A stretch of 64,000 nt of DNA from Gemmatimonadales bacterium (GTDB taxonomy: Bacteria > Gemmatimonadota > Gemmatimonadetes > Gemmatimonadales > GWC2-71-9): assembly GCA_035299765.1 (NCBI GenBank), contig DATGVZ010000095.1, forward strand, positions 22,066 through 86,065, given 5' to 3'. The notes beneath the pieces were generated by a model, which did no database searches, was not told the origin of the DNA, and worked only from the letters and a program-made list of their open reading frames with translations. Shown here in pieces: positions 1-64,000 of the stretch. Numbering within the stretch: position 1 is the stretch's first letter; each line of letters begins with the position of its first letter. A program made the position numbers and the translations under genes.

Positions 1-2056
1 CTCGGGGGAAACGCCGCACGCCCTCCTGGCACCAGCGCTGCGCCTGGCGCTGCTGGTCGAGGTCATATGAGGTGAAGAAGAGCCGACCCAGGATGTCCGC
101 GGCATTGGTGAGGTAGGCATCCTCTTCGTAAGCCCGCCGCGCCGCCAACGCCGCCCCCTGAAGATCCTTGGTCTGGTAATACAGGCTGCTGAGCGTGGCA
201 TAGGCGCTCGCGAGGGTAGGTTGCATGTTGGTCGCTCGCTCGAGGTCTTTCCGAGCGTCATCCAGCAGCGCCGCAGCCTGCTGCGGATTGGGCGGACGGG
301 CCAACTGCCACCGCCGATAGCGCAAGGTCCCTCGCAGCTCGATGGCACCGGGATCTTCAGTGGCGATGGCGAGTGCTCGCGCCGCGTGTGCGAGTCCTTC
401 GTCTATGAGAGCCGGGTTGCGCGTGAGCCGAACGCGACGTTCGACGAGCTGGCCTCGCAGCACGATCGGGTCGATCCACTTTGGATCGGCGCGCTCCGCC
501 GAAGCCAGCGTCGAATCGGTGCGGGCGAACAGCGCCATCGCGCTGTCCATCTTCCCCGCCTGCACGAGCGCTTCCCCATCCCTGCGAATCGCCTCGGCCT
601 GCTGCACGCGCGTCCATGCTTCGGTGCTTCTCGTCCCTGCGCGCTCTTCGCGCAGCCGCACCTCTTCACCGAGCCGCTCGCGCAACACGCGGGCGACTTC
701 GCCGGCGAGCGAATCGCGAATCTGAAGCAGATTCGCCGACGGCTGCTCGAAGGTCGCGCGCCGCAACAGATCCGCACCGCTGTAACCGTCCACGAGGCGT
801 ACCGTGACGCGCACCCGATCGCGTACCGGTTCCACCGTGCCCTCGACCAACGTCCCCGCGCCGAGTGCCCGCGCGATACTGTCGCGCGGGAGATCGACGT
901 TGCGATACGGCAGCACGCCGTTGCGCGACACGACGTCGAGAGAGCGGACCTGGGAGAGCTGATTGATCAGTCCTTCGGTGAGACCGGCGGCGAGAAAGCG
1001 CAGCGAGCTGTCGGGACTCTGGTCCTGAAAGTACAGCACGGCGACACGACGCACGTCCATGCCCGTACCGGATGGTCGGGCCGTGCCACGGCGACTGACG
1101 ACGAGCCAGGTGAGCGCTGCGAGGAGCAACAGGCCGCCGGCCACGGGGATGGGCCGGCGCCAGCGTAGACGCCCCGGCGGCGTCGGCCGTCGTCCCGCTG
1201 CAACCCTCGAGATCCTTCCGGTGCTGGCGGTCGTGAGTGCGTTGGAAAACTGCTCGGCCGTCTGATAGCGATCGGCCGGCACCTTCTCGAGGGCGCGCTC
1301 GATCACCGTCTCGAGTTCGTCGGGGATCGCCTCGCGTACGATTTTTAGCCTGGGCACCGAGTCCAACGAATGCCGTGCCATGATGGCTTGCGCGGTGGGG
1401 CCCGTGAACGGAGGCTGGCCTGCGAGTGTCTCGTACAGTACGCAGGCGAGACTATAGATGTCGCTGCGGCGATCGACCTGCCCTGTCCCAGCGGCTTGCT
1501 CGGGCGGCATGTAGGCGGGCGTGCCGATCGCGAGCCCCGTCTCCGTGAGTTTCTCGCCGCCCGCCGCGCTCACCGCCCGCGCGATCCCGAAGTCGGTGAC
1601 GATGGCATGGCCGCCGGACAGCATGATGTTCTCCGGCTTGATGTCGCGGTGCACAACGTCATGGCTGTGCGCATACGACAGCGCGTCGGCCACCTCGCGC
1701 GCGATTTGGAGGGCGTCATCGAGCGGCAGTTGCGGCTCGCGCTCCAGCCGCTCGCGTAGGGATTCGCCTTCCACGAACGGCATGACGTAGAAGAGGAGGC
1801 CGTCCGCCGCACCTGAGTCGTAAACCGGAAGAATGTTGGGATGTTGCAGGCGGGCGGCGAGCTTGATCTCCCGCAGGAAACGCTCACGGCCGAGCGCCAT
1901 CGCGATCTCTGGGCGCAGCGTTTTGAGGGCCACGAAACGCTCATGGCGCACGTCGCGCGCGAGATAGACGAGCGCCATCCCGCCCCGACCCAGCTCTCTA
2001 TCGATGATGTAGTGGCCGGCGAGTGCCGCGTTCAATTCTGCAAACGGATCGGTCAC
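1..2056 (-). CDS. Ser/Thr protein kinase with TM helix, extracytoplasmic module and TPR-like C-terminus (C-terminus runs off the left edge)
   Basis: Absent from the ORF track because it has no stop in the window. My reverse-strand translation from GTG (2056-2054) reads VTDPFAELNAALAGHYIIDRELGRGGMALVYLARD..VHRDIKPENIMLS..DFGIARA..GTPAYMPPEQ. A hydrophobic span LRWRRPIPVAGGLLLLAALTWLVV follows, then TPR-like sequence in frame to base 1. Confidence 0.85.
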   Translation of the reverse strand, partial: MTDPFAELNAALAGHYIIDRELGRGGMALVYLARDVRHERFVALKTLRPEIAMALGRERFLREIKLAARLQHPNILPVYDSGAADGLLFYVMPFVEGESLRERLEREPQLPLDDALQIAREVADALSYAHSHDVVHRDIKPENIMLSGGHAIVTDFGIARAVSAAGGEKLTETGLAIGTPAYMPPEQAAGTGQVDRRSDIYSLACVLYETLAGQPPFTGPTAQAIMARHSLDSVPRLKIVREAIPDELETVIERALEKVPADRYQTAEQFSNALTTASTGRISRVAAGRRPTPPGRLRWRRPIPVAGGLLLLAALTWLVVSRRGTARPSGTGMDVRRVAVLYFQDQSPDSSLRFLAAGLTEGLINQLSQVRSLDVVSRNGVLPYRNVDLPRDSIARALGAGTLVEGTVEPVRDRVRVTVRLVDGYSGADLLRRATFEQPSANLLQIRDSLAGEVARVLRERLGEEVRLREERAGTRSTEAWTRVQQAEAIRRDGEALVQAGKMDSAMALFARTDSTLASAERADPKWIDPIVLRGQLVERRVRLTRNPALIDEGLAHAARALAIATEDPGAIELRGTLRYRRWQLARPPNPQQAAALLDDARKDLERATNMQPTLASAYATLSSLYYQTKDLQGAALAARRAYEEDAYLTNAADILGRLFFTSYDLDQQRQAQRWCQEGVRRFPR

Positions 2057-2094
2057 GACAAATAACGTACGGCGGGGACCTCGCCGAGGCTATA

Positions 2095-2571
2095 TCAGCG
2101 CACGCGTTGCGCGAGCGCGCGCGGCAGATTCTCGAGATCGGCGATCGGCCAAGGGCCGTCGAACACGAGCTGCACGCGGCCCGTGCCGGCGTCGATGACG
2201 ATCGTCTGCACGCGGACAGAATCGCGCGCTTCCGCCATGGGATCGAGGCGACCGTAGACTGCGCGAGTGGCGCTGGTGCTTCGCGCAAGGTCGAGGGCAG
2301 CGATTTCGGGACGCGCCTGAGCGTGCCACCGCTCCCGCACGACGTCCTGCGACACGGCGGCGAGCGGCGCGCTGATAGCGGCGGTGAGGCCGACCGCGAG
2401 ACGCACGCGCCACCGCTCGAGACCCGGGACGAAGATGTCGAATGGCGCGACGGCGACGAGTCGTGGGTCGGGCGCGTGGCTGCGTGTGTAGCGCACGAAG
2501 CTGATCGCGCCGGCGATCATCAGGAGCGCGATCATCGTGGACATCGCGATCAAAAGCCGTCGGTTGGTCAT
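2095..2571 (-). CDS. membrane-anchored hypothetical protein resembling the kinase extracytoplasmic module
   Basis: 158-aa ORF with an N-terminal TM helix (LLIAMSTMIALLMIAGAISFV). It lies 38 nt upstream of the kinase on the same strand. Confidence 0.6.
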   Translation of the reverse strand: MTNRRLLIAMSTMIALLMIAGAISFVRYTRSHAPDPRLVAVAPFDIFVPGLERWRVRLAVGLTAAISAPLAAVSQDVVRERWHAQARPEIAALDLARSTSATRAVYGRLDPMAEARDSVRVQTIVIDAGTGRVQLVFDGPWPIADLENLPRALAQRVR

Positions 2572-2634
2572 TGGCGTCCCGTCAGAGGCGCGGGTAGGTT
2601 CGCACCCAGCCTATTCGATCACAAGGAGTCGCGC

Positions 2635-4413
2635 ATGTCCCTGCGTACGGCGTTCCGTTCCCTGCTGGCCATGACTCTTTCCTGCCCGGTTCCCGTTCTT
2701 GCGCAGCAGCCAGTGGCTCCCCCGGACAGCGTCCGCCTGCACCAGCTCATCGCCCAGAACTGGGCATACACGATGCACGAGTATCCCGAGTACGCGACGG
2801 CGGTGGGATATCCAGGGCAAAACGCGCGCTGGACCGATTACTCGGTCGAGGCGATCGCCCGGCGCAAGCGGGAGCTGAACGATCCGCTGACGGCGCTGCG
2901 AGCTATCGACCGAAATAAGCTTGGCTCCACCGATCAACTCAACTACGATCTCTTCGCCCGCAACGCCACCGATGCGCTCGATGAAACTCGCTTCCCCGGC
3001 GAGTTGATGCCCGTCACCCAGCTTGACGGCGTGCAGCAGGACGTGCCGCGCATTTTCGCGCAGATGCCGAGCGGCACCGTGCGGGAAGATGAGGACATCA
3101 TCGCGCGGCTGCGCGCCGTGCCCGTACTCGTGAACCAAACGATCACGCTGCTCGAGCGCGGGCTCGCCAGCGGAGTCACGCCTCCGCAGATCACGTTGCG
3201 CGACGTGCCGGCGCAGGCGCAAAGCCTCGTGGTCGCAGACCCGCTGACCAGTCCGATGCTCGCAGCGTTCGTGCACTTCCCGGCCGAGATCGGTAGTGCC
3301 GATCAACAGCGCCTGCGCGCGGCCGCTGTGGCCGCCTATCGTGATTCCGTCGCGCCGGCGTTTCAGAAGCTGAGCGCCTTCCTGCGCGACAAGTACGTCC
3401 CCGGTGCGCGTAGGACCATCGGCATGCGCGATCTTCCCAACGGGCTCGATTGGTATCGCGTTCGGGCGCGCGCGAGCACGACGACCGATCTCACCCCTGA
3501 GCAGATTCACGCCCTGGGGCTCGCGGAGGTGAAACGCATCCGCGGCCTGATGGACAGTGTGATTGCAGCGACTGGCTTCAAGGGCACGTTCGCGGACTTC
3601 GCGCAGTTTTTGCGCACCGATCCGCGGTTTTTCTTCACGACGCGTGAGGATCTGCTCCGTGCATCACGCGATCTCGCGAAACGGATTGACCCGGAGCTCG
3701 TGCGTCTGTTCGGCACTCTGCCCCGCCTGACGTACGGCGTGAGCCCGGTTCCCCCGTATGCGGAGCGCTCGCAAACGACGGCGTACTATCAGGGCGGCAG
3801 TCCTGAGGCGCATCGCGCCGGCACCTATTTCGTCAACACCTACAATCTCCCCGCGCGTCCCAAGTGGGAGATGGAGGCGCTGACGCTGCATGAGGCGGTG
3901 CCGGGGCATCACCTCCAGATCTCGTTGGCTGAGGAGCTACAGGGAGTGCCGGAGTTCCGGCGGTACGGTGGCTACACGGCGTTCATCGAGGGTTGGGGAC
4001 TCTACAGCGAGAGTCTCGGCGACGAGCTCGGTCTCTACAAAGATGCGTACAGCAAATTCGGGCAACTCACCTACGAGATGTGGCGTGCCATCCGCCTCGT
4101 CCTCGACACCGGCATCCATACGATGGGGTGGACGCGCGAGCAGGCCATCGACTACTTCAAGGCCAATGCCGGGAAGGCGGAGCATGACATCACCGTGGAA
4201 GTCGATCGTTACATCGTGTGGCCGGGCCAGGCACTGGCCTACAAGATCGGCGAGCTGAAGATCAAAGAGCTGCGCTCGTACGCGTCATCGACGCTCGGCA
4301 GCAAATTCGATATTCGCGCGTTCCACGATCAGGTGCTCGGCGCGGGGGCGTTGCCGCTGGACGCGCTCGACGCGCGGATTCACGCGTGGGTCGCGTCGGT
4401 GCAGGCGCGGTGA
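2635..4413 (+). CDS. DUF885 family protein (secreted, zincin-like HExxH-containing)
   Basis: Part of ORF 2023..4413. The internal start MSLRTAFRSLLAMTLSCPVPVLAQQ looks like a signal peptide. It has the HEAVPGHH motif and a DUF885-like length and sequence. The upstream part of the ORF overlaps the opposite-strand gene. Confidence 0.85.
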   Translation: MSLRTAFRSLLAMTLSCPVPVLAQQPVAPPDSVRLHQLIAQNWAYTMHEYPEYATAVGYPGQNARWTDYSVEAIARRKRELNDPLTALRAIDRNKLGSTDQLNYDLFARNATDALDETRFPGELMPVTQLDGVQQDVPRIFAQMPSGTVREDEDIIARLRAVPVLVNQTITLLERGLASGVTPPQITLRDVPAQAQSLVVADPLTSPMLAAFVHFPAEIGSADQQRLRAAAVAAYRDSVAPAFQKLSAFLRDKYVPGARRTIGMRDLPNGLDWYRVRARASTTTDLTPEQIHALGLAEVKRIRGLMDSVIAATGFKGTFADFAQFLRTDPRFFFTTREDLLRASRDLAKRIDPELVRLFGTLPRLTYGVSPVPPYAERSQTTAYYQGGSPEAHRAGTYFVNTYNLPARPKWEMEALTLHEAVPGHHLQISLAEELQGVPEFRRYGGYTAFIEGWGLYSESLGDELGLYKDAYSKFGQLTYEMWRAIRLVLDTGIHTMGWTREQAIDYFKANAGKAEHDITVEVDRYIVWPGQALAYKIGELKIKELRSYASSTLGSKFDIRAFHDQVLGAGALPLDALDARIHAWVASVQAR

Positions 4414-4449
4414 ACGAGGTTTGATAGCCGGGCGTTAGCGTGACGCTGC

Positions 4450-5313
4450 ATGGTCACCGTCTGCACTGTTCTTCCCGCGACCGAACGCTCGCGCATCGAC
4501 GCCGCGGGCGACGGCTGCTTTCATACACTGCACGCCGAATCGCTGCGTGAAGCCCTCCACGTAGCCCGGCGCCGGCGCGTCGACGCCGTCGTGATTTCGG
4601 TGCATCGCTGCCACGGCGAGGCGCTCCCCGCGGTCGCGCGGTTCGTACGTGAATTTCCCACGATCCCCGCCGTCGCGCTGGTCTCGCGCCACGACCGCGA
4701 ATCCACCGAGACACTGTTGCGGCTCGGCGCCACGGGCGTCCGAACCGCTGTTGATTGTACCGAGCCCGACGGATGGCGGCGATTGCGGGACCTCGTTGGT
4801 CATCCGGCGTCGCCGGTTGCCACGCGGATCCTCGCACGGCTGGTCCCTGCCCTCGGCGAGCCATCCGAAGAGGCGCGGCTCTTCTTCGAAGCGATCGCGC
4901 GGCTCGCGCCGGCGCTCAGCACCGTCCGTGGTCTGGCCCGACATCTCCGAGTACGACCGAGCACGTTGATGTCGCGCTTTCATCGAGCGTCAATTCCGTC
5001 ACCCAAGAGTTACCTCGCGGGCATGCGTCTGCTGCACGCCTCCTTTCTGTTTCAGAATCCGGGGTTGTCGGTCTCGGACGTCGCGTATCGGATGGACTAC
5101 TCGTCACCCCAGAGCTTTGGGCGACACCTCCGCGCCGTGCTGGGCGTGACCGCGGGGGAATTTCGCCGCCGCTTTCCTTTTGATGTCGCGCTGGCGCGCT
5201 ACATCGACCTGCTCATCACCCCGTACCGGGAGGCCCTGCGCGCGTTTCACCCCTTCAACGCGGGGTCGTGGGACCAAGGCCCGAACGCCACAGCGGTCTT
5301 CCGGGCGGGGTGA
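4450..5313 (+). CDS. AraC-family transcriptional regulator with receiver-like N-terminal domain
   Basis: The C-terminus has an AraC-type HTH (SVSDVAYRMDYSSPQSFGRHLRAVLGVTAGEFRR). The N-terminal ~120 aa show an alternating beta/alpha pattern like a receiver domain. Confidence 0.8.
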   Translation: MVTVCTVLPATERSRIDAAGDGCFHTLHAESLREALHVARRRRVDAVVISVHRCHGEALPAVARFVREFPTIPAVALVSRHDRESTETLLRLGATGVRTAVDCTEPDGWRRLRDLVGHPASPVATRILARLVPALGEPSEEARLFFEAIARLAPALSTVRGLARHLRVRPSTLMSRFHRASIPSPKSYLAGMRLLHASFLFQNPGLSVSDVAYRMDYSSPQSFGRHLRAVLGVTAGEFRRRFPFDVALARYIDLLITPYREALRAFHPFNAGSWDQGPNATAVFRAG

Positions 5314-5321
5314 TTGCGGCG

Positions 5322-7001
5322 CTAGTCGGCGGCGGGCCGGATCTGATGCTCGACCGTGCGCTGATCGCGTCGCAACACGGAGAAATGGGCCATCCCGGCG
5401 CGCAACCGCTCGGCCAGCTGCGCGAGCTGCTGCGACGTGGTCGTGAGCTCGCCCATCGACGTGATCTGAGCCTCCGTCGCGGCGGCCGTGTTGTTGGCGC
5501 TTTCAGAGGAAGCTGTCGAGATACTGGCGACTTGCTGTAGCGATTGTGCCAGCGCCGCCAGCCGGGCGGCTTGGCTTCTCGAGACTTCCGCTGTCGCGTC
5601 GACCAGGTCGCCCATGAGCTGCACGCCCTGATGCAGCTCTTGGAGAGCGCCATCCGCCTCCGCCGCGACGCCACCGATGTCGCGTACCTTGGTCTCACCG
5701 GATTGCATCGCGCGCGCGGCCGCTTCGATCCCGGTTCGCAGATCGCTGACCAGCTCGGCGACCTCGCGAGCCGACTTCCCTGCCTCGGCGGCCAGCGTCC
5801 GCACCTCGTCCGCGACCACCGCGAACCCTTCCCCATGCTCCTCCGCGCGGGCGGCTTCGATGGCCGCGTTGAGCGCGAGCAGATGCGTCTGCCGCGCAAT
5901 CCGCGCGATTGTCTGGGCGAACACACCGATCCGCTCCGACATTCCGGATAGCCCGGCGACGGTCGACGCGGTCGCCCGCACTTCTTCACCGACGGCGCGC
6001 AGCGTCGCGCTCGCCCGCGCGACGCGCTCGCGTCCGCGTTCAGCGGCGCCGACGAGCCGTGACGCATCGACCTGCATCAACTCCGCGCGCACCCGCAGCG
6101 ACTCCGCCTGGTCGGCGGCCTTGGCGCTTTCGCCCCGGGCGTCATCGGCGAGCCCGCGCTGACGGCCGAGATCGCCAGCGAGGCGCTGCGAGGTCTGCGT
6201 GAGGGATTCCGTGGTGGCGTGCAATTGCTCGGCTGCCGCCGCGAGCTCTTCGGCGAACGCCGCGACCTCATCGGCTTCTCGCTGCACCGAGGAGATCGTC
6301 GCGGCGATTTCTTCGAGCATCCGGTTGAAACTCTTCTCCAGGAAGCCGAGCTCGTCTGCCTCGGCAGCCGCGGCCCGGACGGCAAGGAATCCCTGCTCCG
6401 CTTCTCCCATCACGCTGCGCGCGCGGCGAATGCGCTGGATGAGGGTCGCCGGAATTCGCTTGAGCGTCATCGCGACGACTATGAAGACTCCCGTCTCGAG
6501 GTACGCGCTCGTATCGAGGCCCCCCCCGTCGTGCAACCAGCTCGCGAGCAGATAGGCGACGGAGGTCACGAGCACGAGGAAGTCGCCGACGGTCTGTCCC
6601 TGATCGAAGGCGTACGGCAAGACCGCGATGAACAGCGCGGCGATCACGCCGCCGTGCCCGAACCAGAGCACGAGCACATTGACCAGAACGACGTCGAGCA
6701 GCGCCAGCATATAGATGAACCACCAGCGATACCACCCGCGCTCGTTGATCATGCCCACCAGCGCGTTGATCACGGCCGCCCCACCCGCGACGAGCACGAT
6801 GGTGCCGAGTTGCGTGTCGATTGTGCCGCTCAACCTGCCGAGTACGCCCAGCACGAGCAGTCCGGCCGCGATCGCCCAGCGGCGACGGTGACTCCGCTCG
6901 AACGTCTCGAGGTCTTTGAACCGCTGCTCGAGTGCGGTGGCTTCGTCGTGCCAGCCCCGCACGCGCTCGGCAAAGGAAGGACGACGCGAAGGCGACGTCA
7001 T
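5322..7001 (-). CDS. methyl-accepting chemotaxis protein with multi-TM N-terminal region
   Basis: ORF 5322..7217 trimmed to the internal ATG at 7001-6999 ([10 protein letters not shown]). It has the MCP signalling core ([37 protein letters not shown]). The start overlaps the pyrE stop in an ATGA arrangement. Confidence 0.85.
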
Positions 7002-7585
7002 GGAGACAGCCCGAGATCGGTGGCGGTGAGAAAGGCTTCGACCAGGTAGCCGGCGCGTTCGATCGCCTCGCGTCCACCCTCCTGCCGATCGACCACGGCC
7101 ATTACGCCGAGCACGTGGCCGCCTTCGGTTTCGACGGCGCTGATGGCGTCGCGAGCGGAGCGGCCGGTCGTGAGCACATCCTCGACGATGACGACGGGGA
7201 AGCCGGGGAGCAAGCAACCTTCGATCCGCTTTCCGGTGCCGTGATCCTTGGGCTGCTTGCGGACGGTGAAGGCATCGAGGAGTTGGCCGCGCCGGCGCGC
7301 GGTGAGGGCGAGCGCATAGGCGACCGGATCCGCGCCCAGCGTAAGGCCTCCAACCGCACGGGGCGTCCAGCCCCGGACTGCCAGGCGATCGAGGCCCAAG
7401 CCTCCAATCAAGGCGAGGCCGTCGCCGGACATCGTCGTGAGACGGGCATCGATATAGAAAGAAGAGCGACGGCCGGACGCGAGGACGAAGTCCCCGCGGC
7501 GCACGGAGCGCGCGAGCAGCAGATCCTTGAGAGTATCTCTAAGGTAGTAGTAGTCGCTACTACTATTCACTGCGCTTGCCAACAA
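6998..7585 (-). CDS. pyrE: orotate phosphoribosyltransferase
   Basis: [19 protein letters not shown] and the PRPP-binding loop [13 protein letters not shown]. Confidence 0.9.
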
Positions 7586-8477
7586 TGTGCTTCAGCGCGC
7601 CCAGCAAGCCTCGCGGCCGAGGTCCACCTTTGCTGTCCGCCAGGCCCGCCTCCAGGTCGTCCGCGAATGCGGTGACCGCAGGCTGCCGGTCAGCGGGATT
7701 GCGGGACAGCCCTTTCATCACCGCGGCTTCCAGCGCCGGCGGGAAGGTGAGGCCCTTGGCGGCATCGGAGAGCGGCTTGGGCTGCTGACTCAGCAGCTGC
7801 TGAAACAACTCGCGCGGGCTGCGGCCATCATGCGGATGGCGGCCGGTGAGCATGTAATACGTGATTTTCGCGAGACTGTAGATGTCGGCCCGGCCGTCGA
7901 CGAGCTCCCCTGAGAGCGCTTCGGGCGCCACGTATTGGAGCGTGCCGACAAAAAAACCGGTGCGCGTGAGCCGTTCTTCTGCCGGCTCCTCCGCGTCACG
8001 CGCGATCCCGAAGTCCAGCAGTTTGACGGTCCCGGAGGCGCGATCGTACATGATGTTTTCGGGCTTCAGGTCGCGATGAATGATGCCTGCCTGGTGCGCA
8101 GCGGCGAGCGCATCCGCAAGTTGCCGCGCGAGCGCGACTGCGTCCGAGGGAGCGAGGCGGCCGTTGCGGTGTAGGAAATCGGCGAGCGGCTCCCCCTTCG
8201 CCCATTCCAGGGCGAGGTAATAGAGCCCGTCCGCTTCGCCGAAGTCGTAGGTCCGGACCACACCCGGATGCTTGACGCGCGAGCCGTACCCCGCTTCACG
8301 CAAGAATCGCTTGACGACCGTGGGGTCGCCCCTGAGCCGCTCGCGCAATACCTTGAACGCACAGGCGCCGCGTTCGGCATGCTCAGCGCGGTACACTTCC
8401 GCCGTCCCTCCCTCGCCCACGCGCTCGAGGAGGCGGTAGCCGGCGATCGACCGACCGGCGAGGTTTTCGTTGGCCAT
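7563..8477 (-). CDS. Ser/Thr protein kinase (kinase domain only)
   Basis: ORF 7563..8708 trimmed to ATG 8477-8475 (MANENLAGRSIAGYRLLERVGEGGTAEVY). Contains HRDLKPENIM, DFGIARD and APE motifs. Confidence 0.85.
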   Translation of the reverse strand: MANENLAGRSIAGYRLLERVGEGGTAEVYRAEHAERGACAFKVLRERLRGDPTVVKRFLREAGYGSRVKHPGVVRTYDFGEADGLYYLALEWAKGEPLADFLHRNGRLAPSDAVALARQLADALAAAHQAGIIHRDLKPENIMYDRASGTVKLLDFGIARDAEEPAEERLTRTGFFVGTLQYVAPEALSGELVDGRADIYSLAKITYYMLTGRHPHDGRSPRELFQQLLSQQPKPLSDAAKGLTFPPALEAAVMKGLSRNPADRQPAVTAFADDLEAGLADSKGGPRPRGLLGALKHIVGKRSE

Positions 8478-8521
8478 GGGGAGTTCTCGCGAAACTAACG
8501 TCCGGATTTGAGGCTCGGCAA

Positions 8522-9892
8522 GTGATGCGACGTGCGGCGCCGCTCTGCGCGGCCGTTTTCTTCGCTGGCGCGTGTGGGTCGTGGCAGCGCGTCGGCCGGC
8601 CCGACCAGCCCCAGCCCGGCGCCAGCTTGCCGCGGCTGTTCGACGCGACGGCGATCTACCGCTCGATGGGATCGCTCGTCGGCGGCGGGGCGCTGCCGTT
8701 CGTCGCATCGGTCCGCTATCTCGCGGGTCCGACGCCCGATTCGACGCTCGCCCTGTTCTCTGCCTCTCTGACGAATCAGGCGCTCAGCTTCCAGCGTCGC
8801 GGTGGCGAGTTCGTGGCGGAGTATCGGGTCGAAGCGGCGTTTTTCGCAGACAGCGGCGTCGTCCCGGTGCGGCAGATCGGCAGCGACCAGCGAGTCCGCG
8901 TGCGCAATTTCCAGGAGACGTTGCGCAACGATGAGACCATCATTTTCCAGCAGTTCGTCACGTTGCCGCCCGGCACGTACCGCGTGTCGGTCACGGTACG
9001 AGACCGCAATGGTCCAGCGGTGGCGCGCGCCGAACGCGTCGACACGGCGCCACGCTTTGCTGCGCCCAAGCCGCTCATGACGCCGCCGGTCGCGGTCTAC
9101 ACCGCCGAGGGCCGGCACCAGCGCGCGGATCTTCCAAAGCTGGTCGCGAACCCGCGCGCGACGCTGCCCTATGGCTCCGACTCGATGCACTTCTACATCG
9201 AGCGCTACGGGGCCGGAGCCGGGTTGCTCATGGCGCGCGTGGTGGATGGCGCCGACAAGGAGCTGTGGCGCGATTCGGTCCGGCTTGCGGCCGGAACGGA
9301 CCTCGCGTACGGCACGATTGTCGTGGCTCCCGGCCAACTTCCGGTTGGTCAGGCCGAGCTGCAAGCCGTTCCTGCGGGTGGTGGCGACACGACCCGCGCC
9401 CGCTTTCTCGTCAGTTTTTCGAATCAGTGGGTGATCACCAACTTCGACGAAATGGCGAGCCTGCTGCGCTATTTCGATCGTCAGGATTGGGTGGATTCGC
9501 TGCGTCGCGCTTCGCCGGACCGGCGCCCTGAGGTCTGGCGTGAATTCTGGAAGGCGACTGATCCCATTCCATTCACGCCCGAGAATGAAGCGCTCGACGA
9601 TTATTTTCGCCGCGTGCAGGCGGCGAACGTCCGGTTCCAGGACGAGGGCGAGCCGGGTTGGCTCACCGAGCGCGGGGAAGTCTTCATCACCCTCGGCGAG
9701 CCGGATGAAATGCTCGATATGTCGAACGGCATGGATCGCAGCGGACTGCGGGTGATTCGCTGGACCTACAACACGCAGCGGCTCGTTCTCTATTTTCAGG
9801 ACCAAACCGGTTTCAGCCGCTTCCGCCTGACGCCGGCGTCGCGTGCAGAGTATCAGCGTGTGCTGGCGCGCGTGAGGCGATCCGGATCGTGA
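8522..9892 (+). CDS. GWxTD domain-containing protein (secreted or lipoprotein)
   Basis: Signal/lipobox-like N-terminus AAVFFAGAC. The GWLTERGEVFITLGEPDE motif is characteristic of the GWxTD family. Confidence 0.8.
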   Translation: MMRRAAPLCAAVFFAGACGSWQRVGRPDQPQPGASLPRLFDATAIYRSMGSLVGGGALPFVASVRYLAGPTPDSTLALFSASLTNQALSFQRRGGEFVAEYRVEAAFFADSGVVPVRQIGSDQRVRVRNFQETLRNDETIIFQQFVTLPPGTYRVSVTVRDRNGPAVARAERVDTAPRFAAPKPLMTPPVAVYTAEGRHQRADLPKLVANPRATLPYGSDSMHFYIERYGAGAGLLMARVVDGADKELWRDSVRLAAGTDLAYGTIVVAPGQLPVGQAELQAVPAGGGDTTRARFLVSFSNQWVITNFDEMASLLRYFDRQDWVDSLRRASPDRRPEVWREFWKATDPIPFTPENEALDDYFRRVQAANVRFQDEGEPGWLTERGEVFITLGEPDEMLDMSNGMDRSGLRVIRWTYNTQRLVLYFQDQTGFSRFRLTPASRAEYQRVLARVRRSGS

Positions 9893-12147
9893 CGCTTCGC
9901 GCCGCTCTCCGGATTGCGGCGCTCGCGGGGCAGGGGATCCTTGCGGCGACGGCGCGAGCGCAGGACGTCGTTCGCACACCTGCCGACCGTACGGCGACGT
10001 ATCACGCGGATTCCCTGCGTCTGTCCGGTAGGCCCTGGCATTTAGCTGAGAGCTTGCTCGCCGCAGCCAAACGCGATCCCAATCCCAACGCACTCCTGAT
10101 CGTCGAAGGCGCGAAGGCCGAAGTTCAGACGCGCCGCTTCGAGCACGCGCGCGCCTTGCTCATCGGTGCGCCATGGCTGAACGACTACGCCGACGGTGAG
10201 GCGCTCGCCGTGCTCGCACAGGCGGAGTACGGGCTCGGCCGGTACGCGGATGCGGCGGCGCATTTCGAGCTCGCGCGCTCCCGCGCGTCCGCCGCACGCG
10301 TGGCCATCCTCGCGGTGCGCGCCGGCCTCGCGTATGAGGGCGCCGGTCAGCCGGACAGCGCGGCCGCGGCATTTGCCGCAGGGCGTGCCGGCGGAAGCCT
10401 GGCGTCCATCGACATCTGGTTGCGACTTCGGCAGGCACGTGTCACGCGCGACACGGTCCTGGCGAGCGCGTTGCTCGACGGTCTCCCAGCCCCCGCCGCG
10501 CGCGACGTCCCGCTCGCTCGGGCCCGTTCAGTGCTGCTTTCGGGCGACACGACGCGCGCGCTGGACGCGCTCCGAGCGGCAGGGAAGGGTCTCGACGTGG
10601 CGCGCCTGGCGCTCGCAGTCGGAGACACCGCTCGCAGCCGCGCGGCGCTCTACGACTTGTTCGCGCGCGACCCTTTGAGCGACGATGCCGCCGCCGGCGT
10701 CGCGCTTGCGCTCGGTCCCCTGCCGCCGCACGCGGCTGCCGAGCATGTCGCGCTCGCGCGCGCGGTGAACCGCCGCACCACCGCACGGGACGCGCGGATT
10801 CACGTGGAGCGAGCGTTGCGGGCCGGTGATTCCAGCGCCGCGACGATGCTGCTCTACGGCGAGCTGTTGCTGGCAACCGGCCGCCTGCGCGACGCACTCC
10901 GCGCCTACGGGGCCGCAACTCGCGATTCAGAATTGGGCAAACTGGCGATCTATCGTCGAGCGCGAGTGCTCGTGCGCTTGGGCGACGCCGGCGCAATCGC
11001 GGCGCTGGCGGGATTCGCGCGCGACTTCCCTTCCGATACCGCGGCGCCGAGCGCGTTGTACGTGCTCGCCGACATGCTCGACAGCAGGGATGACTGGCCG
11101 GGTGCCTCGCGCTGGTACGGCGATCTGATCGGACGCTACGCCGCCGATCAGCGCGCCTCGCTGGCGCGTTTCCGTCTGGCCGCGCACGCGGAAACGATCG
11201 GACGCCTGGACAGCGCGTCAGCGCTGTACCAGGCTGAGATCGAGGCACCAGGAGGCGGCGCGCAGCGCACCGCGGCGAGATTTTGGCTGGGTAAGATGGC
11301 GCTGGCGCGCGGCGATTCAGCCGCGGCGCGTAACATCTGGTTGGCCCTCGCGCGCGAGGACTCGCTGGGCTACTACGGCATGCGGGCGCGCCGCGAAACC
11401 GGACTCCCGCCGCTCTCGTTCGCCGCACCGCTCTTGTCACTGACATTGCCGCCAATCGCTGCCGCCGCGGGACTTGCCCGCATCGATACGTTGTTGCTCG
11501 CTGGACTCGACAGCGAGGCGCTAGCGGAAGTGCGGGTCGTGCTCGCGCGCCCACCCCAGCAACTCGACGCGTTGCTCGCGTGGAGTGAGGGACTCGCTAT
11601 GCGTGGCTACGGATCGGCCGGCGTGCGGCTCGGCTGGCAAGCCGCGCTCCTGGCCCCGGGCGATGTGCGGGTGTTGCGTGCAATCTTTCCCTGGCCGAAT
11701 CGCGCAGCCGTCGAGGCGGAGGCGGACGAGTTCGGCGTCGACCCGTTGTTACTCACCGGCATTGTGCGCCAGGAGAGCGTGTTTGACGTCGCAGCGGTGT
11801 CGCCCGCGGGCGCGCGCGGCCTCGCGCAGCTGCTGCCCAGTACCGCGGCCCTGATGGCGCGTGGTCTGGACGTCTCCTTCTATCCGGACTGGATCACCGT
11901 CCCCGATCTCAACCTTCATCTCGGAGCGGCGCATCTCGCCGAGCTGCTTAGACGCTTCGGTCGCGCGGACGCCGCGATCGCCGCGTACAACGCGGGCCCG
12001 AGTCCGGTGCGACGCTGGCTCGACCGTGAAGGGGCGAACGATCCCGACAGATTTATCGAGTTGATCCCGTACCCGGAAACGCGCGGCTACGTCCGCAGCG
12101 TGTTGCGCAATCGCGAGTTGTATCGCGCGTTGTACGAACCGCCGTGA
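9889..12147 (+). CDS. lytic transglycosylase (SLT domain) with long TPR/superhelical N-terminal region
   Basis: C-terminal SLT catalytic motif GIVRQESVFDVAAVSPAGARGLAQLLPSTA..AYNAGP. The start overlaps the upstream stop by 4 nt. Confidence 0.85.
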   Translation: MTLRAALRIAALAGQGILAATARAQDVVRTPADRTATYHADSLRLSGRPWHLAESLLAAAKRDPNPNALLIVEGAKAEVQTRRFEHARALLIGAPWLNDYADGEALAVLAQAEYGLGRYADAAAHFELARSRASAARVAILAVRAGLAYEGAGQPDSAAAAFAAGRAGGSLASIDIWLRLRQARVTRDTVLASALLDGLPAPAARDVPLARARSVLLSGDTTRALDALRAAGKGLDVARLALAVGDTARSRAALYDLFARDPLSDDAAAGVALALGPLPPHAAAEHVALARAVNRRTTARDARIHVERALRAGDSSAATMLLYGELLLATGRLRDALRAYGAATRDSELGKLAIYRRARVLVRLGDAGAIAALAGFARDFPSDTAAPSALYVLADMLDSRDDWPGASRWYGDLIGRYAADQRASLARFRLAAHAETIGRLDSASALYQAEIEAPGGGAQRTAARFWLGKMALARGDSAAARNIWLALAREDSLGYYGMRARRETGLPPLSFAAPLLSLTLPPIAAAAGLARIDTLLLAGLDSEALAEVRVVLARPPQQLDALLAWSEGLAMRGYGSAGVRLGWQAALLAPGDVRVLRAIFPWPNRAAVEAEADEFGVDPLLLTGIVRQESVFDVAAVSPAGARGLAQLLPSTAALMARGLDVSFYPDWITVPDLNLHLGAAHLAELLRRFGRADAAIAAYNAGPSPVRRWLDREGANDPDRFIELIPYPETRGYVRSVLRNRELYRALYEPP

Positions 12148-12258
12148 ACGTCTTGACAGGTCGCAAATCGCCGGTCATTTCTAACCGCGCTCGGCACCAC
12201 GGCCGGGCAGGCATCCCAGATGGGCGCCCAGTGTGTGTGACTCTGCAGGAGGCGGATC

Positions 12259-12459
12259 GTGATCAAGGGAAAGGTGAAGTGGTTCAATGACGCCAAGGGA
12301 TACGGCTTCATTGAGCAGGAAGGCGGCGAAGACGTGTTCGTGCATTTCTCGTCGATTCAGATGGACGGCTTCAAGACGCTCGCCGAAGGTCAGGTGGTGG
12401 AGTTCGAAGTGAAGCAGGGGGACAAGGGGCTCCACGCCACGAACGTCGTGCGCGTCTAG
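12259..12459 (+). CDS. cspA: cold-shock protein (CspA family)
   Basis: [16 protein letters not shown] (RNP1) and DVFVHFS (RNP2). 66 aa, GTG start, GGAGG 7 nt upstream. Confidence 0.95.
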
Positions 12460-12483
12460 CGCGCGCTTCACCCGACCACTTTA

Positions 12484-12518
12484 CCCCGCCCGCGACGCTA
12501 CGGGCGGGGTCGTTGTTT
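12484..12518 (+). terminator. rho-independent terminator after cspA
   Basis: 9-bp GC stem ccccgcccg / cgggcgggg with an 8-nt loop, followed by tcgttgttt. Confidence 0.7.
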
Positions 12519-12530
12519 CAACCCCGGGGC

Positions 12531-15362
12531 ATGGCTCCGGGGTTTACTTTTCCCGCCATGCCGCCGCGCCCAGCGCCTCCGGTTCCCCCCACATCCGCCG
12601 GCCGTACCCGCGTCTTCCTGGTCGACGGCTATGCGCTGATCTATCGCGCCTTCTTCGCGATGATCGCGCGGCCGCTCACGACCGCGCGCGGCGAGAACAC
12701 GTCGGCGGTCTGGGGCATCACCAACTTCTTGCTGCGGCTCTACGAGAATTATCACCCCGAGTACATCGGCTGGGTGCACGATCGCGGGGTGTCGTTCCGG
12801 CAGGAGCAGTATCCGGAATACAAAGCCACGCGCGAGAAGCTCGGCGAAGAATTGCAGCAGGACTTCGACCGTTCCCTGGAGCGCGTCTGTCAGATCCTCG
12901 ATGCGTTCCGGATTCCGGTGCTCGCGATCGACGGTTACGAAGCGGACGACGTGGTCGCCACCTTGGCGGAGCGCGCGGCCAACAGCGGGATGCAGGCCGT
13001 GATCGTCTCGGGAGACAAGGACTTCTATCAGCTCATCCGCCCCGGGGTGGCGCTCCTCAATCCGGGCCGTGGAGGGCAGGCCGCCGTCGAAGAACAGTGG
13101 GTCGATCAGGCGAATGCGAGTGAGCGCCTCGGCGTCCCCCCGGAGCGCGTCGTCGACTACCTCGCGCTCGTGGGCGACAGCTCCGACAACATCCCCGGCG
13201 TGAGAGGGATCGGCGACAAGACGGCCATTCAGCTGCTCGAGGCGTATGGCGATCTCGATGCGATCCTCACCCGAGCGGCGGACATTCCGGGCAAGCGCCC
13301 GCGGGAAGCCCTGCTGTCCCAGGCGGACAACGCGCGGCTGTCGCGCCAACTCGTGACGCTGCTGCGCAACGTGCCGGTCGAGCTGGACCTGGAGCAGCTA
13401 CGCGTTCGCACACCGGACGCGGCTCGCCTGACTTCGCTTTTCAACGAGCTCGAGTTCCGCACGCTCATTCCCAAGCTTGCGGATCTCGAAAAGGTCAGTG
13501 CGGCGCCAGCGACTGACTCGGCGGTAAGTCCAGCGGCTGCAGTCCGGCCGCCGGAGTTGGCGGATCCGCACGCCGTCGAGGATGCCGCCGAGCTTCCCGC
13601 TATGCTCGCAGAGCTGCGTCGCGCGCGTCTTGTTTCCATCAGGGCCGAGCCCGGCCTGGCAGGGATGTCGTTCGCATCGGCGCCTGGACAGTCCTGGTAT
13701 CTGCCATTGCGTCACCGCGCGCGCGACGGCGATTTCGATGGCGCAAGTCCGCCGGTCAATCTGCCGGCCCTGGGCGATCCGAAGATGACGGGCCTGCGAG
13801 AATTCCTCGCCGATCCCACGATCCATAAAGCGGGCCACGACATCAAGGCAACATGGGTCGCGCTCGCGCGCAGTCGGGAGGGGGTGACGCTCGGCGGCGT
13901 GGTCTACGACTCCATGATCGCGAGCTTCGTGCTGGATCCCGGCAATCGCTCGCACGCCCTCGTCGATCTGGCGCGCGAGCGGCTGGGCCTCAACCTGATG
14001 GCGTCACAGCAAGTGGCGGGGAAGGGAACGTTCGCGGAGGTGTCTGTGGCCGAGGCGGCGCGCGTGTCGGCGGCGCAGGCCGAGACGGTGTTGCGGCTCG
14101 AGGAGGCGTTCCGGCCCGAAATCGAAGAGCATCACCTGGTGCGCCTGCTCGAAGAGATCGAAGTCCCGCTCATTCCGGTGCTTGTCGACATGGAGTCAAC
14201 CGGCGTGCTCGTGGATCGAGCGCTCCTGGGCGAGATCGCGCGCGGGTTCAACAAGGAACTGACCGGTCTCGAGCTCGACATTTACCGTGCCGCGGGCGGG
14301 GAGTTCAACATCAACTCGACGCCACAATTACGCACGATACTGTTCGAAAAGCTCAAGCTGCCGGTGCAGAAGCGCACCAAGACCGGTGCGTCGACGGACG
14401 TCGAGGTGCTCGAGCAGCTTGCCGCCATGGGTCATGAGGTCCCGCGCCTGCTCATCGAGTACCGCGAGCTGTCGAAACTGACGTCGACCTACGTCGACGC
14501 CTTGCCCGGCTACGTCAGCGCCGATACCGGTCGCGTGCACACGAGTTTCAACCAGACCGGTGCGGCGACCGGGCGGTTGTCATCGTCCGACCCCAACCTC
14601 CAGAACATCCCCGTCCGCACGCGTCGCGGCGGCGAGATTCGGCGTGCGTTCGTCGCACCACCAGGCCACTTACTGCTCACCGCCGATTACTCGCAGGTCG
14701 AGCTCCGATTGCTGGCGCACCTTTCCGATGACCCGGCGTTTGTAGCGGCATTTCAGCGCGGCGGCGACATCCATCGCCAGACCGCTGCCGTGATCTTCGG
14801 TATTCCCGAAGCCGACGTGACGACCGAGATGCGCGCGCGAGCGAAGACCATCAATTTCGCGACGATTTACGGGCAGGGGGCGCTGGCGCTGTCGCGACAG
14901 CTGGGCATCACGCTCGCCGAAGCGAAGGCATTCATTCAGCACTATTTCGAGCGGTTTTCCGGTGTTCGAGCCTGGCTGGATCGCACCATCGAGGAAGCGC
15001 GCCACAAAGGATTTGTCGAGACGCTCTTCGGCCGGCGACGTTATATCCCCGAGCTGCGTGACCGGAACTTCAGCATCCGCGCGTTCGGCGAGCGGACCGC
15101 GACCAATTCTCCATTGCAAGGGTCCGCCGCGGATCTCATTAAAATCGCGATGATCCGCATTCACGCCGCGCTCCAGCAGGCACAACTCCGTGCGAAGATG
15201 GTGCTCCAGGTGCACGATGAGCTCGTGTTCGAGATCCCCGAGAACGAGCGGACCGATGCCGGGGCTCTTGTAAAACGCGAGATGGAGGGGGTTGCGATTT
15301 TGCGCGTGCCGCTGCTCGTAACTATCGGTGCTGGAAAGAATTGGATCGACGCGAAGGGTTAA
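12531..15362 (+). CDS. polA: DNA polymerase I
   Basis: 5'-nuclease (VFLVDGYALIYRAFFA), 3'-5' exonuclease-like and polymerase domains (DYSQVELRLLAHLS, QVHDELVFE). I prefer a start at 12531 or 12558, because the ORF-track start at 12513 lies inside the cspA terminator. Confidence 0.9.
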   Translation: MAPGFTFPAMPPRPAPPVPPTSAGRTRVFLVDGYALIYRAFFAMIARPLTTARGENTSAVWGITNFLLRLYENYHPEYIGWVHDRGVSFRQEQYPEYKATREKLGEELQQDFDRSLERVCQILDAFRIPVLAIDGYEADDVVATLAERAANSGMQAVIVSGDKDFYQLIRPGVALLNPGRGGQAAVEEQWVDQANASERLGVPPERVVDYLALVGDSSDNIPGVRGIGDKTAIQLLEAYGDLDAILTRAADIPGKRPREALLSQADNARLSRQLVTLLRNVPVELDLEQLRVRTPDAARLTSLFNELEFRTLIPKLADLEKVSAAPATDSAVSPAAAVRPPELADPHAVEDAAELPAMLAELRRARLVSIRAEPGLAGMSFASAPGQSWYLPLRHRARDGDFDGASPPVNLPALGDPKMTGLREFLADPTIHKAGHDIKATWVALARSREGVTLGGVVYDSMIASFVLDPGNRSHALVDLARERLGLNLMASQQVAGKGTFAEVSVAEAARVSAAQAETVLRLEEAFRPEIEEHHLVRLLEEIEVPLIPVLVDMESTGVLVDRALLGEIARGFNKELTGLELDIYRAAGGEFNINSTPQLRTILFEKLKLPVQKRTKTGASTDVEVLEQLAAMGHEVPRLLIEYRELSKLTSTYVDALPGYVSADTGRVHTSFNQTGAATGRLSSSDPNLQNIPVRTRRGGEIRRAFVAPPGHLLLTADYSQVELRLLAHLSDDPAFVAAFQRGGDIHRQTAAVIFGIPEADVTTEMRARAKTINFATIYGQGALALSRQLGITLAEAKAFIQHYFERFSGVRAWLDRTIEEARHKGFVETLFGRRRYIPELRDRNFSIRAFGERTATNSPLQGSAADLIKIAMIRIHAALQQAQLRAKMVLQVHDELVFEIPENERTDAGALVKREMEGVAILRVPLLVTIGAGKNWIDAKG

Positions 15363-15459
15363 GCACGCCTCTTGCAGGAACGGAGTGCAGTGCCCACAAT
15401 AGGGGCGTCGATTCGGGGCTTGCCGGATCGGCGCCCTTTCGCGCCCGGAGGGTAACGCT

Positions 15460-15837
15460 GTGAAGGCACGCGGTTTTACACTGATCGAGCTGCTGATCGT
15501 GGTAGTGATCATCGGGATCCTGGCGGCAATCGCGATCCCGAAGTTCGCTAACACGAAGCAGAAGGCCTACGTCGCCCAGATGAAGTCGGACCTCAAGAAT
15601 CTGGCGACGGCGGAGGAGGCCTTCTTCTATGACAGCACGTACTATACGAGCAGCCTCGCCCAGCTCAATAATTTCAGCGCATCGACTGGCGTGACGCTGA
15701 CCGTGATGCAGGCAAGCCCTATGGGGTGGTCCGCCCAGACCGTTCACTCGCAGACCGCGAGGATGTGCACCCTCTTCGAGGGGAATGCGACGCCGATACC
15801 GCCCGCCACTGTCGAGGGCCGGATTACCTGCACCTAG
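15460..15837 (+). CDS. pilA: type IV pilin (prepilin-type N-terminal methylation domain)
   Basis: MKARGFTLIELLIVVVIIGILAAIAIPKF with a G|FTLIE cleavage/methylation motif. There is a C-terminal Cys pair. Confidence 0.85.
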   Translation: MKARGFTLIELLIVVVIIGILAAIAIPKFANTKQKAYVAQMKSDLKNLATAEEAFFYDSTYYTSSLAQLNNFSASTGVTLTVMQASPMGWSAQTVHSQTARMCTLFEGNATPIPPATVEGRITCT

Positions 15838-15875
15838 AGCCGCCGTATCGGGAATTCCAACGCCGCCGTGAGGGG

Positions 15876-16112
15876 ATGCGCTTCGCCCTGAACGGCGGCG
15901 TTTGGCTTCATCGGCATAAGATCGACGATGAGCCGATGGTGCATCTGGTGAGCTCTGATAAGGAGAAGCTCCTGGCCTTAGGGCGCATGTTGGGCTTCCA
16001 CTCGCGCTGGCTGCAGTACAAACCGCTCAAGGACCCTGATACGGGAATCCGCGTTCCAGCCTGGCACTGGGATGTGCTGGGGGAGAAGCTGCGGCTCTTG
16101 GACCCTAAGTAA
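15876..16112 (+). CDS. small conserved hypothetical, DUF4031-like (tentative)
   Basis: ORF 15726..16112 trimmed to MRFALNGGVWLH, since the upstream part overlaps the pilin gene. The pattern MVHLVSSDKEKLLALGRMLGFHSRWLQ..WHWDV resembles DUF4031. Confidence 0.5.
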   Translation: MRFALNGGVWLHRHKIDDEPMVHLVSSDKEKLLALGRMLGFHSRWLQYKPLKDPDTGIRVPAWHWDVLGEKLRLLDPK

Positions 16113-18375
16113 CGTCTTCGACTTCGCGCCGGGGCGCCCTGACTCCCGGCCACCAATTCCATCGGCCGGCGATGTGCATGATCGCGGGCACGAGGACCAT
16201 CCGGATCAACGTGGCGTCCAGCAGCACCGCGATTGCCAGGCCGAATCCGATGAACTGCACGGCGAGCACGCGCGCAAACGCGAACACGCCGAAGACCGCG
16301 ATCATGATCGCGGCTGCGAACGTGATAGTAGAAGCGGTCGCCGATAGCCCTTCCATCGTCGCGTGATCGTTCCGCCCGGTCTTGTCGAACACCTCCTTGA
16401 TCCGGGTCAGCAGGAACACCTCATAATCCATCGACAAGCCGAATACGGTGGCAAACACGAGCACCGGTACCACGACGAAGATCGCCTCCGTGGGTCCCTC
16501 GAGCCCGAAAAAACTGGCGCCGTAGCCGTGCTGAAATACGAGGACCGTGATGCCGAACGCCGCGCTGACCGACACACAGTTCAGGACGACGGCCTTGAGC
16601 GGCACGAGCACGGAGCGAAAGGCGAGGAACAACATGATCGCGGTCACGCCGAGGATCATCGCGACGATACCGGGAAAGCGCCGCAGCAAGTGCTGCTGGA
16701 GATCGAGACTCGATGCCGCGAAGCCGCCGACGTCGATTTCCGCTCCTTTGAGTCGCACACCTCGCGCGATGACGGCGCGCACGTGTCTCGTCAGGTCCAT
16801 CATTCCCATGAGCGAGACGGTGTCGACCGCGATGACGTCCATCAGCGTGGTGCGGCGGTCAGCACTCAGGTACGCGTTGAAGAACTCGGGGTAGCGATCG
16901 CGCACGGAATCGGGGTCGCTGTAGAAGATCGCGAGCTGCAGCGTGGACATCTCGGGGCGCAGCGTCGCGACGCCGCGCACCTCGCGCACACGCGGATCCT
17001 TGCGAATCGAATCGCTCAGCGCTTTGAGTCCGGGCAGCCGTCGGCCCGACAACGCCGATTCTCCCGGCGGGAGCTGCACGACGACCCGCAGCGGTTGAAT
17101 CACGCCGCTCGCCCCCATGTCACGCAGGGCGGCGAGCGCCTGCCCGGACTCCGCTTCCGGTGGAAACCAGTTGCGGGCCGGCAGGCCAATCCTGATCTGT
17201 GTCATAGGAAAGGTGAGGACCGCGACGGCGAGGCCGCCGCCCAGAATCGCGCGCCAGGGACGGTGACCGAGGGTTCGCGCCCATCGCTCCCACCCGGTCG
17301 GAGTGTGAATGCGCGCGAGTGGCCGGGCGAGCCACTTGGGCCGGTCGATGTTACGACCCAATATCGCCAACGCGGCCGGCAAGAACGTCGTCGCGAGCAG
17401 CACCGCCACGCCGACGACGACCAACCCTCCCACGCCCACCGAGCGCGTCTCGGTGAGCGGTGTCAGGATCAGCGCCGCAAAACCGACGACGACCGTCACG
17501 CCTGACGTGACGACGGCCGAACCCGCGGTCTGAATCGTTCGCACGGCTGCATCGACGGGTGCGAGGCCGCGGTTCAGCTCCTCGCGAAAGCGTGTCACGA
17601 TGAGCAGCGAGTAATCGATTCCGACGCCGAGGCCCACCATCGTCGTGATGTTGAGCACGAAGACGGACATCGTCTGGAACTGCGCCGCCACCGCGACGAT
17701 GCCGAGTGCGATCGTGATCGCCAGCACGCCGACGATGATGGGCAGCGCGGCGGCGACGAGCGCGCCGAACGCGAGCACCAAGACGGCGAGCGTGAGTGGC
17801 AGGACGCGCTCCTCGCCGCGCCGCGTGTCCTCCGCGCTGATCGTCCGCACGTCGTAGTCGAGGGCGGGGTTGCCGGTGACTTTGACGTCGAAGCCATCGG
17901 CGTGCGGCAACCGCGCGAGCGTGCTGCTGATGGCTTCGCGCAGGTCTGGCACGACGGTGTGGCTGACGTCGCTCGTGCTCGCCGGCGTCAGGGCGGCGAT
18001 GAGAAAGGTCGTGTGCCGATCGTGGCTGACGAAGGTCGATTCGCCGATCGTGCGCACGGATACGACCTGGCTGATGTATGGCTTGCGCGACAGCGCGGCG
18101 GAGATCGAATCGAGCACCACCGCGAAGCGCGGATTCGTGTACCGCACCGGCCCGTGCACCACCACGGCGACGTACTCCGCGATGGGGTTCGGAAATGCCT
18201 GGCGGATGCGCTGCGAAGCGCGAGCCGATTCGCTTCGCTCGACGGCTGTGCCGCGTACGGCAAGGACGCGCTGCACGTGAGCTGCTTTCGGGACGAAGAG
18301 CAGCGCGAGAAGCGCCCACGCTGCGATCACCCAGCCGCGCCAGCGTATGAGCGTTCTCGCAGGTAACGCGATCAC
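16105..18375 (-). CDS. MMPL family (RND superfamily) membrane transporter
   Basis: 756 aa with two 6-TM bundles separated by soluble loops and typical MMPL sequence (GIDYSLLIVTRFREEL, GLSMDYEVFLLTRIKE). Confidence 0.9.
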   Translation of the reverse strand: MIALPARTLIRWRGWVIAAWALLALLFVPKAAHVQRVLAVRGTAVERSESARASQRIRQAFPNPIAEYVAVVVHGPVRYTNPRFAVVLDSISAALSRKPYISQVVSVRTIGESTFVSHDRHTTFLIAALTPASTSDVSHTVVPDLREAISSTLARLPHADGFDVKVTGNPALDYDVRTISAEDTRRGEERVLPLTLAVLVLAFGALVAAALPIIVGVLAITIALGIVAVAAQFQTMSVFVLNITTMVGLGVGIDYSLLIVTRFREELNRGLAPVDAAVRTIQTAGSAVVTSGVTVVVGFAALILTPLTETRSVGVGGLVVVGVAVLLATTFLPAALAILGRNIDRPKWLARPLARIHTPTGWERWARTLGHRPWRAILGGGLAVAVLTFPMTQIRIGLPARNWFPPEAESGQALAALRDMGASGVIQPLRVVVQLPPGESALSGRRLPGLKALSDSIRKDPRVREVRGVATLRPEMSTLQLAIFYSDPDSVRDRYPEFFNAYLSADRRTTLMDVIAVDTVSLMGMMDLTRHVRAVIARGVRLKGAEIDVGGFAASSLDLQQHLLRRFPGIVAMILGVTAIMLFLAFRSVLVPLKAVVLNCVSVSAAFGITVLVFQHGYGASFFGLEGPTEAIFVVVPVLVFATVFGLSMDYEVFLLTRIKEVFDKTGRNDHATMEGLSATASTITFAAAIMIAVFGVFAFARVLAVQFIGFGLAIAVLLDATLIRMVLVPAIMHIAGRWNWWPGVRAPRREVEDVT

Positions 18376-18465
18376 CTATGATCCAAATACATGCGGGCCA
18401 CAATCATAGAGACGCGCAGAGTGCAAAGCTAGCGTCGGGCCCTGAGATTTTCGCATATTCCGCGC

Positions 18466-19317
18466 ATGGTAGAGCGTCGACTCACGGGAATGATCGCAGC
18501 CGCCGGGGTGCTGATCGTCCTCTTCATTTTCTGGGACGTGTTCCGGCCCGCGCCTCGCGTCGTCGACAGCTCCGCAACGCCTGCCGTCGACTCGATTGCT
18601 CGACCGATCGCGCCGCCCCCGCCGCCCCCGCCGCCCCCACAGCCGCCCGCTGCACCACAGCCGGTCGCGCCGGCGACGACGACCTCCGAGGGCACCGCGG
18701 GCCCGACAGTTCCAGCGGGGCGTCAACCGACGTACTTCGATCTCCTCGCCCGTTCGGAAACGCGACGCCGCATTCGCCTGACTGGAGCGAGTACGTACCT
18801 GGGCGAAATGCTGGCGGCGAGCGAAGACTCGATGCTCCGCCGTTGGGACAACAGACAGCAGTCACCGGTCCGCGTATGGTTTGCCCATACGAACGCCGCT
18901 AACTTCAAGCCCACCTTCCTCGATCAGATCCGGGCCGCGTTCGGCGAATGGGTGAATGCGGGTGTCCCCATCCGTTTCGACTTCGTCGCCGACTCGACGC
19001 AGGCCGAGGTCACGGTGAAGTGGCGCATTCAATTCGAGATCGAGCGCACGGGCCAGACCGACGTGACGTGGGACGACCAGGGCCACATTCAATCCGCGGT
19101 CCTAACCCTCGCGACCTTTGATCCCAAGGGCCGGCCCATGGAGCCGGGCGACATCCGCGTCGTCGCGATGCACGAAGTCGGCCACGTGCTCGGCCTCGAT
19201 CACTCGAAGGATTCGACGGACATCATGTTTCCGACCGCAAAGGTGCGAGACCTGTCGGACCGTGACGTCCGCACCGTCCGTCTGCTGTATGAGCTCACGC
19301 CGGGGAGCCTTCGTTGA
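18466..19317 (+). CDS. membrane-anchored matrixin-family zinc metalloprotease with poly-proline linker
   Basis: N-terminal TM helix, a run of nine prolines, and the HEVGHVLGLDHS zinc motif. Confidence 0.85.
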   Translation: MVERRLTGMIAAAGVLIVLFIFWDVFRPAPRVVDSSATPAVDSIARPIAPPPPPPPPPQPPAAPQPVAPATTTSEGTAGPTVPAGRQPTYFDLLARSETRRRIRLTGASTYLGEMLAASEDSMLRRWDNRQQSPVRVWFAHTNAANFKPTFLDQIRAAFGEWVNAGVPIRFDFVADSTQAEVTVKWRIQFEIERTGQTDVTWDDQGHIQSAVLTLATFDPKGRPMEPGDIRVVAMHEVGHVLGLDHSKDSTDIMFPTAKVRDLSDRDVRTVRLLYELTPGSLR

Positions 19318-20414
19318 GACCGCGCAGCATCACGTCGTTTCTCGGGCATGAGGTTCCCCCCCCCGATGTGCCCTTGGCGCAGGCGCTGGATGCACGTGTG
19401 CGCGAAGCGGAGCTCGTCGAACGACTGGATGCAGGAGCGATTCGCTGCTTTGCCTGCGGGCACCGCTGTCTCGTCAAGCCGGGCCGCCGCGGGATCTGCA
19501 AGGTGCGATTCAATAAGGAAGGGACGCTGTACGCGCCGGCGGGCTACGTCGCGGCCTTGCAGTGCGATCCCACCGAGAAAAAGCCCTTCTTCCATTGCCT
19601 GCCCGGCAGCGACACCCTCACCTTCGGCATGCTGGGCTGCGACTTCCACTGTGGCTATTGCCAGAACTGGCTGACCTCGCAAGCGCTGCGTGACGAAACC
19701 GCCGGTGTCATGCCCCGCGACGTCACTCCCGAGGAGCTGGTGGGACTCGCGGTGCGCCAGGGCGCGCGCATGGTGGGATCGTCCTACAATGAGCCGCTGA
19801 TCACGGCCGAGTGGGCGGTCGACGTGTTCAAGGCCGCGCGACCGGCCGGTCTGAAGACGGCGTTCATCTCCAACGGCAACGCCACGCCCGAGGTCCTCGA
19901 TTACATCCGCCGCTGGACCGATTGCTATAAGATCGATCTCAAGGCGATGGACGACAAACGCTACCGCGAGCTGGGTGGCGTCCTGGCGCACGTCCTCGAT
20001 GCGATCCGCATGGTGCATGAGCGTGGCTTCTGGCTGGAGATCGTGACGCTGATCGTGCCCGGATTCAACGATGACGAGTCACAACTCACCCGCGCGGCCG
20101 AGGCGATCGCCGCGGTTTCGCCGGAGATTCCCTGGCACGTGACGGCGTTTCACAAGGACTACAAGATGACCGATCCGGCGAACACGCCGGCGGCGACGCT
20201 GGTCCATGCGTGCGAAATCGGCGCGCGCGCCGGGCTCAAATTCGTGTACGCGGGCAATCTCCCCGGGCGCGTGGGACGTTGGGAGAACACCTACTGCCCC
20301 GATTGCGGCGATCTGGTGATCGAACGATACGGTTACGTCATCAAGCAACAGCGCGTCGGAAACGACGGCCGTTGTCCCTCTTGCAGCCGGCGGATTCCAG
20401 GCATTTGGTCGTAA
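19314..20414 (+). CDS. AmmeMemoRadiSam-system-type radical SAM enzyme
   Basis: CDFHCGYCQNW radical-SAM cluster motif, preceded by RCFACGHRCLVKPGRRGICKVR and DPTEKKPFFH. TTG start overlaps the upstream stop. Confidence 0.85.
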   Translation: MRPRSITSFLGHEVPPPDVPLAQALDARVREAELVERLDAGAIRCFACGHRCLVKPGRRGICKVRFNKEGTLYAPAGYVAALQCDPTEKKPFFHCLPGSDTLTFGMLGCDFHCGYCQNWLTSQALRDETAGVMPRDVTPEELVGLAVRQGARMVGSSYNEPLITAEWAVDVFKAARPAGLKTAFISNGNATPEVLDYIRRWTDCYKIDLKAMDDKRYRELGGVLAHVLDAIRMVHERGFWLEIVTLIVPGFNDDESQLTRAAEAIAAVSPEIPWHVTAFHKDYKMTDPANTPAATLVHACEIGARAGLKFVYAGNLPGRVGRWENTYCPDCGDLVIERYGYVIKQQRVGNDGRCPSCSRRIPGIWS

Positions 20415-21583
20415 CGGTTTTATTGCTTCTGCAGGCTTCAGTGAGCCCGGGCCAGCGGCCCGGGGTTAGCACACTCTCCGCCGAACCCATCGCGTTCGAC
20501 AGTCAGACATTCGATCCGCTGGTGATGCGCGGAATTGCAGAAGGCGTGTACCCCGGCGCCGCACTGGTGGTCGGCCGACGCGATACGGTCCTATTCGCGC
20601 GGGCGTACGGTCATCTCACGTGGCGATCGAAGAGTCCGGCGGTGAGCATCAACGACACGTTCTGGGACCTCGCATCGCTCACGAAAGTTGTTGCGACCGT
20701 GCCTTCCCTCATGCTCCTCGTCGAGGAAGGCAAAGTCGGACTGGATACTCCCGTCGTTCGCTACATCCCGGAATTCAACGGTCCTGGCACGGCTGCCATT
20801 ACGGTGCGTCACCTCTTGACGCACACCTCGGGGCTCCGTGGCATGCTGCCGCTGCGCGACGCGCCCGACAGCGCGACCGCGCTCCGAATGGTTTTCGCGA
20901 CCACGCCGGTTGTCGCCCCCGGATCGCGGATGGTGTACTCGGATCTCAACGCGATTCTCCTGGGCGAGATCGTGCAGCGTGTCAGCGGGCAACCGCTCGA
21001 CGTATTCGTGACGCGCGAGGTGTACACGCCACTCGGTCTGGATCAACAGATGATGTTTCGGCCGCCCAAACGGCTCGCGCCGCGCATTGCGCCGACGGGG
21101 CTGTGGCACGGCCATCCGGTCGCAGGCATCGTGAACGATCCCAATGCGGCGCGCCTCGGCGGCGTGGCCGGGCATGCGGGCCTCTTCGCCACGGCCAGAG
21201 CGCTCGGCCGGTACGCGCAATTCACGCTGGGTGAGGGAAGCGCGCCCGGTGGTCCGCGAATATTGAAGCGCGAAACCGTGCATCAATTCACGCAAGTGGC
21301 GGTGGCCGCGCGGCGCGGCGCCGGTGCACGCACGCTGGGATGGGAAGCGTTGCCGACAGGCGAGGAGGTCTCCAGCGCCGGCACGCTGCTTGGTCCGCGG
21401 AGCTACGGACATACCGGCTGGACGGGAACGTCGTTGTGGATCGATCCCGACCGCGACCTGTTCATTCTCTTGCTCACGAATCGCGCGTTTGACCCGCGCT
21501 CACGCCGCTCGTTCACGAAACTGCACGAGATACGCGGCCGGGTCGCCGATGCCGCGGCGCGCGCCGCGGATGCTTCCCATTGA
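20405..21583 (+). CDS. serine hydrolase / beta-lactamase family protein
   Basis: SxxK motif (ASLTKV) and class-C beta-lactamase-like sequence. The start is uncertain. The ORF-track start at 20210 lies inside the radical SAM gene. Candidate TTG starts are at 20405 and 20423, and a GTG at 20441. Confidence 0.8.
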   Translation: MVVTVLLLLQASVSPGQRPGVSTLSAEPIAFDSQTFDPLVMRGIAEGVYPGAALVVGRRDTVLFARAYGHLTWRSKSPAVSINDTFWDLASLTKVVATVPSLMLLVEEGKVGLDTPVVRYIPEFNGPGTAAITVRHLLTHTSGLRGMLPLRDAPDSATALRMVFATTPVVAPGSRMVYSDLNAILLGEIVQRVSGQPLDVFVTREVYTPLGLDQQMMFRPPKRLAPRIAPTGLWHGHPVAGIVNDPNAARLGGVAGHAGLFATARALGRYAQFTLGEGSAPGGPRILKRETVHQFTQVAVAARRGAGARTLGWEALPTGEEVSSAGTLLGPRSYGHTGWTGTSLWIDPDRDLFILLLTNRAFDPRSRRSFTKLHEIRGRVADAAARAADASH

Positions 21584-21942
21584 ATGAATCACCGACGTTG
21601 ATCTACGACGGCGAATGTGGGCTGTGCCAGCAAGCGGTCGACATTCTGCGCCGCTGGGACCGGGAACACGTGCTTCGGTTTGTTCCGTTTCAGGACGAAG
21701 CCGCGGTCGCGAGCTTCGGGATCGCACTCCCCGCTCTGGCCGCGGCGATGCACCTCATTCTGCCTGACGGCAGAGTGTACGCCGGCGCGGATGCGGTACC
21801 GGAGCTGTTGCGGCTGCTGCCACGCCGGCGCTGGTTCGCTCCATTGTTTCGCATCCCGGGCGTCTTACCGCTCGCCCGGCGGATCTACGCCCGGATCGCC
21901 GCGCGACGGCGTTGTCTGGTGCGCGGGATGCCGAGTCGCTAG
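21580..21942 (+). CDS. thiol-disulfide oxidoreductase DCC family (DUF393)
   Basis: LIYDGECGLCQQAVDILRRWD motif. TTG start overlaps the upstream stop. Confidence 0.8.
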   Translation: MNESPTLIYDGECGLCQQAVDILRRWDREHVLRFVPFQDEAAVASFGIALPALAAAMHLILPDGRVYAGADAVPELLRLLPRRRWFAPLFRIPGVLPLARRIYARIAARRRCLVRGMPSR

Positions 21943-21966
21943 GTTCGCGAAGCGGGAGTTGCGAAC

Positions 21967-22275
21967 GTGACCACTGCCGTATTGAACGCCGACGCGATCC
22001 GTCAGGCACTGCGCCAGGTCAAAGATCCGGAGCTCGACATGAACATCGTCGATCTCGGGCTCGTGTACGACATCGAGGTCGATGACGGTCTGGTCCGCAT
22101 CAACATGACGCTGACGTCGCCGGGATGTCCGGCGGGCCCGATGATCACGAACGACATCTACAAAGTCGTGCGCGCGATCGAAGGGGTGAAGGACGTAGAT
22201 ATCGACATCGTGTGGGAGCCGTACTGGACTCCGGACCGCATCGATCCGAAAATCCGCGCGATGATGGGTTTCTAG
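21967..22275 (+). CDS. Fe-S cluster assembly DUF59 (SufT/PaaD-like) protein
   Basis: VKDPELDMNIVDLGLVY..MTLTSPGCP. Confidence 0.85.
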   Translation: MTTAVLNADAIRQALRQVKDPELDMNIVDLGLVYDIEVDDGLVRINMTLTSPGCPAGPMITNDIYKVVRAIEGVKDVDIDIVWEPYWTPDRIDPKIRAMMGF

Positions 22276-23417
22276 CGCAGCGCTTCGAGCATGGCGTCGC
22301 CCAGGACGTCGATCTGCCAGCGCCGGAGTGCGGGAATCTGCTCGAGCGCGACGCGATCCGCCGGCCGGCTCCGCACCACCGCCTCCAACGTGGTCCTGCC
22401 AGCTAACACACCTGCATCAATTCCCAATTCCAAAGCGATGCGATTGCGGACGGCCTTTAGCCGCTCGAGTCGAACATCGAAACCGGGATCTTTCACCGGA
22501 CGCACGCTCCGCTCAGGACGTGGTAGCTCGTCTTCGCGCAGTCGCTTCGCGCGAGCCACGGCATCGAGAAGGGCATCGCCGTGCCGGCGCGCCAGCGACG
22601 ACGGCAGCTCCCTGATGTGACCGAGATCAGCCTGCGTTCCGGGGAGGGCTCTACTGACCCCAACCAGTGCCTCGTTCCCGATGATCCGAAATGGAGCCTT
22701 GTCTTCCTTTTCAGCAGCGCGTTCGCGCCAGCGATACAGCTCGCGCAGCGCGGCGAGACTCGGCGGTGGAAGTGCCTTTGCTCCTTTGATTCTGAGATAA
22801 CCGTCTTCGTCCGTTCCTGGCGCGAGGCCGGTCCAGCGCAATGATTCCAGCTGCTTAAATTCCTCGGCCGCCCAGGAAAAGCGGCCCAGCGTTCGCAGCC
22901 GTTGCTCGAGTGCGTCGCGGAGCGTCAAGAGATGGTGCGTGTCGGCGGCGGCGTACGCCAGCATCGCCGCGGGGAGCGGGCGCAGCGACCAGTCGGCTTT
23001 CTGGTGCTCCTTGTCGAGCTTGATGCCGGCGTATTTCGCCAGTAGTGCCGCCAGTCCGATGGCTGGTTCTCCCGCCAGCTGAGCGGCGATGCGCGTATCG
23101 AAGAGGTGCACGGCGCGGAAGCCGTAGTCGCGGTCGAGCACGCGCAGATCGTAATCGGCGTCGTGAAAGACTTTTTCGATGTGTGGATCCGCGAGCAGCG
23201 CGCCGACGGGCGTTAGGTCGGCAATGGCCAGGGGATCGATCAGCGCGGTCTCGGTTGGGCTCGAGACCTGGACGAGGTAAATGCGATCGCGGTAGCGGTG
23301 GAAACTCGCGGCTTCGGTATCGACGCCGACGCGTTTCGCCCGGCGCAGCTCCGCAATCAGGTCGGCTAGCGCCGGCGCCGTAGCGATATAGCGGGCGCTC
23401 CCGGGCGCCTCCGTCAC
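22272..23417 (-). CDS. rnd: ribonuclease D
   Basis: DEDD 3'-5' exonuclease motifs (VGVDTEA, FHDADYDL, YAAADTHHL) plus a C-terminal HRDC-like region. Confidence 0.9.
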   Translation of the reverse strand: MTEAPGSARYIATAPALADLIAELRRAKRVGVDTEAASFHRYRDRIYLVQVSSPTETALIDPLAIADLTPVGALLADPHIEKVFHDADYDLRVLDRDYGFRAVHLFDTRIAAQLAGEPAIGLAALLAKYAGIKLDKEHQKADWSLRPLPAAMLAYAAADTHHLLTLRDALEQRLRTLGRFSWAAEEFKQLESLRWTGLAPGTDEDGYLRIKGAKALPPPSLAALRELYRWRERAAEKEDKAPFRIIGNEALVGVSRALPGTQADLGHIRELPSSLARRHGDALLDAVARAKRLREDELPRPERSVRPVKDPGFDVRLERLKAVRNRIALELGIDAGVLAGRTTLEAVVRSRPADRVALEQIPALRRWQIDVLGDAMLEALR

Positions 23418-23584
23418 TCCTCTTTCCCTAGCGCCTCCAGGCCGGCAGCGATTTCTTCCAATGCCTTGGCAAGGGTTCTGTAGAATTCCGGATCGGGAGC
23501 CTCAGGGGCTCCGCCCAGCGGATCGCCCGCGCACTTGCGCGCGGCGCGCGCCGCATGACGGATGTAATCGGTGGCAACTCGCAT
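23414..23584 (-). CDS. possible 56-aa hypothetical protein
   Basis: Only the last 56 codons (MRVATDYIRHAARAARKC..LEALGKEE) of ORF 23414..24031 are free of the plus-strand PLP enzyme gene. Its stop overlaps the rnd GTG start (GTGA). Confidence 0.25.
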   Translation of the reverse strand: MRVATDYIRHAARAARKCAGDPLGGAPEAPDPEFYRTLAKALEEIAAGLEALGKEE

Positions 23585-24536
23585 GGATCGCTCCGCAGCG
23601 TTGGCCACAAAGATACGCGCCGCCCTCGCGCCGTGCAGTCTCGCGCAGTGGCCCACGCCACTCGAGCCGCACCCGGCGCTGGCGCGCGCGTTGGGGCTGC
23701 GCGCCCTCTGGCTCAAACGCGAGGACGCGGCCGGTGGCAACAAGGTCAGGGGGCTCGAGTTTCTGCTGGCCGGCGCTGCATCGCGATCGGTCTTTGTCAC
23801 CGTTGGAGGTGCCGGGTCGACGCATTGTCTCGCCACCGCGCGTCTCGCAAAGTCACTCGGCTGCCGCACCGCAATCGCCGTGTTCCCGCAACCGGAGACC
23901 GAGGCGAGCAAAAGCGTCGCGCGTGCGATGGCTGCGGCCGCTGATCTCGTCGCTCGGGCCTCCAGCCGGCTGACGCTGCCGTGGACGGTGTTGCGGACTT
24001 GGCGCGCCGCCCTTCGTCTTGGCAGCCGCAAGCCGCACTGGATTGCCGGCGGTGGCGCGGATCCCCGTGCGATCGCCGGTCACCTGCTCGCGACGCTGGA
24101 GTTGCAGGAACAGCTCGATGCGCCGCCGGACGCAATCGTCGTCCCGCTCGGCACAGGGGGTACAGCCGCGGGCATCGCCTTGGGCATCGCGTGGCTCGGT
24201 TGGTCGACTCGGGTGCTCGCGGTTCGTGTCGCGCCGCGCATTGTAGCGAATCGGTGGCGCACGTTGCGGCTGGCGCGGAAGACAGCCGCTTTGTTGCGCC
24301 GTAGCGGCGTAGAGTTCGTTCTTCCGCGATCATCAATTCGAATCGAGGTCGTGCACGCGATGGGGAAGGGCTACGGCTATCCGACTCCGGAAGGTGAGCG
24401 CGCGCGCGCGGTCGCGGCCGAACATGGATTGCGGCTCGACCCGACATACGGCGCCAAGGCATTCAGCGCTTTGGTCGGGCCGTCGATCCCGAACGTGCAG
24501 CGCGTAGTCTTCTGGCATACGTTTGCCTGGCCGTGA
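23571..24536 (+). CDS. ACC deaminase / D-cysteine desulfhydrase family PLP-dependent enzyme
   Basis: WLKREDAAGGNKVRGLEF (PLP lysine context) and a tryptophan-synthase-beta-like fold sequence. Confidence 0.85.
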   Translation: MATRMDRSAALATKIRAALAPCSLAQWPTPLEPHPALARALGLRALWLKREDAAGGNKVRGLEFLLAGAASRSVFVTVGGAGSTHCLATARLAKSLGCRTAIAVFPQPETEASKSVARAMAAAADLVARASSRLTLPWTVLRTWRAALRLGSRKPHWIAGGGADPRAIAGHLLATLELQEQLDAPPDAIVVPLGTGGTAAGIALGIAWLGWSTRVLAVRVAPRIVANRWRTLRLARKTAALLRRSGVEFVLPRSSIRIEVVHAMGKGYGYPTPEGERARAVAAEHGLRLDPTYGAKAFSALVGPSIPNVQRVVFWHTFAWP

Positions 24537-25351
24537 GTGTACCTCGGTCGCTATTTCGCGTGACGGTTGCGGGCGTCGAGCTCGCCGTGCAGGTACGCGG
24601 TGACGGCGTCCCCGCAGTGCTGTTCATTCACGGTTTCCCCTTCGATCATACGCTCTGGCGTCACCAGATCGCGGCGTTGTCGCGCTGGCACCGCATCGCA
24701 CCGGACCTCCGCGGCGCTGGAATCTCGAGCGTGCCGGGATCTTCGGACGGATACTCCGTCGGTCAGTACGCGGACGATCTGCTCGCGCTTTTGGACGCTC
24801 TCGACATCTCGCAGGTCGTTGTGTGCGGCCAGTCGATGGGAGGATACATCATCTTCGAGCTATTCCGCAGGGCGCCCAAGCGCATCCGGGCGGCGATTCT
24901 TTGCAATACCAAAGCGCCCGCCGATTCGGCGGAGGCGAAACGCGATCGGGATGTGATGGCCGCTCTGGCGCAGCGGGAGGGCGCACGTGCTGTCGCCGAA
25001 AAGCTCGTGCCCAAGCTGTTCTCTCGCGCGACACTCGAGCAGCAGCCGCAAGTTGTAAAGGAAGTGCGCGAAATGATCGAGCGGGCGCCGGTCGCGGGTA
25101 TCGTCGGCGCGTTACGCGCGCTGCGAGATCGGCCCGACTCGACGCCGTTGCTCGGACAGATTCGTGTCCCGGTGTTGGTGGTCGCGGGCGACGACGACCA
25201 GATCGCGCCGGCCGTGGGAATGCAGGAAATGGCTCGAGCCATTCCCGGCGCGCGCTTTGCGCTCATCACCGGAGCAGGACACGTCGCCCCGCTCGAGCAG
25301 CCTTTGCCGCTGAGCGGGGCGGTCGGAGATTTTCTTACGAAGTTGAGCTAA
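24533..25351 (+). CDS. alpha/beta hydrolase
   Basis: HGFPFD, the nucleophile elbow GQSMGG, and a C-terminal GAGH motif. Confidence 0.85.
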
Positions 25352-25620
25352 GAGCCTTTGCGCTGCGGCTTGCCGGGCGGGTTCTCACTCTGAAAGACAT
25401 CGCGGTTCTTCGCGATGTAATCCTTCCATTGCGGTGGGACATCTTCCTCGGGAAAGATTGCCGTCACGGGACACTCGGGCTCGCACGCGCCGCAATCGAT
25501 GCATTCGTCGGGATGGATGTACAGCATGTCCGGCCCTTCGTAGATGCAGTCCACCGGACACACGTCGACGCACGAGCGATCTTTGACGTTGATGCACGGC
25601 TCGGCAATGACGTACGGCAT
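25348..25620 (-). CDS. fdxA: ferredoxin (7Fe type)
   Basis: [41 protein letters not shown]. Confidence 0.9.
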
Positions 25621-25716
25621 TCACTCTCCTCCAAGACGCGTGACGAATGCGAAAGCCAAACCTACCTCACGACGCGATACCTTCGACCCGCCGCACCAGG
25701 CAAAACAGCTACTTAA

Positions 25717-25732
25717 GATACTCACGAGTATC
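25717..25732. promoter_or_regulatory. candidate operator palindrome GATACTC-AC-GAGTATC
   Basis: Perfect 7-2-7 inverted repeat in the ferredoxin/TetR divergent spacer. Confidence 0.35.
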
Positions 25733-25781
25733 CCAACTGCCTGTTTTTCCCGATTGAAGCTTGCCAGTTCGGTACCAAAGC

Positions 25782-25794
25782 GTATCCTAGATAC
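25782..25794. promoter_or_regulatory. candidate operator palindrome GTATC-CTA-GATAC
   Basis: 5-3-5 inverted repeat sharing the GATAC half-site, 3 nt before the TetR GTG start. Confidence 0.3.
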
Positions 25795-25796
25795 CC

Positions 25797-26176
25797 GTGG
25801 GAATCATTCGCGAACGCCGGAAGAACGAAACCCGGGCCTTGCTCGTCGAGGCCGGCCTCCGGCTCTTTGCCGAGCGTGGGCTCGAGCTCGGCACGTTGGA
25901 TGACGTCGCCGAGACGGCTGGCTTCACCAAGGGCGCGATCTACCGTCAATTTCCCTCCAAAGGCGCGTTTCTACTGGCCCTGTTCGAGCAGTACGCGGCG
26001 GTCGCCCGCGCTGGTGCCGGCGCGCGCCAAGCTCCCTGGTTCATTCCGCTCACGGTCCAATTCGCTTCGCAGGCCACTCGCGATCCACTCCTCCGGCGCC
26101 GCTTCGCCACCGTCCTTGCCGAAGCACCCGATGGAGCCACTCCCGAAAGTCAGCTTCTCAAAGCGCTCGCCCGTCT

Positions 26177-26189
<13 letters not shown>
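25797..26189 (+). CDS. TetR-family transcriptional regulator (short, 130 aa)
   Basis: N-terminal TetR HTH: LLVEAGLRLFAERGLELGTLDDVAETAGFTKGAIYRQFPSK. Confidence 0.75.
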
Positions 26190-28275
<2,086 letters not shown>

Positions 28276-28290
28276 GAATCTACTCGGTCT

Positions 28291-28836
28291 TCAGACTTCG
28301 CGCGGGCGGGGGGGTCCGTAGCGTTCGGAGGGCTTGTGATACTTCTCCCACTCGGCCTTGTAGGCGAAGGGATCGAGCCCGCTGGGCTGGTCGACAGTGA
28401 GAATGCCGTCAAGATGGTCGAGCTCATGTTGCAATAGCTCGGCCATCGGTCCCTCGAGCTCCATCGTGACGACCTTTCCTTTCATGTCCGTGTAGCGGAG
28501 CGTCGCGCGGTACGCGCGCGTCACGCGCACGAGCAGGTTCGGGAACGAGAAGCAGTCGTCCCAGACATGAAAGTCTTCGGAGCCGACGTCCGTGATCTCG
28601 GGGTTCACCATCGTCGCGCGGAATTTGCCGATCTCGACGAGCACCACGCGCACTGGAGCGCCGATCTGCGGGGCCGCCAACGCCCGGCCCATGTTGTACT
28701 TTTTCCGCGCAGCGCGAAGCGTGTCACGCAAGTCGTCGGAAAGCAGCCGCACGGCGGGCGACTTTGGATCTTCGACCGGAGTGCAACGGATCCGCAGAAT
28801 CGGGTCGCCAAGTTGGCGAATACGTCGGGCGGCCAT
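28291..28836 (-). CDS. def: peptide deformylase
   Basis: LAAPQIG, EDCFSFP-like (DDCFSFP) and QHELDHLDG motifs. Confidence 0.9.
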   Translation of the reverse strand: MAARRIRQLGDPILRIRCTPVEDPKSPAVRLLSDDLRDTLRAARKKYNMGRALAAPQIGAPVRVVLVEIGKFRATMVNPEITDVGSEDFHVWDDCFSFPNLLVRVTRAYRATLRYTDMKGKVVTMELEGPMAELLQHELDHLDGILTVDQPSGLDPFAYKAEWEKYHKPSERYGPPRPREV

Positions 28837-28895
28837 AGGCGCGCCTAATGTGGGGGTTTCGGCCCTCCGTGCAACCCCTTAGTCTCTAAGCCCCT

Positions 28896-29507
28896 ATGAC
28901 GTTAGCCGGCATCGTCCTGGCAGCCGGCCGCTCGGCGCGGATGGGCTCTCCCAAGGCCCTGTTGGATTTCCGCGGCCTTCCCTTCGCCGTCAGGATTTTG
29001 GAGGCGCTGGAGGCGCTCGAAGTGAAGACGCGAGTCATCGTTCTGGGTCCCGATGCTCCCCGAGTCCAGCCTGCCATCGCCGGCCACGATTGCATCATCG
29101 TCGAGAATCCCGAACCCGAAACCGGCCCCATCGCGTCACTGCGCGGGGCCCTTCGGGCTCTGCAGCCCCTGCAGCCGAGCGCGGTGCTGGTTTGGCCCGT
29201 CGATCTTCCTCACGTACGCGTCACAACGGTCGAGCGGGTGCTGGAAGCCCACAGGCGTACGAGTGGAAAGGCCGTGGTGCCGGTGTTTGGGGAACGCCGA
29301 GGCCATCCCGTGATCTGGGGATCAGCGCTGTTCGGCGAGCTACTAGAGAGTCCCGAGGCCACACGAGCCGGTGCCAGATCGGTATTACGCAAGCACGAAA
29401 AGGAGCTCGTGACGGTCGCCGTGGATGACCCCGCGGTGATTGACGAGGTGAATACGCCCGAGGACTACGAGAGGCTCATAAGGGAATGGAATCGGGATAT
29501 TTACTAA
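28896..29507 (+). CDS. nucleotidyltransferase family protein (MocA/MobA-like)
   Basis: GIVLAAGRSARMGSPKALL N-terminal signature. Confidence 0.8.
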   Translation: MTLAGIVLAAGRSARMGSPKALLDFRGLPFAVRILEALEALEVKTRVIVLGPDAPRVQPAIAGHDCIIVENPEPETGPIASLRGALRALQPLQPSAVLVWPVDLPHVRVTTVERVLEAHRRTSGKAVVPVFGERRGHPVIWGSALFGELLESPEATRAGARSVLRKHEKELVTVAVDDPAVIDEVNTPEDYERLIREWNRDIY

Positions 29508-29526
29508 CGCTCTCCTGATTGGTTTA

Positions 29527-29554
29527 TTGACAATCCCGACAAAACCATTAGGAT
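29527..29554 (+). promoter_or_regulatory. candidate sigma70-type promoter of the suf operon
   Basis: TTGACA (29527-29532), 16 nt spacer, then TAGGAT (29549-29554). It overlaps an imperfect dyad ttggttt..aaaccat / aatcc..ggatt. Confidence 0.35.
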
Positions 29555-29617
29555 TCCAAGTCTAGGCGGTTCTTTGGGCAGCCAAGTTCATGTCCGTTAA
29601 CGACTTCCGGGAGCGCG

Positions 29618-31050
<1,433 letters not shown>

Positions 31051-31051
<1 letters not shown>

Positions 31052-31842
31052 TGCCGGGAAGCGGGACGAGGGAAGCGGGACGGGTACTGCTCGAGGTCAA
31101 GGGGCTTCGTGTCGCGGTCGCCGGTAACGAGATCCTCAAGGGCGTCGACCTCACGATTCGCGACGGTGAGGTCCACGCGATCATGGGGCCCAATGGCTCG
31201 GGCAAGAGCACGCTGGCGCAGGTGCTCGCCGGGCATCCAGCATACGCGGTGCTCGCTGGGACCGCGAAGTACGAGGGCAAGGATTTACTCGACATGAAGC
31301 CGGAAGAGCGTGCGCGGGCAGGTCTCTTCCTCGCGTTCCAATATCCGGTCGAGATTCGCGGCATCACCAATTCCTACTTCCTGCGGTCGGCGTTGAACGC
31401 GCTTCGCCGGGAGCGGGGCGAACCGGAGCTCGATCCGATCGATTTCCTGCAGGTCCTGGAAGCGAAGCTCAAGAGCATCGGCTGGGACGACTCAATGATG
31501 AACCGCCCGGTGAACGAAGGCTTCTCGGGCGGCGAGAAAAAGCGTAACGAGATCCTCCAGCTCGCCGTCCTCGAGCCGCGGCTCGCGATTCTGGACGAGA
31601 CCGATTCCGGCCTCGACATCGACGCGCTGCGAACGGTTGCCGAAGCGGTGAATCAGCTCCGCAATCCCAAGCGCGCATTCCTGATCGTGACACACTATCA
31701 GCGGCTGCTGAACTACATCACGCCCGATGTCGTGCACGTCCTCGCGGACGGGCGCATCGTCAGGTCGGGCGGTCCCGAGTTGGCCCAGGAACTCGAGGCA
31801 AGGGGCTACGACTGGCTGCGTGATGGCGTAATGGTGTCGTGA
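31051..31842 (+). CDS. sufC: Fe-S cluster assembly ATPase SufC
   Basis: Walker A GPNGSGKST, the signature FSGGEKKR and Walker B AILDETDSGLD. Confidence 0.95.
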
Positions 31843-33149
31843 CGATGGCAGTTGAACATCTGGTAGGTGCGTACCATGCGTGGGCTTCGAACGGAGCGTC
31901 GCACGCGCCCGCGTGGTTGCAGACCCTCCGCGATAGTGGAATCTCGCGCTTCAGCGAGCTCGGCTTCCCGAACATGAAGCAAGAGGCGTGGCGTTTCACC
32001 AGCGTCGCGCCGCTTGCCGAGTCTTCCTTCGAGCTGGCAAAGCCGGCGTCCGCTCTTCCGTCGCTCGACGCGATCGCGCCATTCCTACTCGATGACGAAA
32101 CGTCGCATCGTCTCGTTTTCGTCAACGGCTTCTTCGCGCCGTCTCTGTCGCTGGTGTCCTCTGACGGCGTCCGCGTGGAGAGTCTGTCGCAGGCACTCCT
32201 CGATCGGCCCGCGATTGTTCAAGCACACCTCTGCAAGTACGCCCTCTCTCAGGATCGTCCGTTCTGCGCATTGAACACCGCGTTCGTGCGGGAAGGCGCG
32301 TTCGTGCACGTTCCCGCGAAAGCCGTGGTCCAGAAGCCAATTCAACTGTTGTTCCTCGCTGTCCCGGGGAAAACTCAGCAGATCGTCATGCATCCGCGGA
32401 ACCTCGTGCTTATCGAACGCGAGGCTCGCGCGTCCGTCGTGGAGACGTACGCGGCTCTCGAGTCTGATGTCTACTGGACGAACTCGGTTACCGAGGTTGT
32501 CGTCGGCGATGGAGCCAGGATCGACTATCATCGCGTGCAGCGCGAGAGTGCTCGCGCGTATCACGTCGCCGCGACGCAGACCCATCAGGGCCGGGACAGC
32601 ACCATTCATCTCCATACCGTCGCATTCGGGGGCGCCTTGTCGCGGCACGACATCGGGACCGTCCTGGCGGGACCGGGCGGGACGCTGATTCTCAACGGGC
32701 TGTATCTGCTCGCCGGCCGGCAGCACGCGGACCATCACACGACGATCGACCATGCCGCCGACCATTGTGAGAGTCACGAGTACTTCAATGGCGTGCTCGA
32801 CGGTCATTCGCGCGGCGTGTTCACGGGGCGCATCATCGTCCGGCCGGGCGCGCAGAAGACCGATTCCAAGCAGACGAACAACAACCTGTTGTTGTCGAGC
32901 GACGCGCATGCGGATAGCCAGCCGCAGCTCGAGATCTACGCGGACGACGTGAAGTGTACCCACGGGTCGACCGTCGGGCCGCTCGATCCGCGCGCGCTCT
33001 TCTATATGCGCAGCCGCGGAATCAAGGAAGACCAGGCCCGTCGTCTGCTGACCTACGGATTCGCCGCCGAAATTCTTGGCCGCATGGAAGTCGCGCCGCT
33101 CCGGGCGCAGCTCGATGGGATCGTGCGAGATCGGCTGGCGGCGGTATGA
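31839..33149 (+). CDS. sufD: Fe-S cluster assembly protein SufD
   Basis: SufBD-family C-terminal beta-helix region (DSQPQLEIYADDVKCTHGSTVG). Overlaps the sufC stop. Confidence 0.9.
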   Translation: MTMAVEHLVGAYHAWASNGASHAPAWLQTLRDSGISRFSELGFPNMKQEAWRFTSVAPLAESSFELAKPASALPSLDAIAPFLLDDETSHRLVFVNGFFAPSLSLVSSDGVRVESLSQALLDRPAIVQAHLCKYALSQDRPFCALNTAFVREGAFVHVPAKAVVQKPIQLLFLAVPGKTQQIVMHPRNLVLIEREARASVVETYAALESDVYWTNSVTEVVVGDGARIDYHRVQRESARAYHVAATQTHQGRDSTIHLHTVAFGGALSRHDIGTVLAGPGGTLILNGLYLLAGRQHADHHTTIDHAADHCESHEYFNGVLDGHSRGVFTGRIIVRPGAQKTDSKQTNNNLLLSSDAHADSQPQLEIYADDVKCTHGSTVGPLDPRALFYMRSRGIKEDQARRLLTYGFAAEILGRMEVAPLRAQLDGIVRDRLAAV

Positions 33150-33592
33150 CGGACCTGGGCGAGCTGTATCAGCAGGTCATTCTCGATCACAACCGCAACC
33201 CGCGCAACTTTCGAACGGTCCCGGGGGCGAACCGCCACGCCGAGGGCTACAATCCGCTGTGCGGCGATCGCATCAGTCTGGATGTGCGTGTCGAGGACGG
33301 TGTCATCCAGGACCTCGGATTTCAGGGATCGGGATGCGCGATCAGTAAGGCGGCCGCCTCACTGATGACCGGCGCGGTTCACGGCAAGACGACCGCGGAA
33401 GCGAACGAGCTGTTTCGCGCGTTTCATGAGATGCTCACCGGTGGCCCGAAGGCGCCGGGAAAGTTGGCGGCCTTCGCCGGTGTGAGAGCGTTTCCCGCAC
33501 GGGTGAAATGCGCCAATCTGTCGTGGCACGCGCTGCGTGCTGCGCTCGAGAAGAGCGGCGAGCCCGTGACCACAGAGTCGCCGAGCGACTGA
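33146..33592 (+). CDS. sufU: SUF-system NifU/IscU-like scaffold or sulfur-transfer protein SufU
   Basis: ORF 32954..33592 trimmed to MTDLGELYQQVILDHNRNPRN. Contains NPLCGD, GSGCAISKAAASLM and RVKCANLSW. ATGA overlap with sufD. Confidence 0.9.
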   Translation: MTDLGELYQQVILDHNRNPRNFRTVPGANRHAEGYNPLCGDRISLDVRVEDGVIQDLGFQGSGCAISKAAASLMTGAVHGKTTAEANELFRAFHEMLTGGPKAPGKLAAFAGVRAFPARVKCANLSWHALRAALEKSGEPVTTESPSD

Positions 33593-34818
33593 TGCTCGAC
33601 ACCGTGGTCGTGCGCGCCGACTTCCCGATTCTCGCGCGAGAAGAGAACGGCAAACGCCTGGTCTACTTGGACAACGCCGCGACGAGCCAGAAGCCGCGCA
33701 AGGTGCTCGACGCGATTCAGCACTACTACAACTTCCACAATGCGAACGTGCATCGCGGCGCTTACACGCTGGCCGTTGAGGCCACCGAAGCGTACGAAGC
33801 CGGGCGCACCGCCGTCGCCGGCTTCGTGAACGCATGGGCCCGTGAAGGCGTGGTTTTCACACGCGGCACCACGGAGTCGATCAATCTGGTGGCCTCCTCG
33901 TGGGGCCGGACCAACGTGCAACGTGGCGACCGGGTCGTGGTCACCGCCATGGACCATCACTCGAACATCGTGCCGTGGCAGATCCTGTGTCAGGAAAAGG
34001 GCGCCACGCTGCGGATGGTCGAGATCACGGAAGATGGGCGCATCGATGTGTCGGACTTCGGTCGGGCGCTCGAGTCCAAACCCAAGATCGTGGCGTTCCC
34101 CTATGTCTCGAATTCGCTCGGGACGGTGAATCCGGTCGCGCAGCTCACCAGGTTGGCGCACGCCGCGGGCGCGGTCGCGGTCGTCGACGGAGCCCAGGCG
34201 GCCCCGCATCTCCGCGTCGACGTGCAGGCGATGGACTGCGACTTCTTCGCGTTCTCCGGCCACAAGATGCTCGCGCCGATGGGCAGCGGCGCCTTGATCG
34301 CGAAACCGGCGCTGCTCGAGGCGATGCCGCCCTACCATGGCGGTGGCGAAATGATCGAGCGGGTCTGGGACGACCACGCGAGCTGGAACAAGATCCCCCA
34401 CAAGTTCGAGGGTGGGACGCCGAACGTCGAAGCGGCGGTCGGCCTGGGTGCCGCGATCGCTTATCTGGAGCAGCTGGGGATGGACCGTGTTGCCGAGCAC
34501 GAGTCAGCGCTTGCCCGGATCGCCATCGAGCGGCTCACGCAGATCGAGGGCGTGACCATCTACGGACCACGCGACCATCGCGCCGGCGTCGTTCCATTCA
34601 CCTACGGCGACATTCATCCACACGATTTGGCGACGATTCTCGATCGCGACGGCGTCTGTATTCGTGCGGGTCATCATTGTACACAGCCGCTGATGCGCAG
34701 ATTGGGTGTCGCGGCGACTGCGCGGGCGTCCTTTTACATCTATAACGACGTGGACGACATCGACGCGCTCGTCGCGGCGTTACGGAAAGCCGGCGAGCTT
34801 TTCGGCGTACCGGCTTAA
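33592..34818 (+). CDS. sufS: cysteine desulfurase SufS
   Basis: ORF 33508..34818 trimmed to MLDTVVVRADFPIL. Contains FSGHKMLAPMG (PLP Lys) and IRAGHHCTQP (active-site Cys loop). Confidence 0.9.
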   Translation: MLDTVVVRADFPILAREENGKRLVYLDNAATSQKPRKVLDAIQHYYNFHNANVHRGAYTLAVEATEAYEAGRTAVAGFVNAWAREGVVFTRGTTESINLVASSWGRTNVQRGDRVVVTAMDHHSNIVPWQILCQEKGATLRMVEITEDGRIDVSDFGRALESKPKIVAFPYVSNSLGTVNPVAQLTRLAHAAGAVAVVDGAQAAPHLRVDVQAMDCDFFAFSGHKMLAPMGSGALIAKPALLEAMPPYHGGGEMIERVWDDHASWNKIPHKFEGGTPNVEAAVGLGAAIAYLEQLGMDRVAEHESALARIAIERLTQIEGVTIYGPRDHRAGVVPFTYGDIHPHDLATILDRDGVCIRAGHHCTQPLMRRLGVAATARASFYIYNDVDDIDALVAALRKAGELFGVPA

Positions 34819-34849
34819 CCTTTTCCCTCTCCCCCTGTAGTTTCGGGAC

Positions 34850-35824
34850 ATGTCAGAACCCGTCGTCGTCGATCGCGTTACCAAGCGCTTCGCTGGTCAC
34901 ACCGCCGTCAACGCCCTCTCACTGAGCGTGCCGTCCGGCATCATCTACGGTCTGCTCGGACCGAATGGCGCCGGCAAGACAACCACGTTGCGCATGATCA
35001 TGGACATCTACGAACCCGATGAGGGCTCGGTGCGCCTGTTTGGTCAGGTGGGTGGTGGGCGCACGCACTCGGCGCGGATTGGATATCTGCCTGAGGAGCG
35101 CGGGCTCTATCCGCGCATGCGCGTCATCGACGTCCTGGTATTTCTGGCCGAGGCGAAGGGAGTGTCGCGCCGAGCGGCGCGCATCAAGGCGCTCGAGTGG
35201 TTGGAGCGCCTGGGGCTCAGCGATTGGCGTTTACGCAAAGTGTCCGATCTCTCCAAGGGCATGCAACAGAAGGTGCAGTTCATTTCGACGATGTTGCATG
35301 ACCCGGAGCTCGTGATTCTCGACGAGCCGTTCTCCGGTCTCGATCCCGTGAATTCGCAGGTGTTGCGCGATACCGTGGTCGATTACCGCCGGCGTGGCAA
35401 GACCGTGCTCTTCTCCACGCACATCATGGAGCACGCCGAACAGTTGTGCGATCGGCTGTGCATTATCGCGCGTGGCAAGAAGCTCATCGACGGCACACTG
35501 GCCGAAGTGAAACGCACGCATGGGGGCCAGCACCTGATCGTTGCGTTCGACGGCAGCCAGGGCGGAGCGCAACGGATTTTCGCAGACCGCCGGCTCGTGG
35601 CAAAGATTCAGGATTTCGGCCAGCAGGCCGAGCTTGAGCTGGCGAGCGGCGCCGACCCCCAGGAGATCCTGCGCGGACTGGTCGAGTCGGGCGCGCGTCT
35701 GGCGCGGTTTGAGCTGGCGAGCCCTTCCCTTCACAAGATTTTCGTCGACCTCGTGGGTCCGGAGGCGGCGACGGCAGCCGCCATTCCAGCCACGACCGCC
35801 CAAAGAGTTGGCGCCGGTGCATAA
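34850..35824 (+). CDS. ABC transporter ATP-binding protein (ABC-2 type)
   Basis: GPNGAGKTT, LSKGMQQK and LDEPFSGLD. Confidence 0.9.
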   Translation: MSEPVVVDRVTKRFAGHTAVNALSLSVPSGIIYGLLGPNGAGKTTTLRMIMDIYEPDEGSVRLFGQVGGGRTHSARIGYLPEERGLYPRMRVIDVLVFLAEAKGVSRRAARIKALEWLERLGLSDWRLRKVSDLSKGMQQKVQFISTMLHDPELVILDEPFSGLDPVNSQVLRDTVVDYRRRGKTVLFSTHIMEHAEQLCDRLCIIARGKKLIDGTLAEVKRTHGGQHLIVAFDGSQGGAQRIFADRRLVAKIQDFGQQAELELASGADPQEILRGLVESGARLARFELASPSLHKIFVDLVGPEAATAAAIPATTAQRVGAGA

Positions 35825-37073
35825 AGTCTGGGCCGTCATCCGGCGCGAATTCGTGGAGCGCGTGCGCACCAGGTGGTTTTGGATCTCGGCGATCCTGGGA
35901 CCGGTCCTGTTCGGTGGCGTCATCGTCTACCAGATCATGCAGTCCGTGGGCGGCGGAGTGCGGGATATCGCCGTCGTAGACAGCACGACCTCGGCGTTTG
36001 GGCAGCGGGTCACCGAGGCGTTGGCGGCGAGCCCAAACTTCCGGGTGACGCGTGTGCCTGCCGGTCCGCGTGTCGTCGATTCCCTGACTCGTCTCGTGGA
36101 ATCCAAGCAGTTGAACGGTTTCCTGATCATTTCGAATGATCTGACTGAGACCGGCAAGGCCGAATACCGAGCTTCGAACTTGTCACTTCAGACGGTTGAA
36201 GGGCTGGAGCGGGCACTCAACAAGGTGGCCGTGAAGGTGAGGCTCGAGACAAGAGGCGTAAATCCCGCCGTCGTTGATTGGGCGCAGGGAATCAGGATTA
36301 CGCTCGACCAGACGAAGATCGCGCGGGGGCGAACGACCAAGGAGAGTGCGGGGGAGTCGTTCGTCCTCGCGTATGTCATGGCCGTGCTGCTGTTCATGGC
36401 GATCCTGCTGTATGGTGTGAACGTCATGAGCTCGGTGCTGGAGGAGAAAACCACACGGATTGTCGAGGTGCTCGTATCGTCACTGCGGCCGTTTCAATTG
36501 ATGCTTGGGAAAGTCGCCGGGGCGGGCGCGGTGTCCTTCTTCCAGTTCCTCATCTGGGGCGTCTCCGCGCGACTGCTTATCAGCCTGCGCGTACCCATTG
36601 CCCGTGCCCTGGGCGCGGATGCTTCTGCGGCAGCAGGCATGAAGCTGCCGCATATCCCCTTTGCGACGCTCGCTGTGTTCATGGCGTTCTTCCTCGGCGG
36701 GTTCCTCCTCTACTCGGCGATGTTCGCGGCGGTCGGCGCGATGTCCAGCAATGAGCAGGAGGCGCGCCAGGCGCAGCAGCCCGTGACCTACTTGCTGATG
36801 ATCTCGTATTTCTCGATCATCGGACTCACGAACGATCCGAGCTCGACGTTCTCGCGAACGCTGTCGATTGTGCCCTTTACGTCACCGATCGCGACGCCAG
36901 TCCGCTGGACGGCGGGCAGTATGGGAGCCGGCGAATTGGGAGCATCGCTGGCGATGCTGCTGATTGGGATTGTGGCGATTACATGGATCGCCGCGAGGAT
37001 TTATCGAGTGGGGATACTGATGACGGGGAAACGGCCGACCATGAAGGAACTCGTTAGGTGGGTCAGGGCCTGA
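35817..37073 (+). CDS. ABC-2 family transporter permease
   Basis: In-frame GTG (35817) or TTG (35808) start within ORF 35541..37073. It has one N-terminal TM, a large loop and a C-terminal multi-TM bundle. Confidence 0.8.
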   Translation: MHKVWAVIRREFVERVRTRWFWISAILGPVLFGGVIVYQIMQSVGGGVRDIAVVDSTTSAFGQRVTEALAASPNFRVTRVPAGPRVVDSLTRLVESKQLNGFLIISNDLTETGKAEYRASNLSLQTVEGLERALNKVAVKVRLETRGVNPAVVDWAQGIRITLDQTKIARGRTTKESAGESFVLAYVMAVLLFMAILLYGVNVMSSVLEEKTTRIVEVLVSSLRPFQLMLGKVAGAGAVSFFQFLIWGVSARLLISLRVPIARALGADASAAAGMKLPHIPFATLAVFMAFFLGGFLLYSAMFAAVGAMSSNEQEARQAQQPVTYLLMISYFSIIGLTNDPSSTFSRTLSIVPFTSPIATPVRWTAGSMGAGELGASLAMLLIGIVAITWIAARIYRVGILMTGKRPTMKELVRWVRA

Positions 37074-37082
37074 CAACCCCGG

Positions 37083-37130
37083 AGGACATGCAAAGGCTAG
37101 GCTACAGACGCACCGCGGGCTTGAGTAAAC
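37083..37130. repeat. left arm of a long imperfect inverted repeat flanking the four-helix-bundle gene
   Basis: ggacatgcaaaggctaggctacagacgcaccgcgg..taaac pairs with the reverse complement of 37571-37612. Confidence 0.7.
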
Positions 37131-37190
37131 GGGATACGGGATGAGATAAAATGATTCGATGATTCTGCGGTCGCTGCTTATCCTCCTGAC

Positions 37191-37568
37191 GTGCCGAATC
37201 ATCACACATTAAAGGCGTGGCAACATGCCGAGAGGCTTGCCGTCGAATGCTCGAAGGCGGCCCAGCGGTTTCCTGACTTCGAGCAAGAGCGACTGGCCGA
37301 TCAGCTTCGCAGGGCCTCCTATAGCGTCCCGCTGAACATCGCCGAAGGTTCGACACGCAAAGGCACCAGAGACTATCGAAAGTTTCTCGACACCGCGTGG
37401 GGATCACTCGCCGAAGTACAGACGGCGCTCACCATGGCGCGCGACATCGGCTACCTGCGGCCAGCCGAGTATGGACGGCTTGAAGCGCTGGCAACCGAGA
37501 CAAGCAAGACGCTGTTTGGGTTGCTTCGGAAGATTAGCCAGACGGCAGATCGTCCCAAAACCCGTTGA
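37191..37568 (+). CDS. four-helix-bundle protein (23S rRNA intervening-sequence protein family)
   Basis: LKAWQHAERLAVE..FPDFEQERLADQLRRASYSVPLNIAEGSTRKGTRDYRKFLDTAWGSLAEVQT matches the family signature (..QlrRAa.Sv..NIAEG..r....f..fl..A.GSl.E..t). Confidence 0.9.
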   Translation: MPNHHTLKAWQHAERLAVECSKAAQRFPDFEQERLADQLRRASYSVPLNIAEGSTRKGTRDYRKFLDTAWGSLAEVQTALTMARDIGYLRPAEYGRLEALATETSKTLFGLLRKISQTADRPKTR

Positions 37569-37570
37569 CT

Positions 37571-37612
37571 GTTTACCGCGGTTGCGTCTGTACGTCTAGC
37601 CTTTGCAGGTCC
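37571..37612. repeat. right arm of the inverted repeat
   Basis: The reverse complement reads ggacctgcaaaggctagacgtacagacgcaaccgcggtaaac. Confidence 0.7.
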
Positions 37613-37633
37613 TAGCTAAGTAGTTTCTCCCGC

Positions 37634-39508
37634 ATGTCTTTCGACTGTGACGTTATCGTCGTTGGTGGTGGCCACGCCGGAACGGAGGCTGCTGCCATCT
37701 CCGCGCGGCTCTCCGCCCGCACGTTGCTGCTTACCTCCAACCTCGAAACGATTGGCCAGATGTCCTGCAATCCCGCTATCGGCGGGATCGCGAAGGGTAC
37801 CGTGGTCCGCGAAGTCGACGCCCTTGGCGGCCTGATGGGCCGCGCCGCCGATCGCGCCACGATCCAATTCCGCATGCTGAATCGCTCGAAGGGCCCCGCT
37901 GTGTGGGCTCCGCGCGCTCAGTGCGATCGCACGCTCTATCGCCGCGCCGTCCGCCACCTGCTCGAGCAATTCCCTCTTCTCGAGCTCACGCAAGGCATGG
38001 TCACAAATCTGCTCTTCGACGACCGCGGCACGCGGATCACCGGAGTCGAGACGAGCGACGGCCGTCGCTTCAGCGCTCGCGCTGTCATCATCACCGCCGG
38101 GACGTTCCTCCGTGGCCGCATTCACCTCGGCACTGATACGCAGATTCCTGCTGGGCGCGCCGGTGATCCGCCCTCGGTCCAGATGGCGCAAGTCATTGAG
38201 AACATTGGGCTTACAGTCGCGCGCTTCAAGACCGGAACGCCGCCGCGAGTGGATGGCCGATCGGTCGATTGGGACAAAGTCGAGCGCCAGGATGGAGACG
38301 GCGACGAATTTCGTTTCTCATTCCACGAGCGCGTTGAGCGGCCCCGTCAACTTCCATGCTGGATTACGTGGGCCGGCGCAGAGGTAAAGGAAATCATCCA
38401 GCAGCACCTGAAGGAGTCGGCACTCTACGGCGGCGCGATCAGCGGACGGGGCCCGCGCTATTGCCCGTCCGTCGAGGACAAGATCGTGAAGTTCCCGGCC
38501 GCTCCCCGGCATCAGATTTTTCTCGAGCCGGAGGGTCTCGACACGACCGAGCTGTACGTCAATGGGCTCTCCACTTCCCTGCCGGTCGCGGTCCAGCTCG
38601 AGTTTCTGCACGCGGTCCCCGGTCTCGAGCACGCGAAGATGACTCGACCCGGGTATGCGATCGAATACGACTACTATCCGCCGACGCAGCTCACGCCGTG
38701 GCTCGAGGTAAAGGCCGTCGAGCATCTGTTCTTTGCGGGGCAGATAAACGGCACGACCGGCTACGAAGAGGCTGCCGGCCAGGGTGTCGTCGCCGGCATC
38801 AATGCGGTGCGCCGGATCCGGGGGGCCGAGCCGGTGGTGCTCGGTCGCGACGACGCGTACATCGGGGTTCTCGTCGACGATCTCGTGACCCGTGGAGTCG
38901 ATGAGCCCTACCGCTTGTTCACGTCGCGCTCCGAGTTTCGGCTGCTGCTGCGCCAGGACAACGCCCTGCGTCGGCTGCTCCCGCTCGCAGAGCGACTCGG
39001 CCTGTTGAGCGACGTCGAGCTGCGGGCGGCAGAGCGGCGTCTGGAGACTGAAGTCTCGATTATGGAATTGGCTCGAGAGAGATCGATTACGCCCGAGCAG
39101 GCCTCGGAGGCGCTGGCCGCAACCGGAGCGACGTTGAAGGAACCGGAGCGGATCGCTACCGTGGCGAAGCGTCCCGGTGTGGCACTCGGTGCATTGCTCG
39201 CCGCCGTCGGAGCGGCCGGCGCTGTGCCTCCAGAGGCCGTGCTCGCCGCGGAGATCGAGATCAAGTACGACGGCTATCTCGCGCGTGAGCGCGATGCCGC
39301 GCAGCGACTGGCGGAGTTGGCATCGTTCGCGCTCCCAACTGACCTGCCCTACCTCGAACTGCGGACGCTAGCGACGGAGGCACGCCAGAAGCTCGATCGC
39401 GTGCGACCCACCTCGCTGGCGCAGGCCGCCCGGGTGCCTGGCGTGACACCGAGCGACCTTCACAACCTGGTTCTTGAGACGACGCGCTGGCGCCGACGGG
39501 TGGCGTAA
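37634..39508 (+). CDS. mnmG: tRNA uridine 5-carboxymethylaminomethyl modification enzyme MnmG (GidA)
   Basis: FDCDVIVVGGGHAGTEAA, GQMSCNPAIGG and full-length GidA similarity. Confidence 0.95.
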   Translation: MSFDCDVIVVGGGHAGTEAAAISARLSARTLLLTSNLETIGQMSCNPAIGGIAKGTVVREVDALGGLMGRAADRATIQFRMLNRSKGPAVWAPRAQCDRTLYRRAVRHLLEQFPLLELTQGMVTNLLFDDRGTRITGVETSDGRRFSARAVIITAGTFLRGRIHLGTDTQIPAGRAGDPPSVQMAQVIENIGLTVARFKTGTPPRVDGRSVDWDKVERQDGDGDEFRFSFHERVERPRQLPCWITWAGAEVKEIIQQHLKESALYGGAISGRGPRYCPSVEDKIVKFPAAPRHQIFLEPEGLDTTELYVNGLSTSLPVAVQLEFLHAVPGLEHAKMTRPGYAIEYDYYPPTQLTPWLEVKAVEHLFFAGQINGTTGYEEAAGQGVVAGINAVRRIRGAEPVVLGRDDAYIGVLVDDLVTRGVDEPYRLFTSRSEFRLLLRQDNALRRLLPLAERLGLLSDVELRAAERRLETEVSIMELARERSITPEQASEALAATGATLKEPERIATVAKRPGVALGALLAAVGAAGAVPPEAVLAAEIEIKYDGYLARERDAAQRLAELASFALPTDLPYLELRTLATEARQKLDRVRPTSLAQAARVPGVTPSDLHNLVLETTRWRRRVA

Positions 39509-39522
39509 ACCTGGAATGTTGC

Positions 39523-39538
39523 TGTTTCACGTGAAACT
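39523..39538. promoter_or_regulatory. parS site 1
   Basis: tgtttcacgtgaaact against the consensus TGTTNCACGTGAAACA. Confidence 0.85.
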
Positions 39539-39548
39539 TAGGCTCTTT

Positions 39549-39564
39549 CGTTTCACGTGAAACG
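39549..39564. promoter_or_regulatory. parS site 2
   Basis: cgtttcacgtgaaacg, a perfect palindrome sharing the 14-nt core gtttcacgtgaaac with site 1. Confidence 0.85.
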
Positions 39565-39590
39565 AGCGTATATTGGACCTCGCGAACTTC

Positions 39591-39619
39591 TTGAGTTATA
39601 TAAACACTTGTAATACAAT
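39591..39619 (+). promoter_or_regulatory. candidate parA promoter
   Basis: TTGAGT, 17 nt spacer, then TACAAT. The -10 element ends 9 nt before the parA ATG and no Shine-Dalgarno sequence is visible. Confidence 0.35.
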
Positions 39620-39628
39620 AACATAGAC

Positions 39629-40456
39629 ATGTCTCGTGTAATCGCCATCGCGAACCAAAAAGGCGGCGTCGGCAAAACGACGACCGCTGTGAACCTCGCG
39701 GCCTCCCTCGCGACCGCCGAGCGGAAAACGCTGCTCGTCGATGCGGATCCGCAAGGCAACTCCACGAGCGGCGTCGGCATCGAGCGCGATCGCATTCGTC
39801 ACTCGCTGTACGAGTCGCTCATCGATGGCGCCGCGCTCGCGCAATCGCGATTCCCTCACGTCCACTTTCCCTATCTCGACGTCATCCCCGCGACGCAGGA
39901 CCTCGTCGGCGCCGAGCTGGAGCTGGTCAATCAGCGATCGCGGGAGACGCGCATGCGCGAGGCGCTGCGCGACGTGCGCGAAGACTACGGCTACGTCATC
40001 ATCGACTGCCCACCGTCGCTCGGGCTGCTCACGCTCAACATGCTGACGGCAGCAGACAGCGTCATCATCCCGATCCAGTGCGAGTACTACGCGCTCGAAG
40101 GGCTCTCTCAGCTGCTCAATACCGTGAAGCTGGTGCAGCGGAATTTCAATCCGGCGCTCGCGATCGAGGGTGTGCTGCTGACGATGTACGATGCGCGACT
40201 GAACCTCTCGAAGCAGGTCGCCGAAGAAGCGATGGAATACTTCGGGGGCCGCATGTTCAGCGTCACAATCCCGAGAAACGTACGGCTGGCCGAAGCGCCG
40301 AGCTTCGGGAAGCCGATCGTGCTGTATGACGTGCAATCGGTGGGGGCGAAGAGCTATCTGGCCGTCGCGCAAGAGCTGATTCGCCGCGTCGAGCAGAGCG
40401 CGCCACCCTCGCCCAGCCTCCCCGCAATTGAACCGCTGCCGGAGGTGCCCGCATGA
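39629..40456 (+). CDS. parA: chromosome partitioning ATPase ParA (Soj)
   Basis: Deviant Walker A: [20 protein letters not shown]. Confidence 0.95.
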
Positions 40457-41337
40457 CGGAAACCGCCGCAGGAAGACGCCGCCTGGGCCGGGGGCTCGAG
40501 GCTCTCTTAGGGCCGACGCGCGAGGAAGCGGAGCGCGAAGGGAGCCTCGTCGAGCTTCCCATTCAGGACATCAAGCCAAATCCCTTCCAACCGCGAAGAA
40601 CAGTTGATCCGGCGGCGCTCGAAGAACTGGTGTCGTCGATCAAACAAGCCGGCCTCCTCCAGCCGGTCGTCGTGCGCCGTACGAACGGGGGATATGAGCT
40701 GATCGCCGGCGAGCGCCGGCTACGGGCGTGCCAACAGCTCGGCTGGGAGCGGATCCCAGCGGTGCAGCGTGACGCCGATGACAGGACGCTGCTGACCCTC
40801 GCGCTGATCGAGAACCTGCAACGCGACGACCTCTCGCCCGTTGATGAAGCGCGCGGCTACGAGCGGCTGATCGCGGAATTCAAGCTGGCGCAGCAGGATG
40901 TCGCCGACGCCGTGGGCCGCGACCGCTCGACCGTCGCGAATGCGTTGCGACTCCTCAAGCTTCCCGAAGTCGTGCTGCAGATGCTGCACGAAGGACACCT
41001 CTCCGTTGGTCACGCGCGCGCGTTACTCGCCCTCGAGGATCCCAGAATCGTGACGAACCTGGCGCGTGAGGCCGTGGCGCAGGGACTCTCGGTCCGCGAG
41101 GTCGAAGACCGTGTGCGGGGCGGGCGCGCACCCGAGCGGCGGCCACGGATGAAGCGCGGCATGGGAGCGGCCCCTGAAGTGCGTCGCGTCGAAGACGCGT
41201 TGCGGCGCCGTCTCGGCACCGACGCGCGCGTCACCTTACGGGCGAAAGGCAAAGGACAAATTCATCTGTCCTTCTACTCGAACGACGATCTCGCCCGGCT
41301 TCTCGAACTGATCCTCGGCGCGCCGTTCGACGGATGA
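40453..41337 (+). CDS. parB: chromosome partitioning protein ParB (Spo0J)
   Basis: ParB box GERRLRAC and HTH region [24 protein letters not shown]. Confidence 0.95.
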
Positions 41338-42158
41338 CGACGCGCGGCGTCACGATTGTCGTCCATGCCGACGGCGATCTCGAGTCGCGGCAATATCGGA
41401 TCTCACGGTTGGCCCTGGTGGCGGGGAAATGGGCCGCGATGGGCGTCGTCGTGCTGGTCGTCCTGTTCTTTGCGTTCGCTGGGCCGATCACACGCAGCGC
41501 CGCGCGCGTGCCCGGGCTCGAGCGCGAGGTGTCGCGTCTCCGGGTCGAGAACAGTCGCGTGCAGCAGCTCGCCTCTGCATTGAACCGCGCGGAAGCGAAC
41601 TACCAGGAGCTGCGTCACATGTTGGGGGTCAAGGCGCCGCCGGTATCACGCAGCGGCGGATCGCTAGGGGGCGCACGCACCGAGGACGCCGCAACGACGA
41701 TGCGCGCGGTCGCGATCCGAGCAACCCTTCCGGGTTTGCTGACCCACTACGAGAGCGGGGCATCGATCCCATCTCATTGGCCGCTCACCATTCCCGGATT
41801 TGTCACACGGGGCCAGGTGCGGGCGGGCGTTCCCGACGAGTCGCATCCCGGAATCGATATCGCCGTGCCTGCGGGGACGCCGGTACGGGCATCCGGCGGC
41901 GGCACCGTCACCGCGGCCGGCTATGACGCCGATTATGGTTTCTTTGTCCTCTTGCAACATCCGTCCGGTTATGAGACGATGTATGGTCACACGTCACGGC
42001 TGCTCGCCGCCGAGGGCGACCACGTTGAGGCAGGACAAGTCATCGGTCTATCAGGAAACACAGGGCGGTCAACGGCGCCGCACCTGCACTTCGAGATTCG
42101 ACACGACGGGAAGTCGATCGATCCGCTCGAGCTCGTGAAGGACGGAGGAGCGCACTGA
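41334..42158 (+). CDS. membrane-anchored M23 (LytM-type) metallopeptidase with coiled-coil linker
   Basis: TM helix (AAMGVVVLVVLFFAF), a coiled-coil-like segment, and M23 motifs HPGIDIA and HLHFEIRHDG. Confidence 0.85.
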   Translation: MTTRGVTIVVHADGDLESRQYRISRLALVAGKWAAMGVVVLVVLFFAFAGPITRSAARVPGLEREVSRLRVENSRVQQLASALNRAEANYQELRHMLGVKAPPVSRSGGSLGGARTEDAATTMRAVAIRATLPGLLTHYESGASIPSHWPLTIPGFVTRGQVRAGVPDESHPGIDIAVPAGTPVRASGGGTVTAAGYDADYGFFVLLQHPSGYETMYGHTSRLLAAEGDHVEAGQVIGLSGNTGRSTAPHLHFEIRHDGKSIDPLELVKDGGAH

Positions 42159-42592
42159 TGGCGGTGTTCGGCGAAAAGGGCGCGTCAGGAAATATCGGCA
42201 GCACACGCGAAGGTGTGCCTGGGCTATCCATCATCGGCGCGGGGATGCGCGTCGTAGGCGATATATCCGCTGATGGCGTCGTGAAGATCGAGGGCTCCGT
42301 CAGCGGCACCGTGCGCGCGGCAAAGCAGGTGCTCGTCGCGCGGGGCGGGGAAGTGGAAGGCGACGTGGTGAGTCGCGAGGCGATCATCGGCGGCGAAGTT
42401 CGCGGCGCCATCTACGCCGAGGAACGCGTCGAGCTGCAATCAACGAGCGTCGTTCACGGTGACGTGTCAACGAAGCGCCTGCTGATTCAGGAAGGCGGCG
42501 AAATCAACGGCGTCCTGCGTATGGGTGAAGATGCTGGCCAGCCTCCCCATGCCAGCCAGCGCGAAGGGTCGGCTTCCCTAGCTAGAGCCTAG
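42158..42592 (+). CDS. bactofilin family cytoskeletal protein
   Basis: Repetitive beta-helix pattern: IIGAGMRVVGDISADGVVKIEGSVSGTVRA..VLVARGGEVEGDVVSREAIIGGEVRGAIYA..VELQSTSVVHGDV. Confidence 0.85.
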   Translation: MAVFGEKGASGNIGSTREGVPGLSIIGAGMRVVGDISADGVVKIEGSVSGTVRAAKQVLVARGGEVEGDVVSREAIIGGEVRGAIYAEERVELQSTSVVHGDVSTKRLLIQEGGEINGVLRMGEDAGQPPHASQREGSASLARA

Positions 42593-42676
42593 ATATCCAC
42601 ACGGCAGCGATTCGGCCATGTGGATTCTCCAATACATTGTAACACAATAGTTTAACTATGTATGCCGTGTGGAAGA
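42593..42676. promoter_or_regulatory. AT-rich spacer with three DnaA-box-like 9-mers and a 10-nt inverted repeat
   Basis: ATATCCACA (42593-42601). tgtggattc (42619-42627, rc GAATCCACA). tgtggaaga (42668-42676, rc TCTTCCACA). Inverted repeat ccacacggca (42597-42606) / tgccgtgtgg (42663-42672). Confidence 0.3.
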
Positions 42677-42714
42677 CTCCGAACTGGCGCGATACTGTCA
42701 TTACGGTGTCATAA

Positions 42715-43470
42715 ATGCGACTGGACACCCTCGTCCATTATCTCGATGACTATCTGCGCATAGCCGAAGAAGTCGCCGATGCTCCGGAGGCGATGAACGG
42801 GCTGCAAGTCGCGAACTCCGGCGCGGTCACTCGCATCGCTGCCGCCGTCGACCTGTGCGAAGCCACGGTTCGGATGGCGGCCGAAGAGCACGCCGACCTT
42901 CTCCTGGTTCATCATGGTCTGTTTTGGGGTGGACTACGGCCCGTCGTCGGTCCGGCGTACCGCCGTGTCGCCGCACTGATAAATGAAAACGTCGCGCTTT
43001 ACGCGGCCCATCTGCCGCTCGACCGTCATCCTGAAGTCGGCAATAACAGCGTCCTCGCCCGCCTGCTTGGCGTATCGGTCCGTGGTGAGTTCGGCTCGTA
43101 CCACGGAGCGCCTCTCGGCGTCTGGGGAGAACGCGCTGGAACGCGGGAGGACCTGAGCCGTGCGTTGGCAACCGTGCTCGGGACTGTCCCGCGCGTATTG
43201 CCCTTCGGTCCAGAGCGCGTGCAGCGCGTGGGCATAGTGACGGGAGCCGGAGGATCGATGATTCCGCAGGCGGCCGCGGCCGGCCTCGACACCTATGTGA
43301 CCGGCGAAGGGCAGCACTGGACCTTTTTCGATGCGGAAGAGCTGGGGCTGAACGTGTTCTATGCTGGCCACTACGCTACCGAAACGGTCGGCGTCACGGC
43401 GTTGGCCGAGCATCTCTACAAGAAGTTCGACCTACCCTGGGTGTTCTTGGATCATCCCACCGGGTTGTGA
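42715..43470 (+). CDS. Nif3-like dinuclear metal centre protein (GTP cyclohydrolase 1 type 2 homologue)
   Basis: DLLLVHHGLFW, AAHLPLDRHPEVGNN and AGHYATE. Confidence 0.9.
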   Translation: MRLDTLVHYLDDYLRIAEEVADAPEAMNGLQVANSGAVTRIAAAVDLCEATVRMAAEEHADLLLVHHGLFWGGLRPVVGPAYRRVAALINENVALYAAHLPLDRHPEVGNNSVLARLLGVSVRGEFGSYHGAPLGVWGERAGTREDLSRALATVLGTVPRVLPFGPERVQRVGIVTGAGGSMIPQAAAAGLDTYVTGEGQHWTFFDAEELGLNVFYAGHYATETVGVTALAEHLYKKFDLPWVFLDHPTGL

Positions 43471-44675
43471 CTCCGCGGCGAGTGCTCACGGTTCTCGCCC
43501 TCGCCGAGCTGCTCGCGATGGCGCCGTGGTTCAGTGCGTCCGCGGTTGCGCCGGCCCTGGTTCGCGTCTGGCAGCTCTCGCCGGCCACCACCGCGTGGCT
43601 CACGATTTCCGTGCAGCTCGGCTTCGTCGCGGGCGCGCTGGTGAGCGCGGCACTCACGCTTGCCGATCGACTGTCCGCGCGTCGTCTCGTCGCTGGATCG
43701 GCGCTGATCGCGGCGACGGCGACGCTCGGCGTTGCCGCTGCTACGGGAATCACCCTGGGAATCGTTTGTCGCTTGCTCACCGGCGCCGCACTGGCTGGCG
43801 TCTATCCGCCGGGCATGAAGATCGCCGCTGGGTGGTTCAAAGAAGGACGTGGATGGGCAATCGGAATTCTCGTCGGCGCGTTGACGCTTGGCTCGGCGAG
43901 TCCGCATCTCGTGCGCTGGGCGGTGCCTCCGGCGGCTTGGCGGATCGTCCTCATCGTCGCGGCGATGAGCGCAGTCGCGGGAGGACTCCTCGTCCTGCTT
44001 GTTCCGAATGATGGTCCCTACGCCGCCCCATCGCCGCCGTTTTCACTCGCCGCCGCTCCTCGGATTCTGAGAGACCGGGCGGTAGCGCTCGCCAACCTTG
44101 GCTATCTCGGTCACATGTGGGAGCTGTACGCGATGTGGACGTGGATTGCGGTTTTCGTCGCCGAGAGCGAACGCGCGCGACTGGGCGCGCAGGCGGACGT
44201 CACCGCGCGCGCCGCGCTCGTGACATTCGCAGTCGTGGGAAGTGGTGCGATCGGATGTTGGCTGGGCGGCAAGTACGCGGATCGCCGGGGACGAACGTTG
44301 GTGACGAGTGTCGCGATGCTCGTTTCGGGAAGCTGCGCGTTGGTTGTGGGACTGCTCTTCGGAGCGCCCCTCGTCGCACTCGCGCCGCTCCTGCTCGTGT
44401 GGGGCGTCAGCATCGTTGCCGACTCAGCGCAATTCTCCGCCGCGGTGAGCGAGCTCGCGCCGCGCGATTACGTCGGCACGGCACTCACGCTCCAGACGAG
44501 CCTCGGATTTCTGCTGACGTGTGCCACGATCTATCTCCTGCCAATGGTTGCGCGCGCGATCGGTTGGCGCTGGAGCATGAGCGTGCTGGCAATCGGACCA
44601 GCCCTCGGCGTGTGGGCGATGCTGGCGCTCAGGCGCCGGCCGGAATCGCTGCGGCTCGCGAGTGGTCGTCGGTGA
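43467..44675 (+). CDS. MFS transporter
   Basis: About 12 TM segments with MFS-like loops. Confidence 0.85.
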   Translation: MTPRRVLTVLALAELLAMAPWFSASAVAPALVRVWQLSPATTAWLTISVQLGFVAGALVSAALTLADRLSARRLVAGSALIAATATLGVAAATGITLGIVCRLLTGAALAGVYPPGMKIAAGWFKEGRGWAIGILVGALTLGSASPHLVRWAVPPAAWRIVLIVAAMSAVAGGLLVLLVPNDGPYAAPSPPFSLAAAPRILRDRAVALANLGYLGHMWELYAMWTWIAVFVAESERARLGAQADVTARAALVTFAVVGSGAIGCWLGGKYADRRGRTLVTSVAMLVSGSCALVVGLLFGAPLVALAPLLLVWGVSIVADSAQFSAAVSELAPRDYVGTALTLQTSLGFLLTCATIYLLPMVARAIGWRWSMSVLAIGPALGVWAMLALRRRPESLRLASGRR

Positions 44676-44711
44676 AGCGAGCGATGCGGCGCAGCGGCTA
44701 TATTCCGCGTC

Positions 44712-45710
44712 GTGACCTCGTCTGCTCCTCGATCACACCATCGCCCGCCGCAGAACGGCTCGAACGCCGGTTTTCAAAACCCTTGGGTCGATCGAGCCAT
44801 GCCGTCGTTCGGCAGCGCGATGAAGTGGCTGCTGGTGAAGCGAACCACCACGCCACGCCCCCGCGATCCCGATCCCAGAGTGTTTCGGCGAGTGCGACCT
44901 TCGTTCCGGACGCCGCGGGCTTCTCCAGCCGAGATCACCGTAACCTGGGTTGGTCATGCGACGCTGTTGTTGCAGCTCGGCGGTCTGAACATCCTCACCG
45001 ACCCAATGTGGAGCGCGCGCGCGTCGCCGTTTCGTTTTGCCGGCCCGCGTCGCTGGGTGGCTCCGGGTGTGGAGTTGCGCGATCTGCCGCCCATCGACGT
45101 CATTCTCCAATCGCATAACCATTACGATCACCTCGATAACCGTTCGGTGCGTGCGCTCGCGCGCGCGTATCCGGAGGCGAGTTGGCTGGTTCCTCTGGGT
45201 CTTGAATCGTTTGTGCGGCGGCGGGGAGCGAGGCTCGCGAGGGAGATGGATTGGTGGGAGACGGCAGACATCGGTCAGCTCCACGTCACCTGCACACCGG
45301 CCCAGCACTTCAGCGGTCGGACGCTCATCGATCGCGGCGAGACGCTGTGGTGTAGCTGGGCTCTCGCGATTCAAGGTCGCAGCGTCTTCTTCGCCGGCGA
45401 CACCGGCTATCATCCGGAGTTCGCGCTGATCGCCGAGCGCTGCGGTCCGTTCGATCTCGCGCTCCTGCCCATCGGCGCGTACGAGCCGCGCTGGTTCATG
45501 CGCTATCTGCACATGAACCCCGAGGAAGCGGTACAGGCATTCCGCGGGTTGGGCGCGCAGGCGATGGTTCCCATTCACTGGGGGACGTTCAAGCTCACCG
45601 ATGAGGCCATGGACGAGCCGCCGGTACGCGCCCGAGCCGCATTCGCCGCCGCGAATCTGCCGATGGAGCGATATCGCCAGCTCGCCCACGGCGAGACACT
45701 CACGATCTAG
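44712..45710 (+). CDS. MBL-fold metallo-hydrolase (NAPE-PLD-like)
   Basis: TWVGHATLLLQ..ILTDPMW, and QSHNHYDHLD (HxHxDH motif). Confidence 0.85.
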   Translation: MTSSAPRSHHRPPQNGSNAGFQNPWVDRAMPSFGSAMKWLLVKRTTTPRPRDPDPRVFRRVRPSFRTPRASPAEITVTWVGHATLLLQLGGLNILTDPMWSARASPFRFAGPRRWVAPGVELRDLPPIDVILQSHNHYDHLDNRSVRALARAYPEASWLVPLGLESFVRRRGARLAREMDWWETADIGQLHVTCTPAQHFSGRTLIDRGETLWCSWALAIQGRSVFFAGDTGYHPEFALIAERCGPFDLALLPIGAYEPRWFMRYLHMNPEEAVQAFRGLGAQAMVPIHWGTFKLTDEAMDEPPVRARAAFAAANLPMERYRQLAHGETLTI

Positions 45711-45725
45711 CTGAGGCTCCACTTC

Positions 45726-47198
45726 ATGTTCCAAAGATCGCTGCTGATTGTATTCGCGGCGGGGTGCGCAGGGCACAGGCTGCCTCCCGCGCCTCCGCTC
45801 GCCGGTCCGTCGTCCGCACCGGTGATGGAAACGCCGGCGCGTGTGGCGCTCATCGCCGTCCCCGGGGACGCCGACTGGAGGGCGCTCGGCGACGAAGCGA
45901 CGGCCCTTCTGTCGCAATACATCCGCATCAACACGACCAATCCTCCCGGCAACGAAATCATGGCAGCGCGCTGGCTTGCCGATGTGCTGCGGCGCGACGG
46001 CATCGAGGCGAAGGTTTTCGAGCCCGCGCCGGGAAAGGCGAACCTCTACGCGCGTCTGGCGGGCGACGGCAGCGCGCGGCCCGTGATTCTCTTGAATCAC
46101 ATGGACGTCGTGCTCGCGTCGCCCGAATACTGGACGGTGGATCCGTTCAGCGGGCTCATCAAGGACGGGTACATCTGGGGCCGCGGCGCGCTCGACATGA
46201 AGGGCGAGGCGATCGCGCAGCTCATGACGATGCTCGTGCTCAAGCGGGCGCACGTGCCGCTCAAACGCGACGTCATCTTGCTGGCGACTTCGGACGAAGA
46301 GATCGGCGCCGGGGTCGGCGCCGCCTGGATCGTCGAGCACCAGGCCGACTTGATTCGCAACGCCGAGTTCTTGCTCAACGAGGGTGGGTTAACACGATCT
46401 GACGGCCACGGCGGCGTCGAGTACTACGGAATCGGCACCACGGAGAAATCGCCCTTCTGGCTCGATGCGATCGCGCGAGGAACGGCGGGCCACGGCTCCC
46501 GGCCGACACCTGACAACCCGGTGCACCGGTTAGTCCGGGCGCTGAACAAGATCGCTGCATGGCAGACGCCGTTGATTGTGACGCCCACGGTTGAGCGGTC
46601 ATTCCGCGACCTCTCCACGATCGAGCGCGATTCGACGTTGCGCAGCTGGCTCGGCGACGTCCGCTCCGCGCTCAGGGACTCAAACGCGGTGCGGACGATC
46701 ACGGCCGATCTCACGTATAACGCGCTGCTCCGTAATACCATCTCGATCACCGGACTGAAAGGCAGCGATAAGACGAACGTGATTCCGCCGATCGCCACGG
46801 CAGCGCTCGATGTGCGGCTCCTGCCTGGCCAGGATCCCGCGGCGTTTCTTGCAGACCTCGTGCGTGTCGTAGGAGATTCCGCGGTGACGTTTCGGCCGCA
46901 GGGGCCGAACTGGCCGGCGACCGAAAGTCCGACGGAGACAGAGATGTTCCGCGCGATCACCGCCGTCGCCCATGCGCGCCATCCGAACGCGCTGGTCACG
47001 ACCCTGATGCTGCCGGGCTTCACCGATAGCCACTACTTCCGGAGGCTCGGCATTGCGAGCTACGGACTCGGACCGTTTCCGCTGTCACAAGGCGATTCGC
47101 GCGGCGTGCACGGAAACGACGAACGCGTCGGCCTGGACGCGTTGCGGTTTGGGGTGCGCTTCTATTACGACGTGGTGTCGCGTGTAGCGGCGAAGTGA
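45726..47198 (+). CDS. M20/M28-family peptidase (lipoprotein signal)
   Basis: Lipobox LIVFAAGC. Also LLNHMDVV, GRGALDMKG and SDEEIG. Confidence 0.85.
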   Translation: MFQRSLLIVFAAGCAGHRLPPAPPLAGPSSAPVMETPARVALIAVPGDADWRALGDEATALLSQYIRINTTNPPGNEIMAARWLADVLRRDGIEAKVFEPAPGKANLYARLAGDGSARPVILLNHMDVVLASPEYWTVDPFSGLIKDGYIWGRGALDMKGEAIAQLMTMLVLKRAHVPLKRDVILLATSDEEIGAGVGAAWIVEHQADLIRNAEFLLNEGGLTRSDGHGGVEYYGIGTTEKSPFWLDAIARGTAGHGSRPTPDNPVHRLVRALNKIAAWQTPLIVTPTVERSFRDLSTIERDSTLRSWLGDVRSALRDSNAVRTITADLTYNALLRNTISITGLKGSDKTNVIPPIATAALDVRLLPGQDPAAFLADLVRVVGDSAVTFRPQGPNWPATESPTETEMFRAITAVAHARHPNALVTTLMLPGFTDSHYFRRLGIASYGLGPFPLSQGDSRGVHGNDERVGLDALRFGVRFYYDVVSRVAAK

Positions 47199-47209
47199 CG
47201 CGGACTCGA

Positions 47210-47491
47210 CTACTTCAGTGGAACCACGAACCTCACGATCAGTCGCTCGGCTGACTGCGGGCTCACGCTGCAAAAACAGTCCCCGATGATACGCTTCACG
47301 CCGAGGACTTCGGCTTCGGCGATTCCCGCAACATCGCGGTAGGTGATTTCCAGCATCTTACCATCGATCACCCGATAAGTGACGGGGCGGCCTAACAGAC
47401 GATGATGTGGATCAATCTGCGCGAGCCCCTCCGCGAGCTTCCGCTGCAAATCGCTGATCGCCTCGGGCGAGGTCCCTGACACAGGCCTCAT
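47210..47491 (-). CDS. hypothetical protein (93 aa)
   Basis: Its start overlaps the queG stop (ATGA). I recognise no family. Confidence 0.5.
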   Translation of the reverse strand: MRPVSGTSPEAISDLQRKLAEGLAQIDPHHRLLGRPVTYRVIDGKMLEITYRDVAGIAEAEVLGVKRIIGDCFCSVSPQSAERLIVRFVVPLK

Positions 47492-48411
47492 TTGACGGCG
47501 GTGTTCGCAAGCACTGCCGCGGCGTTGCGGCTCATTCCCTTGCGGCCTGGTCGAGAAAAGGGCGTATCCCCGTAGTGGCGGTCGAACTCATCATCGCTCA
47601 CGGTGGACAAGGCATGGGCATCCGGCGCTGCCATCTCCGGACGTGGCACGAAACCTGGATCGATAGTCGCGCGCGCGAAGCTCACATTCCAGGGACAGAC
47701 ATCCTGACAGATGTCGCAACCGAACAGCCAATCGCCGACCTGGGCGCGTTGAATGTCTGAGAAGTCGCCACGATGCTCGATCGTCAAATACGAAATGCAC
47801 GCTCGCGCGTCGAGATCGCGCGGTCCGACGAAGGCATCGGTGGGGCAGGCATCGAGACAGCGGCGACACGTCCCGCAGCGATCCGCTTCAAACGGGAGAT
47901 CCGGTTCCAGCTCCGCATCGGTCAGCACGACGCCGATGAAGGTGAACGACCCGATCTCCGGATGGATCAGCATCATGTTCTTGCCGATCCATCCGAGGCC
48001 AGCGAGCTGTGCCAGCTCGCGCTCGGGCACGGGGCCGGCATCGACGTAGCAGCGGGTCGTCGCCGGGGGCACGATTTCACGAATTGCTGAAGCGAGCTGT
48101 TCGAGACGGTCGCCGAGGACGTCGTGGTAGTCGGATGACCACGCGTATTGTGCCACCCGGGCCACCGGCCCGGGGTCAGCCGCGCCGTGATAGTAGTTGG
48201 TGAGCGTGACGACAGCAGACCGAGCATGCGGCATGATTTTGCGCGGATCTTTCCGCTTGTCCGCCTGCCGATGCAGATACGTCATCGTGCCGGCGTGTCC
48301 GGCCGCCAGCCAGCGATCGAGCTCGGCGCGGTGTGGATTCTGCTCGAGCCGCGCGATGCCCGTGGCCGCGAAGCCCAACGCCGCCGCCCGCCGTTTGATC
48401 TCGATGCTCAC
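47488..48411 (-). CDS. queG: tRNA epoxyqueuosine(34) reductase
   Basis: Two 4Fe-4S motifs (CGTCRRCLDACP, CDICQDVCP) and a QueG-like body. I prefer the GTG start at 48411 (VSIEIKRRAAALGF), which gives a GTGA overlap with the upstream ORF. Confidence 0.9.
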   Translation of the reverse strand: MSIEIKRRAAALGFAATGIARLEQNPHRAELDRWLAAGHAGTMTYLHRQADKRKDPRKIMPHARSAVVTLTNYYHGAADPGPVARVAQYAWSSDYHDVLGDRLEQLASAIREIVPPATTRCYVDAGPVPERELAQLAGLGWIGKNMMLIHPEIGSFTFIGVVLTDAELEPDLPFEADRCGTCRRCLDACPTDAFVGPRDLDARACISYLTIEHRGDFSDIQRAQVGDWLFGCDICQDVCPWNVSFARATIDPGFVPRPEMAAPDAHALSTVSDDEFDRHYGDTPFSRPGRKGMSRNAAAVLANTAVK

Positions 48412-48674
48412 AGTCCCATCGTCTCCCGCCGCCAACGCGCAAAGTTGACGACGTCATCGACGGGCGGCACGGCCTGCTCGTTGCCGTACGCGGTGAACAT
48501 GCGCCATTGCATGTAGTCGCGTGGCGGGAGTGGAAGAAACGGCGGCCGGCGCCACCAGTCACGCGCGCGAAAACTCCACACGAGTCGCACTAAGTCGACG
48601 GCCAGCCGCGGACGGACCAACGCCTTCAGCGCCAATCGCAGATAGAGTGCGGACCAACTCGCTCGGGGCTGCAT
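48408..48674 (-). CDS. hypothetical protein (88 aa)
   Basis: ORF 48408..48830 trimmed to MQPRASWSALYLRL. Coupled to queG. I recognise no family. Confidence 0.5.
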   Translation of the reverse strand: MQPRASWSALYLRLALKALVRPRLAVDLVRLVWSFRARDWWRRPPFLPLPPRDYMQWRMFTAYGNEQAVPPVDDVVNFARWRRETMGL

Positions 48675-48696
48675 TCCTTCTGTATATTCACGGCCT

Positions 48697-49866
48697 ATGA
48701 CGCTGGCAAGCAGTGTCAAACCTCGCATCCTTGGACTCGCCAGATACCGCGGCGAGTTTCCAGTCTTTAAGGACCGCGTGTATCTCAATACCTGCTCGCT
48801 CGGCGCACTGGGCGAGCGGTCTCGTCGCAAAGTAGCGGAATTCCTCGATCTGTGGCAGAGCCGCGGCGCTTCCGCGTGGTACGACGTCTGGTGGGAAGCC
48901 CTCCGCGATCTGCGTGCGCGCTACGGCCGCATCGTCAACGCCGCGCCCGGCGAGATTGCGCTCGCCCCCAGCATCTCGGTCGCGCTCAGCACCGTCGCGG
49001 AGTCACTCGACTACAACCGTCGGCCCAAGGTCGTCATCACGTCGCTCGACTTCCCGACGGTCGCGTATCAATGGCTGGCGAAGGCCCGGAAGGGCGTGGA
49101 GCTGGTCGTGGTGGAGAGTCCCGACCGGATCAGCGTCCCGGTCGACGCCATCGCACGCGCCATCGATGATCGCACGGCGCTGGTCGTGACGTCGCACGTG
49201 TACTTCACGAGTGGTGCGATTCAAGACATCAAGAGCGTTGCCGCGGCCGCGCACGCACGCGGCGCGCTCTGCCTGATCGATGCGTATCAGTCTGTTGGTC
49301 AGATTCCGGTGGACGTGCAGGACGCAGGTGTCGACGCGCTCGTCGCCGGAGGCCTCAAGTGGCTGCTCGGCGGACCAGGCATCGTATTCCTCTACATGCG
49401 CGAAGCAGTGGCCCGTCGCCTCGAGCCGGCCATTTCCGGATGGTTCGGTCAGCGCGAGCAGTTCGCCTTCGACCCGCGCGATTTGACGTTTCACGACGAC
49501 GCGCGACGCTTCGAGCTTGGCACACCGTCGCTCGCGGCGGTCTACGCGCAGCTGGGCGGCCTCGAGTACATCGAGGAGATTGGCATCCCCGCCATTCGCG
49601 ACGTGACCGCGGCGCTGACAGAAGATCTCATCGACCGAGTGCGCGCGGCTGGATTCAAGCCGAAGATTGCCGCGGATGTCCGCCGGCGGTCGGCGATCGT
49701 GATGATTCCGATGCCGGATCCGGCGGCTTCCGTGCGACACCTGGCGGCGGGAGGCGTAATCGCCGACTCACGGCCGGGGCACGTCCGATTCTCGCCTTTC
49801 TTCTACAACGTGCAGGATGACCATGTCAGAGCAACCGAGCGCCTCGCCGCGCAGCCCGCTCACTGA
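48697..49866 (+). CDS. class-V aminotransferase-fold PLP enzyme (kynureninase / cysteine-desulfurase-like)
   Basis: Class V fold sequence with the PLP-Lys context GGLKWLLGGPG. Confidence 0.85.
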   Translation: MTLASSVKPRILGLARYRGEFPVFKDRVYLNTCSLGALGERSRRKVAEFLDLWQSRGASAWYDVWWEALRDLRARYGRIVNAAPGEIALAPSISVALSTVAESLDYNRRPKVVITSLDFPTVAYQWLAKARKGVELVVVESPDRISVPVDAIARAIDDRTALVVTSHVYFTSGAIQDIKSVAAAAHARGALCLIDAYQSVGQIPVDVQDAGVDALVAGGLKWLLGGPGIVFLYMREAVARRLEPAISGWFGQREQFAFDPRDLTFHDDARRFELGTPSLAAVYAQLGGLEYIEEIGIPAIRDVTAALTEDLIDRVRAAGFKPKIAADVRRRSAIVMIPMPDPAASVRHLAAGGVIADSRPGHVRFSPFFYNVQDDHVRATERLAAQPAH

Positions 49867-50589
49867 AGACGAACAGCTCCTCATACCGTCGCAGATCGTT
49901 CCGATCGAGCGGCGGGCCTCCTTCACGAGCACCGATCCGTGGCGAGTGCTGCGCATCATGGGAGAATTCGTCGAGGGCTTCGATACGTTGTCCGACGTGC
50001 GCAATGCGGTGACGGTGTTCGGCTCGGCGCGCACTCTGGAAAACGATCATTACTACGCGGCCGCGCGAGAGACGTCGCGAATGCTCGCGCAGGAAGGGTT
50101 CGCGATCATCACGGGCGGTGGGCCGGGCATCATGGAGGCCGCCAATCGCGGCGCCAAGGAAGGCGGCGGGCTCTCGATCGGTTGCAACATCGAGCTGCCC
50201 TTCGAGCAGGGGACAAACCAGTGGGTGGAGCGCTCGATCAACTTTCGCTACTTCTTCGTTCGCAAGACGATGTTCGTGAAGTACTCGACAGCGTTTATCA
50301 CTTTTCCCGGTGGCTACGGCACGATGGACGAGTTGTTCGAGGCGCTGACCCTCGTGCAGACGGGCAAGGTGAAGCAATTCCCAGTCGTGTTGTTCGGGAA
50401 AAAATACTGGGGCGGTCTCGCGGACTGGCTCAAGGAGCGTGTCGCCGGCGAAGGAAAGATCTCTCCCGAGGATTTGAATCTCTTCCTCCTGACGGATGAT
50501 CCGAAGGAAGCGCTTGGCTGGATCGTGGAAGCGCGCGAGCGCCGCACCCGTGCATACCGCGCCATGGCGCCGATGGGGCAAGCCACGCG

Positions 50590-50593
<4 letters not shown>
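49817..50593 (+). CDS. LOG family (TIGR00730) Rossmann-fold nucleotide phosphoribohydrolase
   Basis: [17 protein letters not shown] and [12 protein letters not shown]. The start (49817 or 49823) overlaps the upstream gene. Confidence 0.85.
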
Positions 50594-51731
<1,138 letters not shown>

Positions 51732-51735
<4 letters not shown>

Positions 51736-53267
51736 CGAAGGCGGCCACCGCATCCCGGGCGTACGCCATGTACGTCCTTGGGCTGCTGACGCTGGTCAAT
51801 CTTCTCAATTACCTCGACCGCAACGTCGTCTACGCGGTGTTCGAGCCGATCAAACGCGATCTCCACCTCTCCGATGCGCAGCTCGGCTGGCTCGGTTCGG
51901 CGTACATCGTGGTCCTCTCGTTGGCCGCCCTGCCGCTCGGCGTGATCGGTGACCTGCGCTCGCGCCGAAGCGTCATCACGTGGGGCGTCACGGTTTGGAG
52001 CGTCGCGACGGCAGCGGGAGGCCTCGTCCATCGCTTCTGGCAGCTGTTCAGCTGCCGCGCGCTGGTGGGATTTGGCGAGGCCGGCTACGGTCCCGCTTCG
52101 CAGGCGATCATCGCGCAATACTACAAAGGCAAACGCCGCGCCTTTGCGATCGGCGTGTACTCGGTCGGCATGGCGCTGGGTGGAGTCTTGGGCATCTGGT
52201 TCGGGGGCGTCATCGCCGAGACGTATGGGTGGCGGAGCGCGTTCATCTGGATGGGCGTGCCTGGCTTGGTGCTCGCGGTGTTGGCGTCGCGCTTACGAGA
52301 ACTGGATCGCCGGCCACCACCGCCGATCATGGACACGTTGCGCGAGTGGTGGCGGCATGGAATGCACGGCGTGACGCACTACGTCATGCCGCTCGCGATC
52401 TGCGCCGGTGCGGGCGCCCTGGTGGCCGGGTTCCTCGCGCTGTTCGAAGACATTCCGTCCCAGGTCGGCACGGCCGTGTTCAGCATCGGCGTGAGCGCCG
52501 GCGTCGCATGGACAGTGTGGCGGCTCGTGCCGCTCGCGGTGCGACGGACGACCGAGGCCGGAGCCGTGGCCGCCGGTGCGCTCGGTGAATTTCAGCACGC
52601 GGCCGCTTTAGTGCTGCGTACCCCAACGTTGATCTGGATATTCCTCGGCGGCGCCATGGTGACATTCGCGGCGAACGGACTAATTGCCTGGGCGGCGACG
52701 TTCATGCAGCGCGTGCACGGGCTCTCGGTCACGCGCGTCGGCGCAGAATTCGGCATCTGGGGCCTCGCCGGCGGCGTGACAGGAGCGCTATTCGGCGGCC
52801 GGCTCGCGGACCGGCTGCAGCAGCGCTGGGGCGGCGGACGCGTCCTCGCGAGCGGAACGGGCTTCGTCCTCGGCGCTCCGGTCTGCGCGGCGCTGATCTT
52901 GGTCGATGATCTGCGCTGGTTCGGCCCGCTCGTCCTGGCGACGTATTTCCTCTATACGTGGTACAACGGGCCCGTCGCCGCCGTCATTCTCGACGTCGTG
53001 CCCGCGGCCGTACAAGCGTCAGTGCTCGGCGCGTTCGTCCTGTTCTCGCATCTCGCCGGAGATGCCCTCGCGCCGCCACTCATTGGGTATCTGTCCGACC
53101 AGATGGGCAGCATCCGGACGGCGATGCTGTTGCTGCCTGCCGTCGGTCTGCTCGGCGGCGCCGTCATACTTATCGGGCTCACAACAGTCGGCCGGGATAT
53201 GAGGCGGGTGAGCGCTCTTGACCTCCATGTGTCTGGCCCGCGTTCCGGGCACGACGCTCCGAGTTGA
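51732..53267 (+). CDS. MFS transporter (Spinster-like)
   Basis: Multi-TM protein with the MFS motif [11 protein letters not shown]. Confidence 0.85.
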
Positions 53268-53276
53268 GGTAGGGTC

Positions 53277-54275
53277 TTGAAGATCGCGGTGATTTTCGAC
53301 GCGTTGCATCCCGAATGGGAGGATGCGGACTTCAAGCGCGAGATCGAGCAGAAGGCGGAGGAAGCGGAATACGACGTCGCGCGCGCGCTGATCGCCGGCG
53401 GGCACGACGTGCTCATGATCGGGATCGGCGACGACGTCGGCCCGATGCTCGCGAAGATGGCGACTTTTGAACCTAAGCTCGTGTTCAACGGCTGCGAGGG
53501 CTTCCGCAAGAACGCACGTCATGAGTATGCGATCGCTGCGCTGCTGGATATGTATGGCTACCGCTATACCGGATCGTCGCCGACCGCATTGCTCGTCGCG
53601 CGCAACAAGTCGCTGACCAAGAAGATTCTCGCCTATCACGGCATCCGCGTGCCGGCGTTCGCCGAGTTTCACGATGGCCACGAGCTGGTGCGCCCGTCCG
53701 AGCTGCGCTTTCCACTCATCGTCAAGCCATTGCTCGAGGACGCGTCGATCGGCATCGCCCAGGCCTCTGTCGTAGAGGATGACGCGAGCCTGAAGCAGCG
53801 AGTCGAGTTCATTCACTCGAAGTTCCACCAGGCGGCGATCGTCGAGGAGCTGGTTGAGGGACGCGAGGTGTACGTCGGTCTGATCGGCAACGCTGACGTC
53901 GAGGTCCTGCCGCTGACGGAAATGACCTTCGGCGAGCCCGAGACGACCGAGCACCGCATCGCGACCTACAAAGCGAAATGGGACGAGGACTACCGCAAAC
54001 GTAAGAAGATCAGGAACGTGTTCGCTAAAGGCGTCTCGGACGAGCTGACCAAGCGTATCGGCGAGATCTGCAGCACCGCCTTCCACGCGTTGTGGCTTCA
54101 GGACTACGGCCGTGTTGACGTGCGTTTGACGCACGACGACGAGGTCTATGTCCTCGAGGTGAATCCCAACCCCTTCATTGCCGCCGAGCACGAGATGGCG
54201 GAAGCTGCGGCAAAGGCGGGGCTCAAGTACAACGCGTTCATCCAGCGCATCGTGGACGAGGCGTTGGCCCGGTGA
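53277..54275 (+). CDS. ATP-grasp enzyme (D-Ala-D-Ala-ligase-like family)
   Basis: MKIAVIF.., DKSLTKK-like NKSLTKKIL, PLIVKPLLEDASIGI, and C-terminal EVNPNP. TTG start. Confidence 0.85.
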   Translation: MKIAVIFDALHPEWEDADFKREIEQKAEEAEYDVARALIAGGHDVLMIGIGDDVGPMLAKMATFEPKLVFNGCEGFRKNARHEYAIAALLDMYGYRYTGSSPTALLVARNKSLTKKILAYHGIRVPAFAEFHDGHELVRPSELRFPLIVKPLLEDASIGIAQASVVEDDASLKQRVEFIHSKFHQAAIVEELVEGREVYVGLIGNADVEVLPLTEMTFGEPETTEHRIATYKAKWDEDYRKRKKIRNVFAKGVSDELTKRIGEICSTAFHALWLQDYGRVDVRLTHDDEVYVLEVNPNPFIAAEHEMAEAAAKAGLKYNAFIQRIVDEALAR

Positions 54276-55264
54276 GTAAGCGCGAAGTCCCGACCCCCGA
54301 GCTGCGCTGCCCGAGGTGCCACACCGAGCTGGAGCGCTTCTGGAGCCACTGCCCGAGCTGCAGTCACCGGCTCGAGTGGCCCGATACGCAACGCGAGACT
54401 GGCGCCGAGTGTGCGTACTGCGGGTGGATCGTGTCGGACGCGTTCTCATTCTGTCCCTGGTGCGGCCGCAACATCCAGGACGAGGACTCGAGCGAAGAGC
54501 CGCTCAAGGCGCCGAAGGGATTCAAGTATCACGCCCGGTGCGATTGGGGCTGCGGCGGCGGCGTCATGTACCCGATGCCCTTCTGCCCCTGGTGCGGCCG
54601 GACGCAAACCTGGCGCTACGATCACTTCCAGAACGCCTGCCCACATTGCGACCGGGGCGTGGACGACTGGATGGCGACCTGCCCGTGGTGCGGCGAGGAC
54701 GCCACCGGCCGCGATCTGATCCCCCGTGCCCTGCGTCGAGCACGCCGCTTGCTCATCGTGGCGCGCCTACGCGACTGGCACTATCGCGTCGTGCTGCGCC
54801 CGGGCGTGTCCGGCGTCGCGCCGCGCGCGCCGAAGGTCATCGAGCTCGACCGCCGTTACGTCACCGGCAAGCGCCGCCGCGATGAGATCTCCTGGAACAT
54901 GCTGACGGGGTTGCTGCTCCACGAGCTGGGGCACTCGTTCCTCTATCACCACTGGTCGTGGACCCGCACTGGCCGGTTTCGCCGCGCTTTTGGCGAGGTG
55001 CGCAAAGCCTATCGCGTCGTCGACGAGCATTGGGTGGATTTCGAGCGGCGCCGCATCGCGACGACGCTGACCGACTACGTCAGCGCGTATGCGGCGACCC
55101 ACCCGCAGGAAGATTTCGCGGAGACGTTCCGCTTCTACGTCGCACGCCGCGGCCGGCTCCGCGAGCTATTCGCGGAGTTCGGCCGGAAGCGCAAAGGCGT
55201 GCCGTTGTACGAGAAGTTCCTCGTCCTGCACGACTTCGTCCGCAGTCTGCGTGGATGGCGCTAG
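54272..55264 (+). CDS. four-zinc-ribbon protein fused to a putative HExxH zinc metallopeptidase domain
   Basis: Four CxxC..CPxC units (CPRC..CPSC, CAYC..CPWC, CDWGC..CPWC, CPHC..CPWC), then LLLHELGHSF and EDFAETFRFY. GTGA overlap with the ATP-grasp gene. Confidence 0.8.
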   Translation: MSKREVPTPELRCPRCHTELERFWSHCPSCSHRLEWPDTQRETGAECAYCGWIVSDAFSFCPWCGRNIQDEDSSEEPLKAPKGFKYHARCDWGCGGGVMYPMPFCPWCGRTQTWRYDHFQNACPHCDRGVDDWMATCPWCGEDATGRDLIPRALRRARRLLIVARLRDWHYRVVLRPGVSGVAPRAPKVIELDRRYVTGKRRRDEISWNMLTGLLLHELGHSFLYHHWSWTRTGRFRRAFGEVRKAYRVVDEHWVDFERRRIATTLTDYVSAYAATHPQEDFAETFRFYVARRGRLRELFAEFGRKRKGVPLYEKFLVLHDFVRSLRGWR

Positions 55265-55698
55265 TAGAGCGTGACGTTGAGCCCGAACAGCAGCTGAAGC
55301 GACGAATTGCCGTGAAATAGGCCGCGCCCCTCGACGTACGGATGCGTCCGCCCGTAGCGCGTCTCGAAGCCCCCGAACAGATCGAAGCCGGTGTCCGAGT
55401 TCCCGCTCGCCCGCAGGATGTTCAATCCACCGCCGAAGTACAGCGGCGTGCCCAAGCTGCGGAATTTGAGGTCCGCATTGAAGCCAACGAGCGATCCGGC
55501 GTCCACCAGGTAATAGTCGAACGACGGGTAGAACTCGATCGACCGCGACACCGGCATGTGGAGCTGCGCGCCGATCAGCCAGTCATCGCTATCGAAGTTG
55601 TAACCGCCGTGCACGCCGAAGTGCGAGCGTTGAGCCACTGCGCGGGAAACGCCGGCGGCACTCAGGAGCAGCACGAGCGCCATGAGAATGCGTCGCAT
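55261..55698 (-). CDS. small outer-membrane beta-barrel protein
   Basis: Signal peptide MRRILMALVLLLSAAGVSRAVAQ, alternating beta-strand pattern, and a C-terminal aromatic residue (..NVTLY). Confidence 0.75.
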   Translation of the reverse strand: MRRILMALVLLLSAAGVSRAVAQRSHFGVHGGYNFDSDDWLIGAQLHMPVSRSIEFYPSFDYYLVDAGSLVGFNADLKFRSLGTPLYFGGGLNILRASGNSDTGFDLFGGFETRYGRTHPYVEGRGLFHGNSSLQLLFGLNVTLY

Positions 55699-55741
55699 GA
55701 TGTCCGGTCCTCCGGTTCAAGTGCGCGTCCTCTACCCGGGG

Positions 55742-55788
55742 ACCGGCCACGGGTTCGGGGGTTCCCGCCCCGCGCCCCGTGGTCCGGT
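55742..55788 (-). terminator. GC-rich hairpin between the DsrE-like gene and the OMP gene (U-tract absent)
   Basis: accggccacggg / cccgtggtccggt arms with a nested gggg..cccc pair. There is no T-run, so it could be a terminator or a 5'-UTR structure. Confidence 0.3.
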
Positions 55789-55813
55789 GAGCCGTGTCAC
55801 AAACCGTGATGCG

Positions 55814-56470
55814 TCAGCCCGCGAAGCAGTACGCGCACCCCTTCTCCTGCGACCGTGCCACCGCGAGCACGCCCGACGGCACGACCTGCGCGCCCGGAAT
55901 GAGACCGGCGACCCACTCTGCCTTCACGGCTGCCGGGTCCAGTCCCATCTTCTGCGCGACTGCGCCGCTGTAAATCGTCAGGGCGACGTTGCAGACGCCG
56001 AACTGGGCGCCGCTCGCCAGTAGCTGCTCGATACCCGTACCGGGGAGCGGCAGCGGCATCTGTTTCGCGAAGACGTTACGCGTCGCGGCCGCATCGCCGT
56101 CCTTGATGTTGAACACTTCGCCGAGCTTGTACTTCGCCCAGAGTGCATCGTGCATCGCGATCGGTATGCCGGCATGTCGCAGCACGATGACGGCGGAGTT
56201 GTCGGTGTCCTTGGTGCCGTAGTTCTCGTTGTTGCCGTTGAGCCAGACGCGCGGCCAGACGACCGGCATCCCGCTGTTCACCTCGGGCGCGTCGAACAAC
56301 ATCTTGTGCTTTCCCGTGATCTTGTTGAGCCACGCCTCGAACGCCGCGTCGGCGGCGTTCTCGGGGATGCGGCGCGTCTTCGTCGCTGCCTCGAGGCTCA
56401 GCGGCGTTAAGCTCGCCAGGCCGGCAGCGGTCGATGCAGCGAGAGTGCCAAGAAATCCACGTCTATACAT
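55814..56470 (-). CDS. Tat-exported DsrE/DsrF-like family protein
   Basis: ORF 55814..56539 trimmed to MYRRGFLGTLAASTAAGLA (twin-arginine motif). Contains a DsrE-like GAQFGVCNVAL motif. Confidence 0.7.
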   Translation of the reverse strand: MYRRGFLGTLAASTAAGLASLTPLSLEAATKTRRIPENAADAAFEAWLNKITGKHKMLFDAPEVNSGMPVVWPRVWLNGNNENYGTKDTDNSAVIVLRHAGIPIAMHDALWAKYKLGEVFNIKDGDAAATRNVFAKQMPLPLPGTGIEQLLASGAQFGVCNVALTIYSGAVAQKMGLDPAAVKAEWVAGLIPGAQVVPSGVLAVARSQEKGCAYCFAG

Positions 56471-56481
56471 AGTGAGCCTCC

Positions 56482-57348
56482 TCAGTGGTGAGCCCGAGTT
56501 GGATAGGCAACATCGGGCGGTGGATCGCCATTCGGCCAATCATTCTCTTTCCCTTTGTAGTCAACACGGGGGTGTGCATTGATGAAGGTTGCCACGTCAA
56601 AGGCCTGCTGGTCGGCGAGCGAGCCGGGCCCATCGAACGGCATGTTGCGACTGATGAACTCGGCGGCCGTGCGCGCGCGCGACATCCCGGCGCCGATGTT
56701 GTAGGACTGCGGTCCCCAGACGGGCGGCGCGCCTGGTGTTCCCTCGCCCGCCGCGCCGTGACATTTGGCGCACGATGCCGAGAACACCCGCGCGCCGGCG
56801 GCGGTATCGGCGGTGAACGTCGCCCACTTCTGCAATCGACCGCCTGCGCCCGCCGCTGGCGGCGCGACCGCAACGCCACGCGATAGAAACGCGAAGTAGG
56901 TGAGGATGTCCCGCATGTCGACTCCAGCGGGATCGATCGCGGTGCCGTTCATGCTGCGGCGAAAACAGTCGTTGACGCGGTATTCGATCGTCTCGACCAC
57001 ACCACTACGCGGCCGGTATTGCGGATAGCGCGCGAACACTCCGATCCAGGTGCCATTCTCGCGCCGGCCTTCATCCAGGTGACAACTCGTACATCGCAGC
57101 TTGTTGCCGACGTGTTCGGGCAGGCTGTCGCGCGTGGCCACGAGCAGGGCTCGTCCCCGCCGCACGGAATTTCCATACGGACCGGCGGGAATCAGCGAAT
57201 CCGCAGGTCCGCGCGTAGCTGCGACCTGACGAGCCGAATCAGACCGGGAGCATCCGATTATCCCGGTCATGCAGAAAAGAACAGGCCACTTAATCGACGG
57301 CACGGGGCGCACGGAGCGAGATAATACCGGCATTTCCGGGGGCGGCAA
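56482..57348 (-). CDS. tsdA: diheme c-type cytochrome, TsdA/SoxA-like (putative thiosulfate dehydrogenase)
   Basis: Two CxxCH motifs (CTSCH, CAKCH) about 107 residues apart, with a Cys in VNDCFRRSMNG 38 residues after the first heme His. Lipobox-like GIIGCS. Confidence 0.7.
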   Translation of the reverse strand: MPPPEMPVLSRSVRPVPSIKWPVLFCMTGIIGCSRSDSARQVAATRGPADSLIPAGPYGNSVRRGRALLVATRDSLPEHVGNKLRCTSCHLDEGRRENGTWIGVFARYPQYRPRSGVVETIEYRVNDCFRRSMNGTAIDPAGVDMRDILTYFAFLSRGVAVAPPAAGAGGRLQKWATFTADTAAGARVFSASCAKCHGAAGEGTPGAPPVWGPQSYNIGAGMSRARTAAEFISRNMPFDGPGSLADQQAFDVATFINAHPRVDYKGKENDWPNGDPPPDVAYPTRAHH

Positions 57349-57402
57349 CCTTCGACGCGTTCATCCTATCCAAACGGGCGTATCCCTCACCCAGAAAGCC
57401 GA

Positions 57403-58707
57403 ATGATTGCTCAACTGATCGCCGCCGCACTCGTCATTACCCAAACCCGGCCCGCATTGGATTCTGCAACCGTGACGCGGGTCCTCGATCAACTCAAGGC
57501 GGCCGACTCGACGGTTTGTGCTCTCGCCGGTGAAGCGCTGACCGGGTACGGCGGCTGGGGATGGGAGAACTGGGGCTACACTGATCAAGTGATGCCCATG
57601 CCTCAGCCGATGCCGACTCCAACGCCGATGCCCAGGGGCGGCGATGGCGAGATACCGGTGCACTGGCGCATGCACGGCAGATCGCACGATCTCGATCCCG
57701 GAGTCTTACAGGCCTTCCGAGCGGTGATCCGCGACGACAACCGCTGCGTTCGCAACATCGCTGCGCGCGTGCTGGGGACTCACGGTGGTGCGGCGTCGTA
57801 CGACCTGTTTCTCGGATTGCTGCGCGACTCGCGTCCCGACCTACGGGAGACCGGCGCGTTGGGTCTCGGTGAGCTCGAGGACTCCCGCGCGATCGGACCG
57901 TTGAGCGACGCCCTCAAGAGCGACAACGATGTGGCTGTGCGCGTACGAGCCGCATGGGCGCTCGGTGAGATACAGGACAAAGTGGCGACCGAGACGCTCG
58001 CGCGCGCGTTAGGCGATCGCTCGCCTCAGGTGCGCCGCACGGCCGCTTGGGCACTTGGCGAGATCCAGGACAAACAGTCGGTTCACCCGCTGAGCGTGGC
58101 GTTGAGCGATGCCGCCGCCGATGTGCGGCTGACGGCCGTGTGGGCGCTTGGAGAGATCCAGGATGCCTCCGCCGTCCCGCTGCTCGCCAACACCACAAAG
58201 GACCGGGACCCGCGTGTTCGCGAGGCGGCTGCGTGGGCGCTCGGCGAGATCCAAAGTGGGCAAAGCATCGCCGCGCTCGAAGCATTGCTCCGCGACCAGT
58301 CGGCGGATGTTCGCAAGACCGCGCTGTGGGCGCTCGGCGAAATTCAGGACGGCAGTGGCGTCGAGCCCGCCTCCGCTGCCCTCAAGGACGCCGATCCGGA
58401 CGTGCGTACAGTCGCGGCATGGGCGCTGGGCGAGATTCAGGATGAGCGCGCGGTCACGCCGCTCGTGACGGCGCTCAAGGACACCGACAGCGACGTGCGC
58501 GCGACAGCCGCGTGGGCCTTAGGCGAGATCCAGAGTCCGCGGGCGCGGGAAGGATTGACGGCGGCGCAGCGTGACGAGTCTGGAGCGGTTCGCCATGCGG
58601 CGATTTGGGCGTTGCGGCAATTGAGCGACAACGAAGCAGGCGACGACGGCATTCACGTGCACGTACACCCGCACGTGCACGTTCATGTCTCGAAGGTCAA
58701 GCCTTGA
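57403..58707 (+). CDS. HEAT-repeat (PBS-lyase HEAT-like) protein with His-rich tail
   Basis: Eight or nine repeats of D..VR..AAWALGEIQD, and the C-terminal HVHVHPHVHVHV. Confidence 0.85.
   Translation: MIAQLIAAALVITQTRPALDSATVTRVLDQLKAADSTVCALAGEALTGYGGWGWENWGYTDQVMPMPQPMPTPTPMPRGGDGEIPVHWRMHGRSHDLDPGVLQAFRAVIRDDNRCVRNIAARVLGTHGGAASYDLFLGLLRDSRPDLRETGALGLGELEDSRAIGPLSDALKSDNDVAVRVRAAWALGEIQDKVATETLARALGDRSPQVRRTAAWALGEIQDKQSVHPLSVALSDAAADVRLTAVWALGEIQDASAVPLLANTTKDRDPRVREAAAWALGEIQSGQSIAALEALLRDQSADVRKTALWALGEIQDGSGVEPASAALKDADPDVRTVAAWALGEIQDERAVTPLVTALKDTDSDVRATAAWALGEIQSPRAREGLTAAQRDESGAVRHAAIWALRQLSDNEAGDDGIHVHVHPHVHVHVSKVKP
57856..58640 (+). repeat. in-frame 93-bp (31-codon) tandem periodicity encoding HEAT-like repeats
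   Basis: The (A/V/L/I)W codon pair that opens each WALGEIQ motif (WALRQL in the last copy) starts at 57952, 58045, 58138, 58231, 58324, 58417, 58510 and 58603, exactly 93 nt apart. Confidence 0.85.
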
Positions 58708-60298
58708 TCCGACCTCGCTCGACCATCTTGAAGTAGTCGCGAAGCTCCTCGGCCTCTCGGGAATCGTCCCAGTCGAGGAGCTTCTTCATGCGGCCGGCGA
58801 CGACCGCCGCGATGGCGTGCGCGTGATCGCGCAGCTCGTAGAAGAGATGCAGTCGCCGGATGAGCACGTCCTGCACCCGCACCGCCATTTCGCGTTCGAC
58901 GGCGTAGTTGACCTCCGCCCAGATCTCCGGCCGGCCTGTGATGAGCAGGTCGCCCAATGAGCGGTCGCGATCCACATAGTTCAGGATTGCAGCCGCCTCA
59001 CTTCCATAGTTCGCGACGAGATGGCGCGCGGTGGCCTCCGAAGCGCCTCGAGCTCGTGCCGCTTCCACCAGCACCTCCAACTCCGCTGCCTCGCCTCCCG
59101 GCAGCGGCAAGCGATCCGTCGCCGGGCGCGGTGCCACGGGCCGCCCATCCAGCTCGTGCAGTCGAGCGGCGATGCGATCGACGACATCGCGTGCCATGAC
59201 GCGATAGGTGGTCAGCTTTCCGCCGGCGATCGTGATCAAACCGTGGGCGCTCTCCACGACGCGGTGCTCGCGCGACAGCTGTGACGGACTGGCGTGATCG
59301 TCCTGGCGAAGCAGTGGACGCAACCCCGCCCACGCGGAGACGATGTCCTTGGCGCCGAGGTGGGCGTCGGGAAAGGCGGCGTTGGCTGAGCGCAGCAGAT
59401 AGGTGACGTCGCCGGCGGTGACGCGCAGCGTGTCGGGCGACGAGTCGGCGTCGGTATCGGTAGTTCCGATGTAAGACAACTCTCCCCACGGAAGCACGAA
59501 CATCACCCGGCCGTCGAGCTGTGAGAGCAGTGTCACCGCGTGCTCGTTCGCGATGCGCCGCCGTTCGACGACGACATGAGCGCCCTTGGTCAGCCGCAAC
59601 AGCGGCTCGGCTGCGGGTTCATCGAGTCTCCGCAGAACATCCGACCATGGACCGGTCGCGTTGACGACCGCTTGGGCGCGGATGGTGAAGGTCTCGCCTG
59701 TCAACACGTCGCGGACGGCGGCGCCGCGCACGCGTCCGTCCGGCTTGAGCAGCGTGGACACTTCGACGTAGTTCGCGACGAGCGCCCCCGCGCGCGCCGC
59801 GCTGCGCGCCGTCGCGAGAACGAGACGGGCGTCGTCAGTCTGCGCATCGTAGTACAGCGCCGCGCCGACCAGCCCGCGCTCGCGCAACGCCGGCTCGACG
59901 CAACGCACCTTCTTGGGCCGCAGCCAGCGATGCGCGCGCACGTTACGGAACGCCGAGAGCACATCGTAGAGCCACATGCCGGCGCGCAGCTTCCACGCTG
60001 GAACCCGGCTGCCCCGGTACACCGGGAATAGGAACGCCAGTGGACGCACGAGGTGCGGCGCGATCTTCAGGAGCACACGGCGCTCGTGGCTCGCCTCGAA
60101 CACCAGGTGCAAAGCGCCCTGCTCGAGGTACCGGATGCCGCCGTGAATCAGTCGCGATGAATGTGAGGACGTGCCCGCGCCGAAGTCCGCTTTGTCAATC
60201 AGGGCCGTGCGAAAGCCGCGCAACGCCGCATCACGCGCAATGCCGACTCCGGTTATGCCGCCGCCGATGATCAGCACGTCCACCGGAGTCTCAGCCAT
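58697..60298 (-). CDS. glpD: FAD-dependent glycerol-3-phosphate dehydrogenase
   Basis: ORF 58697..60490 trimmed to MAETPVDVLIIGGGITGVGIARDAALRG. Contains SSHSSRLIHGGIRYLE. Confidence 0.9.
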   Translation of the reverse strand: MAETPVDVLIIGGGITGVGIARDAALRGFRTALIDKADFGAGTSSHSSRLIHGGIRYLEQGALHLVFEASHERRVLLKIAPHLVRPLAFLFPVYRGSRVPAWKLRAGMWLYDVLSAFRNVRAHRWLRPKKVRCVEPALRERGLVGAALYYDAQTDDARLVLATARSAARAGALVANYVEVSTLLKPDGRVRGAAVRDVLTGETFTIRAQAVVNATGPWSDVLRRLDEPAAEPLLRLTKGAHVVVERRRIANEHAVTLLSQLDGRVMFVLPWGELSYIGTTDTDADSSPDTLRVTAGDVTYLLRSANAAFPDAHLGAKDIVSAWAGLRPLLRQDDHASPSQLSREHRVVESAHGLITIAGGKLTTYRVMARDVVDRIAARLHELDGRPVAPRPATDRLPLPGGEAAELEVLVEAARARGASEATARHLVANYGSEAAAILNYVDRDRSLGDLLITGRPEIWAEVNYAVEREMAVRVQDVLIRRLHLFYELRDHAHAIAAVVAGRMKKLLDWDDSREAEELRDYFKMVERGRIKA

Positions 60299-60410
60299 GG
60301 ACGCCAGGGCGGCTGCGCGCGTGCGTTGCGAAAAGGGCGACTCCGCGGCCAACTCCCCTCCACTTGGGGCTGGTGGTAGGTTTCGATTCCCAGAAGGAGG
60401 GAAGAATCTA

Positions 60411-61670
60411 ATGCCCGGTCTCAACGGACGTCGCGTGGCAGTCGTTGCCGGCGTCCGTACGCCGTTCGCGAAAGCAGGCACGGTCCTCAAAGACGTGCGG
60501 GCCGTGGATCTGGGTCGCTACGCGGCGCGCGAGCTCCTCGAGCGCACGAACCTCGATGGCGACGAAGTGGACGAAGTCGTCTTCGGCCAGGTCGTGCCTT
60601 CGGCGCTCGTGCCCAACATCGGGCGCGAGGTCAGCCTCCTGCCGCAGTTTCCGAAGGAGATTCCCGCCTACTCGGTAAACCGCGCCTGCGCATCCGCGAC
60701 TCAGGCCATTACTTCCGGGGGCGATCAGATCGTACTGGGTAACGCGAACATCGTGATCGCGGGAGGCGCGGAGGCGCTGTCCGATATTCCCATCCTCGCG
60801 TCGCGTCGTCTTGCCGACATCCTCGTGGAAGCCAGCAAAGCGAAATCGGTAGGCGCGCGCATCAAGACGTTCGCGAAAATTCGACCGCGCGACCTGATCC
60901 CTGTAGCCCCCGCGATCGCCGAGCCGTCTACCGGCGAATCGATGGGCCAGTCGGCCGAGAAAATGGCCAAAGAGAATCACATTTCCCGCGAGGCGCAGGA
61001 TCGCTGGGCGCTCCGCAGCCATACGCTTGCCGCCAAGGGCACCGCCGATGGCCGGCTCACGGCCGAGATCGTGCCGTGGTTATCGGCCAAGTCTGGCGAG
61101 GCCGTCGTAAAGCAGGACAACGGCATTAGGACAGATACGTCGCTCGAACAGATGGCCAAGCTCAAGCCGGTATTCGACCGGCGCTACGGCACGGTCACGG
61201 CGGCGAACGCCTCCCCGCTGACGGATGGCGCGTCGGCCGTGCTGTTGATGAGCGCCGAGGCCGCGCGCGCGCTTGGGTACGAGCCGCTCACGTTCATTCG
61301 ATCGTACGCGGTCGCGGCCGTTGATCCAGGGTGGCAGCTGCTGCAGGCGCCGCTCTGGGCGGTCCCCAAAGCGCTGGAACGCGCGGGCATACAATGGAAG
61401 GACCTCGGTCTCATCGAAATGCATGAGGCGTTCGCGTCACAGGTGCTCTCGAATCTCCAGGGCTTCGCGGCGAAGGGGTGGGAGATCAACGAGGACATCA
61501 TCAACGTGATGGGCGGTTCGATCGCCATCGGGCATCCGTTCGGCGCGACCGGCGGCCGTCTCGTCACGACGCTCTCGAACGAGATGCGCCGCCGCGATGT
61601 CCAGTTCGGTCTGATTTCCGTCTGCGCGCAGGGCGGGATGGGATTCGCCATGGTCCTGGAACGCCCGTAG
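60411..61670 (+). CDS. fadA: acetyl-CoA C-acyltransferase (thiolase)
   Basis: ORF 60171..61670 trimmed to MPGLNGRRVAVVAGVRTPF, with GGAGG upstream. Contains VNRACASA (active Cys) and GGMGFAMVLE. Confidence 0.9.
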   Translation: MPGLNGRRVAVVAGVRTPFAKAGTVLKDVRAVDLGRYAARELLERTNLDGDEVDEVVFGQVVPSALVPNIGREVSLLPQFPKEIPAYSVNRACASATQAITSGGDQIVLGNANIVIAGGAEALSDIPILASRRLADILVEASKAKSVGARIKTFAKIRPRDLIPVAPAIAEPSTGESMGQSAEKMAKENHISREAQDRWALRSHTLAAKGTADGRLTAEIVPWLSAKSGEAVVKQDNGIRTDTSLEQMAKLKPVFDRRYGTVTAANASPLTDGASAVLLMSAEAARALGYEPLTFIRSYAVAAVDPGWQLLQAPLWAVPKALERAGIQWKDLGLIEMHEAFASQVLSNLQGFAAKGWEINEDIINVMGGSIAIGHPFGATGGRLVTTLSNEMRRRDVQFGLISVCAQGGMGFAMVLERP

Positions 61671-63826
61671 TGGCGGCGACCGCTCCCGCGCTCACCGCTC
61701 CCGCAGTCACCTGGGAGGTCACCGACGGCATCGCGACCGTCGTGCTCGATCTCAAAGGTCAGCCGGTCAACGTGATATCGCGCGCGGTGAAGGACGAATT
61801 CCTCGCCTGCTTCGCCGCATTAGCCGACGATGCGCGCGTGCGCGCCGTCGCCTTCTTCTCCGGTAAGGCCGACAACTTCATCGCCGGCGCGGACATCGAA
61901 GAATTCGTGACGCTCAGTTCCGCGGCGGAAGCGGAGCGGTTGTCGGCCGACGGCCAGGAGATGCTCGATCGCGTCGCCCGATTCCCGAAACCCATCGCCG
62001 TCGGCATCCACGGCGCGTGCCTCGGCGGCGGATTCGAGTTCGCGCTCGCCTGCCACTACCGCGTCGCCACCGATCACCCCAAGACGCAAATCGGTTTGCC
62101 CGAAGTGCAGCTGGGCATCCTGCCGGCGGCCGGCGGCTGCCAGCGCCTGCCCCGGCTCGTCGGTGTGCGCGCCGCGCTCGATATGATTCTGGCGGGCAAA
62201 TCGGAACGGGCGGCGAAGGCATTCCGTTTGGGAATGGTCGACGAGCTGGTGCCTCCTGCAATTCTCGCTGAGATAACGGTCGGTGCCGCACGGCGGATGG
62301 CCGGGGGCTGGAGACCGAAGCGCAAGCGTCGCGGTGGCATCATGGGCTTCCTGCTCGATGGCAATCCGCTGGGGCGACTTCTGGTCTATCGCACCGCTCG
62401 GAAACAGGTGCTGGAGAGAACCGGCGGGCATTATCCGGCCCCACTCGCTGCGCTCGAGGCGGTCGAGTACGGCATGCGCCACGGAATCGCCGAGGGGTTG
62501 AAGCGAGAAGCGCAGCTCTTCGGTCAGCTCGCCGTCACCGATGTCTCGCGCAAACTGGTTCAGATCTTCTTCGCGACGAATGAGCTCAAGAAAGACCCCG
62601 GCATTCCCAATGCGCCACCCCCGGTCCGAGTTCATCGCCTCGGCATCATCGGTTCGGGGTTCATGGGCTCCGGGATCGCGGGCACCGCCGTCGCGCAGGC
62701 GGAAGTGGACGTCCGCATGAAGGACGCCGACTTGGGCCGAGTCGCACAGGGAATTCTCGCCGCGCGCGCGATCCTCGACGACCGGCTGAAACGGCGCCGC
62801 ATCACGAAGTACGAGTACGCGCGGCTCATCGCGCTGCTGTCCGGCGGTGACAGTTACGCCGGATTTGGCAGGGCCGAGCTGGCGATCGAGGCCGTCTTCG
62901 AAGAGCTGGGCGTCAAGCAACAAGTGCTGCGAGAGGCCGAAGCGGTGCTTCCGTCCGCCGGCGTGTTTGCGTCGAACACGTCTACGATTCCGATCACGCG
63001 CATCGCGGAGGCGGCGCGCGCGCCGGAGCGGGTGATCGGGATGCATTTCTTTTCGCCGGTCGCGAAGATGCCGTTGCTCGAGGTCATTCCGGGCGCGCGC
63101 ACGTCGCCGCAGACTGTGAGCACGGCGGTTTCCTTCGGGCGGCGCATCGGCAAGACGGTGATCGTGGTGCAGGACAGTCCTGGCTTCTGGGTAAACCGCA
63201 TTCTCGCGCCCTACGGCAACGAAGTCGGGCATCTGCTCGCCGAGGGTGCGTCGATCGAAGACATCGACGCGATGGCCGTGCGGTTCGGATTTCCCGTCGG
63301 CCCGGTTACGCTGCTGGATGAGGTCGGACTCGACGTCGCGGTCAAAGTCGCCGGAGTCATGCAGTCGGCGTACGGCGATCGGATAGTTCCGGCCCCTGGC
63401 CCCGGGATTGCCGCCCTCGTGAAGGAAGGCCGGTTGGGCCGCAAGTCGGGCCGCGGTTTCTACATCTATAAAGGCGGCAAGAAGCGCGGTGTGGACGAGA
63501 GCGTCTACGGCCTGCTCGGCATTCATCCGAACGGCGGGCCCAGACCGGCGGAGATCCTCCAGCGTTTGGTGCTCGGCCTGGTCAATGAAGCCGCGCGCGC
63601 ACTCGGCGAGGGCGTCGTGAGAAGTCCGCGCGACGGTGATATCGGCGCGATCTTCGGGTTCGGCTTTCCGCCGTTTCGCGGGGGACCGCTGCGCTACGCG
63701 GACGACTTGGGTGCCGAGCGCGTGGTCAGTGATCTCGAGCGCCTGGCCGAGCGCCATGGTGTTCGGTTCGCACCCAGCGAGGTCCTTCAGGAGCATGCCC
63801 GCCGCGGCACCAAGTTCTATTCCTGA
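61670..63826 (+). CDS. fadJ: fatty-acid oxidation complex alpha subunit (enoyl-CoA hydratase / 3-hydroxyacyl-CoA dehydrogenase)
   Basis: In-frame GTG at 61670 overlapping the thiolase TAG. Crotonase motifs (FIAGADI, GGGFEFALAC) and the NAD-binding IIGSGFMGSGIA. Confidence 0.9.
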   Translation: MAATAPALTAPAVTWEVTDGIATVVLDLKGQPVNVISRAVKDEFLACFAALADDARVRAVAFFSGKADNFIAGADIEEFVTLSSAAEAERLSADGQEMLDRVARFPKPIAVGIHGACLGGGFEFALACHYRVATDHPKTQIGLPEVQLGILPAAGGCQRLPRLVGVRAALDMILAGKSERAAKAFRLGMVDELVPPAILAEITVGAARRMAGGWRPKRKRRGGIMGFLLDGNPLGRLLVYRTARKQVLERTGGHYPAPLAALEAVEYGMRHGIAEGLKREAQLFGQLAVTDVSRKLVQIFFATNELKKDPGIPNAPPPVRVHRLGIIGSGFMGSGIAGTAVAQAEVDVRMKDADLGRVAQGILAARAILDDRLKRRRITKYEYARLIALLSGGDSYAGFGRAELAIEAVFEELGVKQQVLREAEAVLPSAGVFASNTSTIPITRIAEAARAPERVIGMHFFSPVAKMPLLEVIPGARTSPQTVSTAVSFGRRIGKTVIVVQDSPGFWVNRILAPYGNEVGHLLAEGASIEDIDAMAVRFGFPVGPVTLLDEVGLDVAVKVAGVMQSAYGDRIVPAPGPGIAALVKEGRLGRKSGRGFYIYKGGKKRGVDESVYGLLGIHPNGGPRPAEILQRLVLGLVNEAARALGEGVVRSPRDGDIGAIFGFGFPPFRGGPLRYADDLGAERVVSDLERLAERHGVRFAPSEVLQEHARRGTKFYS

Positions 63827-64000
63827 TGCTGCGAGCTGTCTTTCTGTGGTTGAGCGAACAGCCGCGCATTTTCGGCTTCGTGCGGAAAAACCGTCTCGCG
63901 CGCAAACTGGCATCGCGGTTCGTCGCCGGTGAGACCGCCACGGAAGCGATCAACACGCTCGCTGAGCTGAATCACGGCAACCTCTCCGCGTCGCTCGACC
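63826..64000 (+). CDS. proline dehydrogenase family protein (N-terminal fragment, runs off the window)
   Basis: MLRAVFLWLSEQPRIFGFV..ASRFVAGETATEAINTLAELN. The ATG overlaps the fadJ TGA by 1 nt. Confidence 0.65.
   Translation, partial: MLRAVFLWLSEQPRIFGFVRKNRLARKLASRFVAGETATEAINTLAELNHGNLSASLD

Follow-up and report, generated by a model that had tools for sequence, protein, structure and literature searches.

The spacer between an ABC-2 permease gene and mnmG in this Gemmatimonadota genome holds a gene of the PF05635 family enclosed by a long inverted repeat. On balance, we lean towards reading this arrangement as a resident cassette of the intervening sequence (IVS) type, a kind of element known from 23S rRNA genes but here lying outside rRNA, in sense orientation at the permease-mnmG junction, where read-through transcription would bring the two arms together as a duplex from which RNase III would release the cassette RNA. 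Coordinates are those of the window, that is, the whole 64-kb stretch of DNA analysed, in which Rfam detects no rRNA and, at gathering or relaxed thresholds, no match covering the cassette. The parts of the locus are as follows.

ABC-2 permease gene, ending at 37073, plus strand: upstream neighbour.
Spacer of 9 nt, 37074-37082, plus strand: between the permease stop codon (37071-37073) and the left arm.
Left (upstream) arm, 37083-37118, plus strand: AGGACATGCAAAGGCTAGGCTACAGACGCACCGCGG.
5' leader, 37119-37190, plus strand: from the left arm to the start codon, holding a conserved block at 37123-37145 (GAGTAAACGGGATACGGGATGAG; GGTAC-like core).
Inner extension of the left arm, TAAAC, 37126-37130, plus strand: its partner is 37571-37575.
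Gene of the PF05635 / TIGR02436 four-helix-bundle family, 37191-37568, plus strand: 125 aa, GTG start, TGA stop.
Right (downstream) arm with its inner extension, 37571-37613, plus strand: GTTTACCGCGGTTGCGTCTGTACGTCTAGCCTTTGCAGGTCCT, beginning 2 nt past the stop codon of the gene.
Spacer of 20 nt, 37614-37633, plus strand: from the right arm to the mnmG start codon (37634), with a conserved GTAGTTTCTC at 37620-37629.
mnmG, starting at 37634, plus strand: downstream neighbour.

A 125-aa four-helix-bundle gene between two plus-strand neighbours had been proposed in an earlier note on this DNA, and profile searches bear this out: the protein matches PF05635 (E 2e-30, 105.5 bits, cut-off 33.8, 104/106 profile positions) and TIGR02436, 'four helix bundle protein' (E 6e-28, 97.3 bits, cut-off 24), and both the permease and mnmG do lie on the plus strand. 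The R-x3-S-x3-N-x2-E core motif described for the family (PMC3936711) is present as R41, S45, N49 and E52, with Q38 in the place of the leading G of the published motif, and S45, N49, E52 and G53 fall in invariant or near-invariant columns of a 35-sequence family alignment. The best match among solved structures is 2GSC (E 4e-17), the XCC0516 protein of Xanthomonas campestris, which is of modest identity and is a four-helix bundle assembled into a homopentameric toroid (PMC4990558); the 2GSC entry holds five chains. By similarity to 2GSC, the window protein is predicted to adopt a four-helix-bundle fold and to form a ring oligomer. Purifying selection on the gene is strong (median dN/dS 0.037), the ORF is intact in 81/81 orthologues, and synonymous sites are saturated among the orthologous loci; the protein is functional and strongly conserved. 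A PADLOC search returned no defence-system match.

The inverted repeat, 37083-37118 / 37576-37613, encloses the ORF at 37191-37568, and it is real and non-random. Its score is 50; 1,461 random positions in the window, scored in the same way, gave a median of 19 and reached 29 at most. The RNA fold of 37070-37630 is closed by the arm stem, as the earlier note expected, with an MFE of -241.6 kcal/mol (z = -6.85), and none of 100 shuffled versions of this segment folds equally well. A gapped alignment of the arms spans 38 columns and contains the two substitutions and two single-base indels originally described; a repeat search recovers the ungapped outer part as 18 nt at 94%. The right arm first placed at 37576-37612 is present, with pairing that reaches 37613, and the further taaac/gttta pair at 37126-37130 / 37571-37575 is there too. 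The start of the left arm at 37083 stands in that the A at this position pairs with the T at 37613, but the letters first quoted for this arm (ggacatgc...ccgcgg) begin at 37084. An ordinary small gene with a chance palindrome in its flanks would be the simplest account of such a structure, and GC-rich genomes are indeed rich in short inverted matches, nine of which are listed in the 1.1-kb stretch around the cassette. Its probability is nonetheless negligible: it is refuted by the score relative to the control positions, by the retention of the repeat, with covariation, in about 95 loci, and by an architecture that extends across the family (the last two are described below).

The same gene is found at the same ABC-2 permease|mnmG junction in about 95 related Gemmatimonadota loci, all of them retrieved through the gene itself, at 60-99% protein identity, and in all loci the neighbours include SufS/NifU-like genes, an ABC transporter, mnmG and parAB. 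A clear repeat is kept at the same place in nearly all of these loci; in one lineage (L080/L085) it has largely decayed while the ORF persists. Mean pairwise identity is 85% in the arms; the corresponding values are 48% for third codon positions and 55% for sequence beyond the arms. The consensus structure comprises 32 pairs, with 94.6% of cells paired, and 8/32 stem pairs have changed on both sides, including one of the three pairs of helix 3 (the inner TAAAC extension). The covariation score is 0.113 versus 0.086 in shuffled data, with none of 500 shuffles reaching 0.113, and falls to 0.013-0.055 when slid. In B-type relatives the inner stem has been swapped wholesale for CAGGGGAGAACAGG / CCTGTTCTCCCCTG, with complementarity kept. 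The cassette is an old, syntenic and vertically inherited resident of this lineage, and it is not recently mobile. Other roles considered for the locus were rejected: the arms do not correspond to parS, of which two canonical sites are present elsewhere (39523-39564); the locus has no switch in GC skew that would accord with an origin; and a search of 36900-37800 found no promoter or terminator consensus.

Within the arms, there are signs of a repeated unit. The left arm of the window appears to be a degenerate array of ~8-nt units with the core AGACGC, and sister lineages carry 2-7 tandem AGACGCAN / AGACGGNN units at the left-arm position and 2-9 AGACGC/GCGTCT cores per side; in L075 there are up to about four larger units of ~33 nt. 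AGACGC always lies upstream of the gene in the orthologous spacers and GCGTCT always downstream, never reversed, and the doubled motif occurs 125 times, always at most 260 nt from the gene, versus 0 times in 342 kb of other locus DNA. On the sense strand, arm mismatches are not biased towards G-U-compatible over A-C cells, whether in this clade (118 versus 138) or in the wider family (60 versus 55, p = 0.71); in alignment A1 only, there is a mild bias (about 31 G-U cells versus 18 A-C cells). Transversions are common among the mismatches. Counts of G-U on MFE structures were set aside, because folding itself favours G-U and runs into coding sequence, and RNA duplex folding of long flanks was uninformative owing to the same artefacts. 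Mismatches that lack a G-U excess do not demonstrate selection for RNA pairing alone; together with conservation at the sequence level, this lack suggests that the arms are also recognition sites. A plain stem needs neither tandem units nor invariant sequence. The arms are probably more than an RNA stem, and the most plausible reader of such sites would be the putatively ring-forming protein that the cassette encodes.

In most orthologous loci the gene shares its strand with both neighbours; in two inverted lineages it is antisense. At least two inversions of the cassette have taken place, with the arms as exact limits: the inverted segment coincides with the unit bounded by the inverted repeat. 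Hosts with 97% identical flanks carry opposite-orientation cassettes that are only 78% identical, and the divergence reaches ~150-200 nt into both flanking genes. The 22% difference inside the cassette means that these are different alleles, not flips of one sequence; this, with the spill into the flanking genes, excludes a simple in-situ flip in the near-identical hosts, where opposite orientations are due to allele replacement by homologous recombination. The inverted repeat might also be seen as the recombination site of a reversible switch (an inverton) controlling expression of the gene or of mnmG. Both orientations do exist at the same junction, the arms bound the inverted segment, and there have been at least two independent orientation changes, but each clade keeps a single orientation (in the gene tree, the L060 group is monophyletic), the hosts with near-identical flanks differ too much inside the cassette, no invertase gene is found nearby, and one orientation is preferred elsewhere in the family (see below), so that we regard a switch as very improbable. 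The suggestion in the earlier note of a self-contained and possibly mobile cassette holds to the extent that the cassette inverts between its arms and that alleles are swapped between hosts, while recent mobility in this lineage does not.

The inversions also bear on expression. Although it runs antisense to the host operon in the inverted lineages, the gene has stayed intact there, which points to a promoter inside the cassette and to expression independent of read-through; expression probably starts from the leader that the cassette itself carries. This leader has 78% identity and invariant or near-invariant columns in alignment A1, and its GGTAC core recurs in every lineage; no Shine-Dalgarno sequence is evident in 37119-37190. 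On the downstream side, where alignment A1 ends at its 3' end in an invariant GTAG, the 20-nt spacer is too short for a promoter, and mnmG would therefore be transcribed through or from the cassette.

The name of the PF05635 family derives from a handful of rRNA intervening sequences, and to our knowledge this large family has no known role outside diversity-generating retroelements (DGRs). Of 70 members from other phyla, sampled with a single query protein (P0246, a typical member), 53 are flanked by inverted repeats, as against 0/414 control positions, and none of the 70 lies in a 23S gene. The IVS architecture is thus typical of the sampled family outside rRNA; this build extends over at least six phyla, as well as cyanobacterial and Gemmatimonadota plasmids. 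Arrays with a period of 7 occur upstream in 54/70 loci and downstream in 57/70, with median lengths of 5.2 and 4.4 units and a mode near 4.3. Where the gene lies between co-directional neighbours, it is in sense orientation in 45 cases and antisense in 8, with neighbour strands assigned by a crude longest-ORF rule. That most sampled members share the IVS build suggests that they travel and act as self-contained cassettes, and a limited literature search found no report that connects PF05635, outside rRNA, with inverted repeats of tandem units in the flanks.

Some of these cassettes are 85-91% alike in otherwise unrelated contexts. L160 and L161, from the same genome, are 90.6% identical over 523 bp comprising the arms and the ORF only, and the pairs L155/L159, L157/L163 and L155/L162 likewise show cassette-only homology (85-88% over 420-450 bp). 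Such pairs are what would be expected if the arms were terminal inverted repeats of a transposable or MITE-like element, now immobile here and mobilised in trans, with the gene as cargo or mobility factor; some inverted repeat pairs moreover enclose extra ORFs, and a mobile origin has long been proposed for IVSs (Ralph and McClelland 1993, as cited in PMC4990558). For the Gemmatimonadota cassette, however, we consider this improbable. First, it is confined to a single site in about 95 loci, and the tree fits long vertical residence with homologous exchange through crossovers in the flanking genes. Second, neither arms nor gene have a further copy in the 64-kb window, where each occurs once, or in 342 kb of related loci. 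Third, no direct repeat or target-site duplication is visible abutting the arms (37078-37082 / 37614-37618), and no transposase, recombinase/invertase or reverse transcriptase is found beside the gene in the window or the orthologous loci. Finally, decaying terminal repeats would not stay 85% identical while synonymous sites saturate. The cassette thus resembles MITEs and invertons in that inverted repeats bound a short segment found in both orientations, but, unlike them, it lacks a target-site duplication and a recombinase, is not present in multiple copies in this lineage, and has an orientation fixed by clade.

A further possibility, to which we give tentative weight, is that the arms serve primarily as two inverted arrays of sites bound by a sequence-specific factor, most likely the encoded protein, a predicted pentameric ring. 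The target could be DNA or single-stranded RNA and the purpose autoregulation or the packaging or handling of cassette RNA; complementarity between the arms would then be a by-product of the shared unit, and RNA processing would be compatible with it. Tandem units in the arms, with a period of 7 in most of the family and ~8 nt in this subfamily (AGACGGNN / AGACGCAN), speak for such arrays, as do the absence of a G-U bias and the fact that arm sequence, and not just pairing, is kept where synonymous sites are saturated. The nearest solved relative is pentameric (2GSC; PMC4990558), XCC0516 has a 4-unit GGGAATC array at its start, and Avd, the relative in DGRs, is an accessory protein that handles nucleic acids. 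Unit type also follows protein clade across phyla, GTCGA-type units going with P0246-like proteins in Acidobacteriota, Myxococcota, Chloroflexota, Planctomycetota and Thermoanaerobaculia, and AGGCAA-type units accompanying a cyanobacterial protein clade; inheritance or transfer of the entire cassette as a single piece would, however, be just as likely to produce this correspondence. The window arms, moreover, hold just one clear AGACGC core each and autocorrelation shows no periodicity in them, and period-7 arrays with other units and no adjacent PF05635 gene occur in the same family loci at 3.6 per 10 kb.

The IVS-type cassette that we favour is best judged against the rRNA elements themselves, which sit at helix 25 or 45 of 23S rRNA. 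As a positive control, locus L095 (Azospirillum lipoferum plasmid AZO_p2) is a 23S rRNA IVS with a homologous ORF in the same layout, its arms consisting of ~4.5 heptamers (GAGGACG/GATGACA). ORF-bearing 23S rRNA IVSs are known from Coxiella burnetii, Leptospira, Brucella and Xanthomonas (PMC4990558); they share with the window cassette a length of ~430-530 nt and an arm stem of ~28-40 bp around a sense PF05635 ORF, and with its relatives the short tandem units, variable in number, in the arms or 5' part. The Coxiella IVS has a 28-bp terminal stem and variable GACAGAT heptamers, and its excision by RNase III has been demonstrated, as it has for others (PMC4990558). The window cassette differs in lying between two protein-coding genes and not within an rRNA gene, and its apparent units are ~8 nt and degenerate whereas those of rRNA IVSs are clean heptamers. 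Purifying selection acts strongly on its ORF, in contrast to the Coxiella ORF, which is reported to be decaying and is probably untranslated (PMC4990558). Finally, RNase III excision, an established property of rRNA IVSs, is for the window cassette a prediction. Taken together, the folded stem, the repeat kept by relatives with changes on both arms, the layout of L095, the 53/70 flanked family loci and the inversions between the arms support the view of the earlier note that this is an IVS-like, self-contained cassette.

By analogy with these elements, RNase III processing would be the most likely role of the stem. A read-through transcript from the permease into mnmG would carry both arms, whose pairing could enclose the ORF in a duplex of 32 bp or more; RNase III would cut this duplex, as it does in rRNA IVSs, freeing the cassette RNA and parting the upstream from the downstream host message. 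An insertion of this kind could thus be tolerated inside a transcription unit in either orientation.

PF05635-type genes, here under the label 23S_rRNA_IVP, have also been found inside cas operons, where they were interpreted as functionally associated with Cas nucleases (PMC3936711; PMC10910872). Like the window cassette, these genes lie between co-directional operon genes, as with cas6/cas4 on pANA02 of Anabaena sp. 90. The Anabaena copy has the same kind of inverted heptamer arms (AGGTGAC), and a simpler reading is therefore that a cassette was inserted into a transcription unit. A weak match of the window protein to PHROG 3206, 'Avd protein of DGR' (E 1e-5), recalls that Avd of diversity-generating retroelements belongs to the same superfamily (PMC10053308) and is likewise a small helical-bundle oligomer, acting on the element's own RNA. 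Unlike avd, however, the window gene has no adjacent reverse transcriptase or template/variable repeat pair, nor do its counterparts in the orthologous loci, and as no TR/VR-type direct repeat family was found around the gene, an Avd module of a DGR was rejected. The ORF-less 23S IVSs of Salmonella, Campylobacter and others, and the convergent GGGAATC pairs of Xanthomonas (PMC4692102), similarly have inverted arms capable of forming a stem or cruciform, but differ from the cassette in having no gene between them. The literature on heptamer arrays that we searched does not link such repeats to PF05635 proteins, and it is their co-occurrence, including the GGGAATC array beside XCC0516, that leads us to propose the connection.

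More generally, PF05635 genes could conceivably be the coding core of a widespread and unrecognised class of cassettes, an idea that we put forward as a conjecture. Members of this class would have inverted arms of tandem units, would insert into rRNA, cas, restriction or housekeeping units, and would yield an excisable RNA stem, with a TRAP-like ring protein reading some 4-5 of its own units to control processing or spread. Cas-associated IVP genes, heptamer arrays, and rRNA IVSs with or without an ORF may then be one kind of element. The 23S rRNA IVSs would be one special case of the class, and ORF-less IVSs, as well as the intergenic heptamer arrays of cyanobacteria, Xanthomonas and Acidobacteria, its non-autonomous relatives. 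The Gemmatimonadota copy is a good model here, being single-copy, ancient in its place beside mnmG and parAB, strongly selected, and found naturally in both orientations and with several arm variants. ORF-less inverted heptamer pairs are also present within the PF05635-bearing loci, for example in L104, and the family as a whole numbers about 13,700 clusters at 50% identity.

The permease-mnmG spacer appears, on the sequence and its comparison with relatives, to hold a cassette of the intervening sequence (IVS) type at a junction between protein genes: a four-helix-bundle gene and its leader between two inverted-repeat arms, as in the RNase III-excised IVSs of 23S rRNA. Its parts and neighbours are as follows.

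stop codon ending at 37073, plus strand: ABC-2 permease, upstream neighbour
37083-37118: left arm of the inverted repeat
37126-37130 and 37571-37575: inner pair TAAAC/GTTTA
37191-37568, plus strand: four-helix-bundle gene, 125 aa, GTG start, PF05635 and TIGR02436 profile matches
37576-37613: right arm of the inverted repeat
start at 37634, plus strand: mnmG, downstream neighbour

An earlier note had placed a four-helix-bundle gene in this spacer, and the profiles agree: the 125-aa protein matches PF05635 (E 2e-30, 105.5 bits against a cut-off of 33.8) as well as TIGR02436 ('four helix bundle protein'), with both neighbours on the plus strand. The note's account of the arms is exact, a 38-column alignment of the left arm with the reverse-complemented right arm giving two substitutions and two one-base indels, except that the start given for the left arm is off by one relative to the quoted letters. 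Under identical scoring, the inverted repeat reaches 50, whereas 1,461 random window positions have a median score of 19 and never exceed 29, and folding of 37070-37630 as RNA returns the expected terminal stem, formed by the arms (MFE -241.6 kcal/mol, z = -6.85). Neither the arms nor the gene recur anywhere else in the 64-kb window.

Close relatives of the protein number in the hundreds in soil metagenomes and Gemmatimonadales MAGs (535 confirmed stretches), and about 95 orthologous loci were examined (L001-L091 and L168-L173 of the retrieved comparison loci). Nearly all share the gene order ABC ATPase, ABC-2 permease, four-helix-bundle gene, mnmG, parA, parB, and the junction position is kept even where protein identity is as low as 60%. 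All 81 cassettes compared carry an intact gene, with a median dN/dS of 0.037 relative to the window gene, synonymous sites being often saturated. The flanks of these relatives are not unrelated, nor do they lack compensatory change: nearly every orthologous lineage has an evident inverted repeat, and 23 distinct arm pairs, when aligned, yield a consensus stem of 32 pairs (94.6% of cells paired), 8 of which have changed in both partners. Covariation scores 0.113 for the true pairing; shuffling gives 0.086, with none of 500 shuffles as high, and sliding the partners gives 0.013-0.055. In B-type relatives, CAGGGGAGAACAGG / CCTGTTCTCCCCTG replaces the inner stem CCGCGG...GTAAAC, with complementarity retained. 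Within the spacers of orthologous loci, on the gene strand, the AGACGC core is found only upstream and GCGTCT only downstream; all 125 occurrences of the doubled core lie within 260 nt of the gene, and it is absent from 342 kb of other DNA in these loci.

In the same sequences, mean pairwise identity falls from 85% for the arms and 78% for the leader to 55% for the spacer beyond them and 48% for third codon positions. The arms are thus functional elements, constrained in sequence beyond complementarity. A leader block with a GGTAC-like core (37123-37145) is also conserved and found in all lineages. Two loci (L080, gene 237-593; L085, gene 1916-2281) lack the AGACGC core and keep a weak gapped inverted match, GCTAG...CGCGYACGC; their ORF is intact, at about 75-80% identity, despite the degraded repeat, and in this lineage the repeat can apparently decay without gene loss. 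In L009 (4710-6338; GCA_009772795.1) mnmG, just 3' of the cassette, is called at 542 aa with a start about 270 nt later than in near-identical relatives, probably a frameshift or assembly error.

Thirteen loci of a single clade (L060 among them), which the gene tree shows as monophyletic, carry the gene on the strand opposite to permease and mnmG, as does a distant clade (L168-L171); the identity matrix separates these inversions into distinct events. L073 (inverted) and L079 (direct) share 97% identity across 2.4 kb of either flank, whereas the inter-arm segment matches, in reverse orientation, at only 78%; breakpoints fall within the arms, and divergence reaches about 150-200 nt into the permease 3' end and the mnmG 5' end. 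Cassette types are moreover interleaved in the mnmG tree. Taken together, inversions, divergent cassettes in near-identical flanks and the interleaved tree point to a long stay at a single site, during which the cassette was inverted between its arms at least twice and its alleles were repeatedly replaced by homologous recombination in the flanks; the junction is a hotspot of such replacement. Recent transposition or a reversible switch at this junction was considered and rejected, given the 22% difference between cassettes, the divergence into flanking genes and the mnmG tree. The suggestion of a self-contained, possibly mobile cassette thus survives as regards behaviour as a unit (inversions, allele swaps), but not as regards recent transposition in this lineage. 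Across L073/L079 and four similar host pairs (L065/L047, L060/L046, L068/L054, L075/L077), flanks are 87-97% and cassettes 70-78% identical, orientations are opposite, and the raised divergence reaches about 150-200 nt into both flanking genes.

The likeness to rRNA intervening sequences drawn in the earlier note is borne out by plasmid copies (tblastn, 22 records). In Azospirillum lipoferum AZO_p2, the copy sits within the 23S rRNA gene (Rfam LSU 1274-4472), at a position that we take, from the E. coli sequence, to be helix 45, and its ORF sits between 36-nt arms of GAGGACG/GATGACA heptamers. Three non-rRNA copies are built alike: on a Gemmatirosa plasmid (GGGCAGGA-type units; arms of 43 nt, 88% complementary), on a Leptolyngbya plasmid, and on Anabaena sp. 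90 pANA02 (L093 2495-2863), between cas6 and cas4 of a type I-D operon, with AGGTGAC units. The window cassette likewise has arms around a PF05635 ORF, but lies between protein genes. The AGGTGAC arrays of pANA02 are long and inverted (2154-2414 and 2935-2973), the downstream one overlapping the annotated cas4 start (2908).

IVSs that end in inverted repeats and carry a PF05635 ORF were already known, and former mobility of IVSs has been proposed (PMC4990558 and works cited there). PF05635 members inside cas operons were noted earlier and interpreted as Cas-associated (PMC3936711; PMC10910872), and others are reported in CPR rRNA insertions. Heptamer arrays of Xanthomonas, Nostoc, Beggiatoaceae and others have been described without a tie to the PF05635 family, and a search of a limited literature collection found no account of tandem-unit inverted arms as the common PF05635 architecture outside rRNA.

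To survey the family, one genome per species was scanned with a single query, P0246, a typical member that shares 36% identity with the window protein, yielding 72 loci in draft MAGs from Acidobacteriota, Myxococcota, Chloroflexota, Planctomycetota, Thermoanaerobaculia, Cyanobacteria and Bacteroidota. In 48 of 70 testable loci the gene is flanked by an inverted repeat that outscores every shuffle, and 0 of 414 control positions in the same loci pass; five more loci qualify under a widened search, needed because an additional ORF lies inside the arm pair. About a quarter, mostly GC-rich Proteobacteria, Myxococcota and Planctomycetota, have no repeat, and all 70 are outside 23S genes. TRF detected period-7 arrays on the upstream side of the gene in 54 loci and on the downstream side in 57 (medians 5.2 and 4.4 units; mode near 4.3). 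Two loci of the same genome (L160, L161) are 90.6% identical over 523 bp, beginning right after the upstream gene's stop codon, and homology confined to the cassette links L155/L159, L157/L163 and L155/L162 at 85-88%; such cassette-only homology in unrelated contexts shows that the unit disperses. Both L160 (2880-2886) and L161 (2863-2869) have the cassette starting directly at the CAGTAA stop context of the upstream gene, possibly a sign that insertion favours the ends of genes. Some inverted heptamer pairs have a further ORF inside them, beside the four-helix-bundle gene, as in L101 (2312-2929, 205 aa), L102 (3391-3636, 81 aa), L127 (3465-3767, 100 aa), L111 and L161, which shows that the arm pair can carry other cargo; L101 and L102 share the host site peptidase | aminotransferase.

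Sister-lineage arms at the permease-mnmG junction are tandem arrays, for example AGACGCAC-AGACGCAG-CAGACGCAC; units are larger in L075 (about 33 nt, up to four repeats) and are AGACGGNN octamers in L170 and L172 (three to four copies), with numbers varying among loci and between a locus's two arms. The window arm, AAGGCT-AGGCTAC-AGACGCAC-CGCGG, has a single clear core and no periodicity by autocorrelation; it looks like a degenerate version of such an array.

What role do the arms play? RNase III processing is, we infer, the most likely one for their pairing, because the layout is common to cassette and IVSs, the insertion at the operon junction is tight (no terminator or promoter consensus was found there), the stem is kept in both orientations, and the family favours sense over antisense orientation relative to co-directional neighbours (45 against 8 survey loci, approximate since neighbour strands follow a longest-ORF rule). 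Cleavage of the terminal stem by RNase III has been shown for the Coxiella IVS, and RNase III cleavage is cited for Leptospira, Salmonella and alphaproteobacterial IVSs (PMC4990558). However, several features speak against arms that are purely an RNA stem. Arm mismatches show no G-U-compatible excess on the sense strand, either in the clade (118 vs 138) or family-wide (60 vs 55, p = 0.71), transversions are frequent, the arms are conserved in sequence, and they consist of tandem units whose type tracks protein clade across phyla. On our reading, they match what arrays of recognition sites would look like. Among solved structures, the nearest relative is 2GSC (XCC0516 of Xanthomonas campestris), with five chains in the crystal and described as a pentameric toroid (PMC4990558). 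Given sequence-conserved tandem units and a ring-forming relative, we retain, speculatively, recognition of the arm units by the encoded protein as a second layer compatible with RNase III processing. XCC0516 has a four-unit GGGAATC array (622956-622983) overlapping its start, between XCC0516 and bccP, in a genome where 186 such arrays occur and 70 belong to convergent pairs (supplement, PMC4692102).

Caution on unit recognition is warranted, since period-7 arrays of other units are common away from the gene: with ORF-less inverted pairs included, they occur at 3.6 per 10 kb elsewhere in survey loci, against 10 per 10 kb near the PF05635 gene. The window has none. One ORF-less pair (L104, about 793-880, about 2.2 kb upstream of the gene) consists of GTCGAGA x3.9 and TCTCGAC x4.4, starting about 43 nt apart and nearly abutting, and looks like a mini cassette; in L133 three ACGCTCG arrays are spaced 63 nt apart, and L164 carries a TAACTGA array.

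Two further features of the window were identified.

28173-28274, minus strand: TPP riboswitch aptamer RF00059, 58.8 bits against a gathering score of 54.3
39523-39538 and 39549-39564: near-consensus parS sites TGTTTCACGTGAAACT and CGTTTCACGTGAAACG, mnmG-parA spacer

RF00059 is the sole Rfam family in the window. Two parS matches compare with about 0.06 expected by chance, and the pair marks an origin-proximal partition region; both sites fall within a 26-nt tandem at 39507-39563.
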